The notes under the pieces were generated by a model, which saw nothing but the letters and a program-made list of their open reading frames with translations, made no database searches and was not told the origin of the DNA. From positions 1 through 64,000 of the forward strand of contig JAIORJ010000046.1 of the NCBI GenBank assembly GCA_021108185.1: a DNA stretch of 64,000 nucleotides, given 5' to 3'. Source of the stretch: Methanococcoides sp. Its GTDB lineage: Archaea > Halobacteriota > Methanosarcinia > Methanosarcinales > Methanosarcinaceae. Made by a program: the position numbers and the translations under genes. Of this stretch, positions 1-64,000 are shown one piece after another. How positions within the stretch are numbered: position 1 is the first letter of the stretch; each line of letters begins with the position of its first letter.

Positions 1-1
1 A

Positions 2-478
2 AAGATGCACTTGCGAAGCGAAGATTTTGAGCTCAATGAAATGATCGAAGATACGGCCAATATCCTTTCACCCCTTGCGAACAAAAAGAGAATAAACATA
101 TCCCACAGCATTGCTCATAATGTCAGCACCACAAATGCTGACAAGACCATGTTCAAACAGATAATGTATAATCTGGTAAGCAATGCCATAAAGTTCACAC
201 CTGAAGAGGGGAGCATTGACATCAACGCATGGTCAATGAACAAGAAACTTTATGTCAATGTCAAAGATACCGGAACCGGGATCTCAAAGGACCATATCGA
301 CGAAGTTTTCAAACCATTCATACAGGTCGGGAACTTTGCCACAAAAGAACAGGAAGGTACAGGTCTTGGCCTTGCTCTTGTGAAAAAGCTGGTCGAGTTG
401 CACGGTGGAGAAATATGGGTGGAAAGCGAGATGAACGAAGGCAGTACTTTCACCTTTACGATCCCTACCAGTAAATGA
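2..478 (+). CDS. sensor histidine kinase, C-terminal HATPase_c domain (5' end cut by window edge)
   Basis: ORF open to window start. Motifs 'DTGTGI' and 'GTGLGLALVKKLVELHGGEIWVES' match the G1/G2 boxes of histidine-kinase ATPase domains. Confidence 0.8.
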   Translation, partial: KMHLRSEDFELNEMIEDTANILSPLANKKRINISHSIAHNVSTTNADKTMFKQIMYNLVSNAIKFTPEEGSIDINAWSMNKKLYVNVKDTGTGISKDHIDEVFKPFIQVGNFATKEQEGTGLGLALVKKLVELHGGEIWVESEMNEGSTFTFTIPTSK

Positions 479-510
479 AAATAAAAAAGAAGAGAGCAGT
501 GGATAAGTGG

Positions 511-903
511 TCAGCCGTACAGTGACATGTCGTACTTAAGCGATGTGACATTAGCAGCACACACTGAACCGTTCTTCAGGAAATCCTCAATGTTCCTTTT
601 AAGTTCAGAAGGATTGGCAACACCTGCCATGCCACGTATCATTTTCCCAGCACACATGAATATAAAAGTGGGTGTTCCTTCCACACCATATCTTTCTGAG
701 ACCCATGGGTTAATTTCGGCATTGAGCTTGAAGAATTTACATGAATCTTTGTATGTTTCTGCAAACTCCCTGAAGTAAGGTTCTATCGCTTTGCAATGAG
801 AACATGTATTCAGATAGAACATTACCAGAACAGGTTTAGGCTCCTTTTCAACCATCTGTTCCCAATTACCGTCACCTACTTCCCCTACATAACTATTGTG
901 CAT
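511..903 (-). CDS. thioredoxin
   Basis: C-S-H-C active-site motif ('NTCSHCK') in a thioredoxin-like layout. Start chosen at the internal ATG at 903, preceded by the SD-like 'GAAGGGGG' with a 4-nt spacer. Confidence 0.75.
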   Translation of the reverse strand: MHNSYVGEVGDGNWEQMVEKEPKPVLVMFYLNTCSHCKAIEPYFREFAETYKDSCKFFKLNAEINPWVSERYGVEGTPTFIFMCAGKMIRGMAGVANPSELKRNIEDFLKNGSVCAANVTSLKYDMSLYG

Positions 904-966
904 GCTACCCCCTTCATTAATATCGTTTATGAAATAGATGATCACTTTTTTATTTGGTGAGGAACA

Positions 967-1395
967 TCACTTTTCGTCCCTATCAAATATTTCGACCGTA
1001 TTGTGATCATAATAAAGTTGCTTTTCAAAGATAGAAATATCCTTTGGTAGGATACCAGGACGTTCATCGGTCGTCATATAGAAATAACCTGCAATTTGGG
1101 TATAGTATTCCAAATAGCCTTTTATGACCTTGTTCAGAACTTCAAGTCTTCTTCCGAGTACCAAAATAAAAGGTAATTGCAAGAAAAAACAAATCATCAT
1201 TAAAAAACTATAGAGAGATAGAATGATCGCAACAGGTATACCATAGAATATCCTTACGAACAATTCCAAACGGGAAGCTTTTTTGTTCCATACAAAAAGC
1301 TCATTCATTCTTTTCTGATCCATTATTCTGACACCGAACCATTTTTTTAAATTATAAAATATATAAAGTGCGCTATATGTAAGAAACAAATGCAT
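967..1395 (-). CDS. hypothetical membrane protein
   Basis: 142-aa ORF with two or three hydrophobic helices; no recognisable motif. Confidence 0.4.
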   Translation of the reverse strand: MHLFLTYSALYIFYNLKKWFGVRIMDQKRMNELFVWNKKASRLELFVRIFYGIPVAIILSLYSFLMMICFFLQLPFILVLGRRLEVLNKVIKGYLEYYTQIAGYFYMTTDERPGILPKDISIFEKQLYYDHNTVEIFDRDEK

Positions 1396-1469
1396 AAGTT
1401 ATATGTTTTTTCAGTGAAAAATAAAAAAATAAGGGAAGATGTTCTGCAGATCATAACCTGTCTGCCCGT

Positions 1470-3269
1470 TCAATCCAGCTTTTCCCCACATTCTTCACAG
1501 AACTTTGCATCATCCTTTACTTCTTTTCCGCAAACTGGACATTTTCGGACTTCAGGTTCCGAACCTATATTAGAACGCTGGATAAGGCTATCAGTGATAT
1601 TGGTAGTGCTTATATTGTATTGTGCAGAACCCTCATCAACGAAAAGTTTGACATCGGTCCTCTTTTCGATCTCTTCCAGCATCTTATGATAGAAACCGGT
1701 AAGCGCGTCTTCTTTTTCAGCCCATGCCCTCAATATAAGGCGTGAACGGGTCTTGCCTACAACTTCAACATATGATGCATACTTTAAACCACTGACACCT
1801 TCAGCATAGAACCTTGCAACTCCCGTAAAAAGCCGAGGTGTTGATGTGATCTCTGGCTCTGTCATGTACATATTCATGTCCTTGAGGACCCGGGTAGCAA
1901 TATCGAACAGGTTCTCTGCAGGGATCTCAAGGTCTTTAGAATCCTCTTCTGCTGAAATGAGGGTGCTGACCACCGACCTCCAGGAAGGTTCATCGATCTG
2001 CCTGACCCGAAGTACCGGACAAACTATACTTACCATCTTGCCTTCAAGATCAACATGCTTACGCTTCTTCGTGTTATAGTCATAGTAGTCAATACCTGCA
2101 GAGATCTTACAGTCACCACATTCACCAGTCGGGCGGATCTCAAAGGTAACCGTCTTTCCTTCACCAGGTTCAAGCATAGACATCGTTTTCTCAGTCTCTT
2201 TCAACAGGAAAACATCAGGTACGAAAAGAGAGATCCTAATATCCCCTATCGGCTCAGAAGTGTTGTTCTCAACCTTTACCTTGTATTGGAGAAGAGCACC
2301 ACGGTAATTAAAAGCATATTTTACCACAATGGAACCGCTTTCCTTCAAAGGTGAAGATGGTGCTTTTCCTACACCGGCTCCAATGGGCTTGGATGGACCT
2401 TTTTCGGATTCAGTAACTGTTTCAGGAACAGGCTTAGGCTTGGATTTAGGCTTACTGGCAGTCTTTGAGGAACGATCACCCTTTGCTGATGGACTAGCAC
2501 CAAAACCGCCAGCTCCAGATCGTTCAGACTTCTTGTTCCGCCTTCGTGCCTTAATGATGCCCCTTAAGAATAACAACACAAAGATGAAGGAAAGAATAAG
2601 AATAACAACACCAGCACCATTGTCACTGTTGCCGGAATCATCAGTATATGTGGGATCTATCCTGTCAGTAGCAGTAGATGAAGACCTGCTAAAGTCAGAG
2701 GCAGAATAGTACTGGACCTCTCCTGATGGGACGTAGAAACTTGCCTCCATATCATCATATCCTGAAGATTCCAGGGTCACTGCATGATAACCAGGTTCCA
2801 GACCACTTAATTCTATCAGAGTGTACCCATCACTTGTGGCCTGATAATAGCTATCGAGATAGACATCATAACCATACGGGATGGAATAGAGCATTATGGC
2901 ACCCTGCGGGTAGTCTTTATAATATATATAAAGGTCGTCAATATTCATATAGTCAAAATATGATTCCGAATAGATGTCTACTATACCAAATTCCAGAGAA
3001 ATAAGGCCGTCGTCGTAATAGAAATAATCTCCCTCATAGTAGAAGGCATTGTGGACTTCATGGCCGTTCCATGTCATAGATATTTGAGCATAGTTATTGT
3101 ATGGATCAATATCGATTATATTGAGAACATATCCTTCTTCCAGCCAGAAGGAGTCCCCATCAGAGAAGGCAACCTCATAGTCCAGAGTTGATGAAGCACT
3201 GCCAGTAACGGATAATGTCAGGACTAAAAAGGATAATAACATCAGTATTTTTACGTGTTTTTCTATCAA
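1470..3269 (-). CDS. membrane protein with C-terminal zinc ribbon: signal peptide, Tyr/Asp-rich extracellular domain, one TM helix, low-complexity linker, cytoplasmic domain, C-terminal CPxCG...FCxxCG ribbon
   Basis: N-terminal 'MLLSFLVLTLSVTGSAS' signal peptide. TM helix 'GAGVVILILSFIFVLLFL' followed by RRRNKK. C-terminal 'CPVCGKEVKDDAKFCEECGEKLD'. Long ORF with coherent codon usage. Confidence 0.6.
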   Translation of the reverse strand: MIEKHVKILMLLSFLVLTLSVTGSASSTLDYEVAFSDGDSFWLEEGYVLNIIDIDPYNNYAQISMTWNGHEVHNAFYYEGDYFYYDDGLISLEFGIVDIYSESYFDYMNIDDLYIYYKDYPQGAIMLYSIPYGYDVYLDSYYQATSDGYTLIELSGLEPGYHAVTLESSGYDDMEASFYVPSGEVQYYSASDFSRSSSTATDRIDPTYTDDSGNSDNGAGVVILILSFIFVLLFLRGIIKARRRNKKSERSGAGGFGASPSAKGDRSSKTASKPKSKPKPVPETVTESEKGPSKPIGAGVGKAPSSPLKESGSIVVKYAFNYRGALLQYKVKVENNTSEPIGDIRISLFVPDVFLLKETEKTMSMLEPGEGKTVTFEIRPTGECGDCKISAGIDYYDYNTKKRKHVDLEGKMVSIVCPVLRVRQIDEPSWRSVVSTLISAEEDSKDLEIPAENLFDIATRVLKDMNMYMTEPEITSTPRLFTGVARFYAEGVSGLKYASYVEVVGKTRSRLILRAWAEKEDALTGFYHKMLEEIEKRTDVKLFVDEGSAQYNISTTNITDSLIQRSNIGSEPEVRKCPVCGKEVKDDAKFCEECGEKLD

Positions 3270-3410
3270 GATCGGACACCTGTGGAAACTATCATATTAT
3301 GTTAAGTTTGATCGCTATTAGTTCTTTCCGGGGCAAAGCTATACAGATAATACATATTGATTTTAAAGGAATATTTGTTTTAAAAGTGAATTTTTACCCC
3401 TACATTGAGT

Positions 3411-4697
3411 TCACTCAAGCTTTGTCCCGCACTGACCACAGAAATGTGCTTCTGCAGGGACTGTAGTACCACAACCAGGGCATTTCTTGACACCCGGAGT
3501 TCTGCGGGCCTGTGCAGCACCCATCATTTCAGCATCAAGTTCCTTCCTGCGATATGAATCATCGCGCTCACGGTCCTCAACATCCATCATGAAACGGACC
3601 TTGTCCTCTTTTGCAATGTTCTCAGCTTCTTTCATTTTGGCAAGGGCTTCAAGCTGCTCAGGAGACATATTCTGGAACTCCCTGCCCTGTGCAATGACCT
3701 TTGCAACATCTGAACCGCCTTTTTCCATAACATTACCCATATACTCCATGTCCCGGGAATGTTTGCGGTCGCTCATATCCTCATCAAGTTCAAGTTCAGC
3801 CCTTTTGGCTCCGGTTTTGGTCTGTTTCCAATCAGAAAAGGTCTCAATTGCCTGTTTAGCTTCGGCAGCATCGGTTTGGTTCTCGATCTGTGATATCCTT
3901 GACCTGTGGAGAGCATCCTTTTCCCCTTCTGTTCTGTAATGAGTTGCACTCACAGTTTCTTCTGCAAAGCCAGCCCTTGTGGATGCGACATTTATTCGGC
4001 TGTCACGGTCCAGATCACCCTCTTTTTCAAGAGCAGACATTTCTTTAAGCTCTTCGTTGACCTGGAATTCGCTGCGTTCCTTTCTTACAACAGCATAGTT
4101 GCCAAAGTCCCACTCGCAAGTATATTTTACAAGCTCGATCCCCCAAAGCAAAAGAGTGTCCTTAAGCTGCATTTCAAGCTCATTTTCCATCCTTAGCTGA
4201 AGATCACGGTTACCATAAAGGGATTCAATATCCTCCCCATGAACTTCCGGTTCAAGCACACGGGTTATTGTTTCACTTTCAAGGCGATCATAAATATCGA
4301 AGATAGAGAGATCTCTTTCCCCGTTCTTCTCCGGAACCGTATAGGAGAATATCATGTTGAAGAACTTTTTTGGATCGTTTATAGTGAACCTCAGGATACC
4401 CCCACACCCAACTTCCTGATCATCACGAGTCCATAGACCGGGAACCTCCCACCTCAGCTCCTTAAAGGAAGTGTCAATAAGAGCAACATCCACATCCTTA
4501 CGCAAGGTTCCTGGTTTTAGCAGGCCACCAACCATCATTTTTCCACTGTCTATGATGTCTTCAACTACACCATTCTTTATCATAACAGCTTTCTCATTAG
4601 GTGAGAGAGTAATAGATTTGCTGAAGAAACCTTTTACATTCTTCTTAGGGATAACACGTGCAATATCATCAAGTTCCTTCTTCCATTTGAACACCAT
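3411..4697 (-). CDS. SPFH/band-7-like protein with C-terminal zinc ribbon (resembles YdjI-type PspA partner)
   Basis: True start taken at the internal ATG at 4697, which follows a GGAGGT SD. N-terminal roughly 200 aa have an SPFH-like pattern. Central coiled-coil/charged region. C-terminal 'CPGCGTTVPAEAHFCGQCGTKLE' ribbon. Call rests on recollection of family features, not a database search. Confidence 0.5.
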   Translation of the reverse strand: MVFKWKKELDDIARVIPKKNVKGFFSKSITLSPNEKAVMIKNGVVEDIIDSGKMMVGGLLKPGTLRKDVDVALIDTSFKELRWEVPGLWTRDDQEVGCGGILRFTINDPKKFFNMIFSYTVPEKNGERDLSIFDIYDRLESETITRVLEPEVHGEDIESLYGNRDLQLRMENELEMQLKDTLLLWGIELVKYTCEWDFGNYAVVRKERSEFQVNEELKEMSALEKEGDLDRDSRINVASTRAGFAEETVSATHYRTEGEKDALHRSRISQIENQTDAAEAKQAIETFSDWKQTKTGAKRAELELDEDMSDRKHSRDMEYMGNVMEKGGSDVAKVIAQGREFQNMSPEQLEALAKMKEAENIAKEDKVRFMMDVEDRERDDSYRRKELDAEMMGAAQARRTPGVKKCPGCGTTVPAEAHFCGQCGTKLE

Positions 4698-4839
4698 AAT
4701 TCCAATACCTCCATCCTCAGGGAATATGCTATAGATTAACATTGAACAAATATTATATATAATGTTTTCCATTGTATACATAGGCATACATAATCGTTGA
4801 TCACTTTGATAGAACAGTAGAAGAGATATCAACAAAAAG

Positions 4840-4858
4840 AATAGATCTATTAATTAAA
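4840..4858 (+). promoter_or_regulatory. perfect palindromes AATAGATCTATT / TTAATTAA about 25-40 nt upstream of the RHH micro-ORF (candidate operator)
   Basis: AATAGATCTATT (4840-4851) is self-complementary and overlaps TTAATTAA. It sits in the AT-rich divergent promoter region with a TATATATA box at about 4755. Confidence 0.35.
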
Positions 4859-4881
4859 ATAACTAAAAAAGAGGAGATAAA

Positions 4882-5037
4882 ATGGGTCGCTCGTATCCTG
4901 TAAGTGCAAGGGTCTCAGAAGATAGTAAACAATATCTACAAGATCTTGTTGAAAAAGGAGTTGCTATAAACATGTCCGAAGCATTGAAAATATGTATAAG
5001 GTATGCCAAACAAAAGAAAATGGAGGAGGAGATATAA
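4882..5037 (+). CDS. small ribbon-helix-helix-like protein (51 aa), translationally coupled to the ESCRT-III-like gene
   Basis: Not in the ORF track (<60 aa). ATG at 4882 preceded by a GAGGAG SD (4871-4876). Sequence 'MGRSYPVSARVSEDSKQYLQDLVEKGVAINMSEALKICIRYA' fits the beta-strand-helix-helix pattern of CopG/Arc regulators. Stop TAA overlaps the next ATG (taATG at 5035-5039). Confidence 0.45.
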   Translation: MGRSYPVSARVSEDSKQYLQDLVEKGVAINMSEALKICIRYAKQKKMEEEI

Positions 5038-5606
5038 TGGGATTCGCTAATCCATTCAAAAAGGTATCACCTGATGAACTGAAAACAAAGCTATCGATGT
5101 CCGAACAGAGATTGACAGCACGTGAGAAAGAGCTTAACAAGAAGAGACAACAGGCACGTACACAAGCCAAGGATGCCCTTTCAGATGGGAATGACAGGGA
5201 TTTCAGGGTGGCATCTCGCAGATACTCGATGATAGAAGGCCAGGTCAACACCATTGGAAGTATGGTCGAAATGGCGCAGTCCATGACCGACGTAATGGAG
5301 ATGGAAAGTGGACTTAAAGAGGTTGTTGAGATCGGGGAAAACCTCGGAAAATGGCAAAAGCAACTTGGCTTTGATACAACAAAGCTCGAGGGAGCTATTA
5401 CCAATATCCGCACATCCATGGAGAAAGTGAATACTGCTACCAACCTCATGACATCCTCAATGGATGCAGCAATGAACGGTGGCACAGAGCTTAGTGATAT
5501 GCAGGACTCACTTCGATCAGAGCTATTAGCAGAACTTAGCACTGACATATCATCCAAAGATGAGCTATCAAAGAAGATCGATGAAGAGATGGCCGAGTCA
5601 GAGTGA
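5037..5606 (+). CDS. ESCRT-III / Snf7-family protein (CdvB/CHMP-like)
   Basis: Start at ATG 5037, preceded by GGAGGAGGA. 189 aa. Basic N-terminal helical hairpin, acidic C-terminal half, heptad pattern; aligns by eye with CHMP4/Snf7 (for example 'FRVASRRYSMIEGQVNTIGSMVEMAQSM' against Snf7 alpha2-alpha3). The antisense 218-aa ORF is low-complexity and rejected. Confidence 0.65.
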   Translation: MGFANPFKKVSPDELKTKLSMSEQRLTAREKELNKKRQQARTQAKDALSDGNDRDFRVASRRYSMIEGQVNTIGSMVEMAQSMTDVMEMESGLKEVVEIGENLGKWQKQLGFDTTKLEGAITNIRTSMEKVNTATNLMTSSMDAAMNGGTELSDMQDSLRSELLAELSTDISSKDELSKKIDEEMAESE

Positions 5607-5651
5607 TCTGGCAGGATCATACTGACCTACAGATACTGAGGGGGTGCAAAT

Positions 5652-6800
5652 CTGGGATCTGCAAGTTCACTGGCAGCACAGGCAAGAGGTTATGCAAAAG
5701 CTGCTAAGACATTGGAAGAAGAGAATGAAAAAGAGAGAGCAAGGGAACTATATCTAAGATCTGCAAAGCTCTACAACGAAGCTTCGAAACTCTCAACTGA
5801 CAAAACCGATAAGAATACACAGCGTGACCTTGCAGAACACCTTTTTGCAAAGGCACAGTCATTCAAAAGATCAGGCGTCCAGTATTCCGGCTCAGGCACG
5901 GGTACAAAGGAAGATACTGACGAATCATCATTATCAAAAGATGACCTTATAATGACAGAAACGCCCGATATAGGATTTTCGGACATTGGGGGCCTCGAGT
6001 CTGTTAAAGAGGATATCAGAAAGGCCATAATATACCCATTCACTCATAAGGAACTATACCAGATGTATGGCCAGAAAGCTGGCGAAGGAATACTCCTGCA
6101 CGGCCCCCCTGGTTGTGGAAAGACAATGATGGCAAAGGCCGCTGCAAAGGAATGTGGTGCAGATTTCATTAGTGTCAAAACAAGCAGCATTGTAAGCAAA
6201 TGGGTGGGTGCTTCTGAAAAGAACATAAAGAAGGTCTTTGACACTGCAAGGGAATGTGAGAAAGCCATCATCTTTTTTGACGAGATAGACTCCATAGGAG
6301 GCAGGCGAAGTGAAGCTGAAGACTACGCCAAAAGAGTGGTCAATGAACTGCTTGCCCAGATGGATGGAGTGGATACCGCCGATGATAACCTGCTGGTCCT
6401 TTCTGCGACCAACGAACCCTGGGCCATAGACCCGGCACTTCGCAGACCGGGACGCTTTAGTAAACTCATTTTCGTACCGGAACCGGACCTTCCTGCAAGA
6501 ATTGCCATCTTTAAGATCAACCTGAAGAAAAGACCGATCGATGATGATGTCAACGTAGAGAAACTGGCAGAGATGACCGGATCATATTCGGGAGCAGACA
6601 TTTCAGCCATTTGCAAGGAAGCCGCTGACATTCCGCTCGGAGAGGCAATTCGTGGTGCGGAACCCCGGAAAATAAAGATGGATGATTTCATCATAGTACT
6701 GGAGCAAAGGAAACCTTCGATCACCAGCTGGTATTCCGAAGCAAAACGTGAAATAAAGAAAAGTGGCGAAGAAGAAGTCTTTAGAGAGCTATTCCACTAA
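5652..6800 (+). CDS. Vps4-like AAA+ ATPase with N-terminal MIT domain (CdvC-like)
   Basis: Walker A 'GPPGCGKT', Walker B 'IIFFDEID', 'SSIVSKWVGASEK' (Vps4 'SDLVSKWLGESEK'), second region of homology, 'SGADI'. N-terminal three-helix MIT-like segment. Start ambiguous: the ORF track begins at TTG 5712, but the conserved helix 1 lies upstream with an in-frame CTG at 5652 placed 5 nt after a strong GAGGGGGTG SD. Confidence 0.7.
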   Translation: MGSASSLAAQARGYAKAAKTLEEENEKERARELYLRSAKLYNEASKLSTDKTDKNTQRDLAEHLFAKAQSFKRSGVQYSGSGTGTKEDTDESSLSKDDLIMTETPDIGFSDIGGLESVKEDIRKAIIYPFTHKELYQMYGQKAGEGILLHGPPGCGKTMMAKAAAKECGADFISVKTSSIVSKWVGASEKNIKKVFDTARECEKAIIFFDEIDSIGGRRSEAEDYAKRVVNELLAQMDGVDTADDNLLVLSATNEPWAIDPALRRPGRFSKLIFVPEPDLPARIAIFKINLKKRPIDDDVNVEKLAEMTGSYSGADISAICKEAADIPLGEAIRGAEPRKIKMDDFIIVLEQRKPSITSWYSEAKREIKKSGEEEVFRELFH

Positions 6801-6809
6801 TAACAGAGA

Positions 6810-8087
6810 GTGAACGAGATGGATCTGGAATCCCACCCCACAACATTGCAGGAAGAAAACAGGAAAACAGTGCATGAACTCCTGAAGAACACGCATTCAC
6901 GCATCGAAAGACTGATCCAGAAGACATATCAACAAAAGGATTCGGCCGCGACTTCACAACTTCGACAGCTTCGGACGAGGATAACAGGACTGATATCAGA
7001 AGCGGAAAAAAAAGAACTTGACTCCTTCGGAAGTCATACCGGCAACATTGATGATTTCTATGAGAACGAAGAAAGATTCGTAGAAACCCCTACGATGCTG
7101 CTTCAGGAAGTAGACAATGCCCTTGCTACCGATGAGAATGTCGATGTCTTTGCTATCAGTGACCTTGTGGACAAAATGGACATGGGATTTAGCCACAGGA
7201 TAGAGCTTACAAACAAGAACCTGAGCGAATACGAGAACAGGATCGGAAGTAAAAAGCAAGCTGAAAGAGAAGAAAAGGAAATAAGAGAGAAAGAGCAGAA
7301 AGAAGCTGAGGAAAAAGCCCCTGCAGAAGACAAAACTGAAATGTCTGAAACTTCCCCCTCCGAGATCAAAACCAGCTCAACTGATGATATTGAAGATGAA
7401 ACATCAGTTCCCTCTGACACCCAGGCCCATATTAAAAAAGACGAGCTTGATACTGAAACCCTCTCAAAACTTTACAGTTACATAAATATTCTGGAGGAAA
7501 AATTTGAGAAACAGCCTCCAGAGGTATCTTATGATGGGGAGTACATTGCAGACAAGCAATGGAAGGTCGAACTTTCAAAAAGAAGTGTGCGTGGCTCCAT
7601 AAAGGAAGGAAGGTTCAAAACTCCAATGCTTATCGTCGATAACTACTGGAAATCTGTAGACGACAAGAGAGATATCATCGAGATGATACAGGCAAAAGCA
7701 AGTACAATCGAACAAAACCAGTACATGAGCCTGTGTTTTATCAGCAGTTCATGGGATCAAAGCATAAAGGACTGGGTAAGGACATATTCACATCAGAGAC
7801 TGGGATTTTTCATATACGATCTATTGGAAGACGATCTTGTATACAATGAAAATGATGAAAATAACCGGAAATTTGCATTCTGGCATTCCACAAATGGAAC
7901 CCGGACTAAATTGGCACAGATCGTGGACCAACTCATTGAAGATGAAGAGTACTTTGACCTCAATGATGTTGTGGATCATTCCGGGCTTAACTTAAGAGGA
8001 GCTAAAAAATTCATAGATAGCCTCGTCAAGAAGAAAGCACTCATCGATGTTGGGCTGGACTCACCAAAATATACAAGATCAAAATAA
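6810..8087 (+). CDS. hypothetical acidic coiled-coil protein; last gene of the Snf7-Vps4 cluster
   Basis: 425 aa. N-terminal coiled-coil. Central Glu/Lys/Asp-rich low-complexity segment. C-terminal roughly 200-aa globular domain with possible D...(E/Q)xK and wHTH-like features (weak). Starts 10 nt after the Vps4-like stop. GTG at 6810 or ATG at 6819. Confidence 0.55.
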   Translation: MNEMDLESHPTTLQEENRKTVHELLKNTHSRIERLIQKTYQQKDSAATSQLRQLRTRITGLISEAEKKELDSFGSHTGNIDDFYENEERFVETPTMLLQEVDNALATDENVDVFAISDLVDKMDMGFSHRIELTNKNLSEYENRIGSKKQAEREEKEIREKEQKEAEEKAPAEDKTEMSETSPSEIKTSSTDDIEDETSVPSDTQAHIKKDELDTETLSKLYSYINILEEKFEKQPPEVSYDGEYIADKQWKVELSKRSVRGSIKEGRFKTPMLIVDNYWKSVDDKRDIIEMIQAKASTIEQNQYMSLCFISSSWDQSIKDWVRTYSHQRLGFFIYDLLEDDLVYNENDENNRKFAFWHSTNGTRTKLAQIVDQLIEDEEYFDLNDVVDHSGLNLRGAKKFIDSLVKKKALIDVGLDSPKYTRSK

Positions 8088-8143
8088 TACAAGGTAAATA
8101 AAATTAATTGAAAAAAAAGAATTAAAAAGGAGAGTGATGAATA

Positions 8144-8551
8144 TCACTCTGCTGGTGCTTCAACGTCTTCTGAACCGCCACCAAGGATATCTTCAATGGT
8201 CTTGTCAGAGTATCCTGTAACTTTGGTGTTGATCTGAGTAATGTCAGGAGCAATTTCGCTTCCACGAAGGAATTTCCTTCGGCGTACGCCTTTTGCTACT
8301 GGTGAATATCCTACACCCTTTGCAATGAGGATCTTTTGCCTCTTTGGACCTGGAAGGGTTGGGCTCATTACGAAACCACTGTTGTCGGTACCGCCTGTAA
8401 TGGTTAGTGTGTAACCATCCAGACCTACTGTTGCGCCATCTACTGTCTGACCAATAGATCTTCCAATGTACTGGTTTGCTTCAGCTCCAGTAATGTCGAA
8501 CTGGTAGGTCTTTGTTTTTGGATCTGAAACTACAATTTTAAAATCTGCCAT
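8144..8551 (-). CDS. rps6e: 30S ribosomal protein S6e
   Basis: Characteristic S6e sequence ('[17 protein letters not shown]', '[13 protein letters not shown]', '[11 protein letters not shown]'). Confidence 0.9.
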
Positions 8552-8641
8552 GATTTGCCTCCAATATGTTTGAATAGATTCGTATTTAAAGTTAGCTTAA
8601 GCCTGTATATGAATTACAGGTATTTATTTTGTATCCATCGA

Positions 8642-10417
8642 TCATTTCGCCCAGAATGGGTTATCCCTTCTTTTTATATCCAAGAAGGAGTCAAGTGCTT
8701 CTAATTCATCCGCCGAAAGTGAATCGTAAAGTTCGTGCTCAAGTATCTTAGCATGCCTTTCAGGTATGTTCGCATAGAGAACATCGCCTTCGTTTATCTG
8801 TCTGCCCACTGTAGGGCCATCGATAGACATCGCAACCTCCATGCCGATAGTAGCAACACTTACGTTCTCGCCCCGTGATTGCAAGCCTTTTACAATTCCC
8901 ACTACAGTACCATCGCCTGTCGTAACATCGACCTTCGTCTTGATGGTACCACCTATTACACGTACACCTACAACAGCAGGTTTGCTCTGTCTGAACACAC
9001 AGTCAGGCATAATAGTGAACATAGCGGGTTTGACAATTGTCTCGGAAACGGCCTTTTCGGATATAGCCCGCTGTTCCTTTACCCAATCCCTATAGTCATC
9101 TATCAAACGGTAGATGACATCGTTCATGAACACCTTGACGCCAGTGGATTGTATTTTTTCTTTGGCATCAGGAAGGATATTGACATTAAACCCTACAATA
9201 ACAGAATGGAACGGATCTTCGATAGCGAAAGCTTCCATAATGTCCCTGTTGGAAATATCACCCACATCTGCTTTGCGAATAGGGATATCCTCTTTTTTAA
9301 GTTCATTCACAAGAGCTTCAAGAGAGCCAATTGTATCGGCTTTGATAGTAATACCACTCTGATCGGTATCGATCTGGACATCTTCGACCTCATTACGCAC
9401 CTCTTCAACAACAGCATCCAGTGTTTCAGCAGTAGCTACCCTAACTGAACCTCCGGACAATGCACCATCGAGATGAGGAGCTGAGATCTTAACACCAACT
9501 GCAGCAGTAACCTTACTGACCTGCTTGAACTTATCTTCAACATTGATCTCTGAAAGAGCACGTGGTTTTAGGATAGCACGAACTTTTGTCTGTATAGGTT
9601 CACCCAAACATCCAACAACTATCGTATCACCTTTTTTCAGCACTCCATCATACAGGATAAGATCAAGGGTGGTACCAAGTCCACGCTCTTCTTTGACCTC
9701 CAGAACAGTACCCACACCGGGCCCTTCTGCATTATAATGAAGATTCGATTCAAGGAATCTCTGCGCCAGTCCCAACAGAACCATCAATAGATCAGGAATA
9801 CCTTCACCTGTGATCGCACTGATAGGAATAACACCGATATTATGCTGGAAATCGTTTACACGGTCATATCGATCAGAACTGAAACCATTGTTATACAGTT
9901 CACCCACGACCTCATAGAACTTGGTGTCAAGGCTTCCCCTTACGTGTTCGCTCTGCTTATTGTAAGACGTCATGAAAGGAGCACCTTTTTGAGGGTTCCA
10001 ACCATGGATCTTGTCGATCTTGTTCGCCACAACAACGAACGGGGTCTTATGCTGTTGCAAAATATTCAGGCTCTCGATCGTCTGTGGTTTAAAACCTTCA
10101 TTGATATCAACGATAACAACGGCAAGGTCTGCAAGAGCACCGCCACGACTCCTTAAAGTAGTGAACGCATGATGTCCAGGCGTATCAATGAAAAGAAGTC
10201 CAGGAACCATGAACTTGTCAAGTAGACCTGGATTCCCACATTTTTCCACAATAGCACTTATAGGAACTTCAGTTGCACCAATGTGCTGGGTGATAGCTCC
10301 AGCTTCTCCGGATACAACTGCACTTCCACGTATCATGTCAAGCAGTGAGGTCTTGCCGTGATCCACATGCCCCATAACACAAACGATAGGAGTTCGTAAG
10401 TTATCTTTTACAACCAT
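8642..10417 (-). CDS. infB: translation initiation factor aIF5B (IF-2 family GTPase)
   Basis: G1 'GHVDHGKTSLLD', 'DTPGH', 'NKID'. 591 aa. Conserved position after ndk. Confidence 0.95.
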   Translation of the reverse strand: MVVKDNLRTPIVCVMGHVDHGKTSLLDMIRGSAVVSGEAGAITQHIGATEVPISAIVEKCGNPGLLDKFMVPGLLFIDTPGHHAFTTLRSRGGALADLAVVIVDINEGFKPQTIESLNILQQHKTPFVVVANKIDKIHGWNPQKGAPFMTSYNKQSEHVRGSLDTKFYEVVGELYNNGFSSDRYDRVNDFQHNIGVIPISAITGEGIPDLLMVLLGLAQRFLESNLHYNAEGPGVGTVLEVKEERGLGTTLDLILYDGVLKKGDTIVVGCLGEPIQTKVRAILKPRALSEINVEDKFKQVSKVTAAVGVKISAPHLDGALSGGSVRVATAETLDAVVEEVRNEVEDVQIDTDQSGITIKADTIGSLEALVNELKKEDIPIRKADVGDISNRDIMEAFAIEDPFHSVIVGFNVNILPDAKEKIQSTGVKVFMNDVIYRLIDDYRDWVKEQRAISEKAVSETIVKPAMFTIMPDCVFRQSKPAVVGVRVIGGTIKTKVDVTTGDGTVVGIVKGLQSRGENVSVATIGMEVAMSIDGPTVGRQINEGDVLYANIPERHAKILEHELYDSLSADELEALDSFLDIKRRDNPFWAK

Positions 10418-10572
10418 GACACAACTCTCTCTGAAATCCTGTTGAATTCATTAATATTAAAAAAAACATTCAGGAGCGTTAGTACATAACATACTAACAA
10501 TGAAAGAGGACCGAATTATCGGCCTCTTATCCCTGAATGTTATTCGATCTTCAGATGTCTGATCCTTTCGAA

Positions 10573-11022
10573 TCACTCATACAACCATTCATCATCTGCT
10601 CGTGGATAGCCGGAGATCTCAGACTCTTCAAAGTGAAGAGCTATCTCACGCTCTGCTGATTCCGGAGCATCGGATGCATGGACAACATTTCTACCCATAT
10701 CGACTGCAAGATCGCCGCGGATAGTTCCAGGCAATGCATCGACAGGATTTGTTGCACCATTGATCGCACGCATGATCTTGATCGCGTTATTGCCTTCAAT
10801 GACCATCGAAACGGATGGTCCTGAAGTTACAAAGGATATGAGTGAACCGAAGAAAGGCCTCTCGGAGTGCTCTTTGTAGTGCTCCTTTGCAGCCGCTTCG
10901 GTCATCACATTCATCCTTAATGCTGCGATCTTAAGACCTTTTGTCTCGATTCTTGAGATGATCTCTCCAACAAGACAGCGCTGAACGCCATCTGGTTTGA
11001 CCATTACATAGGTTCGTTCCAT
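10573..11022 (-). CDS. ndk: nucleoside diphosphate kinase
   Basis: '[15 protein letters not shown]', 'NVVHASD' active-site His region. Start at ATG 11022 after a GGTGA SD. Confidence 0.95.
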
Positions 11023-11036
11023 CAGATTCACCAACA

Positions 11037-11225
11037 TTAGGCTTTCTTCAGGTAGATCCTACCCTGTTCTGTCCAGACAGTACGCCTTGGAAGTCTTCCA
11101 AGATCGAAGTTGCCCTTACACTTAGAAGAACAGAAATAATATGTGGATCCGTCCCTCTTTGCAAAAAGGAGACCTGTACCTGGCTCAAGCAACTCTCCGC
11201 AAAATGAACATTTTCTCTGTTCCAT
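11037..11225 (-). CDS. rpl24e: 50S ribosomal protein L24e
   Basis: 'CSFCG...YYFCSSKC' zinc-ribbon L24e signature. Start at ATG 11225 after an AGGTGA SD (the ORF track extends to GTG 11234). Confidence 0.9.
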
Positions 11226-11230
11226 TATCA

Positions 11231-11461
<231 letters not shown>

Positions 11462-11468
11462 TCAATGA

Positions 11469-11822
11469 TTATTTGAGTGCAGCGACTTTCTGTGCAACGT
11501 CTTCTACAATTTCGCTGCCCTTTCCTGCATCAGTGATTACAACAGCTGCACAGCCTACACCAATTCCACATGCTGCACCAAGTTCTTTCTGCTGTTTTAC
11601 AAAAATGTATGGTGTGTTCTTTTCTTCGCAAAGAGCTGGAATGTGAGCAACGATCTCGGATGGCTCAATATCAGCTGCGATTACTGCAAGCTTTGTGATG
11701 CCTCTTTCGATAGCTTTTGTTGCTTCGTTTGTACCTTTCTTGATCTTTCCAGTGTCTCTTGCGAGTTCGATTGCTTCAAGCGCTTTATCTGCTAATTCGT
11801 CAGGAACTTCAAATTTAACCAT
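11469..11822 (-). CDS. rpl7ae: 50S ribosomal protein L7Ae (K-turn binding)
   Basis: '[16 protein letters not shown]...AVIAADIEP' L7Ae/L30e signature. Confidence 0.93.
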
Positions 11823-12047
11823 ATTTATATCTCCTTCGAAACCGCCCTTATCTGCGGTCTGTCATTATTCATTGTAATTAACATCAGCAATGCACATTCA
11901 CTCAGAAATGAGTATATGTTGCATCAACCAAAGTATTTGGTATGAATCGCCACAGTCACATATATAGCTTGCGCCAAAATGGCTGATAGCTCACCAAAGA
12001 CATATGCAGAACAGAATATAAAAAAGAAAAACGAGGTGAGAACAAGC

Positions 12048-12893
12048 TCACCAAGCAGGTTCAGCCATGAAGGTATAGAAATCTGAAGAATCCAAGGTAA
12101 CGGTCACCTTCAAAATATCTTCCTGAGACTCTATATCATAGTCCAGACCCTTATCAGGACCTTCAGCTGCATAAGCAGTTATATTGTTGCGAGTACCATC
12201 TGTCGGATTAAGATAGACAGTAGTGCGTGACAAGCGTGAATCATCAAGGAACATCAGATCAAGGTAATACTGATCTGCAAAACCGTCATTCACGACCATA
12301 ACTTGCTGTATAGGTGCACCCTGCTCCACGAACTCCATCACCCTGCTGAAATCTGATGATGCATTAGCATCGCCTTCCATGACATCCAGAACATCCTCTA
12401 ACCGATCCTGCTGACCAAAGAGCATAGGATTGCCTATTACATTATACAGGTCGCTACCGCGTGAAGCGAAATAGTATCCATTGTACACATCCTCTGAAAG
12501 ATAATAAGGGAAAGCAATGACCTCAGGGTTTATCACATGCATATTGAAACTGTGCTTGTTAGCATATTCTGCAGAGTACAACTTAGTGACCTGAACTCCA
12601 TATACTGAATCCAACTGTGACGTATTACCCATCATAAGGTAAAGTGGTGTATCCCTTATGCTGTCAATGTCAACATACTCTGCAAATACTACTCCTTCAG
12701 GTGTCACTGCAAGACCATCAGCAAGGGAATTCAGTCCATGGTCCACATGTTCACCGGGAATAGATTCAAAGCCAGCGACATCCACAACCGAACTATCCTC
12801 AGTCTCCCCATTCGAGCCTCCACTGAAGAAAAAAGGCAGTATCGACATGACCATTATAACCGCCAAAAAAATGGCTATATATTTTGTATTCAT
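12048..12893 (-). CDS. secreted hypothetical protein
   Basis: N-terminal hydrophobic signal-anchor 'YIAIFLAVIMVMSILPFFF'; no recognisable catalytic motif. Confidence 0.45.
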   Translation of the reverse strand: MNTKYIAIFLAVIMVMSILPFFFSGGSNGETEDSSVVDVAGFESIPGEHVDHGLNSLADGLAVTPEGVVFAEYVDIDSIRDTPLYLMMGNTSQLDSVYGVQVTKLYSAEYANKHSFNMHVINPEVIAFPYYLSEDVYNGYYFASRGSDLYNVIGNPMLFGQQDRLEDVLDVMEGDANASSDFSRVMEFVEQGAPIQQVMVVNDGFADQYYLDLMFLDDSRLSRTTVYLNPTDGTRNNITAYAAEGPDKGLDYDIESQEDILKVTVTLDSSDFYTFMAEPAW

Positions 12894-13038
12894 TTATACT
12901 CTCCAAAAAATCGATGCATTATCGTATCTAATATTTAAAGTAATTACCTACATAATCATATATAAAGACTATTTATCTAATCCTAAAATAAAAGAATAGG
13001 ACAGAAAATATAACCCGATTCATCAGTCCATAAACCAA

Positions 13039-15492
13039 TCAGTCAATAAGTCTTGATGAAGCCATAATACAAGGCTGTCCCGACCATTCACCACAGACAA
13101 GCTTTGTTTCGACCCCGACCAGAAAACCACCCGCACCCACCATGACAGTCTCATAGACTAATTTATCCCCAACCCGGGCACTCGAAAGCATAGAATCAAC
13201 ATTATCCCACTCCCCATCAGGATGAAGCTCAAGGTAATGCATATCTGAAATATCCTCGTCTGAAAGTTTCAGACCTTCTACTAGCATCTTATTTGCATAG
13301 AGTACATATCCATCCATGTCCAGTACCACCAAGATCTCATCCACCATATCAACAAGGGACTGAAGGTCATTGTACTTCTTAGAATCATTTGAATCCGAGC
13401 GGATCTTTGAAATGACCACTCCGATCTGAGTAGCAATGGTCTCAAGGGAATTGCGTGCATCGGCAGGGATCTCATATTCGGAATGCGAGGATAAGCAAAG
13501 CGCTGCAATGACCTTCCCATCATGCATCACAGGGATTATACCGGTAGCATGCAAACCCTCGTACTGGTAGCTCTCACCAGTAGTAATAGCACTAAGCTCC
13601 GAATGATGTTTGTAAACCGGTTGCCCGGCCATCACAAGACGGTTCTGCACAGAATTCTTTCCAAACACCGAAATGTCCTTCACAAAACGCTCTGAAAGAC
13701 CTTTATGCGCCACAAGCCTCAGATCCCCAGTTGCTTCATCAAAAAGATATAATCTTCCAGAATCCACCGGCTCGACTTTTAAGCTGAATTCAAGCATCTG
13801 TTCAAAGGTTTCCTCAAGACTATGCGCAGAACTTAGAACACTATCAAGATCAAATTGCATATGCATAAAATCATCAGAATGTTTACGGTCAGTAACATCC
13901 ACAATGATACCCTGCATATGAGCGACATTCCCACCCTCATCGTGCTTGATGAACGTTCTTTCATCCACCCATCGTATATCGCCGAACTTGGTCAATACCC
14001 GATATTCCTGATTAAAATCCATAAAACCTGCATTTATCCTCTTAGAAAGCTCCTTTTGCACCCTATCAAGATCATAAGGATGTACAATATCAGCATACAC
14101 AAACCTTCCCGAAATAAAATCTTCCACCGAATAACCAAACTGAGTCACATTTTCTGAAACGAACTCAACCGGCCAATCAGGGTCAGCGCGCCAAAGGAAG
14201 ACAACCGCAGGACTATTCTTAATGACATCCCCCAGGATCTTCTGTATGTCAAGAGAACGGCGTAGTTCTTCATCCACCCCCCTATGAAGGAGAATACTCC
14301 ACATACCCTGCATCAGAAGTGTGACCTGACGCACATCGGAAAGATCATAATTATCAGTTTTATTGGCAAGCCCTACAAGAGCAACGATCTTGTCCCTTTC
14401 AAATATAGGAACGCTCAAGAATCGATCGATCTTCATATGCCCTTCAGGATATCCCCTTTTAGAAGGATTCTCCTCAGAATAATCATTGACTATGATCGGC
14501 AATCTCTGTTTCAGAGATTCACCCCAAAGCCCGACATCGACCACATGTGACTGAAGTTTCTTTTTGCCCAGAGAACATTCATTCGTAACGCCCTCGGACC
14601 ATGAATCTGTCGTGATGACACTTTCATCATCGCTCATGAATGCCAGATATCCGATCTTGCTATTAGTCAGTCTTACGACCTCATCCCTGGCAAAATCAAT
14701 GATTTCCTGAATGGAAGCATCCGTCATCTGGTACAAACGTAACAGCGCTTCAATACGTTTTTCTTCACTATGAAGTGCATTCTCTATCTTCTTCCTACCA
14801 GTGATATCAAGAATGATACCCTGAAGATATGTCACATTGCCCTGTAGATCATGTTGTATCTGAGTTCTTTCATCGACCCAGCGCACTTCCCCGGACTTTG
14901 TGAGGATACGATACTCCTGGAAGAAATCCGAATATCCGCCCTCAGTACACTTGGAAACACCTGCACGAACACGGTCAATATCATCAGGATGGACAATATC
15001 ACCATAGACCAGCTTCCCCGATATGAAATCCCCCACCGAATAACCGAACATATCAATGTTCTTCGATACGAACGCTACGGGCCAATCCTTCTCTGCCCTC
15101 CAGAGAAATACAACTACCGGACTGGAATTGATAACGGTCTGAAGCGCCTTGTTCATACCAAGAGCACCATCAAGCAAAGCAATATCATCCATCCTTTGCT
15201 CAGTAATATCCAGAATGATACCATGATAGAACTGGATAGAACCGGAATCATCACAATGAGCGGACGTCCTTTCATCGACCCATCGAATATCCCCGGCCTT
15301 TGTGAGAATACGATATCTGAGGTTGAAATTACGGTCTTTATCATCCATATGAAGAGACGTTTCAGATATTACATGATCAACATCATCGGGATGAATAATA
15401 TCAACATAACGAAACTTTCCGGAGATCAGATCTTTTGCATCATACCCGAATTGTGAGATGTTCTCGGAAACGAACTCCACGGGCCAACCCAT
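13039..15492 (-). CDS. multi-PAS/GAF sensor protein without a recognisable output domain
   Basis: Three PAS repeats with the 'SPVVVFLWRAExDWPVEFVS...IIHPDD...YRILTK.G.VRWV.ERT' signature and two GAF-like blocks ('LPIIVNDY...GYPEGH'). No HisKA/HATPase. ATG at 15492 lies inside the first PAS repeat and follows a GGAGGG SD. Confidence 0.7.
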   Translation of the reverse strand: MGWPVEFVSENISQFGYDAKDLISGKFRYVDIIHPDDVDHVISETSLHMDDKDRNFNLRYRILTKAGDIRWVDERTSAHCDDSGSIQFYHGIILDITEQRMDDIALLDGALGMNKALQTVINSSPVVVFLWRAEKDWPVAFVSKNIDMFGYSVGDFISGKLVYGDIVHPDDIDRVRAGVSKCTEGGYSDFFQEYRILTKSGEVRWVDERTQIQHDLQGNVTYLQGIILDITGRKKIENALHSEEKRIEALLRLYQMTDASIQEIIDFARDEVVRLTNSKIGYLAFMSDDESVITTDSWSEGVTNECSLGKKKLQSHVVDVGLWGESLKQRLPIIVNDYSEENPSKRGYPEGHMKIDRFLSVPIFERDKIVALVGLANKTDNYDLSDVRQVTLLMQGMWSILLHRGVDEELRRSLDIQKILGDVIKNSPAVVFLWRADPDWPVEFVSENVTQFGYSVEDFISGRFVYADIVHPYDLDRVQKELSKRINAGFMDFNQEYRVLTKFGDIRWVDERTFIKHDEGGNVAHMQGIIVDVTDRKHSDDFMHMQFDLDSVLSSAHSLEETFEQMLEFSLKVEPVDSGRLYLFDEATGDLRLVAHKGLSERFVKDISVFGKNSVQNRLVMAGQPVYKHHSELSAITTGESYQYEGLHATGIIPVMHDGKVIAALCLSSHSEYEIPADARNSLETIATQIGVVISKIRSDSNDSKKYNDLQSLVDMVDEILVVLDMDGYVLYANKMLVEGLKLSDEDISDMHYLELHPDGEWDNVDSMLSSARVGDKLVYETVMVGAGGFLVGVETKLVCGEWSGQPCIMASSRLID

Positions 15493-15868
15493 TTCCGCCC
15501 TCCATAAAAAGACAACCGCTGGGCTGGAATTTATAACAGATTTGAAAACCTCTTCCCGGGATGCCGCATCAATAGTAGATACTTTTGCACCGCCTACATT
15601 CGTTTTTTTGGTACTGATGCGATCAACTCCATAATTACTGCTAGATGATACTGTCCATTAATGTTGCTCATAAAGTAATAAGATAAAAGACATATTTATA
15701 CATTGATGAGTGAGCATCCAAAATAACAGTTCATATTATATAAATTTCTGATACTTTAAAATAAATTAGCCTTATGCGGATAAATGTGAAGAGTACACCA
15801 AACCAAAACACTTACTGCCTCAATACCATTGCAAAAAGTATATCACTGGACACCGGATATTTCAATAT

Positions 15869-16759
15869 ATGAATAATATCAAGGACATGTTCCAGCAGGC
15901 ATCTTATAAAAGAAAACTAAAACAAATGGTCAAGAACGCTGAAAGCACATATGGAAAAGGTTATGTGCTCCATGAGATCGGACGATTTGAAGGCGCGCTG
16001 GAAAAATATGATGAAGCAGCATCCATATGGGAAGAACTACAACAAGAGCTGCTGCAAAGCGGAATGGATGATGAGGCCGAGAATGCCGCAAAACGTGAAC
16101 TTGAAGTTCGATTCAACAAATGTTTCATCCTGTTCAAACTGGACAAAAAGGAAGAAGCACTTGCCATAATAGAAGACACGATACAAAAAACACCCGATGA
16201 CATAAAACCCGTATTCAGCAAGGGATTTATACTTTTCAACATCGGTCAATATGAAGAAGCACTCAAGATACTCGACAAGGCCATTTCGCTCGAACCGGAA
16301 TATCCTGATGCATGGTGTTGCAAAGCAAACACCCTCTATCAACTCGAACGTTTTGAAGAAGCCCTTGAATCCTATGAAAAAGCAATCGAATTTGCAGACA
16401 TAATGCACTTCAATTTTCCGCGTTACTCATTCCTGAACACGAACCCTGACCCCACTATCAAGAAAAATGCATCCGGAGTTTGGTATTGCAAAGCCAACAC
16501 CCTTGAAAAGCTGGGAAAGCACAAAGAAGCAATTGAAGCTTACAACAATGCCCTTGAGATCAAACCAGCATTTTCCGATGCATGGTACTGCATGGGGAAC
16601 ACTCTTGAAGAAATGGGAGAGAACGAGAATGCTTTGAATGCATACAGCAATGCACTCGAAGTAGAAAGGGGTTTTACCGCAGCACTTGAGAACAAGGCAA
16701 ACTTACTATTTAAGCTTGGAAGAGAGGAAGAAGCAAAGGAATTGCTCGGTTCAAACTGA
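15869..16759 (+). CDS. tetratricopeptide (TPR) repeat protein
   Basis: Repeated 'A.Y..A....P...DAWY.KGN.L..LG...EA' 34-aa units. Confidence 0.8.
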   Translation: MNNIKDMFQQASYKRKLKQMVKNAESTYGKGYVLHEIGRFEGALEKYDEAASIWEELQQELLQSGMDDEAENAAKRELEVRFNKCFILFKLDKKEEALAIIEDTIQKTPDDIKPVFSKGFILFNIGQYEEALKILDKAISLEPEYPDAWCCKANTLYQLERFEEALESYEKAIEFADIMHFNFPRYSFLNTNPDPTIKKNASGVWYCKANTLEKLGKHKEAIEAYNNALEIKPAFSDAWYCMGNTLEEMGENENALNAYSNALEVERGFTAALENKANLLFKLGREEEAKELLGSN

Positions 16760-16774
16760 GATGTTAGAGAATGA

Positions 16775-17260
16775 TCAATACATCCTCTTATCCGTTTTTT
16801 TTGACCATTCGCTAAGGAGTTCGTGACAATCCTCACACTCCAGGTTCACTTCTTTAAGTACCGAAGGGTCAACACCTTCCCTCAACATTGCATAAATGTC
16901 ACCATCATCAAAACCTATAGATGCAACATCCTCTGTGCTGGTGCAATAGTAGAGCTTCCCAATACGTGCCCACATGATCGCTGAAAGACACATAGGGCAA
17001 GGCATTGTTGTCGCATAGAGCTCACAACCCGACAGATCGAAATCCTCCAGAGCCGCTGATGCCTTACGTATAGCCACGATCTCAGCATGAGCAGACGGAT
17101 CATTGGTCCCAAGAACTTCATTGTGTCCTTTTGAGATGATCTGACCGTCCTTTACAATGACAGCTCCAAAAGGGCCACCTTCATTGTTACGCATACCTTT
17201 TAATGCTTCTTTTACAGCAACACCCATGAAATTGCTCATAGGATCTTCTGACATGTTCAC
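16775..17260 (-). CDS. CDA-fold zinc-dependent nucleoside/nucleotide deaminase (TadA/guanine-deaminase-like)
   Basis: 'HAEIVAI' and 'PCPMC' zinc-binding motifs. Confidence 0.75.
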   Translation of the reverse strand: MNMSEDPMSNFMGVAVKEALKGMRNNEGGPFGAVIVKDGQIISKGHNEVLGTNDPSAHAEIVAIRKASAALEDFDLSGCELYATTMPCPMCLSAIMWARIGKLYYCTSTEDVASIGFDDGDIYAMLREGVDPSVLKEVNLECEDCHELLSEWSKKTDKRMY

Positions 17261-17853
17261 ACCTGTTCATCATACCTTTTAAGAAGAAGGGCCATTGCTT
17301 CCTTATCAAGCTCACTACCACATTTGTTGACAGTGATAGAATATGCTTTTATGAGCCTCATATACTTCTCATCATTCGTCAATTCATATCGAGTAGCGTG
17401 TACACAGGACTCTACCACGAGATTGAAGCCCCTGTTGATTGAATTAAAGATACAGCGACCTGCATGGGCATGCCTTGGAACGAGCTTTGCAACTATTGCT
17501 TCGGAAGTCTCCTTGACCTCATCGCATTCGAATACGACCCAACAAAATGAATCCCTGACAGTTGCAAACCCAAGTCCTTCATAGGAAAGAACTTCAAACT
17601 CCGATTCAGCGAGGTTCCCAAAAGTACTACGCACGAAAATAAGAGGATCATAAACAAGATTCGCAACAAGTATGCGTTCTGCTTTTACATTATCATAGGT
17701 CTGCGAACCTTTGTAAAGTCTTACAAATACATCATTGCCTTTCCTTATGATACCTATTGGAGCTGCATTTGGCTCCCAACCATTAGAGGTAGTCATAATA
17801 ACTTCCGATATACCCTCAGTGATACCAAAATCATCCAGATCGAATTCAGTCAT
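17257..17853 (-). CDS. conserved methanogen protein (DUF447-like; linked to tetrahydromethanopterin biosynthesis clusters)
   Basis: 198 aa. Start overlaps the previous gene (ATGA). Family assignment from memory, low certainty. Confidence 0.4.
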   Translation of the reverse strand: MTEFDLDDFGITEGISEVIMTTSNGWEPNAAPIGIIRKGNDVFVRLYKGSQTYDNVKAERILVANLVYDPLIFVRSTFGNLAESEFEVLSYEGLGFATVRDSFCWVVFECDEVKETSEAIVAKLVPRHAHAGRCIFNSINRGFNLVVESCVHATRYELTNDEKYMRLIKAYSITVNKCGSELDKEAMALLLKRYDEQV

Positions 17854-18836
17854 TAGAATCTCAAACCCCCAAGTAAAGATATGAACAAACCTGCTATGAC
17901 GATATCTGCTGTCGATCCGGGATTTAAGCCTTTCTCCAAAAGCAGTTCATCGAATTCCCCCACATCATCCCAGAAAGGAGACATGTGGTAGCCTGAGCCT
18001 TCTAACCTTTCCACAATACATTTCGCCTGCAATGAAACTTCCTCAGAGGTATTTTCATCGGTCTTTGTCCTGATGAACGTATCAGGTCTTTCAGAAAGCA
18101 GCTTTAGGAACGAAAAAACAACTGCATGATTGATATCAGGTATTAGTGGTACATCGCCGGACATACCCATAAAACGATCCAGCATTTGGGCACACTTCAC
18201 ACAATCACCAAAACCATTGACCCATTCATTAGCGATCTGGTCATAGCCCTGTGAGATCTTCATGAGGTCATAGAGAGTCAGTCCCCCCTCCCTCAATGAT
18301 ACAAATGATGAATCATCCTGAAGATCGAACTCATCCACATCGTTCACACGCACCCCTGCTGAACGGAACGCCTTATAGAAATCAATAGCATCATCAGTAT
18401 CCGTTGAACTGACTATTTCATGGGCACGGGCAACGAGCTCATCCATATCGAGATCATTACCACTGCCAAGGATCTCACCAGCAGCCATTGAAAGAGGTAT
18501 AAGGAGAAGAAATGCCCCAAAATGCGTGTTCCCACCGCTCTGCCAGCTATTACTATGACAGACCGCACTTCTTAGCAGAGCACCAACCCGGGCATCTTTT
18601 TTTGCTGCAGCTTCAATAACGGGATGAATACTTACCGCAGATGCCAGAAAATGTTCATACCTGGTATCCTCATAGTCATGGTGCCTGTCAATATTACCCG
18701 GCTTTGGAGATGAGGAAACCTCAAGTATCATTGCCAGCTGTGCACAGCATGCGATATGTGAGTATACAGACCGGTTGTTACAACCATCAATAGAATGCAT
18801 ACCCTGATCACTGTTCATTAACAGGTTTTTTGGCAT
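17853..18836 (-). CDS. triphosphoribosyl-dephospho-CoA synthase (CitG/MdcB)-like protein
   Basis: Helical protein with Gly-rich segments ('GGNTHFGAFLL'). Size and context (overlaps both flanking genes) are typical of the archaeal CitG-like gene in H4MPT-associated clusters. Confidence 0.45.
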   Translation of the reverse strand: MPKNLLMNSDQGMHSIDGCNNRSVYSHIACCAQLAMILEVSSSPKPGNIDRHHDYEDTRYEHFLASAVSIHPVIEAAAKKDARVGALLRSAVCHSNSWQSGGNTHFGAFLLLIPLSMAAGEILGSGNDLDMDELVARAHEIVSSTDTDDAIDFYKAFRSAGVRVNDVDEFDLQDDSSFVSLREGGLTLYDLMKISQGYDQIANEWVNGFGDCVKCAQMLDRFMGMSGDVPLIPDINHAVVFSFLKLLSERPDTFIRTKTDENTSEEVSLQAKCIVERLEGSGYHMSPFWDDVGEFDELLLEKGLNPGSTADIVIAGLFISLLGGLRF

Positions 18837-19977
18837 TATCTAATATATAAGTTGCAAGGTCCTTTTTCAACCGCATATAATCCGAAGCAGAAAGGTCAAG
18901 GACATCGAGAACACCGTCTCTCAAATAACAGGGTTTTGAGATCTTACAACACCATGCCAGGCTGCCAAAACATGTACTATCACCAAATTCGAGAGGAGTT
19001 CCTTTTACAAATTCCATTTTGATGATCTCAAATTCATCTCGATTATATCCAAGCTGAGCCGCCTTATCATGCACCGCACATCTTTTGACAGGCTTACAGC
19101 AAAATGCAAGTCCTCTAAGGTCGCCTTCACCCCGACACACGTGTTTGGGAGAATTGTACCAGCCCATCTGCTCCTGCACTGCACAGACATCTTCAACAAG
19201 GGCATCAATGAACCCATCATCCTCAAGCACACCTCTGGAAACCGATATCATATCAGCACCCTTTGAGAACATGTCCCTTGCGTCCATAATGTCCATAATT
19301 GAATTATTCCCAATAAGGAAAAGCCTTGTAGAATCACGAATACGCAAAATGGCACGAAGGTCAGCACCAGCACCTTCTTTCATGGCATCGACATGGAGAA
19401 TGTCTGCTCCTGCGTTCTCAATGCTTCTTGCAAGGGCGACATCATCGACAACGTTTGCCCTCACCTTCACAGAAAGAACCACACCTGTCTCTTTGATCTT
19501 CTTTATCCACTCGGTAAGCCTGGGAAGGTCTTTCATCAATGCTTCACCAACACCGATGGAAACCATTTCCTCCTGCCTGCAATGCGCATCAAGCTCAAGT
19601 ATGCCACCTGCAGCTTTCACTATACTGGCAGCTTTAATAAGAGGGTCAAGGCTTACAGCCCTTACATTGAAACCCACAGCTCCAACGGTATCGACAGCAT
19701 TTACTTCAGTTTCAAAAAACTCAAGAGGAGCATCCGATAAGAACTCCTGCCGGCCTCTTTCAACAAGCTTTGCTGCAGATGCATTCGTTTCTTTGTCCAG
19801 ATTATAGCCGCCGATCACTGCAAGACCGGCATTCTTTGCATTTTTGCTGGCAAATGCACTGTCAGTGATACCAGCCATTGGCGCAAGCGCAATGGGGTTT
19901 CTGAAAGTAACATAACCAACTTGCAGATCAAAAAGTTCATCGCTCACAATAATAGCCTCATTCAAATGATTTAGCAT
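18808..19977 (-). CDS. archaeal NifR3/Dus-like TIM-barrel flavoprotein with Cys-rich C-terminal extension
   Basis: 'RNPIALAPMAGITDSAF' matches the Dus/NifR3 FMN-binding signature. C-terminal 'CCKPVKRC...CFGSLAWCCKISKPC'. 29-nt overlap with the downstream gene. Confidence 0.55.
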   Translation of the reverse strand: MLNHLNEAIIVSDELFDLQVGYVTFRNPIALAPMAGITDSAFASKNAKNAGLAVIGGYNLDKETNASAAKLVERGRQEFLSDAPLEFFETEVNAVDTVGAVGFNVRAVSLDPLIKAASIVKAAGGILELDAHCRQEEMVSIGVGEALMKDLPRLTEWIKKIKETGVVLSVKVRANVVDDVALARSIENAGADILHVDAMKEGAGADLRAILRIRDSTRLFLIGNNSIMDIMDARDMFSKGADMISVSRGVLEDDGFIDALVEDVCAVQEQMGWYNSPKHVCRGEGDLRGLAFCCKPVKRCAVHDKAAQLGYNRDEFEIIKMEFVKGTPLEFGDSTCFGSLAWCCKISKPCYLRDGVLDVLDLSASDYMRLKKDLATYILDNAKKPVNEQ

Positions 19978-20115
19978 ATCTTGCGCTGTAGAAGAAAGTA
20001 GTTACATATTAATGTAACGTTAGGTAAATAGATAGATACAGACGACAAAGGACCGATAATAGTACCAACATTACTAGCAGATAATACATCAAATATCAGA
20101 AAAAGAGGCTATAAA

Positions 20116-20907
20116 GTGGAAACGATCAGAATTGCAGCCATACAGATGGACATTTGTCATTGCAATAAACAAAAGAACATCGAAAAGGCCCTTCGTTTCT
20201 CAGAAGAAGCCGTTTCAAAAGGTGCTGATATTATCATCCTTCCGGAAGTGTTCTCCACGGGCTTCTGCTATGAAGACCTTGAAAAGGTAGCAGAATCAAG
20301 ACCATACCCCACAATTGAAGAACTAGCAGCCTTCTCAAAGAAGAACAAATGCATCATGATAGGTTCCATAATCGAAAAGCATTGCTCCGAGAACAGAGAA
20401 ACATATACAAATATGGGCTTTTGCCTGGAAGACGGAGAACTTGTCGGAACCTACACAAAGACACATCCTTTCGGAAAGGAAAAAGGATATTTCGTATCAG
20501 GAGACACCATCGAACCGATACAGCTTAAAAAGCAGAAATTGACCATTGGGTTGCAAATATGCTATGAGATAAGATTTCCTGAAATAGCAAGGAAGCTTTG
20601 CCTTTCAGGAGCTGACATGCTCATAACCATTGCAGAGTTTCCAAACCCAAGAGAACATCAGTGGAGAACACTTGCCACTGCACGTGCCATTGAAAATCAG
20701 ATATTCCACATTGCCTGCAATCGCTCCGGTTCAGACCCTAATTCCACCTTCTTTGGAGGAACTATGATAATTGACCCCCTTGGGAACGTAATGGCAGGTG
20801 CAAAGGATGAGGAATGTGTGATCATAGCGGAAATTGATACATCCCTTATGAGAAAAACAAGAAAAGCAATACCGGTTTTCGATGATCGCAGACCAGAACT
20901 ATATTGA
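20116..20907 (+). CDS. carbon-nitrogen hydrolase (nitrilase superfamily)
   Basis: 'IRIAAIQMD', 'ILPEVF', 'IGLQICYEIRFPE' (E-K-C catalytic triad context). GTG start. Confidence 0.8.
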   Translation: METIRIAAIQMDICHCNKQKNIEKALRFSEEAVSKGADIIILPEVFSTGFCYEDLEKVAESRPYPTIEELAAFSKKNKCIMIGSIIEKHCSENRETYTNMGFCLEDGELVGTYTKTHPFGKEKGYFVSGDTIEPIQLKKQKLTIGLQICYEIRFPEIARKLCLSGADMLITIAEFPNPREHQWRTLATARAIENQIFHIACNRSGSDPNSTFFGGTMIIDPLGNVMAGAKDEECVIIAEIDTSLMRKTRKAIPVFDDRRPELY

Positions 20908-20967
20908 GGAAAGAATAAAGAAAAGGAAAAAACAAAGGCAATTGAGATTTTCAGATCATTAAATATC

Positions 20968-21945
20968 TTATATGTTAAAATTGACATCAAGCCCAAGAAT
21001 GGTCCTTGCGCCGCCTGCAATATCACGTGCGATCTCAGCACAGCCTATGGCAGCACTCCATTTACCGAGCAATTCGGGCTTCAGGTCAAGATGAGAACCT
21101 ATTCTTTCAGCAACGTAGTCAACTTCACCAACTGAACCTGCAAGGAAGACCTTTCCATGTGAACCGTGATCTTTCATCAGGACCTGCATTGCTGCAATTT
21201 CCATTGATGCGAATAAAGCGATCTGGTCCAGTGCCAGGATGGCAGCACTTTCACCATTGGCTGCAGCCTCAAGAAGTTCATCGTTACCTGAATAAGGAGT
21301 GTGTTTCAACACACCTGCATTTATGAAGGCTTCATTGGCACTGCATTTACCCGCATCCACATCCCTTATAGCCTCAAGGTCCAGCGGACCATGCCGGGTT
21401 CCCGGTGCAAAGATACAGGCATCGATAGCACCTATGAGCTTACCATCACAAACACCTACTGTAACCGTGTTGGAACTTATGTCTGAGACCACAAGGTCAT
21501 CTATGCCTTTGCATCTGGCATTGTAGGCTATACCTATCTTCTCAGGACTTGTAGAATGGGAAAATACATTCAATCGAGGATCAGTGTTGCTTTTTGCATG
21601 GATCCCAGGAATGAGGACAGCAGGGATAGGAGAATTCCTTATCGCATCGAAGACAAGCGTTCCGGCTCCGGTCTTTTTACCGACACCCTCTATGCTCAGA
21701 ACGCCCCTGGAATCGACATTGTCCATATCCTCGATGCTTACGATACCATCACCCATGGAATAGGTTACAGCTACAAGTCCTATATCAGAGATCCCAATAT
21801 CAAGATTAGAAGTGATCGAATCGATTACCTGAGCCTCGGACATGCCGGATACCTCTGTACGTGGCATTTCAAATGTTCGTACATTTCCCTCACATATCCC
21901 GGCAAAACGCATTGCGTTAGTCCCGTGGTCAACTCCGATGAACAT
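20968..21945 (-). CDS. ASKHA-fold (sugar kinase/Hsp70/actin-like) protein, methanogen-conserved
   Basis: 'MFIGVDHGTNAMRFA' phosphate-1 motif and Gly-rich phosphate-2/adenosine motifs ('GSVGEVDY'). Confidence 0.45.
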   Translation of the reverse strand: MFIGVDHGTNAMRFAGICEGNVRTFEMPRTEVSGMSEAQVIDSITSNLDIGISDIGLVAVTYSMGDGIVSIEDMDNVDSRGVLSIEGVGKKTGAGTLVFDAIRNSPIPAVLIPGIHAKSNTDPRLNVFSHSTSPEKIGIAYNARCKGIDDLVVSDISSNTVTVGVCDGKLIGAIDACIFAPGTRHGPLDLEAIRDVDAGKCSANEAFINAGVLKHTPYSGNDELLEAAANGESAAILALDQIALFASMEIAAMQVLMKDHGSHGKVFLAGSVGEVDYVAERIGSHLDLKPELLGKWSAAIGCAEIARDIAGGARTILGLDVNFNI

Positions 21946-21961
21946 CGATCACACCTTGCCA

Positions 21962-22318
21962 TCAAATGTCGAAAAGCATAGCATTAAGCTCTTCCATCAG
22001 GGGTACCCCTTCTTCACGGGTAGCAACCGTTGTAACGATCCTGATTTCCTGAGCTGAGGTCCCATGGGACAGAAGAAGACGGAGATTGCCATGCTCATCG
22101 GGATGTGGAAGCACTTTTGCGTTCAGATTCCCACCAGGAGAGCTCTTACCCCTAACAGTGATCACGGAAGGGACGATGCCCTTGACCTTTTCATGCTGAC
22201 TGATGATGCCAAGGATCTTTTTACCCTGACGTTCACCAATGACAGTAGTATGTGCTCCATGAAGTTTCTCTTTCAATGACGCTTCCTTACTTTTTATAGC
22301 AGTATCATCCATGAACAA
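21962..22318 (-). CDS. hypothetical protein
   Basis: 118-aa ORF with coherent codon usage; no motif recognised. Confidence 0.35.
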   Translation of the reverse strand: MFMDDTAIKSKEASLKEKLHGAHTTVIGERQGKKILGIISQHEKVKGIVPSVITVRGKSSPGGNLNAKVLPHPDEHGNLRLLLSHGTSAQEIRIVTTVATREEGVPLMEELNAMLFDI

Positions 22319-22411
22319 AATTTGGAAGAATCATATAAAACGTTAGTGGTCTACAGAAAGTAAAATTTAAAAAAAAGATAGAATATGCACCAAAAGGTGC
22401 ATTTTCAAGTA

Positions 22412-22849
22412 TCAGATATTCTGAACGTCACTCATGTCAAGAAGCTTTATCTTCGCATCATCAAGGACCTTGACCGCACCTCGGATATCGTTGACGCGAA
22501 CAATGAGGAAAGCTTTCTCTGTCCTGGTAACGAAAGCATAAGCGTAATCGATGTTGATATCCTTTTCACCAAGAACTTCTGCGATCATGCCAAGCTGACC
22601 AGGCACGTCTTCCATCTCCACACCAAGGACATTAGTCTCCGAGACGGTAAATCCGGAATCATGCAGCACCTTGTGAGCCAGATCAGGATCATCGACGACC
22701 ATTCGGATTATACCGAAATCGCCCGCTTCAGCAATGGTAAACGCCCGGATGTTAATACCGGCACCTTTGAACTTGTCAGAAACGCTTGCAAGCCTCCCTG
22801 GCTTGTTCTCTGCAAATAATGAAATCTGTTTGATCATTTTATCTTCCAT
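22412..22849 (-). CDS. ACT-domain protein (tandem ACT), PaaK-associated
   Basis: Two beta-alpha-beta-beta-alpha-beta ACT-like halves. Immediately upstream of phenylacetate-CoA ligase, a conserved archaeal pairing. Confidence 0.7.
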   Translation of the reverse strand: MEDKMIKQISLFAENKPGRLASVSDKFKGAGINIRAFTIAEAGDFGIIRMVVDDPDLAHKVLHDSGFTVSETNVLGVEMEDVPGQLGMIAEVLGEKDINIDYAYAFVTRTEKAFLIVRVNDIRGAVKVLDDAKIKLLDMSDVQNI

Positions 22850-22891
22850 GAGATCGCCCCATATCCTAATTTAAATGATGTCTTCTAAAGC

Positions 22892-24220
22892 TTATAACTT
22901 TCTGTTGTCGATCACTTTCTTTGCCTTGCCCATAGAACGTGGCAATGAACCGTGTTCCACAAGTTCCACCTTGACAGCAATGTTCAACACGCCCTTAAGG
23001 GCTGATGCCACCTTTTTCTCCAGGTTGATGATATCATTGACCTTGTCACTGAATGCCACATCGGTCATCTCGATCTGCACCTTCATGATATCAAGCTCAT
23101 TTATCCTGTCCACGATGATCATGAAGTGTTCGCCAACTTCGGGTATCTTCATGAGCACAGACTCGACCTGTCCGGGGAACACATTGATACCACGGACAAT
23201 GAGCATATCATCTGCACGACCAAGAACACGCATGATACGTGGATGTGTCCTCCCACATTCACATTCATCCCAGTTCAGTACAGTGATGTCACCTATGCGG
23301 TATCGTATGAGTGGTAATGCTTCCTTTACAAGTGTGGTTATCACAAGTTCACCGCGCTCGCCGTTTGGTACAGGCTCACCTGTATCAGGATCTATGACCT
23401 CAACGAGGAACTGGTCTGCCCAGATGTGAATACCTTTCTGTTCCCGACATTCCGTGAAGAGAGGACCGCTAAGTTCGGATGTACCGAAGATATCATAGGC
23501 TTTGATACCTGCTGACTCCTCTATCCTCTTACGCATTTCTTCGGACCAGGGTTCAGCACCGAAAACACCTACACGCAGATCAGTATCATCCTGGAAGCTT
23601 ACGCCTGCACTCTTTGCAGCCTCTATCATGAAGAGGAAATATGAAGGAGTACAACCGATAACGGTTGTGCCGAGATCCTGCATAAGTTCGATCTGCCTGT
23701 CAGTGTTACCGGAACTTGCAGGTAATACCGTACAACCGGTCTCTTCTGCACCATAGTGCATACCCAGACCGCCTGTGAAAAGACCATAGCCATAACCTAT
23801 CTGCATGATATCGTCACGTCCGACACCAATCGATGTCATGGCACGGGCAAGGGATGTGGTCCATGCCTTTATGTCATTATCAGTATAACCGACAACTGTG
23901 GGTTTACCGGTAGTACCGGATGATACATGAAAACGTACAAGTTTATTATTGGGAACACAGAACATACCTGTGGGATACGTATCCCTCAGGTCCTTTTTGT
24001 ACGTGAAAGGAAGCTTCGTGACATCATCGAGACTCTTGATGTCCTCTGGCCTTATTCCTGCATCATCAAATCGTTTTCTGTAAAATGGAGAATGCTCATA
24101 GACATATTTCACGAGGTTGCATAACTTCTCCCCCTGTATCTCCTTCAACTCTTCAACAGGCATTCTCTCGATCTGTGGATTCCAATATTCTATCATATTT
24201 ATCACGCTATTGTCGATCAA
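22892..24220 (-). CDS. paaK: phenylacetate-CoA ligase (PaaK family adenylate-forming enzyme)
   Basis: 'SSGTTGKPTVV' AMP-binding motif, 'YGLTE'-like motif and C-terminal PaaK region. Confidence 0.85.
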   Translation of the reverse strand: MIDNSVINMIEYWNPQIERMPVEELKEIQGEKLCNLVKYVYEHSPFYRKRFDDAGIRPEDIKSLDDVTKLPFTYKKDLRDTYPTGMFCVPNNKLVRFHVSSGTTGKPTVVGYTDNDIKAWTTSLARAMTSIGVGRDDIMQIGYGYGLFTGGLGMHYGAEETGCTVLPASSGNTDRQIELMQDLGTTVIGCTPSYFLFMIEAAKSAGVSFQDDTDLRVGVFGAEPWSEEMRKRIEESAGIKAYDIFGTSELSGPLFTECREQKGIHIWADQFLVEVIDPDTGEPVPNGERGELVITTLVKEALPLIRYRIGDITVLNWDECECGRTHPRIMRVLGRADDMLIVRGINVFPGQVESVLMKIPEVGEHFMIIVDRINELDIMKVQIEMTDVAFSDKVNDIINLEKKVASALKGVLNIAVKVELVEHGSLPRSMGKAKKVIDNRKL

Positions 24221-24246
24221 TACTGATGGTGGTTTGTTACAACCAC

Positions 24247-25212
24247 TTATAGACTCAACGGGTTTTTCTTAGTTCTCAAAATTTCTTTCACCAACTCAAC
24301 GCACTCGAAGAGAATAGTGTCCATATCAGCTACAACATCTATTCCTGCTGCACCTGCATGACCGCCACCGGTTCCATCGTAGTGGCTGCTGATCTCTTCC
24401 ATGATCTTGCCAAGATTCACACCTGCATTGACAGCATCGCGTTTGGCGCGACCGCTTACTCTTATGTTATCGGATCTTGCAGTGCCTACAAAAGCAACAT
24501 CTCCACCGATATTGATAAGCATGGAAGAAGCAGAACCACCAAAGGAACTTACGTTCGAAGTAACGACCAGCCAATCACCGACACGTTCAACATCTGCCCG
24601 TGATGCTGTTTTAAGCATCGCGATCCTCATGGAGACATCCTGAGGTGTTGATGCCATAAGATCGAGCACTTCTGCATATTCGACACCGCTTGAATCGATT
24701 ATCTCAGAAAATGTCTTGAACGTTCTGCTCGTAGCATGCTTGAAATGACCTGTATCTGTCACGATCCCGGCCATGAGTCCAAGAGCCATGCGATGCATTA
24801 TAGGTGCACCCATGCATTTCAGAACATCATAGACGATCTCTGCTACTGATGTGGCATTACGGTGAAGGTAAAAAGATGCATTCTCTGTCAGTGCAGTAGT
24901 TGCATGATGATCTACTACACAATAGTTGGTAAGTTCAATATCATTGAGCTGTGCGCTGGTAGATGTGTCTACGACCACTACCAGATCATAATCTTTAGGA
25001 TCAGGATTATCTATTACATCTATCTCCAGCTTATCAACAAGTAATGCTGCAACTCTGTTACAGCCATCCACAAGCCCCACTTTGCCCCCGATAGCCTCAG
25101 ATAATGCAAATGCACTACTTATGGCGTCCGGGTCGGCATTTCGATGGCAGAGATATAGGATATTGTGATAATCGAGGAGACGGTTGTAGAATCCAGCTTC
25201 GTCAACCTGCAT
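24247..25212 (-). CDS. DHH-family phosphoesterase (NrnA-like, DHH+DHHA1)
   Basis: 'DPDAISSA', 'DHH', and 'GGGHAGAAG' DHHA1 motif. Confidence 0.8.
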   Translation of the reverse strand: MQVDEAGFYNRLLDYHNILYLCHRNADPDAISSAFALSEAIGGKVGLVDGCNRVAALLVDKLEIDVIDNPDPKDYDLVVVVDTSTSAQLNDIELTNYCVVDHHATTALTENASFYLHRNATSVAEIVYDVLKCMGAPIMHRMALGLMAGIVTDTGHFKHATSRTFKTFSEIIDSSGVEYAEVLDLMASTPQDVSMRIAMLKTASRADVERVGDWLVVTSNVSSFGGSASSMLINIGGDVAFVGTARSDNIRVSGRAKRDAVNAGVNLGKIMEEISSHYDGTGGGHAGAAGIDVVADMDTILFECVELVKEILRTKKNPLSL

Positions 25213-25274
25213 TGCTACCTCTCATCCACTCAGATAAGTATCGTCTGAAAAGGATAAAGGAGGGTTTACAAGGA

Positions 25275-25628
25275 TCACTGTCCCTGAGTACCCATTGCCT
25301 GCTTAAGTTGTTCCTGAAGCTGGGTAAAACGCTTTGAGATGCGCTCTTCCTGGCGTGTGACAGATTGAAGCCTAAGTGAAAGTGTCTCAAGTCTCTCTTT
25401 CAGCTTTGTGACGGTATCATCCTTGTTTGACTGGATCTGAAGATCACCTACAGCCCTGTAGACAACAGCATCATCGGAAAGCTTTTCAAGCTCTTCCAGT
25501 GCCATTTCAGACTCTTTCTTCATAGATTCCATCTGGTTCTTCTGCATAGCAAGAGCCTGCGCCTGCTGCTGAACCTGCTGTAGTTGTGCGATCTGATTCT
25601 GCACTTGTGGGGGTATTTCTGAACTCAT
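25275..25628 (-). CDS. pfdB: prefoldin beta subunit
   Basis: Q-rich coiled coil / beta hairpin / coiled coil architecture; 'QIAQLQQVQQQAQALAMQKNQ'. Confidence 0.85.
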   Translation of the reverse strand: MSSEIPPQVQNQIAQLQQVQQQAQALAMQKNQMESMKKESEMALEELEKLSDDAVVYRAVGDLQIQSNKDDTVTKLKERLETLSLRLQSVTRQEERISKRFTQLQEQLKQAMGTQGQ

Positions 25629-25712
25629 ATTGGTTTCACCTGACCAGTCAATAAACCTGAAATGATTTTAATGTTTCTATCCAGGGTCCAGTAAAATAAA
25701 AAGCAGGGTCTC

Positions 25713-25967
25713 TCATACACCATTTATGGCATTCTTACCGACAGCACATACATCATGTGCTATTTGCATCAGACGAAGCCAGGTGTTGAGTGTGGAACGC
25801 ATTGATATGATGTCATCAGCAGTGATATTCATCACAAGGGAATCATGACTTACCTTTACATCCACGATAGAACGTTCAGAGACCATGGTCCCAAGTTCAG
25901 GTAAGATGCAACGATATATGGCCTCTGCATTCTCTGTTACAAAAACAGATTCAGAAGCCATTTTCAT
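25713..25967 (-). CDS. KEOPS subunit Pcc1-like protein
   Basis: 84 aa. 'RSIVDVKVSHDSLVMNITADDIISMRSTLNTWLRLMQIAHDV' aligns with archaeal Pcc1. Conserved position in the exosome superoperon. Confidence 0.6.
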   Translation of the reverse strand: MKMASESVFVTENAEAIYRCILPELGTMVSERSIVDVKVSHDSLVMNITADDIISMRSTLNTWLRLMQIAHDVCAVGKNAINGV

Positions 25968-26431
25968 TCAGATATCCCCATTTTGCGATAATTTTTGATA
26001 TTTAGCCTGAAAAGCATATTATCACGATAAATGAATTCAAGATGATCATCGCTGGCAATTAGACATTTTGAATCGTAATAACATTCCCCTTCAGGAATAT
26101 CGAGATAATAGGAAAGCATCTCAAATAGCTCACCATCGCCATTTATTGAAGGCTCCAGCGCCTTAAGAGGAGTATATTTGTAACCGTCCGGATAAAATAC
26201 GCTCAGATGGATCGATAACAGTTCAACGCCCTCGCTATCATAGAACATAATGCTCCCCGGACTTCCGTGATAATCACCTATGACCATCAACAGACCACCT
26301 TCACACAAAGAGACAATGTCCATCAGACTCGTTTTTCCACGAGCTACATATTCGCAATTAAAAAAAGATGCCAAATACTTGCACATAGTGCGAGTATTGG
26401 CTGAAGGTTTGCGAGAAGAAGTGATTAGCAT
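25964..26431 (-). CDS. Brix-domain (Imp4-like) ribosome biogenesis protein
   Basis: 'MLITSSRKPSANTRTMCKYLASFFN' Brix N-terminus; superoperon position. Confidence 0.75.
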   Translation of the reverse strand: MLITSSRKPSANTRTMCKYLASFFNCEYVARGKTSLMDIVSLCEGGLLMVIGDYHGSPGSIMFYDSEGVELLSIHLSVFYPDGYKYTPLKALEPSINGDGELFEMLSYYLDIPEGECYYDSKCLIASDDHLEFIYRDNMLFRLNIKNYRKMGISE

Positions 26432-26437
26432 GACTTC

Positions 26438-26578
26438 TTACTCGACCTTAACCTTTTTGATCGATGACTGCGGCCTTTCTTTTACAAGTATACGGTGTCC
26501 GCAGTACGGACAGCGAATACCGGTATATCCATAGTCGATCTCGACTGGCCGCTTGCATCGGGTACACTTATAGTCCAT
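26438..26578 (-). CDS. rpoP: DNA-directed RNA polymerase subunit P (Rpb12/RpoP)
   Basis: Not in the ORF track. 46-aa '[36 protein letters not shown]...' C4 zinc ribbon typical of RpoP, between L37ae and Brix as in other archaea. Confidence 0.8.
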
Positions 26579-26583
26579 ATTTA

Positions 26584-26871
26584 TTACTCAACCTGTTCAG
26601 TGGCTTTCTTAACAGTCCTCAACACAGTCTTACCGACTGTTGTAGCTGGGATGTAAGTACCACCTGCAAAAGTATATCCACATTTTTTACATTTCCAGAT
26701 GCCAGTCCCAACTCTCTTTACAGTCAGGCGTGCACAGCTTACGCATTTGTGCGCTGCATGCATCTTCTCTTCGAGATCAGCAACCAACTTTCGGTCTCTT
26801 CTACCATATCGTGTACCAAATCTTCCTGCGGACCTAGATACACGTCCTTTCTTAGTATATTTCTTTGCCAT
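26584..26871 (-). CDS. rpl37ae: 50S ribosomal protein L37ae
   Basis: '[23 protein letters not shown]' C4 ribbon; L37ae signature. Confidence 0.92.
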
Positions 26872-26964
26872 TATAAATATCTCCTTGAAGCAGATTCCTA
26901 TTTATGATCGAGCTTATAATGATCGAGTATAATCGTTACGAGCCTTCATTGAATCAGAGACGAT

Positions 26965-27744
26965 TCAGATGTTGAGGAGGTATTCCTCTCTGATTTGCGC
27001 TCCTATCTCACGTGATTTTTCAACGGATCTCAGGAAGTTCTCTTCTGAGAGCGTACCTGGACCGCTTTTCTGCATAGCACAGATCGAACCATCCTGATTG
27101 GTCACTATAGTGAGCCTTAGATCACTAACTGATTCCTCATTATTGGTCGCATCAATGACAAGTTCCCCTCCAATGTCAACAAAGGAGAGAGAGACCGGCA
27201 TTTCGCAGATAGGCAGTTTTACATCCTCTCCACGACCTTCGCGTTCTCCTGGAAGAGTTGCTGTCATAAGCGCCGCAATAGCACCAATTGAAGCAGCATC
27301 CAGTAAATTACCACTGTCGTTAAGCACATGAACATCTATGAAAACTATCCAGACCTCTACCCCTTCCGTAATACACAACTTGTTTAAATCAATTGCGCCT
27401 GATTCACGGATACCGCGGTCTACCACACGTGCCATTTCAATAGCTTTCTCTCGTGGTGGACCAGCTTCGAAGTTTGGTGAAGCTATAGGATTAAGCTCCA
27501 TACTTGTGATAATGACGCCCTTATCTGCAGAATCCGCGAACGGAGAGCCTACCTGCAGTTTGACACCGACAAGTACCTGCGTATCACCCAGCAAGACCTT
27601 TGCAGAGCCTTCTGCCTTGTCAATGACATTGGTCTCAACTATCAGATCACGCACTTCATCGAACCCACGACCATCTTCACGCTGGCCTTTGAGAGCCAGA
27701 TTGAACAAATAATCTTTTTTAAGTCTTGATATAGCTTCACTCAT
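26965..27744 (-). CDS. rrp42: exosome complex component Rrp42 (RNase PH-like, inactive)
   Basis: RNase PH fold pattern; start at ATG 27744 ('[12 protein letters not shown]'); follows Rrp41. Confidence 0.85.
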
Positions 27745-28819
27745 TTTTCTCACCCTCATCCTCATTGGACTCAGCGTCCTCTGGCTCTGAAGAGCTGTCA
27801 CCCTCGGACTCAGTACCTTCATTTATGTCGAACTCAGAGACATCTTCCCCGAACAGGTCCTCAGCTTCATCAGAAGCATTCTCGACCTCGTCATCCGTGA
27901 AAGCCTCTCCCTCATCCTGAAGCTCGAGGTCCTCATCCACTTCATCTTCAAGCTCGTCGTCCTCACCCTCAAGTGCGACCTCAGAAACTACCTCAGAAAC
28001 TACCTCAGAAACTACCTCAGAAACTACTTCAACGTCCTCAGCTTCATCTTCGGAAGTTGCAAGCTCAGCCTGAAGCTCAGCTTCCTTGAGGAGCTCCTCT
28101 TCGTCAGTAGTACCGAACTTTGATAAAAGGGCCTCCTTCTGGATAGCAAAGATCTGCTCACAGCCCTTCCTGGCCATCTCGATACCCTTAGCGATCTCAT
28201 CAGCAGTAAGGTTACCATCCATCTGAAGTAAAGTGATCTCGCCATCCTCGGTCATTGCAATAGGCAGGTCAGCATCACCATAATTGTCTTCAGGTTTATT
28301 AAGGTCGAGCACAAGCTGACCATCCACCTTTCCGACAGCACATGATGCAACCAGTCCCTTCATAGGAATACCTGCATCCACAAGTGCAAGTGTAGCAGCA
28401 TTTATAGCTGCTGTCCTTGTACCTGCATCTGCCTGAAGGACCTCTGCAAACACATCAATAACAGCACCCGGGTAGAACTGTTTCATCACAACAGGTTCGA
28501 ATGCCTCTCCGCTTACCTTTGAGATCTCAGTACTCCTCCTGCTTGGACCAGGACGGATACGATCCTCCACAGAGAAAGCAGCCATATTATACCTATACCT
28601 TACAAGTGCTTCACTTGGACGCTGAAGCCTGCGTGGGTGAAGTTCCCTCGGGCCATAAACAGCTGCAAGGACCTTGTTGTTACCCCATTCAAGATAACAA
28701 GAGCCATCTGCTCTTGAGAGTACGCCCATTTCCACGGTCATTGGGCGGATCTCATCAACACGCCTACCGTCAAGACGAAGTCCATTCTCGTCAATAAATT
28801 TTTCCGGTTTATCACTCAT
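27737..28819 (-). CDS. rrp41: exosome complex exonuclease Rrp41 with about 110-aa acidic C-terminal extension
   Basis: '[20 protein letters not shown]', '[21 protein letters not shown]' RNase PH active-site region. Tail '[43 protein letters not shown]...' contains a 12-nt x4 repeat. Confidence 0.85.
27978..28025 (-). repeat. 12-nt x4 tandem repeat (acctcagaaact) encoding (VSEV)n in the Rrp41 acidic tail
   Basis: Exact four-fold direct repeat on the plus strand. Confidence 0.9.
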
Positions 28820-28869
28820 ATTTAATCTCCAATTTCATCTCATTCTCCCATCTGCAAACACAAAAGGTC

Positions 28870-29661
28870 TTAATCAGTCTCTTCAGGATCATTTTCCAGC
28901 AAGACATCGACCTTACGACTGGTCTCTTCGGTAACGTCATCATCTTCAAGGGACACACCAGCAACTTCCTCATCTACTAGCTGTTCTTCATCGGAACTCT
29001 CAGTCCCTTCCGGCCCACCCCTCAAAAAAATGCCGACCTTATCCGTTAAACCGGATATATGAGATTCACTTTCTATCATTTCGATCGCTGTTGTCAGACG
29101 ATCCATATCATTATCCCTACCATTGATCCAGATACGGCCGTTCTTTCCTACGAAAACATCACAATTCGACTCTTTCTTAAGAACAGACACCATTGAACCC
29201 CCGTGCCCGATGACACGTGGTACCTTTGCAGGCATAACTTCAATGATACGACCTTGTCTTAGGACCTTTGAGCCCTGTTCACGCATTGAAAGCTCTACTT
29301 TCATAGCCTTGCTGACATCTTTCACACGAACAACGACAGAGTCGCCAATATCCATGAACTTCCTCATTTCAGAAGAATCAACACGTTTAGGAAATTCAGA
29401 TACATGAAGTAGACCATCATACGGAGAGCCTGTTTCCATTATCCAGTTGGAAGGAGTAACATCAATGACTTTCACAATAATGAAATCCTTACGCGAAGGA
29501 ATATATTTTCCAGAAAAGGGTACTACTGAAACCCTTCCCTTGAAATTCGCAACTCCATAAAGTAAAGAATATATATTCCCGTCTTTAACATAAGTGCCTG
29601 GCCCGGCCATTTCTTTCTTCTCAGAAAGCAATTGCCCGGGAATTACTATATTACGATCCAT
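28870..29661 (-). CDS. rrp4: exosome complex RNA-binding protein Rrp4 (S1+KH), acidic C-terminal tail
   Basis: N-terminal domain, S1 and KH ('GHGGSMVSVLKKESNCDVFVGKNGRIWI') segments. Confidence 0.85.
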   Translation of the reverse strand: MDRNIVIPGQLLSEKKEMAGPGTYVKDGNIYSLLYGVANFKGRVSVVPFSGKYIPSRKDFIIVKVIDVTPSNWIMETGSPYDGLLHVSEFPKRVDSSEMRKFMDIGDSVVVRVKDVSKAMKVELSMREQGSKVLRQGRIIEVMPAKVPRVIGHGGSMVSVLKKESNCDVFVGKNGRIWINGRDNDMDRLTTAIEMIESESHISGLTDKVGIFLRGGPEGTESSDEEQLVDEEVAGVSLEDDDVTEETSRKVDVLLENDPEETD

Positions 29662-29672
29662 TAATTAACCTC

Positions 29673-30365
29673 TTACAAAAGTTTTGTTTCCGCATCACCT
29701 TTTGTCAGATGGTTCACAAGACCATAAAAGTCATTCTGCATGCCTGCAGGGATCTTGACAACCGCAACCCAGGAACCATCGTTCTGCCAGCTATCCCTGA
29801 GCATGGTCCCGAACTTTGCGATATCCCCATAGGATTTTGCTGCATAGTCAGAAGGGATCTTGACAGCGATCTCAACTTCTTCAAAACGAATAGGAATGAT
29901 CGGTCTTATTGCCTTCATGACAATATTGACCTGCTCATCCACACTCTTCAGAGGATCGATATGGACCTTTGCCTCTTCCATTGCTTTTTCGATCCTTCCA
30001 GGAGGGTGAGGTGCCCTTGTTTGAGGATTTATCGCATTTTGTGCAATAGTGGAAATGACCTGTCTGGTCTTCTCCTCAAGAATATGTTTCCTCTGTTCCT
30101 TGGTAAGCTGAAGTTCGCCGTGTTTGATAATATACGCTGCGATCTCAAAAACGTCATCTGTCTGGAATGCATTGTTAAGATCGGATTCAGATGCATGGTC
30201 TCCCCTGCCAGAATCCTCGAAAACTGCCTCTACTGCAAGAACGTCCTCAATTTTAACATTGCCTCCTTTCTTGAACTCCAGAGCCCCGTCAGGATCCACA
30301 AGCACTTCATAATGTTTGCTGCCTTTCTTTAGCCTTGCAACCAATGATTCATCAAGAGATACCAT
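29673..30365 (-). CDS. Shwachman-Bodian-Diamond (SBDS/Sdo1) ribosome maturation protein
   Basis: 'KHYEVLVDPD...FKKGG' FYSH domain N-terminus; 230 aa; superoperon position. Confidence 0.85.
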   Translation of the reverse strand: MVSLDESLVARLKKGSKHYEVLVDPDGALEFKKGGNVKIEDVLAVEAVFEDSGRGDHASESDLNNAFQTDDVFEIAAYIIKHGELQLTKEQRKHILEEKTRQVISTIAQNAINPQTRAPHPPGRIEKAMEEAKVHIDPLKSVDEQVNIVMKAIRPIIPIRFEEVEIAVKIPSDYAAKSYGDIAKFGTMLRDSWQNDGSWVAVVKIPAGMQNDFYGLVNHLTKGDAETKLL

Positions 30366-30411
30366 ACTCTAAACCCTCCTATATTACCTAATAATGCTCA
30401 AAAACACATTA

Positions 30412-31200
30412 TTAGTCCTGCTTCTTTTCCTCATCTGCTGCTTCTTCAGTGGTTTCGTCAGCATCGTCTTCCTTATGTTTAGCAAGAATGGCTTCAACGT
30501 ATGACTCGACCTCTTCGACAGGACATTTCCTGAACTGGCGGTCCTCAAGAGTGACCAGGCCCACTTCAAGTGTTGCAGGATCGATCTTTACATCAGATGC
30601 CCTGTAAAGCGCTTCCATTCCAAGCATTACTGCTTCTTCCATGGTCATGTCATCACGATGCATTTCCTCGAAAGTTTCCATGAAAACATTTCTGCCTGCT
30701 CCGATAGCTGTTGCCTTATACTCAAGAAGTGCACCGCTAGGGTCACTTTCGAACAGCCTGGGTTTGAGGTCATCGACACCTGCGATCAAAAGTGCAGTAC
30801 CATAAGGACGGACACCACCATATTGCGTGTATGTCTGCTTGTGGTCACATATCTTCTTTGACAGAACCTCAACACCGATAGGCTCATCATAGGTGGCCAT
30901 GTTGATCTGAGCTTCCACTCTAGCCCTGTCCACGAGAGCACGTGCATCAGCAACAAGACCTGATGTTGCGACTCCGATATGCTCATCTATCTGGAATATC
31001 TTTTCGATGGATTCCGCTTCGATCAACCTGCTTGTGATCCTCTTGTCAACAATAAGGACAACACCGTCCTTTGCTTTAATTCCAGCAGCAGTAGTGCCTC
31101 TTTTAACGGCTTCCCTTGCATACTCTACCTGAAAAAGCCTTCCATCGGGACTAAAAACAGTAATTGCTCTATCATAACCCATTTGTGGTGCCATTTGCAT
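30412..31200 (-). CDS. psmA: proteasome alpha subunit
   Basis: '[20 protein letters not shown]' signature. Confidence 0.93.
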
Positions 31201-31313
31201 GCTCTCTTATCTCCTACTAATTATTTTGTGATGCTAAAAAACGTATGAATAGAGTTTCTGTACATTCATCTAGTTCACTTAAAGTAATTCCAAATTATAA
31301 TATATATGACTGT

Positions 31314-31682
31314 TTATGTCTTTTCTTCAGGACTATATACAGTACACCCTTCTAAATACTTTGTTGTTGCTCCATGAACAGTCCCGGATATACCAAGAAC
31401 ATGAATTATCACCGGCTTGCCATCCACCGATGTAACCGAAGCAAGAACAGCACGGGTCATATCCATACGGTCCCGAAGACAACGTACAATACCTTTTGAA
31501 TCCTCAAAGTCAAGTAACTTTATATCGCATTCACTTGAACCCTTATCGCCCACTAGCGAACTGGCACATGAGAATATCTCACGAAGGAGATCACTTCGAT
31601 CGACCCTATTGCCACCTATAAGTTCAAATGCAAAATATCTGCGGTCCTGACGCAAGGTCGGAGGAAGGACTTTCAGCTTCAT
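31314..31682 (-). CDS. rnp2: RNase P protein subunit Pop5 (Rnp2)
   Basis: 'LPPTLRQDRRYFAFEL' Pop5 N-terminus; about 120 aa. Confidence 0.8.
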   Translation of the reverse strand: MKLKVLPPTLRQDRRYFAFELIGGNRVDRSDLLREIFSCASSLVGDKGSSECDIKLLDFEDSKGIVRCLRDRMDMTRAVLASVTSVDGKPVIIHVLGISGTVHGATTKYLEGCTVYSPEEKT

Positions 31683-32404
31683 TTATCCTCCTGAACAGAA
31701 AGAGAAGGCTCAAGTATCTCCACCCCTTCACAAACATAGTTCTTATCATGTCGTTTCTTTTGAACTATCCCCAAAGGAGTTTCCGATAATGCCATAATGG
31801 CCTCATCCTTTTCCATTCCAAAAAGAACTGCAAGTGCAATGATCTCCCGAGGTGCACGCAGGCCAAAGATAGACGAAGCATTGCTTGTAAGCAACATTGG
31901 AACATCATATTTCCTTGAAAGTGCCAGATAATCCCTGAAATGAGATAGACTGTGCACACGTCTGCCGCCACGGGACATGATCAACGAATCAATATCAAAT
32001 GCAATAGCAACATTATTTTCACTCGCAGATTTTGCAAGCACATGATTTAAGCCACTGCCCTTTGGAGTGGACGGGTGTAAAAGGACATCAACGTTCGAAT
32101 TCTCCAATGCTGCACGATTAATTCCCTCATCGCCACCATGCACAGCCAGAACATCCACTTTATTGCGATATTTTCCAACAAGACCATGAAGTTTAGATGG
32201 ATTGGAAGCCACAATCTCGACCGTACGAAAAATATCAAAACCTTCAACGCCATCAGATTTTAGCAGCCCCTCTGCCGTGGAATGATTGCTCAGACCGATC
32301 CCGGCAAAACCAAGATGTTTTGCCATTGAGACCAGTTCTTGTGCCGTATTTTTTCCATCCGGTACAGAGTGAACACTAAGATCATAGAATGAACGTTCAG
32401 CCAA
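31679..32404 (-). CDS. rnp3: RNase P protein subunit Rpp30 (Rnp3)
   Basis: PHP/TIM-barrel Rpp30 pattern; overlaps neighbours by 4 and 8 nt. Confidence 0.8.
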   Translation of the reverse strand: MAERSFYDLSVHSVPDGKNTAQELVSMAKHLGFAGIGLSNHSTAEGLLKSDGVEGFDIFRTVEIVASNPSKLHGLVGKYRNKVDVLAVHGGDEGINRAALENSNVDVLLHPSTPKGSGLNHVLAKSASENNVAIAFDIDSLIMSRGGRRVHSLSHFRDYLALSRKYDVPMLLTSNASSIFGLRAPREIIALAVLFGMEKDEAIMALSETPLGIVQKKRHDKNYVCEGVEILEPSLSVQEDK

Positions 32405-32852
32405 ATAATTCCTCCACGATCCTGCCGGCTTCCAGCCGATCCTTTGGATACGTTTCGATCTTCACCTTCACAATTATCGCATCCGATGAGGAGGATAACT
32501 TGATCTGGCCATTGAAAGCTGCCTGCTTGTCGAATCTCAGATGGAACATCTGGTCATCATCAAGACGGTCAGGCATCTCCTCACGAAGAAGTTCTACATC
32601 TTCAGGCGTCATTTTTGGCCTGACGAATGCAGCAAAGGCCTTTGTGTCGGAATTGCGCTTGATAGTTGCACTGAACGTGGTAATAGGATTACCATGATAC
32701 CCTTCGAAGACCAGGGACTCAACATACTTATCCGTATTAGTACACTTGCCCTTGTCAAATGAATTCAATAAAAAGAGATCCAGAGCAGATCTTACTCTGG
32801 ACTCATCCTCAGTAGCATGTGCGCTTACACGCACAGAGATATAGTGAATCAC
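32397..32852 (-). CDS. COG1325-type predicted RNA-binding protein (exosome superoperon member)
   Basis: 151 aa. Conserved position between L15e and Rpp30; no catalytic motif. Confidence 0.5.
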
Positions 32853-33451
32853 TTTTTGCTTCTGTTAAGGTTTGATCTTACGCTTGGCCTGGTCTTCTCA
32901 GTACCTGTACCGCGCGTCTGCATGCCTCTACCCTTGCGACCTGCACTGGTCTTACCACGGAATACCCTACCGCTGTGAGCCTTGCCACAGATCCAGTTGA
33001 GGTTCTTGTCAGATTTGATGACAGGGTGGCTTGGGTCAACGAGAATTACCTCGTACCATTTCTGCTTACCATCTTCGCCTACCCAGTAAGAGTTAAGGAC
33101 TTCCATGTTAGGGTACTTTCTTGCAGCACGCTCTTCAGAGATCCTCTGAATGCTCTTACCGACAGTGATCTTGTTCTTACCGGTGTGCTGAGTACGCCTT
33201 CCACGAATGTAACGGGACTTTCTCATGCTACCCCTTCGTACTTTTACACGAGCAACAACGATGCCCTGCTTGGCCTTGTAACCAAGTGATCGTGCACGGT
33301 CGATACGTGTTGGGCGTTCTACTCTTGTAACAGAGCCTTCCTTTCTCCATACCTGAAGCCTTTCCCATCTAAGGTCACGGACGTAAGTCTCGTCAGGGTT
33401 CTTCCATGCATCTCTTATATATCCATAAAATGATTTTGACAATTTATTCAC
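32849..33451 (-). CDS. rpl15e: 50S ribosomal protein L15e
   Basis: '[13 protein letters not shown]', '[18 protein letters not shown]' L15e signature. Confidence 0.93.
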
Positions 33452-33699
33452 CTAGTTTCATGTTAGTTTCACGGTTCAGCTGAAGTTTTCAGCCACATTC
33501 CCACGGGATATTATCCCGACAATGAAACATCGATTAGTACGTACACTATGACATTTAAGTCTTTGTATCCAACAGGACTGAAAGGATGATGGCGTTAACT
33601 AACTAGAACAAAAATAAGAAAAGAAAACATGGAGCTGGAGAAGGGGAGGCAAATCTTATGATTGAATATAATGTGGGTATCTCGAAAGTAAAATCATAT

Positions 33700-33740
33700 G
33701 AAATTAAAAAAATGTAAGTTGAGAGATAGACCCCCTCAAC
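33700..33740 (-). terminator. hairpin plus U-tract terminator-like element downstream of the CAP-domain gene
   Basis: GTTGAG...CTCAAC 6-bp stem (33718-33740) followed on the minus strand by TTACATTTTTTT. Confidence 0.4.
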
Positions 33741-33746
33741 TAATTC

Positions 33747-34412
33747 TTAATAATAGGGCTCACCTGTACGATACATATCTATCAGTTCACTGACATCTGA
33801 AATCGATGTTGAGCCCTGTAAACGGTAGTCATCGATTGCCGCACTCACTTCACCAATATCGATCAAATAGTCCTTGTTCTTATCGTACGGATTGTATGGA
33901 ACTACAGGGTCTGTAGCTGGTTCGCCCCATCCGAAGTTCTGCGTATACGTTGCAGCATTGCTGTATGTCCTGCCACCGTATGCAAATTCGCCAACCCATA
34001 TGCCAATACCGATCTCATTATAACTGGGATTCAATATATTTGCTCTGTGCCCAGGAGAAGCCATAAGACGTTCATGAGCTATTGTAACACTTGGAGGTAC
34101 CCTGAAAGCAATGTTCTCAGCAACCCTATAGGATTCATATGCAGAACTCCTGATCCTTGTAGAGAAAGAAGTACCATCGTATGAATTGTGGCTGAAATAA
34201 TCTTTGTCTATCATCTCCTGACTATGCTCACTTGCCACATCATTAAGAAGAGAATTGAACCTAAAGGGATCAAGTCCATTTTCTTCACGCTCCAGATTTA
34301 TAAGGTCAAGCATCTGCAGTTCTTCCTCAGCATATGGATTAGCAGCACTTGCCGCAGGGACAAGCAAGCAAACCATTAGCAAGGAAACTAATAAGATCTT
34401 TAATTTGTTCAT
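33747..34412 (-). CDS. secreted CAP/SCP (PR-1-like) domain protein with C-terminal dockerin-like repeat
   Basis: Signal peptide 'LLVSLLMVCLLVPAASA'. CAP motifs ('HSQEM...YFSHNS', 'GHRANILNPSYNEIGIG'). C-terminal 'DKNKDYLIDIGEVSAAIDDY' resembles a Ca-binding dockerin repeat. Confidence 0.65.
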   Translation of the reverse strand: MNKLKILLVSLLMVCLLVPAASAANPYAEEELQMLDLINLEREENGLDPFRFNSLLNDVASEHSQEMIDKDYFSHNSYDGTSFSTRIRSSAYESYRVAENIAFRVPPSVTIAHERLMASPGHRANILNPSYNEIGIGIWVGEFAYGGRTYSNAATYTQNFGWGEPATDPVVPYNPYDKNKDYLIDIGEVSAAIDDYRLQGSTSISDVSELIDMYRTGEPYY

Positions 34413-34762
34413 TTTTCAATTACCGCCCATTTTAAGAATTAGACTATTCGTAGTAATGCCCTCATATTTATCAAATTGAGATTATACAAATTCGTTCATC
34501 CTGTTGCATTGAACAACTATATACATCTAATGCACACAGGTCACATAAAATAAGTAAATTAAGGCAGTCCAATATCACATTTTAAAGAGCTTAATAATTG
34601 ATGAAATAGGAATAGTATATTGATCATAGATTGAATATGAATTTGAATATAATTTAAAAAATATATGACCAGTGCTCTTCGAATTGGATAGAAACACTCG
34701 TAAGCTGAATGTATTCAAAAAGAAAGGCATTTTCCCGATGAAGCTAAAAGAAAAGAAAAACG

Positions 34763-34958
34763 TGGGGCTGGAGAGATTCGAACTCTCGATCGACGGGTCT
34801 CTCCGAACAACTGCCTTACGACAGTCAATTCTTAAGAACACACATCAGTGCTCCAACGGCTCTTCACCGACCCACTCCGTCGAGTAGATCTCAGTAGACC
34901 CGTTGTTCATCATTTATCCGCTGGAGCCCGTCGCCATTCCAGGCTAGGCCACAGCCCC
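34763..34958 (-). tRNA. tRNA-Trp(CCA) with 122-nt intron (34799-34920) at canonical position 37/38
   Basis: Hand-folded: acceptor GGGGCTG/CAGCCCC, anticodon stem ACGGG/CCCGT, loop CTCCAG, anticodon CCA, T-arm GAGAG-TTCGAAT-CTCTC, discriminator A; CCA not encoded. Confidence 0.8.
34845..34913 (-). ncRNA. box C/D guide RNA embedded in the tRNA-Trp intron (predicted to guide 2'-O-methylation of C34 and C39)
   Basis: Box C ATGATGA (34907-34913), D' CTGA (34891-34894), C'-like TGAAGA, D CTGA (34845-34848). D-guide GCCGTTGGAGCA pairs with the anticodon region (5th nt opposite C34). D'-guide ACAACGGGTCTA pairs with AGACCCGT of the 3' exon (5th nt opposite position 39). Confidence 0.7.
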
Positions 34959-35071
34959 GCAACCTTGCGATTACAACCCAAAGATACATCTTATCAGTGA
35001 TATAGGTATCGGTTTAAAAAACAAAAATGGTTCAAGAATGTAACAATTGCACATCCTTCAACCCAAAATGA

Positions 35072-36118
35072 TCATTCTGCATTAATAAGGTCAGCAAGTT
35101 CAAGGCAGATCTTTTCGATCTCCTCGCGGATAGTATCGACAGAAACTCCGAGAAGGCCTGCAAGATAAAGTGCTCCTCCGGCACCTACACCTTCCTTCAC
35201 ATAACCAAGCTCATACTGCCTTAATCCCTTATGGGAAGAATTACCAAAACGAGGGTCAATGGCGAACATATCAGCACCAAGTGCCTCAATGATATCATTG
35301 AAATTTGCAGTCTCATCATTAGCAACATAACTTGTGGTCACAATGGACACATTACTAAGATCAGTACCCAGATGCTTCATGAAAGCATACACTGCTGCCA
35401 TCTGAGTTCCGCCTGCAAGGATAACACGCTTGCCCTTAAGACCTGAAACAAGACCAGCCACCGCTGGCATCATCGGGTCACCAAGACAGGTGATCGCGCG
35501 CATAGGATCCCCCTTAAGACCACCAGAGACGATGCCTGACGCATCCATTGCCTCTTTCACAACCCTTCTCTTAAGCTCCACAGGATTCTCGGAAGAGCTG
35601 CTACTCACATTACTATCATACCCGAGAGCATCGAGAACACCCATGGCAGTGGTCGTACCAGCAGGAGTACTCTCCCCTATTACGAACATATCATGGTCAT
35701 CGCGAACCTTCTCGCCAACAGAAAGTGCAGCCTTGATGATGCCTTCAACATCATGCACCGCAACATCGTTCCTGATATCTTCCCCATACCTTGCACCAAG
35801 GTCCTCAAAAGGAACCTTAGGAGGTATCTTCAGACCAGAGTTCACAAAAAGATGAGGGACACCTGAAAGCTGTAATGATGCACGTGTAATAAGTCCGGGG
35901 GTGGGAGTATTATAAGGAGGCGTCATCGGGATCACAGGAGTACTGATGATTCCACCAGTCTCCACAAGCTCCGCGTCGCCTGTCGGAGTATAATCCGTAA
36001 GCTTAGCAGTCTTTCCTGCCGCAGACAACTTCTCGATATATGCAGTTTCCGTATTTCCCAATACACAAATGAATAACGGTTTTTCCGGTCTTTTATCATT
36101 AGCTATCAGAGATCCCAT
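35072..36118 (-). CDS. archaeal CobT-like (UPF0284) nicotinate-nucleotide-dimethylbenzimidazole phosphoribosyltransferase homolog
   Basis: 'VIGESTPAGTTTAMG' and Gly-rich motifs typical of the archaeal CobT/UPF0284 family. Confidence 0.55.
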   Translation of the reverse strand: MGSLIANDKRPEKPLFICVLGNTETAYIEKLSAAGKTAKLTDYTPTGDAELVETGGIISTPVIPMTPPYNTPTPGLITRASLQLSGVPHLFVNSGLKIPPKVPFEDLGARYGEDIRNDVAVHDVEGIIKAALSVGEKVRDDHDMFVIGESTPAGTTTAMGVLDALGYDSNVSSSSSENPVELKRRVVKEAMDASGIVSGGLKGDPMRAITCLGDPMMPAVAGLVSGLKGKRVILAGGTQMAAVYAFMKHLGTDLSNVSIVTTSYVANDETANFNDIIEALGADMFAIDPRFGNSSHKGLRQYELGYVKEGVGAGGALYLAGLLGVSVDTIREEIEKICLELADLINAE

Positions 36119-36138
36119 ATCAAATCACCCAGTCAGTA

Positions 36139-37575
36139 TCAATAAGTCCTTGCCACGTAAACCCTTGTACGAGTTTCCTTGCTACAGATAGGACACTTGT
36201 AAGTACCATCCTCATCCATATCAGTAGGAATTCCAAGTATGCCTGCACCTGCCTGTTCATCCAAATCGAGACCACACTTTTCTTCACCACACCACGGGAC
36301 AAGAGCAATTCCATCCTGCACCTTTTCCTTAACATCATCCACAGTAGAACAATCGAAGATGCGCTCGTTCAACTCAGCGGTCGCCTTTTCCAAAAGGGCT
36401 GCCTGAATGATCTCGAACCTTGAGATAACCTCATCCTTGATAGAAGCCAGAGGTACCTGTTCCTTCTCACCAGTATCACGTCTGGCGAGCATTGCAGCCT
36501 CGTTCTTCAGATCCCTAGGACCTATCTCGATCCTCAAAGGAACGCCCTTCATCTCCCACTTATAATACTTGGAACCCGGACGTTTATCGCTATCATCGAT
36601 AGTGACCCGAACACCTGCAGCCTCAAGCTCAGCCTTCACATCATTACATGCATTGAGCACAGCTTCCGGCTCTTTGAAAATGATAGGTATGATAACAACC
36701 TGTGTCGGAGCGATCTCCGGAGGAAGTACCAGACCCTTATCATCACCATGGGTCGAAAGCAGAGTGGCAATGCACCTTTCAGAAACACCATAGCATGTCT
36801 GATGAGCATAGACCTGCTCACCATCAACATCCTCATACTTGATATCAAAGGTCTTTGCGAAATTATCACCCAAATGATGTGCTGTTCCCACCTGAAGCGT
36901 TTTTCCATCAGGCATCAATGAATCTACTGCAATGGTATAATCAGCCCCGGGGAACTTATCCCAGCTAGGACGCTTTGAAGGGAGCACAGGAATAGCAAGC
37001 CTTTTGTAGAACTCGATATAGAGCCTGATGGCTTCATCTACCTGAGAAGCAGCCTCATCCCAGGTTGCATGAACCGTATGAGCTTCCTTAAAAGAAGTAA
37101 TCTCCCGGAGACGTATAAGTGGTCTGGTGTGCTTTGTCTCATACCTGAACGTATTGACGATCTGGTAAAGCTTCAATGGAAGGTCCGCATGGGAACGCAC
37201 CCAAAGACGATACATAGGATAAATAGCGGTCTCACTGGTTGGACGAAGCGCAAGTTTCACATCAAGAGGAGTTGTACCGCCATTGAGGACCCAATAGACC
37301 TCTTCTTCAAAGCCTTTGATATGTTCTGCCTCTTTCATGAACTCATGCTCAGGTATCAAAAGAGGGAACATTGTTTCCTGATGATCTTTATCAAGCAATC
37401 CACGAATAATATCATAAACATTCCTGCGAATGGAAAAACCGAAAGGATACCAGACATATGAACCTTTCACAGGATAACGTACATCCATGATCTCTGCGAT
37501 CTGGAGCATATCATTATACCATTCACTGAAATTCTCTTTTGAAGGAAGCGTTGCCTCTTTTTCTTGTTCAGCCAT
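36139..37575 (-). CDS. proS: prolyl-tRNA synthetase (archaeal/eukaryotic type)
   Basis: Class II motifs. C-terminal zinc-binding 'CPICSKE' and terminal Tyr typical of archaeal ProRS. Confidence 0.93.
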
Positions 37576-37632
37576 AATGTCACCAATAAGATCGAAACGA
37601 TTAAATTCGAATTTTTGAGCTAAATACAGGCA

Positions 37633-38298
37633 TCATTTATAGTTATTTCCAATCGGCTGTATCTTATCAGAAGAATCGACTTCCACCTGGGAGGTATCAA
37701 CATCAAAGACAACCATACCACTATGAAGGTCATTCGCTTCTTCGGCTGAGAGCTTTCTTGATACAACTTTATCAGAGATTATAACACTGTTACCAAGAGG
37801 ATCTTCTATAATGACGGTCAGAGGAAAATCCCCAGCTATAGCTTTTTCAAGCTGATCCTGCAGTTCCAGTCCACGTGCATACGCATCGGGCTCATCTTTA
37901 ACCCAGCCAGTAGCGGTCACGACAACCGACTGTACCCTTTGAAGAATACCCTCAATATTGGTAACATATGAATCCGAAACAGAACCTGGCTCAACATCGA
38001 TCCCCAGTTCAGGGATCCTTATGGTGCCTGAGGTCGAACGTATGACCCTTGCATTGAGGTCCTCAAGTCCTTCTACCTTGAGCTCAAAACGCATAGGATC
38101 CTTCTGAGCAAGTATCATTGTATCCGTGAACCTGAACCCACAGTTACAACAGGAAGTGGAAATGTACATAACTTCCCCGAAATAGGGAATTTCATCTCCC
38201 TGCCATTTAATGATAAGGTCTTCCTGGCAGAGAGGACAGGAAGTTCTGGTCTCAAATGATCTCGGAGACTCTGACCCGGAACTATCCTCTGCGCTCAA
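37633..38298 (-). CDS. ZPR1-type zinc-finger protein
   Basis: 'CPLCQEDL...CCNCGF' C4 zinc finger followed by an A-domain-like beta-rich region; 221 aa. Confidence 0.55.
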   Translation of the reverse strand: MSAEDSSGSESPRSFETRTSCPLCQEDLIIKWQGDEIPYFGEVMYISTSCCNCGFRFTDTMILAQKDPMRFELKVEGLEDLNARVIRSTSGTIRIPELGIDVEPGSVSDSYVTNIEGILQRVQSVVVTATGWVKDEPDAYARGLELQDQLEKAIAGDFPLTVIIEDPLGNSVIISDKVVSRKLSAEEANDLHSGMVVFDVDTSQVEVDSSDKIQPIGNNYK

Positions 38299-38684
38299 TA
38301 CCTTCCACCAACTATCTTGGATCTGTCGATTCTGACACCTGTCGGAGTGACAAGTACCTGATCATCCTTAATACCTGCAATGTCCCCATGAACATCGATA
38401 ACAACATCTTTCAGATCCTTAAGTGCCCTGTCAAGCATGAGTTTATCAGCCTTGATATTAGAGATATCGATCATAAGGATATTGCCATTATAGATCTCTT
38501 TCTTCAAGTCAGGAAGTTCGTTAAGGTTCGTAAGTTCTGCCACCCTGATGTAGGTCTCTGCAGGTTCATCTGCCATTTCCTGTTCAAATTTACCAAGGTC
38601 GAGCTCAGTATATTCATCAGCATCTGTCGCACCCTTTACTCCACTTCCAAATATTTTATCCATGAAATTTGCCATAGTCAGCAC
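38295..38684 (-). CDS. sepF: cell-division protein SepF homolog (FtsZ membrane anchor)
   Basis: 'FMDKIFG' N-terminal amphipathic helix plus C-terminal SepF/DUF552-like core ('ILMIDISNI...DVVIDVHGDIAG'). Confidence 0.6.
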   Translation of the reverse strand: MLTMANFMDKIFGSGVKGATDADEYTELDLGKFEQEMADEPAETYIRVAELTNLNELPDLKKEIYNGNILMIDISNIKADKLMLDRALKDLKDVVIDVHGDIAGIKDDQVLVTPTGVRIDRSKIVGGRY

Positions 38685-38849
38685 CTTTGTCCTAAGATTC
38701 GATTGAATGGATTTAGAATATATCTTTAATAATTCTTTTAATATTTAAGCCATTAGCTATTTTGATTTTCTGGCTTCGCATCAATGTTATAGGGTTTAAT
38801 ATGGATGTTCATCATATTTTAATGATAGCTTCCCATCCATCCTGAAATA

Positions 38850-39398
38850 TCATGCCTCAAGGTTCCAAAGTTCATCCCCAACATAATGTATAGACTTAAT
38901 AGCCTTACCTGACCTGCCCACCATCTCAGTCGCCGGCACAAGGGCACGTCCGATAGCAAGAGGCTTACCATGTGTTTCTTCAACGATAATAACAAGGTCG
39001 CCCTCATTCAGCCCATCATCAACTTTAACGATTCCCGGACACATTATATCAGCACCATTCACAACAAACTTCACAGCACCCGAATCAACAGTAACGACAT
39101 TGCAATCAAGTCCCAATTCCAGCACACCCCTTACAGTAGGGAAAGATACCTCACCCATCTGGAAGAAAAGCACCTTGCCATCAACGATGATGATCTTAAA
39201 ATCATCAGCCATAGCACTATCAAACTTGCATTCTGAAATACTATCAATAACATCCCCGAAAGTAGATCGAAGACTTTTAAACAATTTGTTCTTTGCAGAT
39301 TTCCTTAGTTGAACCCTAGACTTTACTTTCAACTTATCACCTTTGATAATAAAACATGATTTTAACCATGCATTATAGCCCCGTATTGTTTTAAACAT
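38850..39398 (-). CDS. MCT-1/Tma20-like PUA-domain RNA-binding protein
   Basis: 'GAVKFVVNGADIMCPG' and 'IHYVGDELW' match MCT-1 ('GAIKFVLSGANIMCPG', 'IHYLNDGLW'). Start at ATG 39398 ('MFKT...'); the longer track ORF adds a spurious hydrophobic N-terminus. Confidence 0.7.
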   Translation of the reverse strand: MFKTIRGYNAWLKSCFIIKGDKLKVKSRVQLRKSAKNKLFKSLRSTFGDVIDSISECKFDSAMADDFKIIIVDGKVLFFQMGEVSFPTVRGVLELGLDCNVVTVDSGAVKFVVNGADIMCPGIVKVDDGLNEGDLVIIVEETHGKPLAIGRALVPATEMVGRSGKAIKSIHYVGDELWNLEA

Positions 39399-39686
39399 TT
39401 CGAACAGGAAATTGCAAAAAAGAATGGAGCAGTATTCGAAAATAAACAGAAAGATAGCAATACCCCCTGCCAACCATCCGAATTGTTTTGGAGATACTGG
39501 TAAAAAGTAGAACCAGTGGCATAAAAAAAGGGAAATTATTATATAATCAATCGTAATAGGAGAGTTCAGAATTTAACAACTATATGTTATCTGTAGTGTA
39601 ATTTGTCTAAATCACAAATCGTTTCAAGGATTAATTGAAACCGCTGGCATAAGACGGCTTTTCTAAAAAAAACGGGAGGTATCAGC

Positions 39687-40997
39687 ATAACTGGTGCTAC
39701 AAAACGAGATTTCCGCGCATACACCCTTTCAAATTATAAAGAGATCCCACAGATACAGAATTTTACTCAGGAGCAGCAAGAGGATATCGAGATCGCTGCA
39801 AGGATATTTCCGTTCCGCGTTAATAATTACGTTATCGATGAGCTCATTAATTGGGACAATGTACCCAATGATCCAATGTTCAGACTTACTTTTCCTAACA
39901 AGGACATGCTATTGCCCCCTCACTACGAGGAGATGAAGCACCTTTTACACACCGGTGCATCGGAAGTAGAGGTCCAACAGGCAATACATAAGATACGTTT
40001 GACCCTGAACCCACATCCTGCAGGGCAGCTTGATAAGAACGTTCCCGAACTTAACGGCAAGGTCCTTGAGGGAATGCAACACAAGTATAACGAAACCGTC
40101 CTTTTCTTCCCCACACAGGGACAGACCTGCCACACATTCTGCACTTTCTGCTTCAGGTGGGCACAATTCACCGGTATGAAAGACCTGAAGTTCGCCAGCA
40201 AGGAGATAGAGACGTTAGTATCATACCTCCAGGAACATCCAGAGGTCAAAGATGTGCTTTTCACAGGAGGAGATCCTATGACAATGAGCGCAAATCTCCT
40301 GAAAAGATACATCGAACCTCTCCTCGAGGCTGATATTCGCACACTTGAGAACATCAGGATAGGGACAAAATCATTAAGTTACTGGCCACAACGCTTTGTT
40401 TCGGACAAGGATAGCGAAGACATACTGTCCCTGTACTCCAATGTTACCGACCACAACAAGCACATGGCCATCATGGGACATTTCAACCACCCGGTAGAGC
40501 TTACAACAGATACAGTCAAGGAAGCCATAAAGAACATACGTGCGACCGGAGCACAGATACGAACCCAATCCCCCCTGATAGCCCACATAAATGATGATCC
40601 CGTCATCTGGGAACAGATGTGGAGAGAACAGGTACGACTTGGATGTATTCCCTACTACATGTTCATGGTAAGGGACACAGGTGCAAACCACTACTTCGAC
40701 ACTCCGATAGCAAGAGCATGGGAGATCTTCCAGGAAGCATACCAGAACGTGAGCGGACTCGCAAGGACCGTACGCGGACCAAGTATGTCCACTGACCCAG
40801 GGAAGATAAATGTCCTTGGCACACAGGAAATAAACGGGGAAAAGGTCTTTGTGCTTGAATTCCTGCAAGGCCGTGATTGTGGATGGGTACGTAAACCGTT
40901 CTTTGCAAAATATTCCCCGACAGCCTCATGGCTTACCGACCTTGAGCCTGCATTTGGGGAAAAGAAGTTCTTCTTTGAAGAGCCAGGAACGATATAA
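39687..40997 (+). CDS. KamA-family radical SAM protein (lysine 2,3-aminomutase-like)
   Basis: 'CHTFCTFCFRW' CxxxCxxC radical-SAM cluster. Conserved KamA N-terminal block 'FPFRVNNYVIDELINWDNVPNDP' lies upstream of the first ATG (39876) in the same frame with no ATG/GTG/TTG. A GGGAGG SD (39674-39679) is followed by an in-frame ATA at 39687. Confidence 0.65.
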   Translation: MTGATKRDFRAYTLSNYKEIPQIQNFTQEQQEDIEIAARIFPFRVNNYVIDELINWDNVPNDPMFRLTFPNKDMLLPPHYEEMKHLLHTGASEVEVQQAIHKIRLTLNPHPAGQLDKNVPELNGKVLEGMQHKYNETVLFFPTQGQTCHTFCTFCFRWAQFTGMKDLKFASKEIETLVSYLQEHPEVKDVLFTGGDPMTMSANLLKRYIEPLLEADIRTLENIRIGTKSLSYWPQRFVSDKDSEDILSLYSNVTDHNKHMAIMGHFNHPVELTTDTVKEAIKNIRATGAQIRTQSPLIAHINDDPVIWEQMWREQVRLGCIPYYMFMVRDTGANHYFDTPIARAWEIFQEAYQNVSGLARTVRGPSMSTDPGKINVLGTQEINGEKVFVLEFLQGRDCGWVRKPFFAKYSPTASWLTDLEPAFGEKKFFFEEPGTI

Positions 40998-41146
40998 GCA
41001 TTTAAGGGGACATCTTTACCCCTGTTTCCATACATATCATATTTTTAAAACATACGCCTTTTAACAATAATATTTAAATCAGTTACCGCATTAGGATAAC
41101 ACCTATACGTAGCCAAGGAACTGGACATATCCAGGAGGGCACCATC

Positions 41147-44100
41147 ATGATCAAAGAAGTTACTGACCAGTACAATGCCAAAGAGATCGAAACAAAGGTT
41201 CATGGATTCTGGGAGGCGAACAACGCCTACAGATCAGTACGTGAACACAGGAAAGGCGCTAAGAAATTCTATTTCGTGGACGGACCACCATACACCACAG
41301 GTCACATCCACCTTGGTACTGCCTGGAACAAGATAATCAAGGACAGTATCCTGCGTTACATGTCAATGAACGACCATGACATCCTTGACAGGGCAGGCTG
41401 GGACATGCACGGATTACCCATCGAGGTAAAGGTAGAAGGTGCCCTTGGTTTTGAATCAAAGAAGGACATCGAGACATATGGAGTAGGGAATTTCATTGAG
41501 AAATGTAAGGAGTTCGCACTTCGCCAGAAGGACGATATGACCGGACAGTTCCAAACCCTTGGTGTCTGGCTTGACTGGGAAGACCCTTACATGACGCTCA
41601 AGGATGAGTACATCGAAGCTGCATGGTGGACACTTAAACAAGCACAGGAAAAGAACCTGCTTGACACCGGAAAGAGAGTTGTCAACTGGTGTCCAAGATG
41701 CGAAACCGCAATTGCTGACGCGGAGGTCGAGTATGAGGATCGCGAAGACCCTTCAACTTATATTAAGTTCAAACTAAAGGATGAAGAGAACACTTTTGTC
41801 GTCATCTGGACTACGACCCCATGGACCATCCCGTCCAACATTGCTGTGGCAGTTCATCCAGAATTCGAGTATTCAAAAGTAAAAGCTATCAGTGAAAATA
41901 ATGCAACTGAGACATTGATAATCGCATCAGAGCTTGTTGAGAACGTTCTCAGAATTGGCAGATATTTAGATTATGAAGTTCTCAGTACGGTGTCAGGCAA
42001 AGACCTCGAGGGCACAGTTTACGAGCATCCCCTTGCAGACCTTGTACCTTTACAGGCAGAGATAGAACACAGGATATGCAATGCAGATTACGTTACAGCA
42101 GATAGCACAGGTTGTGTCCACATTGCGCCCGGACACGGTGTTGACGATTTTGAAGTTGGTGTAAAGAACGAACTCCCGATCTTCTGCCCCGTAGGCCCTA
42201 ATGGCAGTTACACCCATGAAGCAGGAAAATATTGCGGAATGAACATCCGTGATGCAAACCGCGTTGTTATGGATGATCTACTGGAGAGAGGACTGCTCAT
42301 GGCCGAGAGAATGATCAGCCACAGGTATGGTCATTGCTGGAGATGTAAAACAGCTATCATCTACCTTGCAACCGAACAGTGGTTCCTGAAGATAGGCGAG
42401 CTAAAGGAAGATATGCTCAAAGAGATCAAGAAGGTCAACTGGACACCTGAATGGGCAGGTTCTGCAAGGTTCAAGGACTGGATAGAGGGTGCACGTGACT
42501 GGTGTATCTCAAGACAGCGTTACTGGGGTATCCCGATCCCTGTCTGGAAATGTTCAAGTTGTAACAGCCTGACGGTTGTCGGAACCCGGGAAGAGCTTAT
42601 CGAACGCTCCGGAGCAGACCCGAATATCGAGCTGCACAGACCTTATGTTGACAAAGTGACAATACCATGTGAGTGTGGCGGAACCATGAAACGTGTCGAA
42701 GATGTCTTCGATGTATGGTTCGATTCCGCAGTGGCATCCTGGGCAACATTGAGATTCCCACATTCAAAGGAAAAATTCGATGAATGGTGGCCTGCTGACT
42801 TTATCACAGAAGGACACGACCAGACCCGAGGATGGTTCTATTCACAGCTTGGGGCCAGTATGGTGGCATTCGGAAAAGCACCATACAAGAATGTGCTCAT
42901 GCACGGTTTCACCCTTGACGGCAGCGGAAAGAAGATGTCAAAGAGCATTGGCAATGTCATACAGCCTGCCGAGGTAATCGATAAGTTCGGTGCAGACACC
43001 CTCAGATCATATGTACTATCAGCAAGTGCACCCTGGGAAGACCTGAAGTTCAACTGGGATGAGCTGGCAACAGTGCACAGGACGAACAACATCCTGTGGA
43101 ATGTATACAGATTCCCGCTTCCATACATGGCACTTGACGACTTCGACCCACAGAAGGTTTCATACGAATCCGTTGAAGCCCATCTGAGAAGCGAGGACAA
43201 ATGGATCCTTTCACGCATGCAGACAGTGATCGCTGAGGTCAATAAGGCAATGGATGCGAGATTATTGCACAAGGCAATGCGTTCCATCAATGAATTCGTG
43301 CTCGAGGACCTTTCGAGATGGTATATCCAGCTCATCAGACCAAGGACATGGGTAGAAGCAGACAATCCCGACAAACTGGCAGTCTACAGGGTACTCTACG
43401 ATGTGTTCGTGACCACTGCAAAGTTGATCGCACCATTCATGCCACACCTTGCAGAGGAAATGTACCAGAACCTTGTCAGGAACGTTGACGAGAATGCTCC
43501 TGTGACCATCCATCTCTGCGATTGGCCAGCTGTCAACGAAGCACTTGTTGACACAAGCCTTGAAGCACAGATGAAGGTCGCACGCTCTATCGTCGAGGCT
43601 TCTTCCAACGCTCGCCAGAAGGTAGGACGTAAACTCAGATGGCCGGTATCACGTATCGTGGTCAGCCCAACCGATGACAACACTATTGCTGCTGTCGAAG
43701 GACTGCGCTCTGTCCTTATGGACCAGACCAATGCCAAGGATATCGAGACTACCAATGTCGGCGAAAGCTGGAATGAGCTTGGAGTGGAATCCGCACCTAA
43801 CCCAGGGGCCATCGGACCGGTCTTCAAGGGAGATGCAGGCAAGATCAGTGCAGCTATCAGTGCAATGGATGCTTATGACCTGAAGAAAGGACTTGTCGGC
43901 GGAGAGATGGAGATATCTCTTGCAGACGGTACGAACGTGACCATCACTGAGAAAATGGTCAACTTCAGCGAAACAGTTCCGGAAAATGTGGGAAGTGCTG
44001 AATTCAACGGCGGAATGGTGTTCGTTGATGCAAAGCTTACCCGCGAGATAGAGTCAGAAGGCTATTCAAGAGAGGTCATTCGCAGAATACAGGACATGCG

Positions 44101-44323
44101 CAAGGAACTTGACCTTGATGTCGATGACAGTATCAGAGGGCACATACAGATCAGCGATGAAAGAGTACTCGACCTTGTTCTCGACTTTGAGAACTACATC
44201 GCAAAAGAAGTACGTTCAAACGTGCTTGTGATCGGTCTGGATGTCGAGACCACCGGAGAGCTCGCAAAGGAATGGAATGTCGAAGGCATCCCAATGACCA
44301 TAGCGATCTCAAAGGAAGAATAA
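41147..44323 (+). CDS. ileS: isoleucyl-tRNA synthetase
   Basis: '[11 protein letters not shown]' HIGH motif, 'KMSKS', CP1 editing region, zinc-binding C-terminus; 1058 aa. Confidence 0.96.
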
Positions 44324-44332
44324 AACAAAGGT

Positions 44333-44962
44333 GTGAAAATGGATTTTAAAAAATGGGAGCCAGTCTATGAAGCTATCCTCGAGGACTTCGGGTTCTCAAG
44401 GGAAGATGATCAGAATGCTGCCAACATTCTTTCCCATCTTTTGATAGGACCTAATACCGCAAGTACCGATGTACTTGAAGAGCTCATTTCCGGAAAGGAT
44501 GTGCTGGTCTGTGGGAATGCACCCACACTGGCACAAGAGCTCGACCAGGTCAAGATCGAAGGCCACGTTGTCATCGCAGCCGACGGTGCCACTGCAACCC
44601 TTGTGGACAGAGGTATTATCCCGGCAGTAATCGTGACAGACCTTGACGGTGATGTGGAAAAAGAGATACAGGCAAATCAGGAAGGCTCAATTGCAGTCAT
44701 ACACGCCCACGGTGATAATATTGAACTGATACTCAAGTATGTCTCAAGGTTCAACAACATCATCGGCACCACACAGGCAGCACCCTTTGGCAACATATAC
44801 AACTTCGGTGGTTTCACCGACGGTGACAGATGCGTTTTCCTCGCAGGCGAGTTCAATGCGGCCAGCATAACCCTTGCAGGTTTCGATTTTGATGATGAGA
44901 ACGTAACTGAGATGAAACATAAGAAGCTTGGCTGGGCAAAGAAGTTGCTCGGCGTCCTCTGA
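44333..44962 (+). CDS. DUF115-family protein, possibly archaeal 6-hydroxymethyl-7,8-dihydropterin pyrophosphokinase (MptE-like)
   Basis: 'DVLVCGNAPTL' Rossmann-like motif and 'AADGAT' block. Family assignment by recollection. Confidence 0.4.
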   Translation: MKMDFKKWEPVYEAILEDFGFSREDDQNAANILSHLLIGPNTASTDVLEELISGKDVLVCGNAPTLAQELDQVKIEGHVVIAADGATATLVDRGIIPAVIVTDLDGDVEKEIQANQEGSIAVIHAHGDNIELILKYVSRFNNIIGTTQAAPFGNIYNFGGFTDGDRCVFLAGEFNAASITLAGFDFDDENVTEMKHKKLGWAKKLLGVL

Positions 44963-44964
44963 GC

Positions 44965-44999
44965 TTTTTCTTTCTTTCTTTCTTTCTTTCTTCTTTTTT
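44965..44999 (+). repeat. (TTTC)6 microsatellite / oligo-T tract immediately after the stop codon
   Basis: Sequence tttttc(tttc)5ttctttttt; probable archaeal oligo-T terminator and a slippage-prone repeat. Confidence 0.8.
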
Positions 45000-45243
45000 G
45001 TTCATCAATTAGTATTTTGAGAGAATATACGAAAAGTTGGTTCGGACCTACGCCATGGGAGGAACAACTATTTCAGACAGAATCGAGATGAAATTATTTC
45101 CATACACCACCCATAAATATTGATGCCAATCACAATAATACAGTATATTTTATATTGTTTCAATTGTAATATTAAATCGAAAATATAGTCCTTCATTACA
45201 TTATAAATAAAATAACGTTCATTATAAATTTTAAAGAGGTTTT

Positions 45244-46380
45244 ATGCGAACTTTAGTGATCTGCATCGACAGGGATAATGACCTGGGAGAAAAGGCGAAT
45301 GTCTCCAGCCCGATCATAGGGCGTGAAGATAATATCAAGGCTGCAGTGGAACTTGCTACTGTCGATCCTGAAGACTCCGACTCAAATACGATCTTCGGAG
45401 GCATAAATGTCCTCAATGAGCTACACTCAAAGGGTATTGATGCGGAAATTGTGACCTTTGCAGGGGACAAGAATGTAGGGGTAATATCAGATCAGAGGAT
45501 AGTTGTCCAGCTTGATGCATTCCTGGAAGAGAATGAGATCACGAATGCGATCTTTATTTCCGATGGTGCAGAGGATGAAACTCTTATACCTATCGTCCAA
45601 TCACGCGTCAAGATAGACTCCGTAAAACGAATAGTGGTCCAGCAGAGTGCAAATCTTGAAAGTACATACTACATCCTCAAGAACGCATTCAATGACCCGA
45701 AGATATCACAAACGTTCTTCGTACCAATTGGACTTACAGCATTGATATATGCAATATTCCTTCTGGCAAACTATCCCGAAGGTGCCATAATCGGTATTTC
45801 AGCAGCCATAGGTGCGTACATGCTTTACCGCGGATTCAATCTTGACCAGCCTTTCGCCCTTTTAAGGGAAAAGATGAAGGGGTCCTACTACGAAGGGCAA
45901 ATGACATTTGTGACAAATGCAATTGCCATAATCGTCGCAGTAATAGCCACAATGATAGGAGCGATCACATTGTGGAATTACTTTACTGCAGGCGGTGGCT
46001 GGTATTATGGACTTATCACGTTATTTACCGTATTCATCAATGTTACGGTCTGGTGGTATGTGATAGCCATACTTTTTGCCAACGTCGGAAAAATGGTCGA
46101 CCTGAAAATAAACGATCATTTTTCATTAAAAGATGTTTCACCATCCCTATTCATTATAGCAATGGGATTGCTTTTCTGGGGTGCAAGTACCTACATACTT
46201 ACAGTCAGCGCATTACCCGGTGCAACGGACTCACCCAACCTTAGTATCCAATATTTCATCTATTCAGTAGTAGGAGCGATAATAATTGCTCTTGCAGGCA
46301 TTAAGATATCCCTGAATGGATCCTTTTCTGACACACAACGTAAGATCAAGAAAGGTAAAAAGGATAAAAATAAGAACTAA
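45244..46380 (+). CDS. conserved archaeal integral membrane protein (DUF373-like)
   Basis: Soluble N-terminal domain plus about six TM helices; Lys-rich C-terminus. Confidence 0.45.
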   Translation: MRTLVICIDRDNDLGEKANVSSPIIGREDNIKAAVELATVDPEDSDSNTIFGGINVLNELHSKGIDAEIVTFAGDKNVGVISDQRIVVQLDAFLEENEITNAIFISDGAEDETLIPIVQSRVKIDSVKRIVVQQSANLESTYYILKNAFNDPKISQTFFVPIGLTALIYAIFLLANYPEGAIIGISAAIGAYMLYRGFNLDQPFALLREKMKGSYYEGQMTFVTNAIAIIVAVIATMIGAITLWNYFTAGGGWYYGLITLFTVFINVTVWWYVIAILFANVGKMVDLKINDHFSLKDVSPSLFIIAMGLLFWGASTYILTVSALPGATDSPNLSIQYFIYSVVGAIIIALAGIKISLNGSFSDTQRKIKKGKKDKNKN

Positions 46381-46398
46381 ACCGACAAATTACCACCC

Positions 46399-47163
46399 AT
46401 GAGCGTAGATGTAGCAATACTTGGTGGTGTCGGATCCTCTTCTTTTACAGACGGAGACACAAAGATCGTAGCTACTCCCTATGGAGATGTAGGAGTGTAC
46501 ATCATCCATAACAATGGGAAGAGCATCGCAATGGTCCCCAGACATTCCGGTGCAGCAGAACATGTGCCTCCACACATGATCAATTACCGTGCCATCATAT
46601 GGGCCATCCGTGAACTTGGTGTGAAAAGGATAATAGCAACCAACTCAGTAGGCACCATGAAAGATCATCCAATAGGAAGCTTTGTAGTAACTGATGATTT
46701 TATCGACCTTACCAAAAGCCGCATATCCACGTTCTATGACAAGGAAACCGTTCATGTGGACATGACGGAGCCATATTGTCACATCATAAGCAAATGCCTG
46801 ATGGATTCCCTTGACAAAAAAGGTCTCAGCTATACCAGAGGCACATACGTATGCACCGAAGGACCACGTTTTGAGACACGTGCAGAAATAGTGATGATGA
46901 GCACTTTCGGCGATATAGTGGGAATGACAGGATTACCGGAAGTTGTGCTGGCAAGGGAACTGGAAATTTGTTATGCATCCATCTGCACCATCACTAACCA
47001 GGCTTGCGGAATGGCCGATAGCAAGATAACCACAGATGAAGTTGTGGAAGAACTTAGTACAAAACAGGATATCCTGCTGGAAATACTGTTCGATGCCATC
47101 GAGAACCTTCCCATGGAAAGGGATTGTGGCTGCAAAGATGCAACCCACGGTGCACGCCTTTAA
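46399..47163 (+). CDS. mtnP: 5'-methylthioadenosine / purine nucleoside phosphorylase (PNP family)
   Basis: 'IAMVPRHSGAAEH', 'VGTMKDHPIG', 'CTEGPRFETRAE' PNP/MTAP motifs; Cys-rich C-terminus as in archaeal MTAPs. Confidence 0.75.
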   Translation: MSVDVAILGGVGSSSFTDGDTKIVATPYGDVGVYIIHNNGKSIAMVPRHSGAAEHVPPHMINYRAIIWAIRELGVKRIIATNSVGTMKDHPIGSFVVTDDFIDLTKSRISTFYDKETVHVDMTEPYCHIISKCLMDSLDKKGLSYTRGTYVCTEGPRFETRAEIVMMSTFGDIVGMTGLPEVVLARELEICYASICTITNQACGMADSKITTDEVVEELSTKQDILLEILFDAIENLPMERDCGCKDATHGARL

Positions 47164-47416
47164 GGCAAGTATGGAAATGATGTGAAGGGAATATTATCAC
47201 ACATAATTGCATCGCATGATGTCGTTAATATGAGTTCGAACTGAAATTAGTGAACTACTGAAATTAAATAATCGCTTCCAAGAGAAATAACTAAATACAA
47301 TGTAACATCAATTTTAACGCAGATATTGGATCATAGCAGCTTAAGCTCGTGACTTAAAATTATTATTTGGCGAAGGTCAACCTCTCGACTGTAAAAGGTA
47401 CAGGAAAATAAATACA

Positions 47417-49477
47417 ATGACAAAATTCGATGTAAGAACAGAACTTGAGTCGGTCATTAACAAGAGTCCTGTCGTAGTATTTCTATGCAAAGCAGAACAA
47501 GGCTGGCCTGTGGAATTCGTATCAGATAATGTTGTAAAGTTGGATTACACCGTCGAGGATTTTGAATCCGGACGTATTAACTATGCTGATATTATACATC
47601 CGGATGATCTGGAATATGTTCATTCCGAGGTTTCAAGGAACTCTGGAGAAGGAAGCATAGAATACACCTAGAAATATAGAATACTGACAAAATCCGGAGA
47701 TGTTAGGTGGGTCGATGATAGGACTTTTATTAGACGTGATGAGGATGGGACGATAACCCACTATCAGGGGATCATTCTGGACGTAACTGAACGTCAGGAA
47801 GCAGAAGAAGCCTTGAAGGACGCCTTAAAGCAGACAAAAGAGATGGAATTTGTCATAAATAGTAGTCCTGTAGTCGTATTTATATGGAAGAATGAACCCA
47901 ACTGGCCTGTAGAGTTTGTTTCGGATAATATCCTACAATTTGGGTATACTGCAAATGAGTTAATATCGGGGCAAATTCTCTATTCTGACATTATACATCC
48001 GGATGATCTGGAATATGTTCGTTCAAGTTTTCGAACGAAACCTGAAGAGACTGATAAGGGCTTTACCGTAGATTATAGGATAGTGACCAAATTTGGAGAA
48101 GTTAGGTGGGTCAGTGAGAGAACTTTGATCCGGCGTGACGAAGCTGGTGTGGCCATTTCTCTTCAGGGTATCATTCTTGACATCACAGAACGCAAAAAAG
48201 CAGAAGAAGCCCTTCGTCTTGACGAGTTCCGTCTTGAAGCGCTTTTGAAACTTAACAAAATGGCTGGTGCATCTTTGCAGGAGATCACAGATTTTGCCCG
48301 CGAAGAAGCAGTCAAGCTAACTAAGAGCAAACAGGGTTATCTTGCATTCATGAGTCCGGATGAGAGTGCCCTTATCATGCATTCGTGGTCTAGGGATGCA
48401 ATGGAAGAGTGCAAGATCGGTGACAAACCTTTAGTCTATCCTCTGGAGACCACAGGACTATGGGGAGAAGCCGTAAGGCAGAGAATGCCCATCATTACAA
48501 ATGATTACCAAGCGTCCAATCCCTTTAAGAAAGGATATCCAGAAGGTCATGTGGAACTGAAACGTCATATGAATGTTCCAATCTTCGATGGTGATCGTAT
48601 CGTCATTGTGGCAGGAGTGGGGAATAAAGAAGAGAACTACGATGAATCAGATATCCGCCAGTTGACACTACTGATGCAAGGTATGTGGACACACATACAA
48701 CACAAGTTGGCTGCGGATGAACTTAAACAATACTCGCAAGAGTTGACTAAGATCAACAAGGAGCTCTCTGAAGCAAATGAGGAATTGAAATCCCTTGATA
48801 AAATGAAGGATGAATTCATCTCAAATGTAAGCCATGAACTCAAAACACCTCTTGTATCTATCATAGGATATAGCGAACTTATATATGAAGGTACATTGGG
48901 TAATGTTAGAGATCAGCAGAAAAACGCATTGGAGACGATTTTACGTAATTCCAAGCGGCTCAGACGTTTAGTTGACTCTCTTTTGCACATGAGTCTGACA
49001 CAAGCAGAGGCTATTGAATATGTATTTGAACCGGTTCAGATTGCAGAAATAATAGATGATGCAATCACAGACATGATTCCTTTGATAAATGAGAAAAACT
49101 TGACTATTAAAAAAGATGTGCCTGATAATCTGTCTGATATAAGAGGTGATGAACATAAATTGACAGATCTGTTTACCCATCTTATCGATAATGCAGTCAA
49201 GTTCACCCCTTCTGGTGAAATAACTCTAGAGACATATGAAGAGGAAGATAGTCTGCACATAAAAGTGTCAGATACAGGAATAGGTATCGCCAAAGATCTA
49301 ATTCCCCACCTGTTCCAGAAATTCTATCAGGTTGACTCATCAATAAGGCGCAAATATGGGGGTACCGGACTGGGTCTGTATATATGCAAAAATATTGTTG
49401 AAGCACATAATGGAGAGATCTGGGGCGAAAGTGAGGAAAACGTGGGAACAACAGTTCATGCGAGATTGCCAAAATAA
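47417..49477 (+). CDS. PAS-PAS-GAF histidine kinase (HisKA+HATPase_c) interrupted by one in-frame TAG codon at 47669-47671
   Basis: The track ORFs 47417-47671 and 47813-49477 share a frame, and translation is continuous and conserved across the TAG ('SIEYT*KYRILTKSGDVRWVDDRTF'). H-box 'SHELKTPL', N-box 'DNAVKFT', 'DTGIGI', 'GGTGLGL'. Confidence 0.6.
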
Positions 49478-50051
49478 AAATAGATTTTTTTATTTTGTTT
49501 TTAATTTATTTAGTGTCATAATTATAACCATTTAACAACTAATGTAAATACAGTATGGCAAAAATCATAAAGTCGTTTTTCAAAAATCAGAAAAGCAAGG
49601 GGAAAATGGGTAACAACAATAATGCATACACCCCCCTTGTATTTTGATGCGAGTTATCAGTTGTTATTTAAAATTCAATTTGTCCTCCACTCAACTGCCC
49701 AGCCCTGAATACTTTGCAGAGTTCGCGTGGGGGAAGAGTGTTGCTATCACACTCAACGCAGATCTGCGTTTAGTGGCAGTTCCAACGAGAAGTAGTTTTT
49801 TAATGTACTGGATCGTGTGGTACGAATAAGACGAACGATACGACACCTAAGGCCTTGGAACTGTATCCATTGCTTATGTCTTCATTTTCAGTATTGTTTT
49901 ACAAAATTCTACCATTAATAGAACTGTGAATTCTCATTCTGCTGAATGTTAGATTGAATCTGTTTATTTTTGCTGCCTGTACACAAATCAATCTATTCAT
50001 CACAAACTTGCGTACAGCCTGGAATCGATTAATATATAGAATAAACCTGCA

Positions 50052-51023
50052 TCATTTAGTATCAGAATCAAACTTTTCCTGCCACCCACGCTGTACCCAT
50101 GCTGCTGGCCCATGAATCCTTTTAGCTGCATCTTCAACCCACTTACGTTTAATGTGTGTCCACATGCCCTGCATCAACAACGTCAATTGACGGACATCTG
50201 ATTCATCATAATCCTCTTCTTTGTTTCCAACCCCTGCAACAGCAACGATTCGATTACCATCAAATATGGGGACATTCATGTGGCTTTTTATTTCCACATG
50301 TTCCTCTGGATATCCTTTCTTAAGAGGACTGGAAGTGGAATAATCATTGGTTACAATGGGTTTTCTCTGTCTTACAGCTTCTCCCCAAAGACCGGTACTT
50401 TCCAGAGGATATTCTATGGGTTTATCTCTAATTTTGCAAACTTTCATCGCGATTCTGGACCAGGAATGCATTATGAGAATTTTTTCATCAGCACTCAAAA
50501 ATGCAAGATAGCCCAGCTTGCTTCGGGTAAGTCTTATCCCTTCTTCAAGGGCAAAATCCGTGATCTCCTGCAGTGGTGCTCCAGTCATCTGGCTAAGTTG
50601 CAGCAGTGCTTCCAGGCGAGACACATTGAGTTCCAATGCCTCCTCTGCCTTTTTGCGTTCTGTGATGTCAAGAATGATACCCTGAAGAGAAATGGCCACA
50701 CCAGCTTCGTCACGCCGGATCAAAGTTCTCTCACTAACCCATCTCATATCTCCAAATTTAGTCAGTATTCTATAATCTAAAGTAAAACCTTTATGCACTT
50801 TTTCTTCAAGATATTTGTCAAACTCTGCGCGAACACGTTCCAGATCATCTGGATGTATTATGTCAGCATAGGGAATGCGTCCTGATGTGAAATCTTCTGG
50901 CATATAACCAAATAGCAGGATATTATCTGTTACGTATTCCACAGGCCAGTCTTTCTCTGCCTTCCACAAAAAAACAATTATCGGACTGCTATTGATAATT
51001 TCTTCCATATCAATTTGCGTCAT
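50052..51023 (-). CDS. PAS-GAF sensor protein without output domain (paralog of 13039-15492 and 47417-49477)
   Basis: 'SSPIIVFLWKAEKDWPVEYVTDN...IIHPDD...YRILTKFGDMRWVSERT' and GAF block 'KPIVTNDY...GYPEEH'. Start at ATG 51023 after a GGAGAAAGGGG SD. Confidence 0.7.
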   Translation of the reverse strand: MTQIDMEEIINSSPIIVFLWKAEKDWPVEYVTDNILLFGYMPEDFTSGRIPYADIIHPDDLERVRAEFDKYLEEKVHKGFTLDYRILTKFGDMRWVSERTLIRRDEAGVAISLQGIILDITERKKAEEALELNVSRLEALLQLSQMTGAPLQEITDFALEEGIRLTRSKLGYLAFLSADEKILIMHSWSRIAMKVCKIRDKPIEYPLESTGLWGEAVRQRKPIVTNDYSTSSPLKKGYPEEHVEIKSHMNVPIFDGNRIVAVAGVGNKEEDYDESDVRQLTLLMQGMWTHIKRKWVEDAAKRIHGPAAWVQRGWQEKFDSDTK

Positions 51024-51253
51024 ATTATTCCCCTTTCTCCATTTATTAGACTTCAGAAGAATCAAACTCTCTGCCAGGTGGCATCATGATAATTTTACTG
51101 TACTATTGCAGATATTAATTACCGAATATCCATTTGTGTAAATGTTTTTATTTTATGCTATATCTACTTATCTGACTTGGGCGAAAGGTAAAACAAGAAG
51201 AAATTAATATAAATGTCAGGATTTTATCTAAATCACAATAAAAATAAATATTT

Positions 51254-52060
51254 TTAATCGTTTGGTTTAATATTTTTAAACATATCTGCTTTTGCATTTT
51301 CATAACTAATTTCAAATATTTTCAAATTGCCTTTTAGATCTATCACATTGAAATTAAACAATCTGGCAAATTCATCTACTTTTTCCTCGAAATCCTTTTC
51401 ATAGGCAAGGCCAGTATCGACCTTTGCAACATGTTTGTATCCCGCATAATCGAAAACTATCTTTACCATTTCTATATCATTGGGATCAGGAGTAAGACGC
51501 GTGATCACCACCATATCTCTCCAGCGGGCTGCCTGCATTGGAGTGAGGAAATAAATTCCCTCTCCTTTTGTGTCCTTCAGGGGCTGCATATAGACTTCCC
51601 TTCCACCAAGGGCTGCGCAGATACAGTCGTCTACGATCCTGTCTTCCTCATCTTTGAGTATACTGATAGGGCATGGACAGGATTCAAAATCTTTTTCAAT
51701 ATTTACGAGCACGTTTCCGCATAATCCATAGAAAACAAGTATGCTGTCAGAATATTTGACCATCAGATCCACAGTTTTGTACACTTCATCCTTTAGACGT
51801 TCTCCTTGTGAATCAAGTTCGATCTCAAGTAAATATACAATAAGGGAAAATCTCTCAACGTCTTTTCTTTCGGATTTAATGGTTATTTTAGCAAGAGGCA
51901 GTACTGCATGGGAATATCCTATATCATTCAGTTTCTGATCCAATCCAACAGAATTCTCATTTTCAACTACGATCACTTCATCAAGTGTTGGATCATTTTG
52001 GATCAGATAAACAATTTCATCTTCAAACATTTCACAGCCTACAATACTCATTACAGGCAT
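51254..52060 (-). CDS. hypothetical protein (DUF1638-like?)
   Basis: 268-aa ORF with coherent codon usage; Cys pairs 'CPCP' and 'DCICAA'; no assignable function. Confidence 0.4.
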   Translation of the reverse strand: MPVMSIVGCEMFEDEIVYLIQNDPTLDEVIVVENENSVGLDQKLNDIGYSHAVLPLAKITIKSERKDVERFSLIVYLLEIELDSQGERLKDEVYKTVDLMVKYSDSILVFYGLCGNVLVNIEKDFESCPCPISILKDEEDRIVDDCICAALGGREVYMQPLKDTKGEGIYFLTPMQAARWRDMVVITRLTPDPNDIEMVKIVFDYAGYKHVAKVDTGLAYEKDFEEKVDEFARLFNFNVIDLKGNLKIFEISYENAKADMFKNIKPND

Positions 52061-53075
52061 AGATATTTCTCCCCTTTTGGATTAAAGATATTTAGATTGT
52101 TTATTTTTCAGTTCATTTATGGAGACCTGAAAGTTTCCAGAGCTAATTAAATGTCAATTGAAGTCCCCATTTCTGCAGTTATCTTTTATTTTGCATTATC
52201 CCATTAATCTATTAGCTTTTTCTACATATAAATCTCTTGAACAAAATTTGCCATTTCTACATCAGTAGGAATAATTATGCATCAACGTTTCGGAATTCTG
52301 TTCGAGAACCAATTTATCGAGCCTTTAGGTACTTCTTATCAAATACATAGTATAGTATTATAATCTACCAATTGTACCAAAAATATGGTTTCAATAGATA
52401 CCAAATATACCCAGATATTACCATGAAAAAAGATCCATTATAAGATACTACATATCCCCCTCTGAAACTAAAGCCGAATATGAGCTATCAATTGCAGAAC
52501 TTAGAAAATGAAAAATAACGTGCTTTAATTATCCCCTATGAAATGATATGCCTAAGTTCCGTATTATTTTTCGAAAAGCGGAAATAAAGAGACTTGATTT
52601 TACTAGTTTAGAGAACTACATGCTAATTGGTCTATTCCTACATGTGTAGGAAACTCCTTTGAACACTTGAACATATGCCAGAGATTTTATTCATGCCCAC
52701 GTGTATGGAAAACTCTGTCACATTTTGCTTTTTGCCTTTTTCTACAGGTAGAACAGATAGTGTAAACCGTTTATTTTTGTCAATGATGTACAGTAAGATA
52801 TATGAATAAAATGAGTTTGTTGACTTTTATGCTTGTCTTCGTATTACATATCCCGAATTTGAAACATCTGTTTGACCATAGTAAGGATCATTGGTGTAAT
52901 CGATAGCAAAGTCATATTTTGGTTAGACATTAATATTTGAAGAAGGACCGATTTCAAGAAAACTGTTCAGGGTAACTCTTAGGAAAAAGAGTTAAAACCA
53001 GATATAGGATAGAATGGAATAGAACTGTATAATGGGAAGGAAAAAAAGTAATATATTACCCTGTGCTGTCGTTCA

Positions 53076-53978
53076 TCATGCAATATCCCTTGAAGTATCG
53101 ATCTGCACACCTTCTGAAATTTTGAACTTGAGAATGTCCGAATTTGGCACCATTCCGCGTATCTTGGGAATTGCGAGCTTGCTTATTACATGATCACGGT
53201 CGCAGTCAACGCTTACATCGAAGATGACATCAGAAGCATTAAGCACTTCATTTTCAATCTTCTTATCATAGCATCCCTTCAATGAATAAAGGTAGGTCAT
53301 GCTATTGATCTCTTTAGAGGTCTCGTAGATTATGTTGGTCAAACGCTTCAACAGACCGGGATTCACATTCAGCTTCATGAAGAATGAGAAATTGTCAAAG
53401 ATAATGTTGATATCTTCATCACCAGCATCTTTCTGGATGTTGCGCAGATTATATTCAGTGAACTCGATGATCTTGGAGTCGACATACTCATTGCCCACAT
53501 TATCGATCATATCACCCAGTTGAGTAAAATAATACTCGCTGTAGATATCGACAAATATGATACGAGAAGGATCAAGGTGCTGATCCATGATATCCCTCAT
53601 GATATATTTAGGTCTGCGGCCTGTGGTAAAATAGTACGTCTTGCGTGCTTGAGTAAATTCGTAAAGGAAGACCTCTGCCATCGATCTGGGATCTGCCGAA
53701 AAATAGATCATGGAACTAAGTGGCAAACCACCGCCAAGGTTTCTGTCCAGAACGTAGATACCAGTGGGTGAAATGACAGGATCTTTATAGACCGGGGTCT
53801 TAGGCTCAGGCACTTGACCACGAGTAGAGACTAACGACTTTGGAACGGCACACAAGTCAAGTTTACGTTTGCTGATAACCTCTTCTGAAGTCGAGCGTTC
53901 TTGTACTGCTTCATTTTGCTGCTGCGACGACTTTGGAGTAAGTATTACCTCCACACCCATAGAAAGACTACCTGACAT
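53076..53978 (-). CDS. RecA/KaiC-superfamily domain protein with degenerate Walker A (FlaH/KaiC-like, probably non-catalytic)
   Basis: 'GIYVLDRNLGGGLPLSSMIYFSADPRSM' aligns with the KaiC/RadA 'G...LD..LGGG.P.GS..L..G.PGTGKT' block, but the P-loop is replaced by SADPRSM. Confidence 0.45.
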   Translation of the reverse strand: MSGSLSMGVEVILTPKSSQQQNEAVQERSTSEEVISKRKLDLCAVPKSLVSTRGQVPEPKTPVYKDPVISPTGIYVLDRNLGGGLPLSSMIYFSADPRSMAEVFLYEFTQARKTYYFTTGRRPKYIMRDIMDQHLDPSRIIFVDIYSEYYFTQLGDMIDNVGNEYVDSKIIEFTEYNLRNIQKDAGDEDINIIFDNFSFFMKLNVNPGLLKRLTNIIYETSKEINSMTYLYSLKGCYDKKIENEVLNASDVIFDVSVDCDRDHVISKLAIPKIRGMVPNSDILKFKISEGVQIDTSRDIA

Positions 53979-54050
53979 GTTCTACCCCCACCAATTGTAT
54001 CCATGTAATATTGTTCAAGAAATATATAACTGTGCGCATACATATAAGGA

Positions 54051-54080
54051 TTGTGAACACATATACACTTTTGTGAACAC
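54051..54080 (+). promoter_or_regulatory. direct repeat TTGTGAACAC x2 (20-nt spacing) in the divergent promoter region between the KaiC-like gene and the helicase
   Basis: Exact 10-mer at 54051-54060 and 54071-54080; TATA-like AAATATATAA at 54021 and TTTATATAT at 54112. Confidence 0.35.
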
Positions 54081-54145
54081 CTTTATTCTAAAAAGGTTTG
54101 GACAAACATGATTTATATATGAATACACCTCTTTGAAATCAGAAA

Positions 54146-56623
54146 ATGACTTTGTGGACATTCCTAAAAGCTGAAAAGGCAAAGGTCATCGTAATGGCCA
54201 TCAAAGACCGTAAAAGAGTGCCACTCCTAACCGGGGAGCTCATCCTTCACACATCCCCTGCAGGCCCACGTCCGCATAAATTTCGCGTGGTCAAAGATGA
54301 TAAAGAGGAGTTAAGACAACCAGAGGAGTTCATTGAGCTTCTCAGGATCTCAGAGCGCATTCTTATCGATGTTGAGAGTGAAAAGAGGAGCGAAGCTGCC
54401 GTCCGGGAATTTATGGATGATTTCCACCTGGAATCGGAAGATGTGCATGTGTGCAGGTTCTGTCTGCTAAAGAAACAGTTCAATTTCATTAATAAGAAGT
54501 CGATCAAATATCATCACGAACTAATTTGCGAGGATTGTGCAAAGGAAGAGCTTGAGATGGCACTTCGTAATGCACATAGTTATATTGGTGATGAGGCTGC
54601 AGATCGCATCCTGCAGATCATGCTCACCACGCGTGACCTTGACCGTACCATAGGCATGCTGAGCCCGGAAGAACTTGACCTTGAATATACACGGTTCGAT
54701 ACGATAGAGCAACAGACACATGCCAATAAGATAAAGATAAAGGATGTTCCGCTCTCAAAAAAGCTTAAAGATATACTGCTTCAAAAATCCGATACATTCC
54801 TGCCGGTACAATCACTATCCATCGAAAAGGGATTGCTGGAGAGAAGGAATCAGCTTGTTACATCAGTTACTGCTACCGGAAAGACCCTTATTGGAGAGAT
54901 CGCGGGTATTGAGAACATCTTGCATGGACACGGAAAGATGCTCTATCTTGTCCCTCTTGTGGCACTGGCGAACCAGAAATATGATCAGTTCAACAAACGT
55001 TATTCTGGGATAGGGCTCAATACCTCGATAAGGGTAGGAAGTTCGAAGATAAGGACATCGAAGACAAACAAGATGAAAAGGGGACTTGATGCCGACATTA
55101 TAGTGGGTACATATGAAGGTCTTGACGTTATACTTCGTACAGGGGATGCCGATCTTCTGGGACAGATCGGTACTGTGGTCATCGATGAAGTGCATATGAT
55201 AGAAGACTCTGAGCGCGGTCACCGTCTGGATGGAGTTATCGGGAGGCTCAAATACGTTGCATCAGGTGCACAGTTCATTTACCTTTCAGCAACTGTGGCA
55301 AAACCAAAGTTGCTCGCAAAAAGACTCAATACCGAGCTTGTGGAATATGAATACAGGCCGGTACCCATTGAAAGGCATCTGCTTTTCTGCCCGGAGAGCA
55401 GCAAGATCAGACTGATGACAAAGCTTGCCAAAGACGAGTATGCCAAGGTTTCTTCGAAGGGACACCGGGGACAGACGATCATATTCACAAATTCACGCCG
55501 GAACTGTCACAGTATCGCACAGGCAATATCAATGCCCGCATCCCCATACCATGCCGGTCTTTCAATGGAGGAGAGAAAGAAGGTCGAAAGGCGGTTCGAG
55601 AAGGGAGACATACCAGTAGTGGTAACTACAGCAGCCCTTGCGGCAGGAGTGGATTTCCCGGCATCGCAGGTCATCTTTGAATCCCTCGCCATGGGTATAG
55701 AATGGCTGAACATGCAGGAGTTCCTGCAGATGCTTGGCCGTGCGGGAAGGCCTGATTTCCATGACCGAGGTATTGTCGTCTTGCTTGCCACCCCTCAAAA
55801 GCATTATACCAGTGAGCAGACCGGTACTGAAGAGGAAGTTGCCATCAGGCTGTTGAATGGCGAGATGGAACATACGGATGTGAAGTATGGTGAAGAGGAA
55901 CAGATAGAGGAGATCCTGGCAACCGCTGCTGTAACCACATCCAAAAGGGACCTGGAGACCATACACCGGAACATGCTGGCGGACTTTGAATTTAGTTCAT
56001 TGCTTGCTAAATTGAAAAAGAAGAAGTTCATTACCATAAAGGATGATCACATCACACTTACGAAGTTCGGAAGTATTGCCGCCGGACATTTCCTTTCGAT
56101 CTCAAAGGCGTTCTTGATACGTGATGCGGTCCTTTCCGACCATAGAGCCATAGAGATAGTCACGAATCTCGAGTTCTTCGAGGCTGTTTATTTCAAGTAT
56201 GCAGCCCAGATATCAACTGCCCTGAAGATAAATATGCCTTCAAGGGTGTTCCAGGGAGCTTCAATGGATATTGTTATGGAGGGTGAGAACCTTTCGAAAC
56301 TTGAGACCAAGATGCAGGACCAGATACTGGACTTTGCTGCGGATTTCCTGACGTGTGGATGCAAGGATAGCCCATTTTGCGGATGTCCTGAGCATTTGTT
56401 CTCCGAGAAGATCATCAACATGAGGATGGATGGTTATGATCCTATACAGATAGTCAGGCAGCTTGAGGATAAATACGGTATTACTGCATATCCGGGAGAT
56501 CTGCTCGGATATCTTGATGATACTATAAGAAACCTTGATGCTGTTGAGAGGATAGCGGCAGTATATTCAAAGAAAGAGATCGCATATTCTGCAAAAGATC
56601 TGAAAAAGCTCATTGAAGGATAA
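54146..56623 (+). CDS. Ski2-like superfamily-2 helicase with N-terminal C4 zinc-finger domain (ASH-Ski2 type)
   Basis: N-terminal 'CRFC...CEDC', Walker A 'ATGKT', 'DEVH' box, motif VI 'QMLGRAGR', C-terminal 'CGCKDSPFCGC'. Confidence 0.7.
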   Translation: MTLWTFLKAEKAKVIVMAIKDRKRVPLLTGELILHTSPAGPRPHKFRVVKDDKEELRQPEEFIELLRISERILIDVESEKRSEAAVREFMDDFHLESEDVHVCRFCLLKKQFNFINKKSIKYHHELICEDCAKEELEMALRNAHSYIGDEAADRILQIMLTTRDLDRTIGMLSPEELDLEYTRFDTIEQQTHANKIKIKDVPLSKKLKDILLQKSDTFLPVQSLSIEKGLLERRNQLVTSVTATGKTLIGEIAGIENILHGHGKMLYLVPLVALANQKYDQFNKRYSGIGLNTSIRVGSSKIRTSKTNKMKRGLDADIIVGTYEGLDVILRTGDADLLGQIGTVVIDEVHMIEDSERGHRLDGVIGRLKYVASGAQFIYLSATVAKPKLLAKRLNTELVEYEYRPVPIERHLLFCPESSKIRLMTKLAKDEYAKVSSKGHRGQTIIFTNSRRNCHSIAQAISMPASPYHAGLSMEERKKVERRFEKGDIPVVVTTAALAAGVDFPASQVIFESLAMGIEWLNMQEFLQMLGRAGRPDFHDRGIVVLLATPQKHYTSEQTGTEEEVAIRLLNGEMEHTDVKYGEEEQIEEILATAAVTTSKRDLETIHRNMLADFEFSSLLAKLKKKKFITIKDDHITLTKFGSIAAGHFLSISKAFLIRDAVLSDHRAIEIVTNLEFFEAVYFKYAAQISTALKINMPSRVFQGASMDIVMEGENLSKLETKMQDQILDFAADFLTCGCKDSPFCGCPEHLFSEKIINMRMDGYDPIQIVRQLEDKYGITAYPGDLLGYLDDTIRNLDAVERIAAVYSKKEIAYSAKDLKKLIEG

Positions 56624-56689
56624 GATGGGTTTATTCCGAATGGGACAAACCCTTTTAAGCGATGTTGACAATTACTTTCCAAATAAGGC

Positions 56690-57085
56690 ATGGTTTTTGA
56701 AGGATATATTAATATGACCGAAGATAAGATCGCTCCCGAAGGGAAAGTTGCAAAGAAGTTGAAGATAGAGGTTGTTAAACCTGAGAACTTTAAACAGACC
56801 TATGCTATTGGTGCATTGGGTGGTCACAGTCCTTACGATTTCAGGATCGGTTTCTATAATGACAGCCCTAAAGGGTTTGAGAAATCTTCGAATTCACAGG
56901 TCATACAGAGGTCCATCGAGACAGAAGTGATCATGTCACCTCTTGCCGCACTGGAACTATCACACTGGCTTGAACAGCATATTCGCGACTTTGAAGCTAT
57001 GTTCGGACCTATCGCGAAAGTGAAGAACCATCCACGTGCAGTAGAACAGCCAGAAGATACAGCCGAAATACAGGGATATATCTAA
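56690..57085 (+). CDS. hypothetical protein
   Basis: 131-aa ORF; alternative start at ATG 56714 after a GAAGGA SD. Confidence 0.4.
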   Translation: MVFEGYINMTEDKIAPEGKVAKKLKIEVVKPENFKQTYAIGALGGHSPYDFRIGFYNDSPKGFEKSSNSQVIQRSIETEVIMSPLAALELSHWLEQHIRDFEAMFGPIAKVKNHPRAVEQPEDTAEIQGYI

Positions 57086-57224
57086 GAGATCACCTACGAT
57101 CTACAATTTGTGGGAACGATGTTTTACTTCTAATCGGTAACCATAAATAGTAGGCAGAACACTTTACTTTTTCCGATATATAGTATTGATTATTATCTAT
57201 TAACAATGATGTGAGGATACAATC

Positions 57225-57449
57225 TTGTTCCCAAATAAGAAAGTTCAGAAAATGATTGGATCTAAAGTCCAGGTAGAGATGAAGGGTGACCAGCATATCC
57301 TTGAAGGTACATTACAGAGTGCTGATGATTATCTTAACCTGCATCTTGTAGATACCACAGAGCTCGCTGATGGCGAACGTCTACGATCACTTGGTTCCGT
57401 TGTATTGAGAGGAAACAACATAATATTGATAATGCCTGTAGAGAACTAA
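57225..57449 (+). CDS. Sm-like archaeal protein (SmAP/LSm)
   Basis: Sm1/Sm2 pattern 'KVQVEMKGDQHILEGTLQSADDYLNLHLVD...LGSVVLRGNNIILI'. Confidence 0.7.
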   Translation: MFPNKKVQKMIGSKVQVEMKGDQHILEGTLQSADDYLNLHLVDTTELADGERLRSLGSVVLRGNNIILIMPVEN

Positions 57450-57471
57450 GCTTTTATTTTCCGGAAAGACC

Positions 57472-57825
57472 ATGGAAATAGAAGAGAAGACTCTAAAGAT
57501 CATACGCGATAGCAAGGAAGGTGTCTATCAGAACGAGCTCTGGAAGCTTCTGGAGATAGACAGCCGTAAATGCTCAAGGATACTTAACAAGCTGATCAAA
57601 GCGGAGCTTATATCCCGCGAATCATCTGTTAACAATGGAGCCAGTACCTACCTTATTAAGGTAGTTACTCCAGAAGAGGAATCCTTTGATCTGCTCCTTG
57701 CAGGAGAGATGTTCTCCCCTTGCGCAGGTTGCAGGCTTGCCTGCCAACCCGAAGAATGCGAACTGTTGTCAGCATGGGTCAGCCAGCTGAACACAGAACC
57801 CGTAGAGACAGAAGAAGAAGAATAA
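57472..57825 (+). CDS. winged-helix DNA-binding protein with C-terminal Cys4 cluster and acidic tail
   Basis: wHTH pattern 'QNELWKLLEIDSRKCSRILNKLIKAELISRE'; 'CAGCRLACQPEEC'. Confidence 0.45.
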   Translation: MEIEEKTLKIIRDSKEGVYQNELWKLLEIDSRKCSRILNKLIKAELISRESSVNNGASTYLIKVVTPEEESFDLLLAGEMFSPCAGCRLACQPEECELLSAWVSQLNTEPVETEEEE

Positions 57826-57899
57826 GCCTTTCCAAGCGAAAGGTATATATCATTAATAGCCCTTATAGGGCTCGCTTCAATGCGAGCGAAAAACAGCGT

Positions 57900-57977
57900 G
57901 CTCCGGTAGTGTAGTCCGGCCAATCATTCCAGCCTTTCGAGCTGAAAACTCGGGTTCGAATCCCGGCCGGAGCACCA
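57900..57977 (+). tRNA. tRNA-Glu(TTC), CCA encoded
   Basis: Hand-folded: acceptor GCTCCGG/CCGGAGC, D-arm GTGTAGTCCGGCCAATCA typical of archaeal tRNA-Glu, anticodon loop CTTTCGA, T-arm TCGGG-TTCGAAT-CCCGG. Confidence 0.85.
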
Positions 57978-58094
57978 ATATAACTTTTTTAAAGTGTAAT
58001 GTAAATCCCATTGTAATTATTATAATTGGTTAGAAAAGTATATATCCTTAATAGCCCTTATAGGACTCGCTTCAATGCGAGCAAAAAACAGCGT

Positions 58095-58172
58095 GCTCCG
58101 GTAGTGTAGTCCGGCCAATCATTCCAGCCTTTCGAGCTGAAAACTCGGGTTCGAATCCCGGCCGGAGCACCA
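58095..58172 (+). tRNA. tRNA-Glu(TTC), second tandem copy
   Basis: Identical mature sequence to 57900-57977. About 195-nt tandem duplication including the leader hairpin GCTCGCTTCAATGCGAGC and the oligo-T trailer. Confidence 0.85.
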
Positions 58173-58524
58173 ATATAACTTTTTTAAAATGTAATTAAAC
58201 AATACATAAACATTCTGCTATTACAATTAAGTATCTTTTCTGAAAATTCTGCTAACACAGAGCCAACGGCTACAAGTATGGAAGTAAAATATCCCGGCTC
58301 CCCATTGTGATTGCACATAACAGACGTATTCGAATCAATGGAGCGTGAACTTTCGCATCATACGAATTCATGTATGTAAGGCCCATGAGATCATATTGAA
58401 CCCCCTCCCAATTTGTTTTATATCGCATGCCCAACATCATTAATATTGGTAAATGAGGGGGATTTGAAAAACCCTGTAAGGTAGGGCTTGAGCTTGCATT
58501 CCTCCAATCTACAGGAGTGATCAC

Positions 58525-59892
58525 ATGAAGAAAATAGTCTCTATGAATCCGGCAACAGGGGAAATAAATGAGGAATTTGAACATTATTCCGAAGAGAGGA
58601 TCAACCATACCTTAACAAGGGCAAGAGCTACTTTTCTTGAATGGAAGGATCTTGACATTTCCGAAAGAGCACATTATCTAAAAACAGCGGCTGCACAACT
58701 AAGAAAAGACAAGGATGAACTGGCCCGTATCATAACGATCGAGATGGGTAAACCCATCAAGGAATCAGTTCCCGAAGTGGAGAAGTGTGCGTGGGCTCTC
58801 GAATACTATGCGGAGAATGCGGAGAATTTCCTTGCACCGGAAGCTGTGGAAACCGACGCTTTGGATTCCGGAGTCTCATTTGAACCAAAGGGAGTGATCC
58901 TCAGCATAATGCCCTGGAATTTTCCGTTCTGGCAGGCCCTTCGTTTCGGTGCACCGGCACTTGTAGGAGGCAATACGGTCATACTGAAGCATGCCAGCTC
59001 CGTGCCCATGTGCGCTCTTGCGATTGAAAAAGTGTTTGCGGATGCAGGTCTTCCGGAAGGTGCATTCCAGACCCTGCTTATCGACGGCAGGACCGCCTCG
59101 GAACTCATCGCAAGGGATGAGATCGCAGCAGTCACTTTCACAGGCAGCCTTAATGCAGGCAAGAAGGTGGCGGAAGCTGCAGGCAGGAATATGAAAAAGG
59201 CTGTGCTTGAGCTTGGAGGGAGTGATCCGTTCATCGTTCTTGATGATGCCGATGTGGAGATGGCCGCAAAGGCGGGAGTGAACAGCCGCTTCCAGAACGG
59301 CGGCCAGAGTTGCATTGCAGCCAAACGTTTCATAGTTACCGAAGCTGTGGCCGATGAGTTCCTGAGTATTTTTATTGACTCCGCACGCCAGCTAAATGTC
59401 GGAGACCCAATGGACCCACAAACAGATGTTGGCCCCCTGGTCAATGCGGAACAGGTCGATATCATTGATGCACAGGTAAAGGATGCTTTGAACAAAGGTG
59501 CCGACCTCCTACTTGAAGGGGGAAGAATAGACAGGCCAGGAGCATTCTATGCACCAGTAGTTCTCGGTAATGTTAACGAGAACATGCGTGTGTTGAAGGA
59601 AGAGACATTCGGGCCCGTTGCCCCTGTTATTATCGTCAAGGATGAGGATGAGGCCATTCGGGTTGCAGGGAACAGCGATTTCGGGCTTGGTGCCAGCCTG
59701 TGGACTGAAGACAGGGAACATGCAATGGAAATTGAAAAACGTATTGAATCCGGCATGTTGTCGGTGAACTCAATGGTTGCCTCGGACCCCCGCCTTCCTT
59801 TTGGTGGTGTTAAGAAGAGCGGCATAGGACGAGAACTGTATAAGTATGGACTTTATGAGTTCATGAATATCAAGTCGATCAAGGTGTATTGA
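58525..59892 (+). CDS. NAD(P)-dependent aldehyde dehydrogenase (succinate-semialdehyde dehydrogenase-like)
   Basis: 'ELGGSDPFIV' (catalytic Glu region), 'FQNGGQSCIAAKR' (catalytic Cys), 'GxGxxG'-like cofactor motif; 455 aa. Confidence 0.8.
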   Translation: MKKIVSMNPATGEINEEFEHYSEERINHTLTRARATFLEWKDLDISERAHYLKTAAAQLRKDKDELARIITIEMGKPIKESVPEVEKCAWALEYYAENAENFLAPEAVETDALDSGVSFEPKGVILSIMPWNFPFWQALRFGAPALVGGNTVILKHASSVPMCALAIEKVFADAGLPEGAFQTLLIDGRTASELIARDEIAAVTFTGSLNAGKKVAEAAGRNMKKAVLELGGSDPFIVLDDADVEMAAKAGVNSRFQNGGQSCIAAKRFIVTEAVADEFLSIFIDSARQLNVGDPMDPQTDVGPLVNAEQVDIIDAQVKDALNKGADLLLEGGRIDRPGAFYAPVVLGNVNENMRVLKEETFGPVAPVIIVKDEDEAIRVAGNSDFGLGASLWTEDREHAMEIEKRIESGMLSVNSMVASDPRLPFGGVKKSGIGRELYKYGLYEFMNIKSIKVY

Positions 59893-59893
59893 T

Positions 59894-61528
59894 ATGAAAG
59901 GAAGCGAACTGTTTGTCAAATGCCTGGAAAACGAAGGCGTGAAATATATTTTTGGAATCCCGGGAGAGGAAACACTGGACCTCATGGATTCCCTTTCGAG
60001 ATCTGATATTGAATTCGTTGTGGTAAGGCATGAACAATCCGCAGCATTCATGGCGGATGTGTGCGGACGCCTGACAGGCAGGCCCGGTGTCTGCCTTTCC
60101 ACCCTGGGTCCGGGAGCTACCAATCTCATGACTGGTGTGGCGGATGCCCATCTTGACAGGGCACCCCTTGTGGCCATTACAGGTCAGGGTTCCCTTGACA
60201 GGGCGTATAAGGAATCCCACCAGTTCCTGGATGTTGCGGGAATGTTCAGCAAGATAACTTCCTGGAATGCAACTGTGACCGCTGCACACCAGATCCCGGA
60301 ACTGGTCGGGAAAGCCTTTGATATCGCCACGGATGTACCCGGAGCTGCTCACATTGAGCTGCCTGAGGACATATCCGCCCAGGAGACCGATGCACTGCCC
60401 CTTGAGAAAAAGGAATACTCCCATTCATGTAGCTTTGATGAAAAGGAATTACATAAAGCCATCGAACTTATCTCGGGTGCAGTCAGACCTTTGATCATTG
60501 CCGGGAACGGAGTGATCCGCGAGAATGCTTCCCTTGAGCTGAAACAATTCGCGGATGCAGCCAATATAGGCGTTGTTACCACTTTCATGGGGAAAGGTGC
60601 AATTCCCGCAGACGATGATCATTTTATCGGTTCCATGGGGATGTCCGAACAGGATTACATCATATGCGGTCTGGACGCAGCGGACGTGGTCGTTGCCATT
60701 GGATTCGATTCCGTGGAATACAGCCCGGATCACTGGAACATGGACTATTCGAAAAGCATTATTCATGTTCAAAACAGGCATCCGGCAATAGAGGCCAGTT
60801 ATATCCCGGAATGTGCACTTCTGGGTACACTTAAGAAAACTCTCCGTGCAATGACCTCGGCAGTTACCCCGCAGGAATTCCCGGACCATTACAGGAATAT
60901 CAAGGCTTCAATGGAAGACGAATTACTTCGCTACAAGGATGACCCCGCATTCCCGGTGAAACCCCAGCGCATTCTCTGGGAGGTCCGACAGAAACTGGAT
61001 CGCGAGGATATACTGATCAGCGACGTGGGTGCTCACAAACTCTGGATCGGAAGACTGTATCCAGCACTGGCCCCTAACACCGTACTTATGTCGAACGGAC
61101 TAGCTGCCATGGGATTTGGACTACCTGCCGGCATAGCGGCCTGTCTTATGCATCCTGAAAAGAAAGTTGTGACGATTGCAGGAGATGCCGGTATCCTCAT
61201 GAATATCCAGGATCTGGAAACCGCTGTGAGACTGAACTGCGATCTTGTGATCGTTATCTTTGACGATGCATCCTACGGTCTTATCGAATGGGAAAGCAAT
61301 ACTAAATTCGGTGAGTCCTTCGGCACCTCTTTCAAGAACCCGGACTTCGTGGGACTCGCAAACAGTTTTGGTGCCAAGGGAATACGCATAAGCAGCGCTG
61401 ACGAACTTGGTGATGCCCTGCGATCTGCCTTCAAGGAAGGAGGCGTCTGGTTGATCGACGTCCCCGTTGATTATTCGGAAAATATGAAACTTACAACGAT
61501 ACTGGAAGGCAAGTATTGCACCGTTTAA
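59894..61528 (+). CDS. thiamine-diphosphate enzyme of the acetolactate synthase large-subunit family
   Basis: TPP-binding 'GDAGILMNIQDLETAVRLNCDLVIVIFDDASYG' motif (GDG-x24-NN-like) and N-terminal Pyr domain 'IFGIPGEE'. Starts 1 nt after the ALDH stop. Confidence 0.8.
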   Translation: MKGSELFVKCLENEGVKYIFGIPGEETLDLMDSLSRSDIEFVVVRHEQSAAFMADVCGRLTGRPGVCLSTLGPGATNLMTGVADAHLDRAPLVAITGQGSLDRAYKESHQFLDVAGMFSKITSWNATVTAAHQIPELVGKAFDIATDVPGAAHIELPEDISAQETDALPLEKKEYSHSCSFDEKELHKAIELISGAVRPLIIAGNGVIRENASLELKQFADAANIGVVTTFMGKGAIPADDDHFIGSMGMSEQDYIICGLDAADVVVAIGFDSVEYSPDHWNMDYSKSIIHVQNRHPAIEASYIPECALLGTLKKTLRAMTSAVTPQEFPDHYRNIKASMEDELLRYKDDPAFPVKPQRILWEVRQKLDREDILISDVGAHKLWIGRLYPALAPNTVLMSNGLAAMGFGLPAGIAACLMHPEKKVVTIAGDAGILMNIQDLETAVRLNCDLVIVIFDDASYGLIEWESNTKFGESFGTSFKNPDFVGLANSFGAKGIRISSADELGDALRSAFKEGGVWLIDVPVDYSENMKLTTILEGKYCTV

Positions 61529-61886
61529 GCGGTTATTTCCATGTACTTTCAGGATGCTACATGAGCTTTTCGATTTGCAGCGGCAGCACTGCTCGGTCGG
61601 CTGATGGTCATTTTTTCCTTTGAGAGACAGGTCATATTAGGAATAGAAATTGGGAAGGTTCAAATTCCACCCCTCGCACATTTCATAGAGGTAATAGGTA
61701 ACGTGAAAAAACCGAACTCCCAGAATTTATTTTTAGTAATTATTATTGTTTATAATTTTAATAAATTAACAATGTTTATATATATTTAAGCTTAGTCCCA
61801 ATGTCTTATTAGTAAAATTCAAAGGTGAATGATTTGTTGACCATCAAGAATTTGAAATTATCTGAGTTAATTATTTTATAATTTCT

Positions 61887-63698
61887 TTGATGTTAGGTGA
61901 TGGAATTATGAATGAAACACAACTAAGCAAAAAAGACTTTGAAAGAGTGAATTGGCAAGAGGTCATTTCAGTTTGTGACAGTAAAGAATGTAGCTGTTAT
62001 CGGCAAAAATTCCTATCTCAAATGGACAAAGAAGAATATGTTGAAGATATAAATGGCAAAGCCGTTTTTGAAACTCTTTATTTTCTAACAATGCCAAACC
62101 TTAATCATAATGACAATAGCCCGTATGTTTTAACCAATTATTTTGACAGAATAAGTGATTCAAATCTTGAGGTGTTAAAAGAATTAATCCCAGATGTTTC
62201 AGATGATGAAATGAAAGCTAGAATTGCAGACTTAGTATGGAACAAAAAAGAAGACTATCCATATGCAATTGTAGCAATTAACTCTTATATTGAATCAGCA
62301 AAAGTGCTGGATGATCCTAAGAGGTGGACCCCTTCTTTTCGTCGAATTAAAAGAGCAGTGGATTTAGCAGCATCTTTGGGAAAAAACAATGATCATCTTA
62401 ACAAAGCACTTTGTTACGCTGAATCTGTCCTTGATAAATATGATGGCAAGGATCCTAAATTTTTATCCGTTGAGCTACTGAATCTCCTTCGAGAAAGAAA
62501 ACATGGAGATATTGATACGTACATAAGTATCTCTGAAAAAGTTGCTATTTTTGCAGAATCTGAGCACGAATGGCGTAAAGCCAGACTTGCTTGGTATACA
62601 AAAGCAAACTGGCATCGATTAGCGAAAGATGCTGTTGAAGAAAGGAATGCAAAACTGAAAGCTGTTGAAATGTATGTAAAGAATGCAGATGATGATATGA
62701 AAAAAACACCCCCTGATTATGCAAATGCGGTTGGTCGCATTGAAGATGCAATTCAAGAATTAAGACAAGTTGGAAGTGCTTCTAGCCGTATTGATGAGTT
62801 ACATGCACTTCTTCTTGAATATCAAAAGGGTTTACCTTCTCAAATGGCACAAATTAAAAGCGAATTTTCAATCCCAGAAGAACAAAATCGTGCTGCAAGA
62901 GAATTTGTTCAAGGAAAAACAAAATTGGAAGCAATTTGCTCACTTGCATCAATAACAACATCACCAGCAAAATCGAAATTAGAAGATGCTGGTGAAACTG
63001 ATAGTGGGAATCTAATTTCTCAAATAATTGGTAAAACAATCGTAAACAGCGAAGGAAAAACAACGGGAAAAAGCGGATCTATTGTTTCAGATAATGGAAT
63101 GGAAAAAGAAAAAGCAATTAAAGCCAACATGTTCAAAAAAGCAAGATTCTACCACTTGCCGCTTGTATTAGGTATACTTGAGCCAGCTAGAATACAAATC
63201 AATGAGGAACATGATACAATACAACCCGAAGATTTGCTTTCAATTGTTTCAGATAATCCTTTTGTTCCAGAGGGAAGAGAAAACATCTATGCTTTAGGTC
63301 TTTACTTCGGTCTAAAAGGAGACTTTTTGACAAGCATACATTTACTGATTCCACAACTAGAAAACTCCATACGGTTTGTTTTACGCAACAATGGGATTAT
63401 CACATCAGGAATTGATCATTATGGTATACAAAATGAATATGATATAAATACTACTTTAGTAATGCCTGAGCTAATGTCGATAATTCCAGAAGATATAGTC
63501 TTTGATTTAAGGGGCTTGCTAATTGAAGGCAAAAGCGGGGGTTCAAATCTGAGAAATGCCATGGCCCACGGGTTAATTGATTATGATAAATATATTTCAT
63601 CGACAGAAGTAAAATATGTTTGGTGGCTGATATTGAATTTATGCTATCTTTGGAAAACGAGTTCTGTAATCACGGAAACTGAAACAACTGAACATTAA
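61887..63698 (+). CDS. large alpha-helical protein with C-terminal Rx4H (HEPN-like) motif, encoded in a low-GC island
   Basis: 603-aa ORF at about 33% GC with AAA/AAT/GAA-rich codons, against about 45% GC elsewhere. 'LRNAMAHG' (63552-63569) fits the HEPN R-x4-6-H consensus. Probable start at ATG 61908 after AGGTGATGG. Confidence 0.55.
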   Translation: MMLGDGIMNETQLSKKDFERVNWQEVISVCDSKECSCYRQKFLSQMDKEEYVEDINGKAVFETLYFLTMPNLNHNDNSPYVLTNYFDRISDSNLEVLKELIPDVSDDEMKARIADLVWNKKEDYPYAIVAINSYIESAKVLDDPKRWTPSFRRIKRAVDLAASLGKNNDHLNKALCYAESVLDKYDGKDPKFLSVELLNLLRERKHGDIDTYISISEKVAIFAESEHEWRKARLAWYTKANWHRLAKDAVEERNAKLKAVEMYVKNADDDMKKTPPDYANAVGRIEDAIQELRQVGSASSRIDELHALLLEYQKGLPSQMAQIKSEFSIPEEQNRAAREFVQGKTKLEAICSLASITTSPAKSKLEDAGETDSGNLISQIIGKTIVNSEGKTTGKSGSIVSDNGMEKEKAIKANMFKKARFYHLPLVLGILEPARIQINEEHDTIQPEDLLSIVSDNPFVPEGRENIYALGLYFGLKGDFLTSIHLLIPQLENSIRFVLRNNGIITSGIDHYGIQNEYDINTTLVMPELMSIIPEDIVFDLRGLLIEGKSGGSNLRNAMAHGLIDYDKYISSTEVKYVWWLILNLCYLWKTSSVITETETTEH

Positions 63699-64000
63699 TT
63701 GAGAATATTACTATTACCATAGCACAGCACACCACAAATCCAATAAATTTTTGATACATGTCGATTGAAAGTTATAGCCACAGGATTTTATTTAGTCTCT
63801 TATCCTTTTTTATTTTACAACAGAAACTCTATAATCCCAGCCTTCAATCCTTTCCTTCACATGTGCATTGAGAGTAAATGGCTTATCACTCTTGGCATTC
63901 TGCTTCATGTTATGTGTGACTTCAATGCGGATGGATCATATTTTGATGAAGATTTTACATCAGATATTGATGCAAAAATAAAGCCAAACCTGATTGAAAA

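Follow-up and report, generated by a model that had tools for sequence, protein, structure and literature searches.

An SPFH-zinc-ribbon protein and an adaptin-appendage membrane protein encoded beside a Snf7/Vps4-like operon in Methanococcoides sp.: probable accessory parts of a methanogen ESCRT system

The features considered here lie within a window of 64,000 nucleotides of Methanococcoides sp. DNA, the whole stretch that was analyzed (Table 1). Both open reading frames at the center of this study, one for a type-I membrane protein and one for a soluble SPFH protein, are present and lie co-directionally on the minus strand. They had originally been predicted to be divergently transcribed, which is true only relative to the plus-strand operon at 4882-8087, and not of the two genes toward each other.

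Table 1. Genes and sequence features of the locus (positions in the window; aa, residues of the encoded protein; Table S2, supplementary table of PMC10936438, cited for its entries on the orthologous locus)
Feature	Position	Strand	Remarks
Type-I membrane protein, 599 aa, arCOG15284-type "adaptin appendage, ESCRT system component"	1470..3269	-	Ortholog WP_048205009 (Table S2). Envelope side: signal peptide aa 1-27; beta-sandwiches aa 33-117 and 123-189 (PEGA). Membrane: TM aa 219-243. Cytoplasmic side: disordered S/K/G/P linker aa 247-311; Ig-like plus platform appendage (predicted) aa 314-538; linker; ribbon aa 574-599
Terminal zinc ribbon, membrane protein, VRKCPVCGKEVKDDAKFCEECGEKLD	1473..1550	-	Pfam Zn_Ribbon_1, 32 bits
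Predicted cytoplasmic adaptin/COPI appendage-like region (Ig-like sandwich plus alpha/beta platform)	1656..2330	-	
SPFH-coiled-coil-zinc-ribbon protein, soluble, 428 aa, arCOG15283-type	3411..4697	-	Ortholog WP_048205008 (Table S2). Basic N terminus; SPFH aa 11-197; long helices aa 200-393; ribbon aa 403-428
Terminal zinc ribbon, SPFH protein, KCPGCGTTVPAEAHFCGQCGTKLE	3414..3491	-	Pfam Zn_Ribbon_1, 26.9 bits, residues 405-427
Proposed control block, divergent intergenic region	4748..4790	.	TATA box 4753-4761, then TGTTTTCCATTGTATACA 4763-4780, palindromic core TGTATACA
Conserved small gene, 51 aa, probably ribbon-helix-helix regulator	4882..5037	+	Stop overlaps Snf7-like start (ATAATG)
Divergent ESCRT-III/Snf7-like protein, 189 aa	5037..5606	+	Ortholog arCOG00454 (Table S2)
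Single-domain AAA+ ATPase, Vps4/CdvC family (Meth_adaptin clade), 362 aa	5712..6800	+	Ortholog arCOG01307 (Table S2)
Coiled-coil protein with acidic linker and C-terminal domain, 425 aa	6810..8087	+	No Pfam match

The 428-aa protein had been expected to combine an SPFH/band-7-like domain, a charged coiled coil and a C-terminal ribbon, and all three were found. Residues 30-190 match Pfam Band_7 (PF01145) with 25.3 bits, which exceeds the gathering score (23.6), and PF01145 is present in most homologs. The fold agrees: Foldseek searches with a model of the protein returned stomatin, HflK/C, erlin, flotillin and prohibitin at E values of 1e-8 to 1e-6, with a probability of 1.0 for stomatin and HflK/C. 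With a pLDDT of about 73, the structure models of this protein and of the membrane protein have moderate confidence, and the alignments behind them are shallow. Residues 200-400 are 40% charged and form long helices in the predicted structure. The start MVFKWK is kept in 14 homologs, and the N terminus is basic (8 K/R within the first 30 residues). A TM segment or N-terminal membrane anchor, typical of the SPFH family but not universal in it, is absent from the 428-aa protein, which contains no hydrophobic segment. Like the SPFH cage formers stomatin, HflK/C, erlin1/2, flotillin1/2, prohibitin and QmcA, the protein continues from its SPFH domain into long helices, and the Foldseek alignments span 220-410 columns at a sequence identity of only 12-18%. 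Unlike these cage formers, it lacks an N-terminal TM segment or hairpin and carries an additional C-terminal zinc ribbon.

The layout originally predicted for the 599-aa protein (signal peptide, Tyr/Asp-rich ectodomain, one TM helix, Pro/Lys/Ser-rich linker, cytoplasmic domain and ribbon) was likewise found in every part. Residues 1-27 are hydrophobic, the TM helix at about 219-243 is followed by a positive stretch, the ectodomain contains 16% Y and 12% D, and the linker at 247-311 consists of 20% S, 17% K, 14% G and 14% P. Pfam identifies PEGA (124-186), Ig-like domains and Zn_Ribbon_1 (576-598). The predicted structure of the cytoplasmic part has the bipartite fold of an Ig-like sandwich and a platform and, by this model, is an appendage domain of the adaptin/COPI type, a feature that the original prediction missed. 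Appendage ("ear") domains of AP2 alpha/beta2, AP4 beta and COPI beta/gamma belong to a HEAT-repeat trunk and a heterotetramer, whereas the domain in the window has neither: no solenoid protein that could serve as an adaptor trunk (HEAT/alpha-solenoid) is encoded in the locus, and the appendage is preceded by the TM helix and a disordered linker. It further differs from the AP and COPI ears in being tethered directly to a TM helix, in the zinc ribbon that follows it and in the invariant cysteines C384, C387 and C417 of its Ig-like part. Among homologs of the membrane protein the ectodomain is swapped, with PEGA, PQQ propeller, NHL and S-layer-like versions, and GOLD in M. zhilinae.

The two proteins thus end in ribbons of the same type. 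The four cysteines are invariant in the SPFH protein (C406/C409/C420/C423) and, in 37 homologs, in the membrane protein (C577/C580/C591/C594). Throughout the 64-kb window, these two are the only real-looking open reading frames with such a terminal ribbon, and in 57 related loci we counted 113 ribbon-ended open reading frames within the module and 0 in the flanks. The common terminal ribbon is not background. In Methanolobus-type loci, ribbon-ended appendage paralogs sit inside the Snf7/Vps4 operon. Concerted evolution of the two ribbons was considered and rejected: there is no greater likeness within a genome, and each protein class has its own orthologous signature, retained from genome to genome.

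On the opposite strand, a Snf7-like gene and a Vps4-family gene are adjacent as described earlier, but the label "bona fide Snf7/Vps4" is generous, with Snf7 and Vps4_C below threshold and MIT undetected. The Snf7-like gene starts at 5037 rather than 4992. Its product aligns with Pfam Snf7 over nearly the full length at 15 bits against a threshold of 27.3; Snf7 is the top Pfam family in 11 of 13 orthologs, none of which reaches the threshold (best E value 5.5e-4). The protein is 66-85% identical across Methanosarcinales, and sequence and profile searches of the PDB returned no ESCRT-III protein among its matches. The ATPase matches Pfam AAA (149 bits) and AAA_lid_3, and NCBIfam CdvC with 233 bits over residues 6-339, under the family cutoff. 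Vps4_C is sub-threshold (E 0.019), a profile search detected no MIT domain in the product of 5712-6800, and the similarity of the AAA core to the Cdc48 D2 domain is at least as great as that to Vps4. The 425-aa protein is syntenic with M. methylutens WP_048205006, an ortholog annotated as "coiled-coil fused to wHTH" in the corresponding part of Table S2 of PMC10936438; Pfam gives no match for the wH domain. It belongs to the module at nearly all loci, with 25-43% identity beyond its closest relatives, and in Methanoperedens-type loci its gene has moved downstream of the membrane-protein gene.

Each of the 31 genome loci has the 51-aa gene, as do 26 metagenome loci that reach its position; identity is 69-100%, and the variable columns are distributed 25/16/50 over the three codon positions. 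The gene is translationally coupled to the Snf7-like gene. Its product is probably an RHH-type regulator, judging from sequence matches. NCBIfam matches of its orthologs are weak and consistent (AbmR C-terminal region in 14/14, RelB/DinJ in 7/14, ParD and CdrS in 5/14 each), and some databases label the protein as Arc/MetJ or CopG family. A local Pfam search found no family for it, an hhalign comparison with Arc/Mnt/CopG was negative (probability 0.13), and a PDB profile search gave only insignificant NF-YB matches. In haloarchaea, cdrS, which encodes the small RHH regulator CdrS, is co-transcribed with ftsZ2. The two arrangements are alike in that a very small gene, of RHH type in haloarchaea and probably so here, directly precedes a membrane-remodeling or cytoskeletal gene and shares a transcript with it, as predicted for the window. 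They differ in that the similarity of CdrS to the 51-aa protein is weak (best E 0.011) and that the downstream gene is ESCRT-III-like rather than FtsZ; DNA binding by the 51-aa protein is putative.

Of the divergent intergenic region, 32/32 loci keep the block AAnTATTATATATAnTGTTTTCCATTGTATACA but not the sequence around it. The palindrome TGTATACA was confirmed computationally, and the window holds one exact copy of the putative operator. A second copy with 3 mismatches lies within a coding region at 7838-7855, at the edge of chance. We propose that the block at 4748-4790 comprises a shared promoter and a putative operator.

Whether the neighborhood is conserved in relatives had been put forward as a check, and conservation was found in Methanosarcinaceae, Methanoperedens and other Methanosarcinales. 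Together with the Band_7 match, this means that neither of the refutations posed with the original prediction (a missing SPFH HMM match, adjacency by chance) came about. The Snf7-like gene divergently adjoins the SPFH gene in 31/31 genome loci with upstream sequence, across Methanosarcinales, and the membrane-protein gene lies downstream of the SPFH gene in about 35 loci. A reciprocal search seeded with the Snf7-like protein found SPFH in 19 of 22 metagenome loci, and the adjacency of the two genes is kept where the Vps4-like and 425-aa genes have moved. SPFH is not obligatory for every Snf7-like relative, since three more divergent Snf7-like loci (L054, L066 and L069) have no SPFH gene nearby. 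An origin from a mobile element or defence island was rejected because the conserved housekeeping genes S6e, aIF5B and NDK flank the module in many genera.

The gene pair, its link to Snf7/Vps4 and the parallel with YdjI/PspA have all been published previously. Makarova et al. 2024 (mBio 15:e00335-24, PMC10936438) described the "Meth_adaptin" ESCRT clade with Methanosalsum zhilinae as the representative locus, and reported the SPFH protein with its coiled coil and Zn ribbon, the appendage fold and the YdjI/PspA parallel. Their Table S2 includes a gene-by-gene annotation of the orthologous Methanococcoides methylutens MM1 locus, in which the order S6e, coiled-coil-wH, Vps4, ESCRT-III, divergent SPFH and adaptin-appendage is the same as in the window; the entries for this locus assign the SPFH protein (428 aa) to arCOG15283 and the appendage protein (about 600 aa) to arCOG15284. 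The SPFH protein of the window is 89% identical to its M. methylutens counterpart. M. zhilinae encodes two appendage proteins plus ProX, and the window one appendage protein. A gene for a ProX-like substrate-binding protein, apparently optional in Meth_adaptin, was not found among the open reading frames between 1 and 12000, and is likewise missing from the M. methylutens rows of Table S2. The neighbor protein of M. zhilinae is described as appendage (1-220)-TM-GOLD (389-546), whereas the protein in the window is ectodomain-TM-appendage-ZnR with PEGA-type sandwiches. We add to the published picture the coupled 51-aa RHH-like gene and the promoter block, neither of which is among the Table S2 rows examined, the confinement of ribbon proteins to the module, and ectodomain swapping in the membrane protein. 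A literature search found no experimental work on the Meth_adaptin system in Methanosarcinales. We consider it likely that 1470-3269 and 3411-4697 encode accessory parts of this methanogen ESCRT-III/Vps4 system, the euryarchaeal Meth_adaptin clade of Methanosarcinales.

Starting from the domain identities, topology, conserved gene linkage and conserved promoter block found here, we infer how the proteins interact physically and oligomerize, what the ribbons do and what results for the cell, as follows. The 599-aa protein would be a membrane-integral receptor and anchor, with an exchangeable ectodomain of two beta-sandwiches, one of them PEGA, toward the envelope, and its cytoplasmic appendage platform on a flexible linker would form a protein-interaction hub. 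The TM-less SPFH protein would be brought to the inner leaflet by its basic N terminus, by the membrane partner, or by both, and would oligomerize through its long coiled coil into a stomatin- or HflK/C-like ring or cage that marks a membrane patch. The marked patch may then nucleate the Snf7-like polymer, and remodeling of this polymer by the Vps4-like ATPase would make the patch bud or be pinched off, so that a vesicle is released or the marked or damaged area is removed. The flexibly tethered C-terminal ribbons could attach the accessory proteins to a partner or surface that these have in common, and one compact promoter region, probably under the control of the 51-aa RHH-like protein, would serve both operons. 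A more specific and rather doubtful version takes the ribbon as a common address tag by which a variable set of two to four accessory proteins in each locus, namely the SPFH scaffold and receptors that combine an appendage domain with a swapped ectodomain, would dock at one site of the Snf7/Vps4-like core or on the membrane, with the module inducible through the 51-aa protein, overlooked until now, on the invariant palindrome of the shared bidirectional promoter.

An alternative is possible, albeit on balance unlikely: the locus might encode an inducible, Psp-like envelope-stress and repair system, in which damaged membrane is sensed or marked by the receptor together with the SPFH scaffold and is sealed by the Snf7-like polymer without vesicles or cargo sorting. 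The parallel with PspA-YdjI fits such a role, as does the view that the ESCRT-III superfamily ancestrally served membrane repair (PMC10936438), and a dedicated small regulator with an operator-like palindrome suggests switchable expression. However, appendage hubs, exchangeable ectodomains and a Vps4-type disassembly ATPase fit the selection of cargo or patches followed by scission better than passive sealing (PMC10936438).

The resemblance to the Bacillus subtilis PspA-YdjG-YdjH-YdjI (SamGHI) system also bears on common ancestry. YdjI likewise has no TM segment, combines an SPFH domain with a zinc finger at the C terminus, and is encoded together with a member of the ESCRT-III superfamily (PMC8581546; PMC11237479); it reaches the membrane via YdjG/H, and PspA foci require it (PMC8581546; 10.64898/2026.02.06.704340). 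As in the window, the proteins encoded together comprise one of the ESCRT-III superfamily, membrane proteins and a soluble SPFH protein that ends in a zinc finger. The partner in the window is a Snf7-like protein with a Vps4-type ATPase, whereas that in B. subtilis is PspA, and divergent operons in the former correspond to one sigma-W operon in the latter. The original prediction saw counterparts of ydjGHI here and a conserved membrane-tethering module. For YdjI, the analogy holds in architecture (TM-less SPFH, terminal ribbon, ESCRT-III-superfamily neighbor) but not in family: Band_7_1 (PF13421), the YdjI-type family, gave no match at E<=1 for the SPFH protein of the window, in a search run without a YdjI positive control, and none at E<=0.001 in 10 of its distant full-length relatives. 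For YdjG and YdjH, the analogy fails. YdjG has two N-terminal ZnRs, an NTF2-like domain and a TM segment, and YdjH a TPM domain (PMC11237479); the membrane partner in the window is a type-I protein with Pfam PEGA and Ig-like matches, a single, terminal ribbon and an adaptin-appendage fold. With neither a Band_7_1 match nor a membrane partner resembling YdjG/YdjH, a module shared by descent is therefore unsupported, and the resemblance to Bacillus lies in architecture, with homology not indicated. It is unlikely that the SPFH-ZnR/ESCRT-III genes here and YdjI/PspA of Firmicutes derive from one ancestral membrane-tethering module, an idea also raised in PMC10936438, despite the common architecture with a low-complexity or coiled region, the dependence on membrane partners, described for YdjI (PMC8581546; PMC11237479) and proposed here, and the SPFH-plus-terminal-ribbon layout retained by distant full-length relatives. 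Convergence is plausible because ribbons of the PF13240 type are short and occur in fusion with many kinds of protein, and the data fit equally well with SPFH-ZnR proteins having been recruited independently. It is very improbable that the two proteins form an independent stomatin/NfeD-like or HflK/C-like scaffold pair whose adjacency to the ESCRT genes is historical, as might be suggested by their location on the opposite strand, by generic SPFH cages as the closest structures and by the common cooperation of SPFH proteins with a neighboring membrane partner, given that the adjacency persists across families despite divergence to about 50% identity and rearranged or inserted genes, that the shared promoter block is invariant, and that Methanolobus-type loci carry ribbon-ended appendage paralogs within the Snf7/Vps4 operon.

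In conclusion, our preferred reading remains that of accessory parts of the Meth_adaptin ESCRT system; it repeats published comparative genomics, and its value is therefore that of confirmation. The small regulator gene, the operator-like promoter block, the module-confined ribbon proteins and ectodomain swapping provide handles for first experiments. The system is among the more complex non-Asgard archaeal ESCRT systems, and Makarova et al. (PMC10936438) suggested a resemblance to the ancestral ESCRT machinery of archaea. Three building blocks of eukaryotic membrane traffic, ESCRT-III/Vps4, SPFH and the adaptin appendage as predicted here, are linked in ordinary methanogens.

The SPFH and membrane-protein genes are linked to the facing Snf7-like/Vps4-like operon well beyond the window. 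Here the two genes are co-directional on the minus strand and separated by a 184-bp spacer from the plus-strand operon, after which come the housekeeping genes for S6e, aIF5B, NDK and L24e. The 599-aa membrane protein matches a 'MAG: Methanococcoides sp.' entry at 100% identity, and the 428-aa SPFH protein its M. alaskense counterpart at 94%. A search of one genome per species yielded 38 loci, spread over Methanococcoides, Methanolobus, Methanomethylovorans, Methanoperedens and other Methanosarcinales. A Snf7-like gene is the divergent neighbour of SPFH in every locus having sequence upstream of SPFH (31/31), and in about 35 loci SPFH is followed downstream by the membrane-protein gene. Methanoperedens-type loci retain the Vps4-like and 425-aa coiled-coil genes, but at varying positions. 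In a reciprocal metagenome search seeded with the Snf7-like protein, 19 of the 22 loci that extended far enough had SPFH upstream; in the three exceptions (L054, L066 and L069) the Snf7-like genes are more divergent. The conserved neighbourhood that the original prediction called for is borne out.

Two of these exceptions are variant loci without SPFH. L054 combines a Snf7-like gene with two AAA ATPases, one having a clear Vps4_C domain, and in L066 a tubulin/FtsZ-like ORF is followed, two genes downstream, by a Snf7-like gene of 49% identity. In the Methanoperedens locus L026, no Vps4-like AAA gene was found within 10 kb of the module; downstream of the module come a 774-aa protein in which an MIT domain but no AAA domain was detected and, right after it, a second, different SPFH protein.

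Features of the module in the window and in related loci
Feature	Position	Strand	Remark
Membrane-protein gene	1470-3269	-	
SPFH gene	3411-4697	-	
TATA box with TGTTTTCCATTGTATACA (palindromic core)	4748-4790		conserved in 32/32 loci
TATA	4753-4761		within block 4748-4790
Palindromic core TGTATACA	within 4763-4780		downstream of TATA
Candidate operator pattern CCATTGTATACA(A/T)(T/A)GG	block 4748-4790		
51-aa ORF	4882-5037	+	first gene of operon
Snf7-like gene	5037-5606	+	start ATG overlaps stop of 51-aa ORF; start not at 4992
Snf7-like N-terminus	5037-5063		MG(F/L)xNPFKK
AAA+ ATPase	5712-6800	+	
425-aa coiled-coil protein	6810-8087	+	
Operator-like motif copy	7838-7855	-	within 425-aa gene
Ribbon-ended protein, example	L009:6198-7943	-	
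Ribbon-ended proteins, examples	L026:11275-12816 and 14760-15269	+	
774-aa MIT protein	L026:16885-19209		
Second SPFH protein	L026:19212-20228		
Variant locus	L054:3341-6992		
Variant locus	L066:4368-7564		

The locus itself has been described before. In Makarova et al. 2024 (PMC10936438) a Vps4 clade 'Meth_adaptin' is defined whose loci encode ESCRT-III, an SPFH protein with coiled coil and zinc ribbon, and a pair of adaptin-appendage proteins, of which one carries a Zn ribbon and the other is joined via a TM helix to GOLD. The relevant rows of their Table S2 give gene by gene an M. methylutens MM1 locus syntenic with the window: coiled-coil-wHTH; Vps4 arCOG01307; ESCRT-III arCOG00454; SPFH arCOG15283, 428 aa; and adaptin appendage arCOG15284, ~600 aa. 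The present finding is therefore a correct rediscovery. The clade is labelled 'Methanobacteriales' where it is described there, yet its representative Methanosalsum zhilinae and all loci found here belong to Methanosarcinales.

As predicted, both minus-strand genes encode zinc-ribbon proteins, one with an SPFH domain and one with a TM helix (Pfam Band_7, Zn_Ribbon_1). The SPFH match was just above the gathering score (residues 30-190, 25.3 vs 23.6 bits), with Zn_Ribbon_1 at residues 405-427. The AF2 model (pLDDT 73.5) has an SPFH alpha/beta domain at 11-197, a helix of about 100 residues (200-298), more helices up to 393 and then a small ribbon; Foldseek against the PDB returned stomatin, HflK/C, erlin, flotillin, prohibitin and QmcA (E 1e-8 to 1e-6). 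Hydrophobicity analysis found no hydrophobic segment. Eight of the first 30 residues are K/R, residues 200-400 are 40% charged, and the MxFKW start and all four ribbon cysteines are kept in homologs of 47-94% identity. The family is compact: among 1.84 billion representatives searched with a profile, one scored 774 bits, followed by a steep fall, and 202 matches lay below 1e-10. Distant full-length relatives likewise carry Band_7 and a C-terminal ribbon. The second-best representative, P0225 (792 aa, 445 bits), has a C-terminal TIR domain fused, a hint of a variant tied to defence or signalling.

The cytoplasmic domain of the membrane protein, unnamed in the original prediction, is by its modelled fold an adaptin/COPI appendage. 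Foldseek aligned it over ~240 columns with COPI (9qpq_H, 2.5e-9), gamma-COP and the AP2 alpha and beta2 ears. A signal peptide comes first in the layout given by hydrophobicity and the AF2 model (pLDDT 72.5); the ectodomain behind it consists of two beta-sandwiches, at 33-117 and at 123-189, the latter matching PEGA in Pfam. A TM helix (219-243) with RRRNKK directly after leads to a disordered Ser/Lys/Gly/Pro linker (247-311). In the cytoplasmic part, an Ig-like sandwich spans 314-422 and an alpha/beta platform 427-538, and a further linker connects the platform to the ribbon (574-599). Among 178 membrane-protein homologs the appendage-ribbon half is kept at 60-69% identity, and in homologs P0068-P0187 the ectodomain is swapped for PEGA, CarboxypepD_reg, PQQ beta-propeller, NHL/SMP-30, S-layer-like (PF07752) or DUF2846 domains. 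A weak S-layer resemblance was also picked up in the first ecto-sandwich of the window protein (Pfam E 3.8e-4; Foldseek 3u2g 4e-4). In the Ig-like subdomain C384, C387 and C417 are invariant (PTGECGDC...VCP) and may form a metal site; such a three-cysteine feature is not known from eukaryotic appendages.

The C-terminal ribbon is characteristic of the module. In the 64-kb window only the SPFH and membrane-protein genes end in one, and across 57 related loci ribbon-ended ORFs (CPxCG...FCxxCG) numbered 113 within the module and 0 in 364 kb of flanks, counts that are not independent events because the loci share kinship. Most loci have two to four, and four at most; each protein class retains its own ribbon signature.

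The Snf7-like and Vps4-like assignments rest largely on published phylogeny. No Snf7-like ortholog reached the Pfam Snf7 threshold, and Snf7 was still the top family in 11/13. The window ATPase has a sub-threshold Vps4_C match, no detected MIT domain and an AAA core equally close to Cdc48 and Vps4. The N-terminal motif of the Snf7-like protein is kept in Methanosarcinaceae orthologs and not in Methanoperedens-type ones. In eukaryotes, endocytic adaptor modules bind motifs of the NPF/DPF type as ligands; a role of this kind for the Snf7-like N-terminus is a lead only.

The partners had been likened to the Bacillus PspA system. There, the SPFH protein YdjI lacks a TM segment and ends in a zinc finger (PMC8581546; PMC11237479); it depends on YdjG/YdjH for reaching the membrane, and PspA foci require it (PMC8581546; PMC11237479; 2026 preprint). 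On paper, the window's SPFH protein would work in like manner. From the presence of YdjI in PspA loci and its need for PspA localisation, the published text suggests an ancient ESCRT-III-SPFH functional link (PMC10936438). The original interpretation is partly supported: the functional link of the two window genes to the neighbouring ESCRT-type operon and the YdjI-like architecture of the SPFH protein stand. Membership of the YdjI-type family and common descent with the Bacillus system are not shown: neither the window protein nor any distant full-length relative examined matched the YdjI-type Pfam model (Band_7_1). The YdjG/YdjH analogy falls away, since the window membrane protein has nothing in common with YdjH (TPM domain), and its overlap with YdjG (two ribbons, NTF2-like domain, TM) is limited to one ribbon plus the TM helix.

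Within the spacer, the block AAnTATTATATATAnTGTTTTCCATTGTATACA is essentially invariant in the 32 loci compared, the remaining spacer being free to vary, and the palindrome reaches a perfect 16 bp, CCATTGTATACAATGG, in L008, L024 and L036. This block is likely a shared promoter and operator for both divergent operons. The copy in the 425-aa gene has 3 mismatches, contains CATTGTATACA and borders on what chance alone would give (1/100 shuffles). Conservation shows the 51-aa ORF (MGRSYPVSARVSEDSKQYLQDLVEKGVAINMSEALKICIRYAKQKKMEEEI) to be a real gene: identity is 69-100% across all related loci reaching its position, and its variable columns by codon position are 25/16/50, strongest at the third. 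Its orthologs gave weak but consistent RHH-type NCBIfam matches (AbmR C-terminal region 14/14, RelB/DinJ 7/14, ParD 5/14, CdrS 5/14), and some databases name it Arc/MetJ or CopG. The Table S2 rows consulted have no entry for it between ESCRT-III and SPFH, nor do they give it as a system component (PMC10936438). A putative RHH-type product and an invariant palindrome just downstream of TATA together suggest autoregulation of the shared bidirectional promoter by the 51-aa protein.

From the observed domain identities and linkage we infer every step of a four-step scheme by which the module probably works. The type-I membrane protein would be the anchor, its exchangeable ectodomain selecting site or cargo, and would expose, on a flexible linker, an appendage-type hub for interactions. 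The SPFH protein would be recruited to the inner leaflet and, by ring or cage assembly as in other SPFH proteins, mark out a patch. The main functional alternative is a Psp-like role of the module, sealing or repair without scission. In the four-step scheme, the Snf7-like protein would polymerise at the patch, with the tethered ribbons docking accessory proteins onto a common partner, and remodelling of the polymer by the ATPase would lead to budding or scission.

Follow-up and report, generated by a model that had tools for sequence, protein, structure and literature searches.

A six-gene unit in the 64,000-nucleotide stretch of Methanococcoides DNA analyzed here (the window) is very likely a chromosomal copy of the archaeal ESCRT system of the 'Meth_adaptin' type, carried by a Methanococcoides that is a close relative of M. 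alaskense. Four closely packed plus-strand genes (4882-8087) encode a 51-aa ribbon-helix-helix (RHH) protein, a 189-aa ESCRT-III protein, a MIT-AAA ATPase and a 425-aa coiled-coil/winged-helix protein, and a divergent minus-strand pair, encoding an SPFH/zinc-ribbon protein (3411-4697) and an adaptin-appendage-like/zinc-ribbon membrane protein (1470-3269), completes the unit. The initial annotation had proposed a four-gene plus-strand operon, and all four ORFs are indeed present on that strand, but its boundaries were drawn too tightly, as the two divergent genes are also part of the system. It had further regarded a Snf7-Vps4 pair in such archaea as at best sparsely documented, which does not hold, since this type of locus, including the Methanococcoides methylutens orthologue with identical synteny, was described by Makarova et al. 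(2024), whose Table S2 gives the same six-gene layout in M. methylutens MM1 as part of the Meth_adaptin clade (mBio 15:e00335-24, PMC10936438). The main finding is already known, from computational work, and the ESCRT function of the system is a predicted one. New relative to that study are a short, conserved gene for a regulator and, upstream of it, a likely operator; neither the RHH gene nor the conserved promoter/dyad is among the contents of its tables and text (PMC10936438).

Conservation and Synteny of the Locus

The window agrees with M. methylutens MM1 in the content, order and orientation of the six genes and in their neighbors (S6e, aIF5B/InfB, Ndk and L24e), the common synteny running L24e-Ndk-InfB-S6e, CC-wHTH, Vps4, ESCRT-III, SPFH, adaptin, and the protein lengths agree with those of MM1 (189, about 384, about 431, 428 and 603 aa). 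The Meth_adaptin components are arCOG01307 (Vps4), arCOG00454 (ESCRT-III), arCOG15283 (SPFH) and arCOG15284 (adaptin-like; PMC10936438). Methanosalsum zhilinae has ProX and GOLD-adaptin genes, and Methanolobus two extra membrane adaptin/Ig-like genes, that the window lacks. The clade is called 'Methanobacteriales' in the text of Makarova et al. (2024), whereas its members are Methanosarcinales (PMC10936438).

The module of RHH, ESCRT-III and divergent SPFH genes is kept in 37 related loci, most of which also have the ATPase and coiled-coil/winged-helix genes, and the arrangement is therefore not due to chance. The order ESCRT-III then ATPase is constant wherever the two genes adjoin; in most Methanoperedenaceae-type loci the ATPase gene is kilobases distant from ESCRT-III or was not detected in the flank examined. 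The locus is chromosomal and occupies a conserved position beside ribosomal genes, and no relatives of it were found in viral contigs.

The ESCRT-III Protein

The 189-aa protein (5037-5606, plus strand; arCOG00454) is an ESCRT-III protein of the Snf7/CdvB family and falls in the ESCRT-III/Snf7 branch rather than that of PspA, as judged from a family profile compared with the PDB, from Foldseek and from its AF2 model. The longest ORF opens at ATG 4992 (204 aa), and the start was placed at 5037 because homologues are 185-191 aa long. Matches of the family profile to ESCRT-III structures span 1e-9 to 1e-4 and include Asgard ESCRT-IIIB (2.3e-9), yeast Snf7 (2.6e-8), CHMP1B and CdvB, which bears out the Snf7/CHMP-like identity first proposed; PspA/Vipp1 is absent from these PDB matches, and in Foldseek the best nine PDB matches to the model are all ESCRT-III, with PspA at rank 12. 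A generic coiled coil without any Snf7 or PspA match, which the earlier reading had set against its own proposal, describes the protein only in part: alone it matches Pfam Snf7 over its full length at E=0.02 (15 bits, under the cut-off of 27.3) and has no match to PF04012, while 13 of 50 family members match Snf7 individually.

The N-terminal motif MGxxxPFKK is conserved, the N-terminal third is basic (pI 10) and the C-terminal third acidic (pI 4.2), and the protein consists of four long helices (12-49, 53-110, 115-146 and 152-188 in the AF2 model, pLDDT 75) with a conserved C-terminal amphipathic helix; a canonical MIM motif was sought in it and none was identified. Asgard and eukaryotic ESCRT-III proteins, the best profile and Foldseek matches of the family (Heimdall ESCRT-IIIB, yeast Snf7, CHMP1B), have in common with it an N-terminal hydrophobic/basic motif, a charge dipole and a MIT-AAA partner, whereas the window has just one ESCRT-III paralogue and neither ESCRT-I/II orthologues nor a ubiquitin link.

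The RHH Gene and the Intergenic Element

The first gene of the operon (4882-5037, plus strand) encodes a 51-aa RHH protein of the CopG/Arc/MetJ type, and its stop overlaps the ESCRT-III start codon, as had been noted from the sequence (TAATG at 5035-5039); its final codons (ATG GAG GAG GAG ATA) also serve as the Shine-Dalgarno of the ESCRT-III gene. The micro-ORF is a real gene under purifying selection: by tblastn it is present in all 37 Methanosarcinaceae/Methanoperedenaceae (Methanosarcinales) loci, always abutting ESCRT-III, with 71-100% amino acid identity, and differences at the three codon positions number 164/87/494, with a dN/dS of about 0.05-0.12. Its RHH-like identity is supported at the family level, as Pfam RHH_1 matches 15 of 23 orthologues (best 4.4e-5); in NCBIfam the protein matches AbmR (3.9e-5) and, weakly, RelB/DinJ (0.027), and some databases annotate it as Arc/MetJ or CopG RHH.

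Alignment of 36 intergenic regions revealed a highly conserved block between the divergent genes (4748-4789), in which a palindromic TATA box, ATTATATATAAT (4752-4763), is followed by TGTTTTCCATTGTATAC (4763-4779). A 12-bp dyad, ATTGTATACATA, lies at 4771-4782 in the window, where inverted repeat I1 was detected, and is a perfect palindrome, ATTGTATACAAT, in 14 of the 36 loci. In 28 loci the exact 17-mer is found a single time each, with no further copy within +/-10 kb; the window holds one exact copy of it, the expected number of matches with as many as 3 mismatches being 0.46. The core was found in every locus except L018, and in these 36 loci the dyad center keeps a fixed distance of 15 nt from the TATA end, or 16 nt in the case of four loci from Methanomethylovorans. 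We infer that the block acts as promoter and operator for the RHH/ESCRT-III operon, and it may serve the divergent SPFH gene as well. In Methanomethylovorans the operator sequence differs while the RHH beta-strand is unchanged, and hence the link between the RHH protein and the dyad is only putative.

SPFH, Adaptin-Like and Winged-Helix Partners

The divergent SPFH (Band 7) protein (3411-4697, minus strand; 428 aa, an arCOG15283 orthologue) carries a coiled-coil region and a C-terminal zinc ribbon (Pfam Band_7 E=3.7e-5, 24.3 bits against a cut-off of 23.6; Zn_Ribbon_1 4.5e-6). A start at TTG 4835 was rejected in favor of ATG 4697, the length and start then agreeing with the 428-aa WP_048205008. 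Next to it is the gene for the 599-aa single-pass membrane protein (1470-3269, minus strand), an arCOG15284 orthologue positioned where WP_048205009 (arCOG15284) lies in M. methylutens MM1 and retained, with 23-92% identity, by most of the related loci. A signal-like N-terminus is followed by an extracellular PEGA domain (7.9e-7), a transmembrane helix predicted by hydropathy (about 214-242) with RRRNKK after it, a cytoplasmic Ig/adaptin-appendage-like region and a C-terminal zinc ribbon (Zn_Ribbon_1 1e-7). The adaptin-like assignment is a modest one, suggested by an Alpha_adaptinC2 match under the Pfam cut-off (E=0.0059; CARDB/NPCBM_assoc are weak) and by published modeling, arCOG15284 being described as 'adaptin appendage domain, ESCRT system component' (PMC10936438).

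The last plus-strand gene (6810-8087; GTG start, alternative ATG at 6819) begins 9 nt after the ATPase gene, not 10 as first given. Its product has the 425 residues and coiled coil of the original description, but alignment of 11 orthologues adds a conserved globular domain and a C-terminal winged helix to the acidic coiled-coil protein envisaged there, the order being helical/coiled-coil (about 1-150), variable acidic linker (about 151-215), globular (about 216-365) and winged helix (about 366-425). Pfam EAP30/Vps36 matches three of the 11 orthologues (best 6.4e-4), several others match assorted families of the wHTH type, with one or two orthologues per family, and there are weak PDB wHTH matches; the protein is probably an ESCRT-II-like adaptor.

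These partners bear on the possibility, to which we assign somewhat less than an even chance, that the locus is a PspA-like, stress-inducible module for membrane repair or osmotic stress and not a constitutive vesicle or cargo sorter, with the SPFH protein recruiting ESCRT-III to damaged membrane and the RHH protein acting as an off-switch until stress. The SPFH gene is the most constant partner, lying divergently beside RHH/ESCRT-III in 37 of 37 Methanosarcinales loci, and bacterial PspA/Vipp1 systems (SPFH partner YdjI, PspF-type feedback) likewise place an ESCRT-III-superfamily gene beside an SPFH gene and a small transcription factor, PspA being localized by YdjI according to the literature; a similar stress-response logic is plausible for the window. 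ProX, an osmoprotectant-binding protein, is encoded in some loci, ATPase orthologues of Methanoperedens are fused to a C-terminal diadenylate cyclase domain, c-di-AMP being an osmoregulatory second messenger, and a dedicated repressor-type regulator with an operator suggests inducible expression. A 2025 review argues that ESCRT-III coexisting with FtsZ acts in repair or vesiculation. However, the adaptin-appendage-like domains, and the GOLD domains of relatives, point to cargo handling, the ESCRT-III protein is in the Snf7 and not the PspA branch, and the bacterial systems lack the Vps4-like ATPase that the window has.

The MIT-AAA ATPase

The ATPase (5652-6800, plus strand; arCOG01307) has a Vps4-like architecture and follows the preceding stop by 45 nt, as originally stated, although it is 382 and not 383 aa long. 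Its first codon is CTG, a non-canonical start, and no canonical start precedes TTG 5712 (362 aa); at the exact position of the CTG, TTG or GTG stands in relatives, and the 20 codons 5' of 5712 differ from theirs solely by synonymous changes. The near-cognate CTG 5652 is the probable start. Neither this CTG start nor the Methanoperedens cyclase fusion is in Makarova et al. (2024).

The MIT-domain AAA ATPase with Vps4-like motifs that had been predicted is recovered in the form of a MIT-like three-helix bundle (4-70), a disordered linker (74-97) and a single AAA cassette with Walker A (GPPGCGKT), Walker B (IIFFDEID), pore loop (KWVG) and SRH (RRPGR), then an all-helical lid and a C-terminal helix (356-371; AF2 pLDDT 82; Pfam AAA 1.2e-43, AAA_lid_3 5e-11). 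Pfam MIT matches 17 of 25 homologues, and the N-terminal profile finds calpain-7 MIT at 1.2e-3 and VPS4 MIT domains at 0.17-0.9; the window's own ATPase has no Pfam match to MIT or Vps4_C and, in contrast to Asgard and eukaryotic Vps4, lacks the Vps4 beta-domain.

The initial annotation had opposed clustering with PAN/Cdc48 and a missing MIT fold to its proposal, and the outcome is mixed, with a core closer to Cdc48-D2/PAN than to crenarchaeal CdvC (271 bits for CDC48, 244 for PAN, 225 for CdvC; NCBIfam) and a MIT domain nevertheless present. That the enzyme is a single-domain quality-control unfoldase of the Cdc48/VAT type, the 189-aa protein a generic coiled coil and the ESCRT resemblance superficial is improbable. 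The large AAA subdomain has its highest HMM and structural similarity to D2 of VAT, the archaeal p97, with which it shares the pore-loop motif SKWVGxSEK, the best 50 Foldseek matches are all p97/Cdc48, and public annotations read 'transitional endoplasmic reticulum ATPase'. Against this, the ATPase has one AAA cassette and, where Cdc48 carries its double-psi barrel N-domain, a MIT domain, its lid and C-terminal region, compared domain by domain, score higher with crenarchaeal Vps4/CdvC (34 and 30 bits) than with p97-D2 alone (25), its gene is coupled to ESCRT-III in constant order where adjacent, the 189-aa family matches ESCRT-III structures, and in a published Cdc48-rooted phylogeny the orthologue stays in the Vps4 family.

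Proposed Mechanism and Physiological Role

A Cdv-type cell division machine is very improbable. The ESCRT-III protein and ATPase are homologous to CdvB and CdvC of crenarchaeal CdvABC, where the ESCRT-III gene is likewise directly 5' of the ATPase gene, but no CdvA-like match was found among the locus proteins, no wH is fused to ESCRT-III, NCBIfam CdvC spans the full ATPase at 244 bits against an equivalog cut-off of 650, the literature gives division to FtsZ in such archaea, and the SepF homolog reported in the same window (38295-38684, minus strand) is confirmed by Pfam SepF (E=1.2e-12). The least probable reading, an anti-phage defense or toxin-antitoxin module with an RHH antitoxin and an IetA/TRIP13-like ATPase, draws on ATPase matches to PADLOC IetA (2e-42) and TRIP13 and on the weak RelB/DinJ similarity, but the PADLOC matches are confined to the generic AAA core, no IetS or toxin partner is at the locus, the other five proteins have no defense matches, the RHH gene is coupled always to ESCRT-III and never to a toxin, and the conserved chromosomal site beside ribosomal genes and the absence of the locus from viral contigs speak against it.

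Alongside the observed gene identities, conservation, synteny and selection on the RHH ORF, we infer the following interactions among the proteins and with DNA, and the physiological role. In a Meth_adaptin-type ESCRT system, the RHH protein would be the operon's own transcription regulator, probably binding the conserved dyad just 3' of the TATA box and making expression conditional. ESCRT-III would attach to the inner membrane face by its basic N-terminus and polymerize, possibly positioned by the SPFH/zinc-ribbon protein as a membrane microdomain scaffold, and the PEGA/adaptin-like/zinc-ribbon and coiled-coil/winged-helix proteins may be cargo or nucleation adaptors (ESCRT-0/I/II-like). The hexameric ATPase would grip the acidic C-terminal helix of ESCRT-III via its MIT domain and, using the KWVG pore loop, thread and disassemble ESCRT-III subunits, so that filaments turn over and the membrane is deformed or cut. 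Membrane remodeling or repair outside cell division is the most likely role: as the organism has SepF, and hence FtsZ-based division, the system is most likely used for vesicle budding/protein sorting or for repairing membranes, and not for cytokinesis.

Gene Content and Correspondence to a Known System

The four closely spaced plus-strand ORFs of the initial annotation are present at 4882-8087, and its coordinates and spacings were correct within one base. The first (4882-5037, 51 aa) encodes an RHH protein and has a TAA stop overlapping with the start ATG of the second (TAATG), which encodes a 189-aa ESCRT-III protein (5037-5606). The third, an AAA ATPase, lies in a frame that is open over 5640-6800, where codon 5652 is CTG, and the fourth (6810-8087) encodes a 425-aa coiled-coil/winged-helix protein with a GTG start and an alternative ATG at 6819. 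The boundary drawn around these four genes was too narrow, however, as the system is larger and also includes two genes located divergently upstream. These encode a 428-aa SPFH/coiled-coil/zinc-ribbon protein (3411-4697), divergent from the RHH operon, and a 599-aa PEGA/adaptin-like protein (1470-3269) in which a signal-like N-terminus, a PEGA domain and a zinc ribbon are combined with one TM helix.

The premise that a pairing of ESCRT-III and Vps4 is barely documented in such organisms does not hold, as the Meth_adaptin system was catalogued in 2024 (Makarova et al., 2024; PMC10936438) and a 2025 review finds ESCRT-III with Vps4 in every major archaeal lineage but DPANN. The components of Meth_adaptin are Vps4, ESCRT-III, an SPFH/coiled-coil/zinc-ribbon protein and adaptin-appendage-like proteins, one of which has a zinc ribbon, together with ProX and a GOLD fusion in some loci (PMC10936438). 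In Table S2 of that survey the locus of Methanococcoides methylutens MM1 reads L24e, Ndk, InfB, S6e, a "coiled-coil fused to wHTH" (1296 nt), Vps4 (arCOG01307, 1155 nt), ESCRT-III (arCOG00454, 570 nt), a 335-nt gap, SPFH (arCOG15283, 1287 nt) and adaptin (arCOG15284, 1812 nt) (PMC10936438). The window carries the order characteristic of Meth_adaptin, in which ESCRT-III directly precedes the Vps4-like gene and the coiled-coil/wHTH gene comes next, and because its genes, their sizes, their orientations and their neighbors all match those of MM1, it is an orthologue of the catalogued locus. ProX is absent from window positions 1-8100 and likewise from the M. methylutens locus as listed, which makes it a variable component of the system. 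The text of the survey assigns Meth_adaptin to "Methanobacteriales," although the listed members (Methanosalsum, Methanococcoides, Methanohalophilus and Methanolobus) belong to the Methanosarcinales (Makarova et al., 2024). Hence the feature is real and was correctly identified, yet computational work had already described it, including an orthologue from the same genus.

In an Rfam scan, the locus matched no RNA family. Elsewhere in the window, the scan located a minus-strand tRNA gene (34763-34958) with a long intron that holds a C/D-box sRNA (sR3, 57.6 bits, 34843-34917), an eL15 ribosomal-protein leader on the same strand (RF03144, 33468-33518), and two plus-strand tRNA genes 195 nt apart (57900-57974 and 58095-58169) with identical scores, which are probably duplicates.

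The ESCRT-III Protein

As a single sequence, the 189-aa protein matches Pfam Snf7 (PF03357) with E = 0.02 and 15 bits, which is under the cut-off of 27.3, and the match runs end to end (residues 17-178 to profile positions 4-164 of 171). The same profile is matched individually by 13 of 50 family members, with a best E-value of 1.2e-15. Single-sequence and narrow-family profiles were uninformative against the PDB and a broader alignment of the 50 family members was needed; the matches to MakA and enoyl-CoA hydratase obtained in the single-sequence and narrow-family (A1) searches were judged spurious. With the broader profile, the proposed Snf7/ESCRT-III identity is borne out by matches to solved ESCRT-III structures, namely Heimdallarchaeota ESCRT-IIIB (2.3e-9, residues 6-174 against 6-178), yeast Snf7 (2.6e-8), a Loki Vps20/32/60-like protein (1.7e-7), CHMP1B (3e-5), CdvB (1.3e-4) and CHMP3/Vps24 (∼2e-3). 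PspA/Vipp1 is not found among the best 60 of the 102 PDB matches of this profile (E ≤ 10), PF04012 (PspA/IM30) does not match the window protein at E ≤ 1, and PspA ranks 12th at best in the Foldseek list of the model (probability 0.63).

The protein has the long α1-α2 hairpin followed by shorter helices that is found in ESCRT-III proteins of ∼190-220 aa, as well as the expected charge split, with a pI of 9.99 for residues 1-60 and 4.20 for residues 121-189. Where a C-terminal MIT-interacting motif (MIM1 or MIM2) would be expected, two amphipathic segments are conserved, QDSLRSELLAEL and L-x-x-K-I-x-x-E-h, neither of which fits the canonical MIM1 spacing.

An Apparently Mosaic ATPase With a Truncated Public Annotation

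In the window ATPase there is an in-frame stop four codons upstream of 5652 and no canonical start ahead of MIT helix 1, the first canonical start being the TTG at 5712. At the position homologous to CTG 5652, related genomes have a TTG or GTG start. The N-terminal helix is translated, probably from the near-cognate CTG 5652, as the 20 codons of 5652-5712 are conserved and differ from those of relatives only synonymously. The NCBI annotation of a 98%-identical orthologue gives a protein of 362 aa that begins at the downstream TTG, and its MIT domain is therefore truncated. The corrected start is useful in that public annotation cuts the MIT domain short in this clade.

The initial annotation called this protein a MIT-domain AAA ATPase with Vps4-like motifs, and the domain assignment stands. 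There is a single AAA cassette of the classic clade (Pfam, 1.2e-43) with AAA_lid_3 (5e-11), and its intact Walker A, Walker B, pore-loop and SRH motifs, respectively GPPGCGKT, FFDEID, KWVG and RRPGR, are invariant across the family. Pfam MIT is matched by 17 of 25 close homologues (best 1.2e-5), while the window protein itself does not fall below 0.1. A profile of the N-terminal region matches the MIT domain of calpain-7 at 1.2e-3 and the MIT regions of VPS4A/B, Sulfolobus Vps4 and CdvC at 0.17-1.8, such that MIT domains make up 12 of its 17 matches. The AF2 model (pLDDT 82) consists of a three-helix bundle at residues 4-70 (pLDDT 82-90), a disordered linker (74-97) and an AAA fold, in which the lid is all-helical with no β insertion and a C-terminal helix spans residues 356-371.

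The Vps4 affinity is more divided, as the architecture, with its MIT domain, is that of Vps4 while the AAA core is by score nearer to Cdc48-D2. Residues 98-382 score 271 bits with the NCBIfam model of CDC48, 244 with PAN and 225 with CdvC, and p97/Cdc48 structures fill the entire top 50 of a Foldseek search. By contrast, for the lid and C-terminal 87 residues crenarchaeal single-domain Vps4/CdvC give 34 and 30 bits against 25 for p97-D2 alone. The alignment with the CdvC model begins at residue 5 and covers the entire protein, at 244 bits and far short of the equivalog cut-off of 650. The pore-loop motif SKWxGxSEK was dropped as a diagnostic of Vps4 since a PDB search showed that D2 of archaeal VAT carries it too. 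Vps4_C (PF09336) is not found among the best 25 of 42 families (E ≤ 1) matched by the window protein or the best 25 of 28 (E ≤ 0.1) in a scan of its homologues, and the combination of a C-terminal helix with a Vta1-binding β-domain is not seen. This β-domain is a eukaryotic elaboration, so its absence argues against a "eukaryote-type Vps4" and not against an archaeal Vps4-like ATPase. From its core alone the protein could be read as a generic Cdc48 unfoldase, but this is unlikely, as it is contradicted by the MIT domain and by the coupling to ESCRT-III. By these comparisons the ATPase is a mosaic, in which the core resembles Cdc48-D2 and the MIT domain and lid resemble those of Vps4. This agrees with the published view that Vps4 evolved out of the Cdc48 C-terminal domain, and with a published tree, rooted with Cdc48, that retains the orthologue in Vps4 (arCOG01307).

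The Coiled-Coil/Winged-Helix, SPFH and Adaptin-Like Proteins

Eleven orthologues of the 425-aa protein, which is the fastest-evolving component (24-92% identity), align into an N-terminal helical region, a variable acidic linker, a globular region and a C-terminal segment. The globular domain (∼216-365) is conserved and no family was recognized in it. The C-terminal segment matches wHTH families, and EAP30/Vps36 (ESCRT-II) in three of the 11 (best 6.4e-4), and a profile of the protein gave only marginal wHTH matches in the PDB. In two Methanoperedens loci (L034 and L036), the homologue is extended at its N-terminus by a stretch that includes a hydrophobic TM-like helix, and this adaptor may therefore be membrane-anchored there.

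The SPFH protein scores 24.3 bits with Band_7, above the Pfam cut-off of 23.6, and 4.5e-6 with Zn_Ribbon_1, as is characteristic of the SPFH protein of Meth_adaptin (arCOG15283), and it matches WP_048205008 in position and length. In each of the 37 Methanosarcinales loci, its gene lies in divergent orientation to RHH/ESCRT-III. The 599-aa protein matches Alpha_adaptinC2 with an E-value of 0.0059, which does not reach the cut-off, and from its synteny and length we infer that it is orthologous to arCOG15284. It is the single adaptin-like gene of the window locus, and there is no GOLD paralogue. The 599-aa and 428-aa proteins have near-identical zinc-ribbon ends, KCPxCGxxVxxxAxFCxxCGxKL(D/E) (1470-1545 and 3411-3486).

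A Conserved RHH Gene and a Candidate Operator

The RHH identity proposed for the micro-ORF is sustained by its orthologues, 15 of 23 of which match Pfam RHH_1 (best 4.4e-5) and 8 of 23 RelB, while the window copy has no Pfam match; NCBIfam gives RelB/DinJ at 0.027 and AbmR at 3.9e-5. The sequence, RSYPVSARVS-EDSKQYLQDLVEKG-VAINMSE-ALKICIRYA, has the β-strand, helix, G-x-x-x-S-E and helix that are expected of an RHH protein. A histone-fold (NF-YB) reading, derived from weak profile matches (E 0.02-0.3), was discounted as spurious in view of the RHH_1 and RelB matches. By tblastn the gene is present in 37 of 37 Methanosarcinales loci, in each case abutting the ESCRT-III start, with 71-100% identity, a level of conservation equal to that of ESCRT-III. 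Substitutions relative to the window number 164, 87 and 494 at codon positions 1, 2 and 3, with dN/dS values of 0.05-0.12 wherever dS is unsaturated. A word-indexed search of 5.8 billion proteins gave just 37 clusters of relatives, all of this lineage and some annotated as Arc/MetJ or CopG. The gene was not found at Thermoplasmata-type loci, nor does it appear in the tables or text of the 2024 survey (PMC10936438). Its MEEEI tail (codons ATG GAG GAG GAG ATA TAA, 5020-5039) doubles as the ESCRT-III Shine-Dalgarno sequence GGAGGAGGAG and overlaps the start, and hence the strong conservation of MEEE(I/L) may reflect dual use for coding and ribosome recruitment.

The intergenic alignment revealed a nearly invariant block, TTATATATA-N2-GTTTTCY-ATTGTATAC (4753-4779), which is kept between genera that share only 50-80% protein identity. 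It is part of a promoter-like region (4748-4789) that combines a palindromic TATA box with TGTTTTCCATTGTATAC and includes a 12-bp dyad whose spacing from the TATA box is fixed. This region is confined to the one intergenic region in related loci. The exact 17-mer is found in 28 loci, with one copy in each, and the window likewise has a single copy. In 14 of 36 loci the dyad, ATTGTATACAAT, is perfectly palindromic and, across the 36 loci where the core was found, its center is 15 nt from the TATA end (16 nt in four Methanomethylovorans). We infer that the block is a promoter with a candidate RHH operator overlapping the start site; a caveat to the link with RHH is that in Methanomethylovorans the downstream sequence differs while the RHH β-strand is the same. 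It is possible that the divergent SPFH gene uses the palindromic TATA box as well. In one Methanosarcinales MAG (L018, 6241-7333), ∼1 kb lies between the conserved promoter block, located beside SPFH, and the RHH gene, and this interval may be an insertion that separates the operon from its promoter.

Distribution and Variant Loci

The ESCRT-III gene of the window is 100% identical to that of a Methanococcoides MAG and 98% identical to that of M. alaskense. Its homologues are confined to the Methanosarcinaceae (Methanococcoides, Methanolobus, Methanohalophilus, Methanosalsum and Methanomethylovorans), the Methanoperedenaceae and a few Thermoplasmata-like MAGs. This is a small family, with 84 clusters at 50% identity in an exhaustive profile search of 1.84 billion representatives, and a scan of viral contigs found no relatives. 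Methanolobus loci (L009, 11790-14860, and others) have two extra genes between those of the ATPase and the coiled-coil/winged-helix protein, both missing in the window, which encode a 580-aa multi-TM protein with an adaptin-like region and a zinc ribbon at its end and a 421-aa membrane protein that is Ig-like by eye only. A distant version of the system is found in a Thermoplasmata MAG (L038, 8677-15354), where zinc-ribbon/adaptin-like, ESCRT-III and Vps4-like ATPase genes on one strand are accompanied by convergent coiled-coil/winged-helix-like and SPFH genes and by a gene for a 1989-aa repeat-rich membrane protein, with no RHH gene.

In Methanoperedens, the ATPase orthologues (11 clusters; P0194-P0200 and P0204-P0207) are MIT-AAA-DAC proteins of ∼560 aa with a C-terminal diadenylate cyclase (PF02457), exemplified by positions 10001-11683 of locus L044 (contig JAPMTX010000139.1). 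In this rearranged locus the fusion gene is ∼12 kb from ESCRT-III. The fusion suggests a link to c-di-AMP signaling, and it has no mention in the 2024 ESCRT survey.

Discussion

The window adds no new kind of system. What it does add to the known one, the RHH gene and its putative operator, the start-codon correction and, from related loci, the DAC fusion, provides useful leads, none of which is contained in the published account (Makarova et al., 2024; PMC10936438). No experimental work on the locus in Methanosarcinales was found in the literature.

Judged from comparative sequence evidence, the best-supported reading is that the locus encodes a non-division ESCRT machine that would remodel membranes. 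A role in Cdv-type cell division is unlikely, as the SepF reported in the window is indeed present, no CdvA-like protein is found among those of the locus, and the ATPase is far under the CdvC equivalog cut-off (244 vs. 650 bits). According to the 2025 review, where FtsZ is present ESCRT-III probably serves repair or vesiculation. That the locus is a defense or toxin-antitoxin module is also unlikely, a PADLOC scan having given generic AAA similarity only.

For the remodeling machine itself, it has been suggested that Meth_adaptin buds vesicles and sorts cargo, based on its adaptin and GOLD domains. The alternative is that it may repair or adapt membranes under stress, for which the coupling to SPFH, ProX, the DAC fusion and the dedicated repressor-type regulator speak. 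A more specific proposal, which we put forward tentatively and consider rather unlikely, is that the RHH protein and the dyad make the ESCRT module stress-inducible and autoregulated in a Psp-like manner and tied to c-di-AMP and osmolytes, for membrane repair or volume control rather than cargo sorting. By analogy with Psp, the RHH protein would keep the divergent SPFH and RHH/ESCRT-III/Vps4 promoters repressed, and membrane or osmotic stress would lift this repression; the MIT-AAA-DAC fusions of Methanoperedens, along with ProX in some loci, would connect the system to c-di-AMP and osmolyte signaling.

The locus offers practical handles in cultivable methanogens (Methanococcoides and Methanolobus). 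The dedicated and conserved regulator with its putative operator provides a route to finding the inducing conditions, and the MIT-AAA-DAC fusion suggests a testable connection to c-di-AMP and osmotic signaling. It has been proposed that, among living systems, Meth_adaptin best approximates the ESCRT machinery of the last archaeal common ancestor. If the Psp-like circuit were true, this ESCRT type, with its proposed resemblance to the ancestral one, would serve in membrane repair or volume control.

Follow-up and report, generated by a model that had tools for sequence, protein, structure and literature searches.

The best described relative of the kinase discussed here is RdmS (MA0863) of Methanosarcina acetivorans, a methyl-sulfide-methyltransferase-associated protein that has been called a 'Pyl-containing sensor kinase' and that carries a TAG codon in its second PAS domain (PMC12626013). 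In western blots, a long and a short form of RdmS were both seen in the wild-type background and only the short one in a pylBCD deletion; read-through efficiency was estimated to differ between growth on methanol and on trimethylamine, and TAG was found to be enriched in regulatory genes (PMC12626013). RdmS carries O216 and a covalently bound heme, and the recombinant protein, made as O216K, still binds heme (PMC7542351). A conserved in-frame UAG was predicted in 2013 in sensory histidine kinases of M. acetivorans, M. barkeri and Methanohalophilus mahii (PMC3639795). MsmS (MA4561) of M. acetivorans, a heme-based redox and dimethyl-sulfide sensor kinase, belongs to the same PAS/GAF methyltransferase-associated family; it lacks an H-box, and the papers cited here do not describe it as Pyl-containing (PMC6944256, PMC11784639). 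Two further cases lie outside the sensor kinases. In the methylamine methyltransferases MtmB, MtbB and MttB the UAG is decoded as Pyl, the residue by which these enzymes activate methylamines in catalysis (PMC9842639); truncated and full-length forms of MtmB coexist, as mentioned by way of citation in PMC12626013. Thg1 of M. acetivorans (Heinemann et al. 2009, cited in PMC12626013 and PMC3639795) is a non-methyltransferase with an in-frame UAG.

The window analysed in this work, i.e. the whole stretch of 64,000 nucleotides from Methanococcoides sp. contig JAIORJ010000046.1, contains a gene of the same kind (Table 1). Its single frame runs from the ATG at 47417 to the TAA at 49475-49477, and the TAG is the only interruption, with no further stops or frameshifts. 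Pfam detects PAS_3 twice in the read-through product (best stretch at residues 34-120), followed by PAS (142-256), GAF_2 (285-428), HisKA (463-527, 64 bits) and HATPase_c (577-685). The original prediction, which described one 686-codon frame with a lone TAG inside a PAS domain of a PAS-PAS-GAF histidine kinase and guessed at Methanosarcinales as the source, holds on all these points: the organism is a Methanococcoides, and parts of the sequence share 98-100% nucleotide identity with M. alaskense DSM 17273. No other TAG in the window has credible coding sequence on both sides.

Table 1. Features of the kinase gene and its neighbour; coordinates refer to the window.
Feature	Coordinates	Strand	Remarks
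Full read-through CDS	47417..49477	+	686 codons including UAG-85; Pyl-PAS, PAS, GAF, HisKA, HATPase_c
Codons 1-84, A-beta to F-alpha of PAS1	47417..47668	+	short product if UAG terminates
Cys24, strand A-beta (VVFLCK)	47486..47488	+	signature of TAG-bearing modules
TAG (UAG), codon 85, putative pyrrolysine codon	47669..47671	+	PAS domain 1, helix F-alpha / strand G-beta junction
47 codons, TAG to called start of 554-aa ORF	47672..47812	+	G-beta, H-beta, I-beta of PAS1
PAS domain 2	47840..48184	+	Val (GTA) sense codon at TAG-equivalent position
GAF_2	48269..48700	+	Pfam; conserved Cys332 (48410-48412), motif HSWS..AMEEC
HisKA (DHp)	48803..48997	+	canonical H-box SHELKTPL, His473 at 48833-48835
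HATPase_c catalytic domain	49145..49471	+	Pfam
Inverted PAS-GAF paralog, 337 aa	50052..51065	-	exchanges sequence with kinase

RdmS and the window kinase have their UAG at the same PAS_3 position, and a Methanosarcina sp. homolog (L086) with the TAG at codon 216 shares the motif ..CT-O-EHRVLTKSG.VR.IDDRT with the window kinase. Both proteins combine PAS/GAF sensor modules with a C-terminal HATPase_c domain and a conserved GAF Cys motif (HSWS..AM.EC), whose cysteine in the window kinase, Cys332, we take to be a putative heme ligand. Ambiguous decoding into a long and a short form would be expected of both. The architectures are different, since RdmS (about 980 aa) consists of PAS, Pyl-PAS, GAF, PAS, GAF and ATPase domains, the second PAS being the one with Pyl, whereas in the shorter window kinase the Pyl-PAS is the first. 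RdmS, which is of MA_type 2, has no H-box and no autokinase activity (PMC11784639), and HisKA is also absent from the RdmS-type orthologs L007, L084 and L086; the window kinase has a HisKA domain with a canonical H-box and therefore does not belong to MA_type 2, only its sensor half being RdmS-type. The RdmS-type genes of M. alaskense (L007) and M. methylutens (L083), annotated as ORFs of 84 and 545-555 aa with the TAG at codon 85, are orthologous to the window kinase over Pyl-PAS, PAS and half of the GAF domain; their C-terminal halves contain no HisKA and, for the greater part, share only 56-69% identity with the window gene. As compared to the methylamine methyltransferases, the Pyl-decoding machinery would be the same, whereas the residue would lie in a sensor domain.

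The original prediction had proposed a comparison of orthologs, and all relatives whose DNA was checked have the same TAG. It is the homologous codon that is TAG in M. alaskense (L007) and M. methylutens MM1 (L083), both at codon 85, in Methanohalophilus portucalensis (L084, L085), in Methanosarcina sp. (L086, L087; there codon 216) and in the metagenome loci L088-L091 and L134. The codon is invariant in 9 out of 9 aligned homologous modules and 11 out of 11 DNA-checked loci, with neighbouring codons varying synonymously; the sample comprises three cultured genera (Methanococcoides, Methanohalophilus, Methanosarcina) and several metagenome lineages, and the sampled lineages are not independent of each other. 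An assembly from another sample (L001) has the identical TAG and, apart from 50676-50716 and one base near the end of the locus, matches the window. At the protein level, the database contains ten 90%-identity clusters of ORFs that are exactly 84 aa long (70-99% identity) as well as 215-aa Methanosarcina ORFs that terminate at the identical PAS position, and no match with at least 60% identity crosses the TAG site with a sense codon. The 84-aa ORF of the window shares a 90%-identity cluster with MCD4806418.1 of a Methanococcoides sp. MAG and is 99% identical to the representative. A HMMER search with residues 1-135 gave 125,808 PAS matches, the best 150 of which are multi-PAS proteins with 56% identity or less; this search is of no use for counting TAG-bearing relatives. 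Two loci of Methanolobus sp. ZRKC3 (L005, L006) were considered as kinase orthologs and rejected, as they are orthologs of the adjoining 337-aa PAS-GAF paralog.

Purifying selection acts on both sides of the TAG. The Nei-Gojobori dN/dS values are 0.04-0.40 upstream and downstream of it, with dS above 1 between genera, and 0.04-0.26, where computable, in the 48 codons that follow it. A correction is needed as to the residue that the TAG replaces: the codon had been aligned with Glu/Asp of the paralogs, which is off by one, as the Glu/Asp column corresponds to the next codon, Lys86 (Glu in most orthologs). The TAG column itself contains Gln, Val or Leu in the paralogs of the window (FNQEYRVL, FTVDYRIV, FTLDYRIL), and homologs from the database have Gln or His. 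The sister PAS_3 modules whose flanks are the same have Gln, encoded by CAG in 31 and by CAA in 6 of 55 metagenome matches; CAG being the common state, TAG is one transition away, and among the close relatives we saw none that had reverted to CAG. As a control we looked at two-fold codons of invariant amino acids, where the same codon is kept in all 8 sequences in only 2 out of 20 cases. By this crude measure the probability of retaining TAG over CAG neutrally is roughly 0.1, i.e. neutral retention is improbable to a moderate degree only.

For residues 1-135, AF2 models a confident PAS fold (pLDDT 90.9) that continues across residue 85, which is placed between helix F-alpha and strand G-beta. 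A Foldseek comparison of this model with the PDB returned generic PAS, LOV and FixL matches only. The TAG stays at exactly this place in the structure in at least six domain architectures. A second residue goes with it: the position of Cys24 is Cys in 10 out of 10 TAG modules and in none of 42 modules with Gln, Ser, His or Leu, with one exception to the pairing, the PAS1 of the Methanosarcina gene, which has Cys together with Gln. Relatives with a sense codon mostly have Trp at the Cys24 position, and a few have Arg or Lys.

In every genome examined, NCBI annotations included, a kinase gene with this TAG is split into a short and a long ORF. In the window, gene callers give an 84-aa ORF (47417-47671), publicly labelled 'PAS domain-containing protein', and a 554-aa ORF starting with TTG at 47813; once the gene is split, the stretch between the two ORFs stays without annotation. 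The internal starts called in the orthologs are not conserved and lie between +31 and about +190 nt past the TAG.

The 58 ORFs of at least 100 aa in the window (43% GC) end with TGA in 32 cases, TAA in 25 and TAG in one, and the single TAG-terminated ORF has no Pfam match and is probably not a gene. TAG is depleted as a stop in this set (1/58), which is a small sample from one window. The 64-kb window contains no pyl genes, no methylamine methyltransferase genes and no further in-frame TAGs with credible coding sequence. Methanococcoides burtonii is listed with tRNA-Pyl and pylS (PMC3639795), and we infer, at the level of the genus, that the organism of the window decodes Pyl. No PYLIS- or SECIS-like stem-loop was found 3' of the TAG: RNAalifold on 7 orthologs gave -6.27 kcal/mol, to which covariation contributes about 0, and the window sequence 3' of the TAG folds no better than its shuffles (z = 0.05). 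Since there is no recoding RNA structure, decoding should depend on the balance between tRNA and aRF1.

The two halves of the gene have different affinities. The 5' segment (47417-48400) has 86-93% nucleotide identity to L007, the RdmS-type gene of M. alaskense, and the 3' segment (48407..49458, + strand) is 98-100% identical to another M. alaskense kinase of PAS-GAF-HisKA-HATPase type (L003). Since one half resembles L007 and the other L003, the window gene is a chimera, a recent recombinant in which an RdmS-type sensor was joined, mid-GAF, to a transmitter with a canonical H-box from a paralog. The breakpoint is at about 48400, inside GAF_2. A metagenome mis-join at GAF paralogs is an unlikely source of the mosaic because two assemblies share the junction. 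The locus is prone to rearrangement and the gene belongs to a large redundant paralog family; a patch of the inverted paralog (50671-50721) is identical to PAS2 of the kinase (48127-48176) in 50 out of 50 positions. Next to the kinase are DUF373, a PNP-family phosphorylase, the inverted PAS-GAF gene and DUF1638, and other genes of the window are of the housekeeping type, e.g. IleRS, ProRS, aIF5B and NDK. RdmS adjoins an Msr regulator, and a FilR1-type regulator and a fused corrinoid-methyltransferase gene adjoin the TAG kinase in L007, L083, L084 and L086 (in L007 and L083, a FilR1/HTH regulator and a B12-binding+URO-D fusion gene, both downstream), whereas neither an Msr/FilR1-type regulator nor an mts-like fused corrinoid-methyltransferase gene is found beside the window kinase. 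Because the gene is a recent chimera that lacks these neighbours, it may have another physiological role than RdmS, or may be in the course of being lost.

In our opinion the TAG is very probably a conserved Pyl codon in the first PAS_3 domain of a cytoplasmic kinase with an RdmS-type sensor, decoded ambiguously and without a recoding element. Decoding of UAG is ambiguous in Pyl-decoding Methanosarcinaceae because Pyl-tRNA(CUA) competes with the release factor aRF1, for which a dedicated RNA signal is not needed. With such decoding two products are to be expected from the mRNA: a kinase of 686 aa, in which Pyl85 lies where F-alpha meets G-beta in PAS1, and an N-terminal fragment of 84 aa that would be incapable of forming the PAS fold. 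That Pyl is inserted and both products are made in the organism of the window we infer. The codon would most likely have arisen from Gln CAG by a single transition, and its retention would date back to before the split of Methanococcoides, Methanohalophilus and Methanosarcina. The original suggestion of a Pyl-containing or conditionally read-through kinase is supported, and agrees with the work on RdmS (PMC12626013, PMC7542351, PMC3639795), a described case of which that suggestion was made without knowledge.

Three explanations would make the TAG something other than a read-through codon. An error of sequencing or assembly at 47669-47671 has only the general prior in its favour that single-base errors occur; the same codon is present in the second assembly and in isolate genomes of related species, and we consider an error practically negligible. 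A pseudogene created by a nonsense mutation might be envisaged for a recombinant gene with a premature stop that belongs to a redundant family in an unstable locus, but this is extremely unlikely given that the same TAG recurs across genera, that the 686 codons contain no other lesion and that dN/dS is well below 1 on either side. The alternatives of a recent nonsense mutation or a sequencing error, which the original prediction had kept in play, are refuted by the occurrence of the TAG in an independent assembly, three cultured genera and metagenome lineages, with selection on both sides. Finally, the TAG could be a true stop separating an 84-aa peptide from a 554-aa kinase that starts at the internal TTG. 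Gene callers and the NCBI annotation split the locus in this manner in every genome, and partial termination at UAG does occur in M. acetivorans (PMC12626013). We regard this as very unlikely, since the 47 codons between TAG and TTG are under strong in-frame purifying selection and encode three beta strands that complete PAS1, the internal starts vary among orthologs, and the 84-aa half-PAS cannot fold alone.

Two other explanations accept read-through and differ as to why the codon is kept. A Gln-to-Pyl substitution may have been neutral and kept by drift, with no specific role for Pyl, as was proposed for Thg1. Both UAGs could plausibly have arisen neutrally from a sense codon, and here this is in line with the Gln codons of the sister modules, from which TAG is one transition away, and with the retention control, which is only about 0.1. 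The UAG of Thg1 is not known outside a narrow lineage; unlike it, the PAS UAG has been kept across at least three genera and in several domain architectures. RdmS O216K could be produced and bound heme (PMC7542351), which again suits neutrality. Nevertheless we find neutrality doubtful: all DNA-checked members of the clade, in three genera with saturated synonymous sites, have the TAG, no close relative has reverted to CAG, and the truncated product is a cost of a stop-prone codon that drift alone should remove. Alternatively, the UAG may act mainly as a translational dosage switch, the ratio of full-length to 84-aa product following the supply of Pyl-tRNA relative to demand. Such a switch would couple the sensor kinase to methylamine metabolism. 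The long and short forms of RdmS in vivo, their estimated dependence on methanol or trimethylamine and the enrichment of TAG in regulatory genes (PMC12626013) all speak for it, as does the absence of a recoding RNA structure. We see it as a realistic possibility that falls short of being probable, as a switch could use any codon, yet the TAG is fixed at one structural position in at least six architectures and co-occurs with a specific Cys; the present data do not separate it from a functional Pyl.

If the conserved Pyl codon is indeed read through, one may ask what the residue does. We speculate that Pyl85 might be a working part of the sensor, whose ring, alone or together with Cys24, would bind or react with a small ligand or form a redox-reversible adduct. 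The basis for this idea is the F-alpha/G-beta site, the Trp-to-Cys change in A-beta and a module that is intact in at least six architectures. The pyrroline ring of Pyl is electrophilic, and methylamine, ammonia, sulfide or a thiol would be candidate ligands. This proposal is highly speculative and on balance unlikely; as an alternative or in addition to it, the UAG could make the kinase dosage report the supply of Pyl-tRNA.

The UAG in RdmS kinases has been described before, and what is new here is a Methanococcoides member of this set; specific to the present work are the chimera with an H-box transmitter, the Gln (CAG) of the sister PAS modules and the Cys of the TAG modules. To our knowledge, almost nothing is known about why proteins outside the methylamine methyltransferases contain pyrrolysine. 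The UAG of RdmS is not peculiar to Methanosarcina, as it is deeply conserved in one PAS module across Methanosarcinaceae, and this conserved module makes a role of Pyl in signalling directly testable. Annotating the UAG as Pyl would mend a recurrent error, the split of these genes that leaves an 84-aa 'PAS domain protein' beside a kinase truncated at its N-terminus. If it is true that Pyl85 senses, the 22nd amino acid would here be used for the first time in sensing a signal and not in catalysis.

The gene is a single frame of 686 codons up to its stop TAA (49475-49477), and, as the original prediction held, the TAG is its only interruption. No other TAG in the window is flanked by credible coding sequence both before and after it. 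In ORF finders and public gene calls the frame appears as two ORFs, one of 84 aa and one of 554 aa with its start at TTG 47813. The prediction had also placed the TAG where paralogs have Glu or Asp, and here it has to be corrected: the paralogous PAS domains of the window have Gln, Val or Leu at this site, the database homologs Gln or His, and the Glu/Asp column lies one position later.

Features of the kinase gene and of other loci in the window (domains: Pfam, read-through product)
Feature	Position	Strand	Remark
Kinase reading frame	47417-49477	+	
In-frame TAG	47669-47671	+	codon 85
PAS_3 (x2)	residues 34-120		best stretch
PAS	residues 142-256		
GAF_2	residues 285-428		
HisKA	residues 463-527		
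HATPase_c	residues 577-685		
Cys24	47486-47488	+	strand A-beta
PAS2 segment of kinase	48127-48176	+	
PAS-GAF paralog gene	50052-51065	-	
Patch in PAS-GAF paralog	50671-50721	-	50 nt
Gene of this PAS-GAF paralog (337 aa, conserved C-terminal tail WVEDAAKRIHGPAAWVQRGWQEKFDSDTK) together with its DUF1638 partner	50052-52060	-	always paired with a DUF1638 gene
817-aa paralog	13039-15492	-	PAS, PAS, GAF, PAS, GAF; no kinase domain
Ser-rich ORF	4964-5620	-	only TAG-terminated window ORF of at least 100 aa; no Pfam match
Antisense to Ser-rich ORF	4992-5606	+	no match; about 650 bp lacking a recognisable gene
tRNA-Glu(UUC)	57900-57977	+	tandem pair, about 120 nt apart
tRNA-Glu(UUC)	58095-58172	+	

Two explanations had been offered for the TAG, a recent nonsense mutation or sequencing error on the one hand and a read-through, possibly pyrrolysine (Pyl), codon on the other. 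Window positions 45017-57163 are matched by a metagenome contig from an independent assembly (L001, ERZ26872904). This contig has the same TAG, and its only differences from the window are a 41-nt patch away from the TAG and one base near its own end. A genome-collection scan showed that M. alaskense DSM 17273 is 98-100% identical to parts of the window, and its RdmS-type ortholog (L007), with 70% protein identity over all 686 residues, has its TAG at codon 85 too, again preceded by ...SIEYT. Residues 1-144, searched against protein sequences, retrieved ten 90%-identity clusters of ORFs that are exactly 84 aa long (70-99% identity), from M. alaskense, M. methylutens, Methanohalophilus portucalensis, Methanohalophilus sp. 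RSK, a Methanococcoides MAG and metagenome samples, together with 215-aa Methanosarcina ORFs and one 229-aa ORF that stop at the equivalent site in the second PAS domain; none of the matches with at least 60% identity spans the site with a sense codon. The DNA of eight matches was translated through the stop (L083 from M. methylutens MM1, L084/L085 from Methanohalophilus portucalensis, L086/L087 from Methanosarcina sp., and metagenome loci L088-L091). All eight have TAG, and the frame runs on to a full-length multidomain protein, except that L088 reaches the contig end. A TAG shared by L001, L007 and these eight matches is not a recent nonsense mutation or sequencing error; the conserved codon, the continuing frame and the homology to RdmS (MA0863), the Pyl-containing sensor kinase of M. 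acetivorans, support the Pyl or read-through explanation. The Methanohalophilus-like ortholog L089 (4454-5831) keeps the TAG and has an internal in-frame deletion (...TRHMN/DETLDIIND...) that takes out the GAF end and the linker.

When nine modules are aligned by codon, all of them have the TAG, and the adjoining codons vary synonymously and conservatively. The dN/dS values (Nei-Gojobori) are 0.04-0.40 over 75 codons upstream and 0.04-0.26, where computable, over 48 codons downstream; between genera the synonymous sites are saturated. The low downstream values argue for translation, in this frame, of the stretch from the TAG to the called start of the downstream ORF. AlphaFold2, run on residues 1-135 with X at position 85 and an alignment of 14 sequences, predicts a PAS fold with confidence (pLDDT 90.9), and the Foldseek matches of the model are LOV and FixL PAS domains. 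Residue 85 comes after the long F-alpha helix (62-77) and before strand G-beta (87-90), and all three sheet-completing strands follow the TAG; judged by this model, an 84-aa product would contain only half of the PAS domain.

No conserved RNA structure was found 3' of the TAG: RNAalifold gives a consensus of -6.27 kcal/mol that has essentially no covariation, and shuffled versions of the window sequence fold just as well (z = 0.05). This fits the current view that Pyl is inserted without a dedicated element, UAG being ambiguous through competition between Pyl-tRNA and aRF1 (PMC12626013). TAG terminates only one of the 58 window ORFs. From the missing RNA element and the rarity of TAG terminators we would expect the same competition here, with no dedicated element needed and with two products, the 686-aa Pyl85 protein and an 84-aa fragment, in a ratio that would depend on Pyl-tRNA supply.

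As to the origin of the codon, we scanned JGI metagenomes with degenerate DNA on the conserved flanks, leaving the codon at the site free. The 55 loci have CAG (31), CAA (6), a Ser codon (14), CAC (1), CTG (1) or TAG (2), and with CAG and CAA predominant the sister state is Gln, one transition from TAG. In a crude control, only 2 of the module's 20 two-fold-degenerate, amino-acid-invariant codons are the same in all eight sequences, so neutral retention of TAG over CAG is moderately improbable. The apparently nearest sense-codon relatives (metagenome loci L125, L135, L115, L140 and L145) have CAG or CAA at the site and Trp in A-beta (e.g. EGRTEYT-Q-EYRIITKSGEVRWIDDRTWIRR), and they would be a natural outgroup for dating the CAG-to-TAG change. 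A Cys in A-beta (VVFLC[KT]) is present in 10/10 distinct TAG modules and in none of 42 sense-codon (Gln/Ser/His/Leu) modules, 36 of which have Trp and the others Arg, Lys or an unresolved residue; the exception to the pattern is PAS1 of the Methanosarcina protein, with Cys and Gln. Since the TAG modules form one clade, this Cys is a clade signature and not proof of co-evolution with the TAG. The window protein has three cysteines, C24, C332 in GAF and C657.

The TAG-bearing module occurs in at least six architectures: Pyl-PAS, PAS, GAF, ATPase; Pyl-PAS, GAF, ATPase; PAS, Pyl-PAS, GAF, PAS, GAF, ATPase; PAS, Pyl-PAS, multiple PAS, GAF; Pyl-PAS, PAS, GAF without kinase; and, in the window gene, Pyl-PAS, PAS, GAF, HisKA, ATPase. 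In a sliding-window comparison the last of these is 86-93% identical in nucleotides to L007 from 47417 to about 48400, and from about 48407 onwards 98-100% identical to L003, another M. alaskense kinase (PAS, GAF, HisKA, HATPase). The gene thus appears to be a chimera of two M. alaskense-type genes with a breakpoint at about 48400; in M. alaskense the parent-type genes share a contig, separated by about 26 kb.

The patch in the inverted PAS-GAF paralog is identical to the kinase PAS2 segment at 50/50 positions. It encodes RRDEAGVAISLQGIIL; the version of L001 and L007, QRDEDGKISHYEGIIL, differs and is apparently ancestral. The pattern resembles gene conversion between inverted paralogs; an assembly artefact in a repeat is a possible alternative. 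In L091, from a related metagenome lineage, the Pyl-PAS gene is fused to the tail of the PAS-GAF paralog, a third arrangement, inverted relative to the window. The locus appears to be recombination-prone. The PAS-GAF/DUF1638 pair is 98% identical in nucleotides in M. alaskense (L007) and present in two copies in Methanolobus sp. ZRKC3 (L005, L006). In the 817-aa paralog the start at ATG 15492 falls within a PAS domain (MGWPVEF...); the absent PAS N-terminus (..EEVFKSVINSSPAVVFLWRAE) is coded in frame upstream, to about 15660, with no ATG, GTG or TTG as far back as the previous TAA, so either the start is non-canonical or the 5' end is decaying.

It remains to compare the gene with RdmS. The 979-aa Methanosarcina homolog L086 (PAS, PAS(TAG), GAF, PAS, GAF, ATPase), with TAG at codon 216, agrees with the published description of RdmS; it is followed by a FilR1/HTH-type regulator and a B12-binding+URO-D fusion gene, neighbours that M. 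methylutens, M. alaskense and Methanohalophilus share. RdmS cut at the TAG is about 26 kDa; N-terminally FLAG-tagged RdmS gives long and short forms in a Pyl-proficient background and the short form only after pylBCD deletion (PMC12626013). Recombinant RdmS with covalently bound heme was the O216K variant (PMC7542351), which is used throughout the published RdmS biochemistry that we found. Conserved in-frame UAGs in sensory histidine kinases of M. acetivorans, M. barkeri and Methanohalophilus mahii were predicted bioinformatically in 2013, when tRNA-Pyl and pylS were also listed for Methanococcoides burtonii (PMC3639795). The phenomenon is therefore already known; the window gene adds a case from Methanococcoides, a genus for which our literature search found no published mention of a UAG kinase.

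RdmS, a member of class MA_type 2, lacks HisKA and does not act as an autokinase (PMC11784639), whereas the window gene, as a consequence of its L003-like 3' part, has a canonical H-box (SHELKTPL, His473) in a HisKA domain that is also missing from its RdmS-type orthologs. Unlike RdmS-type loci, it has no regulator or methyltransferase neighbours. The missing HisKA and these neighbours both define the kinase type of RdmS and MsmS (MA4561), so that the window gene falls outside it and is RdmS-type in its sensor half only. For the homologous case there is published experimental support; what is added here is how deep and strict the conservation of the TAG is, the probable Gln ancestry, the Cys co-signature and the apparently chimeric H-box transmitter.
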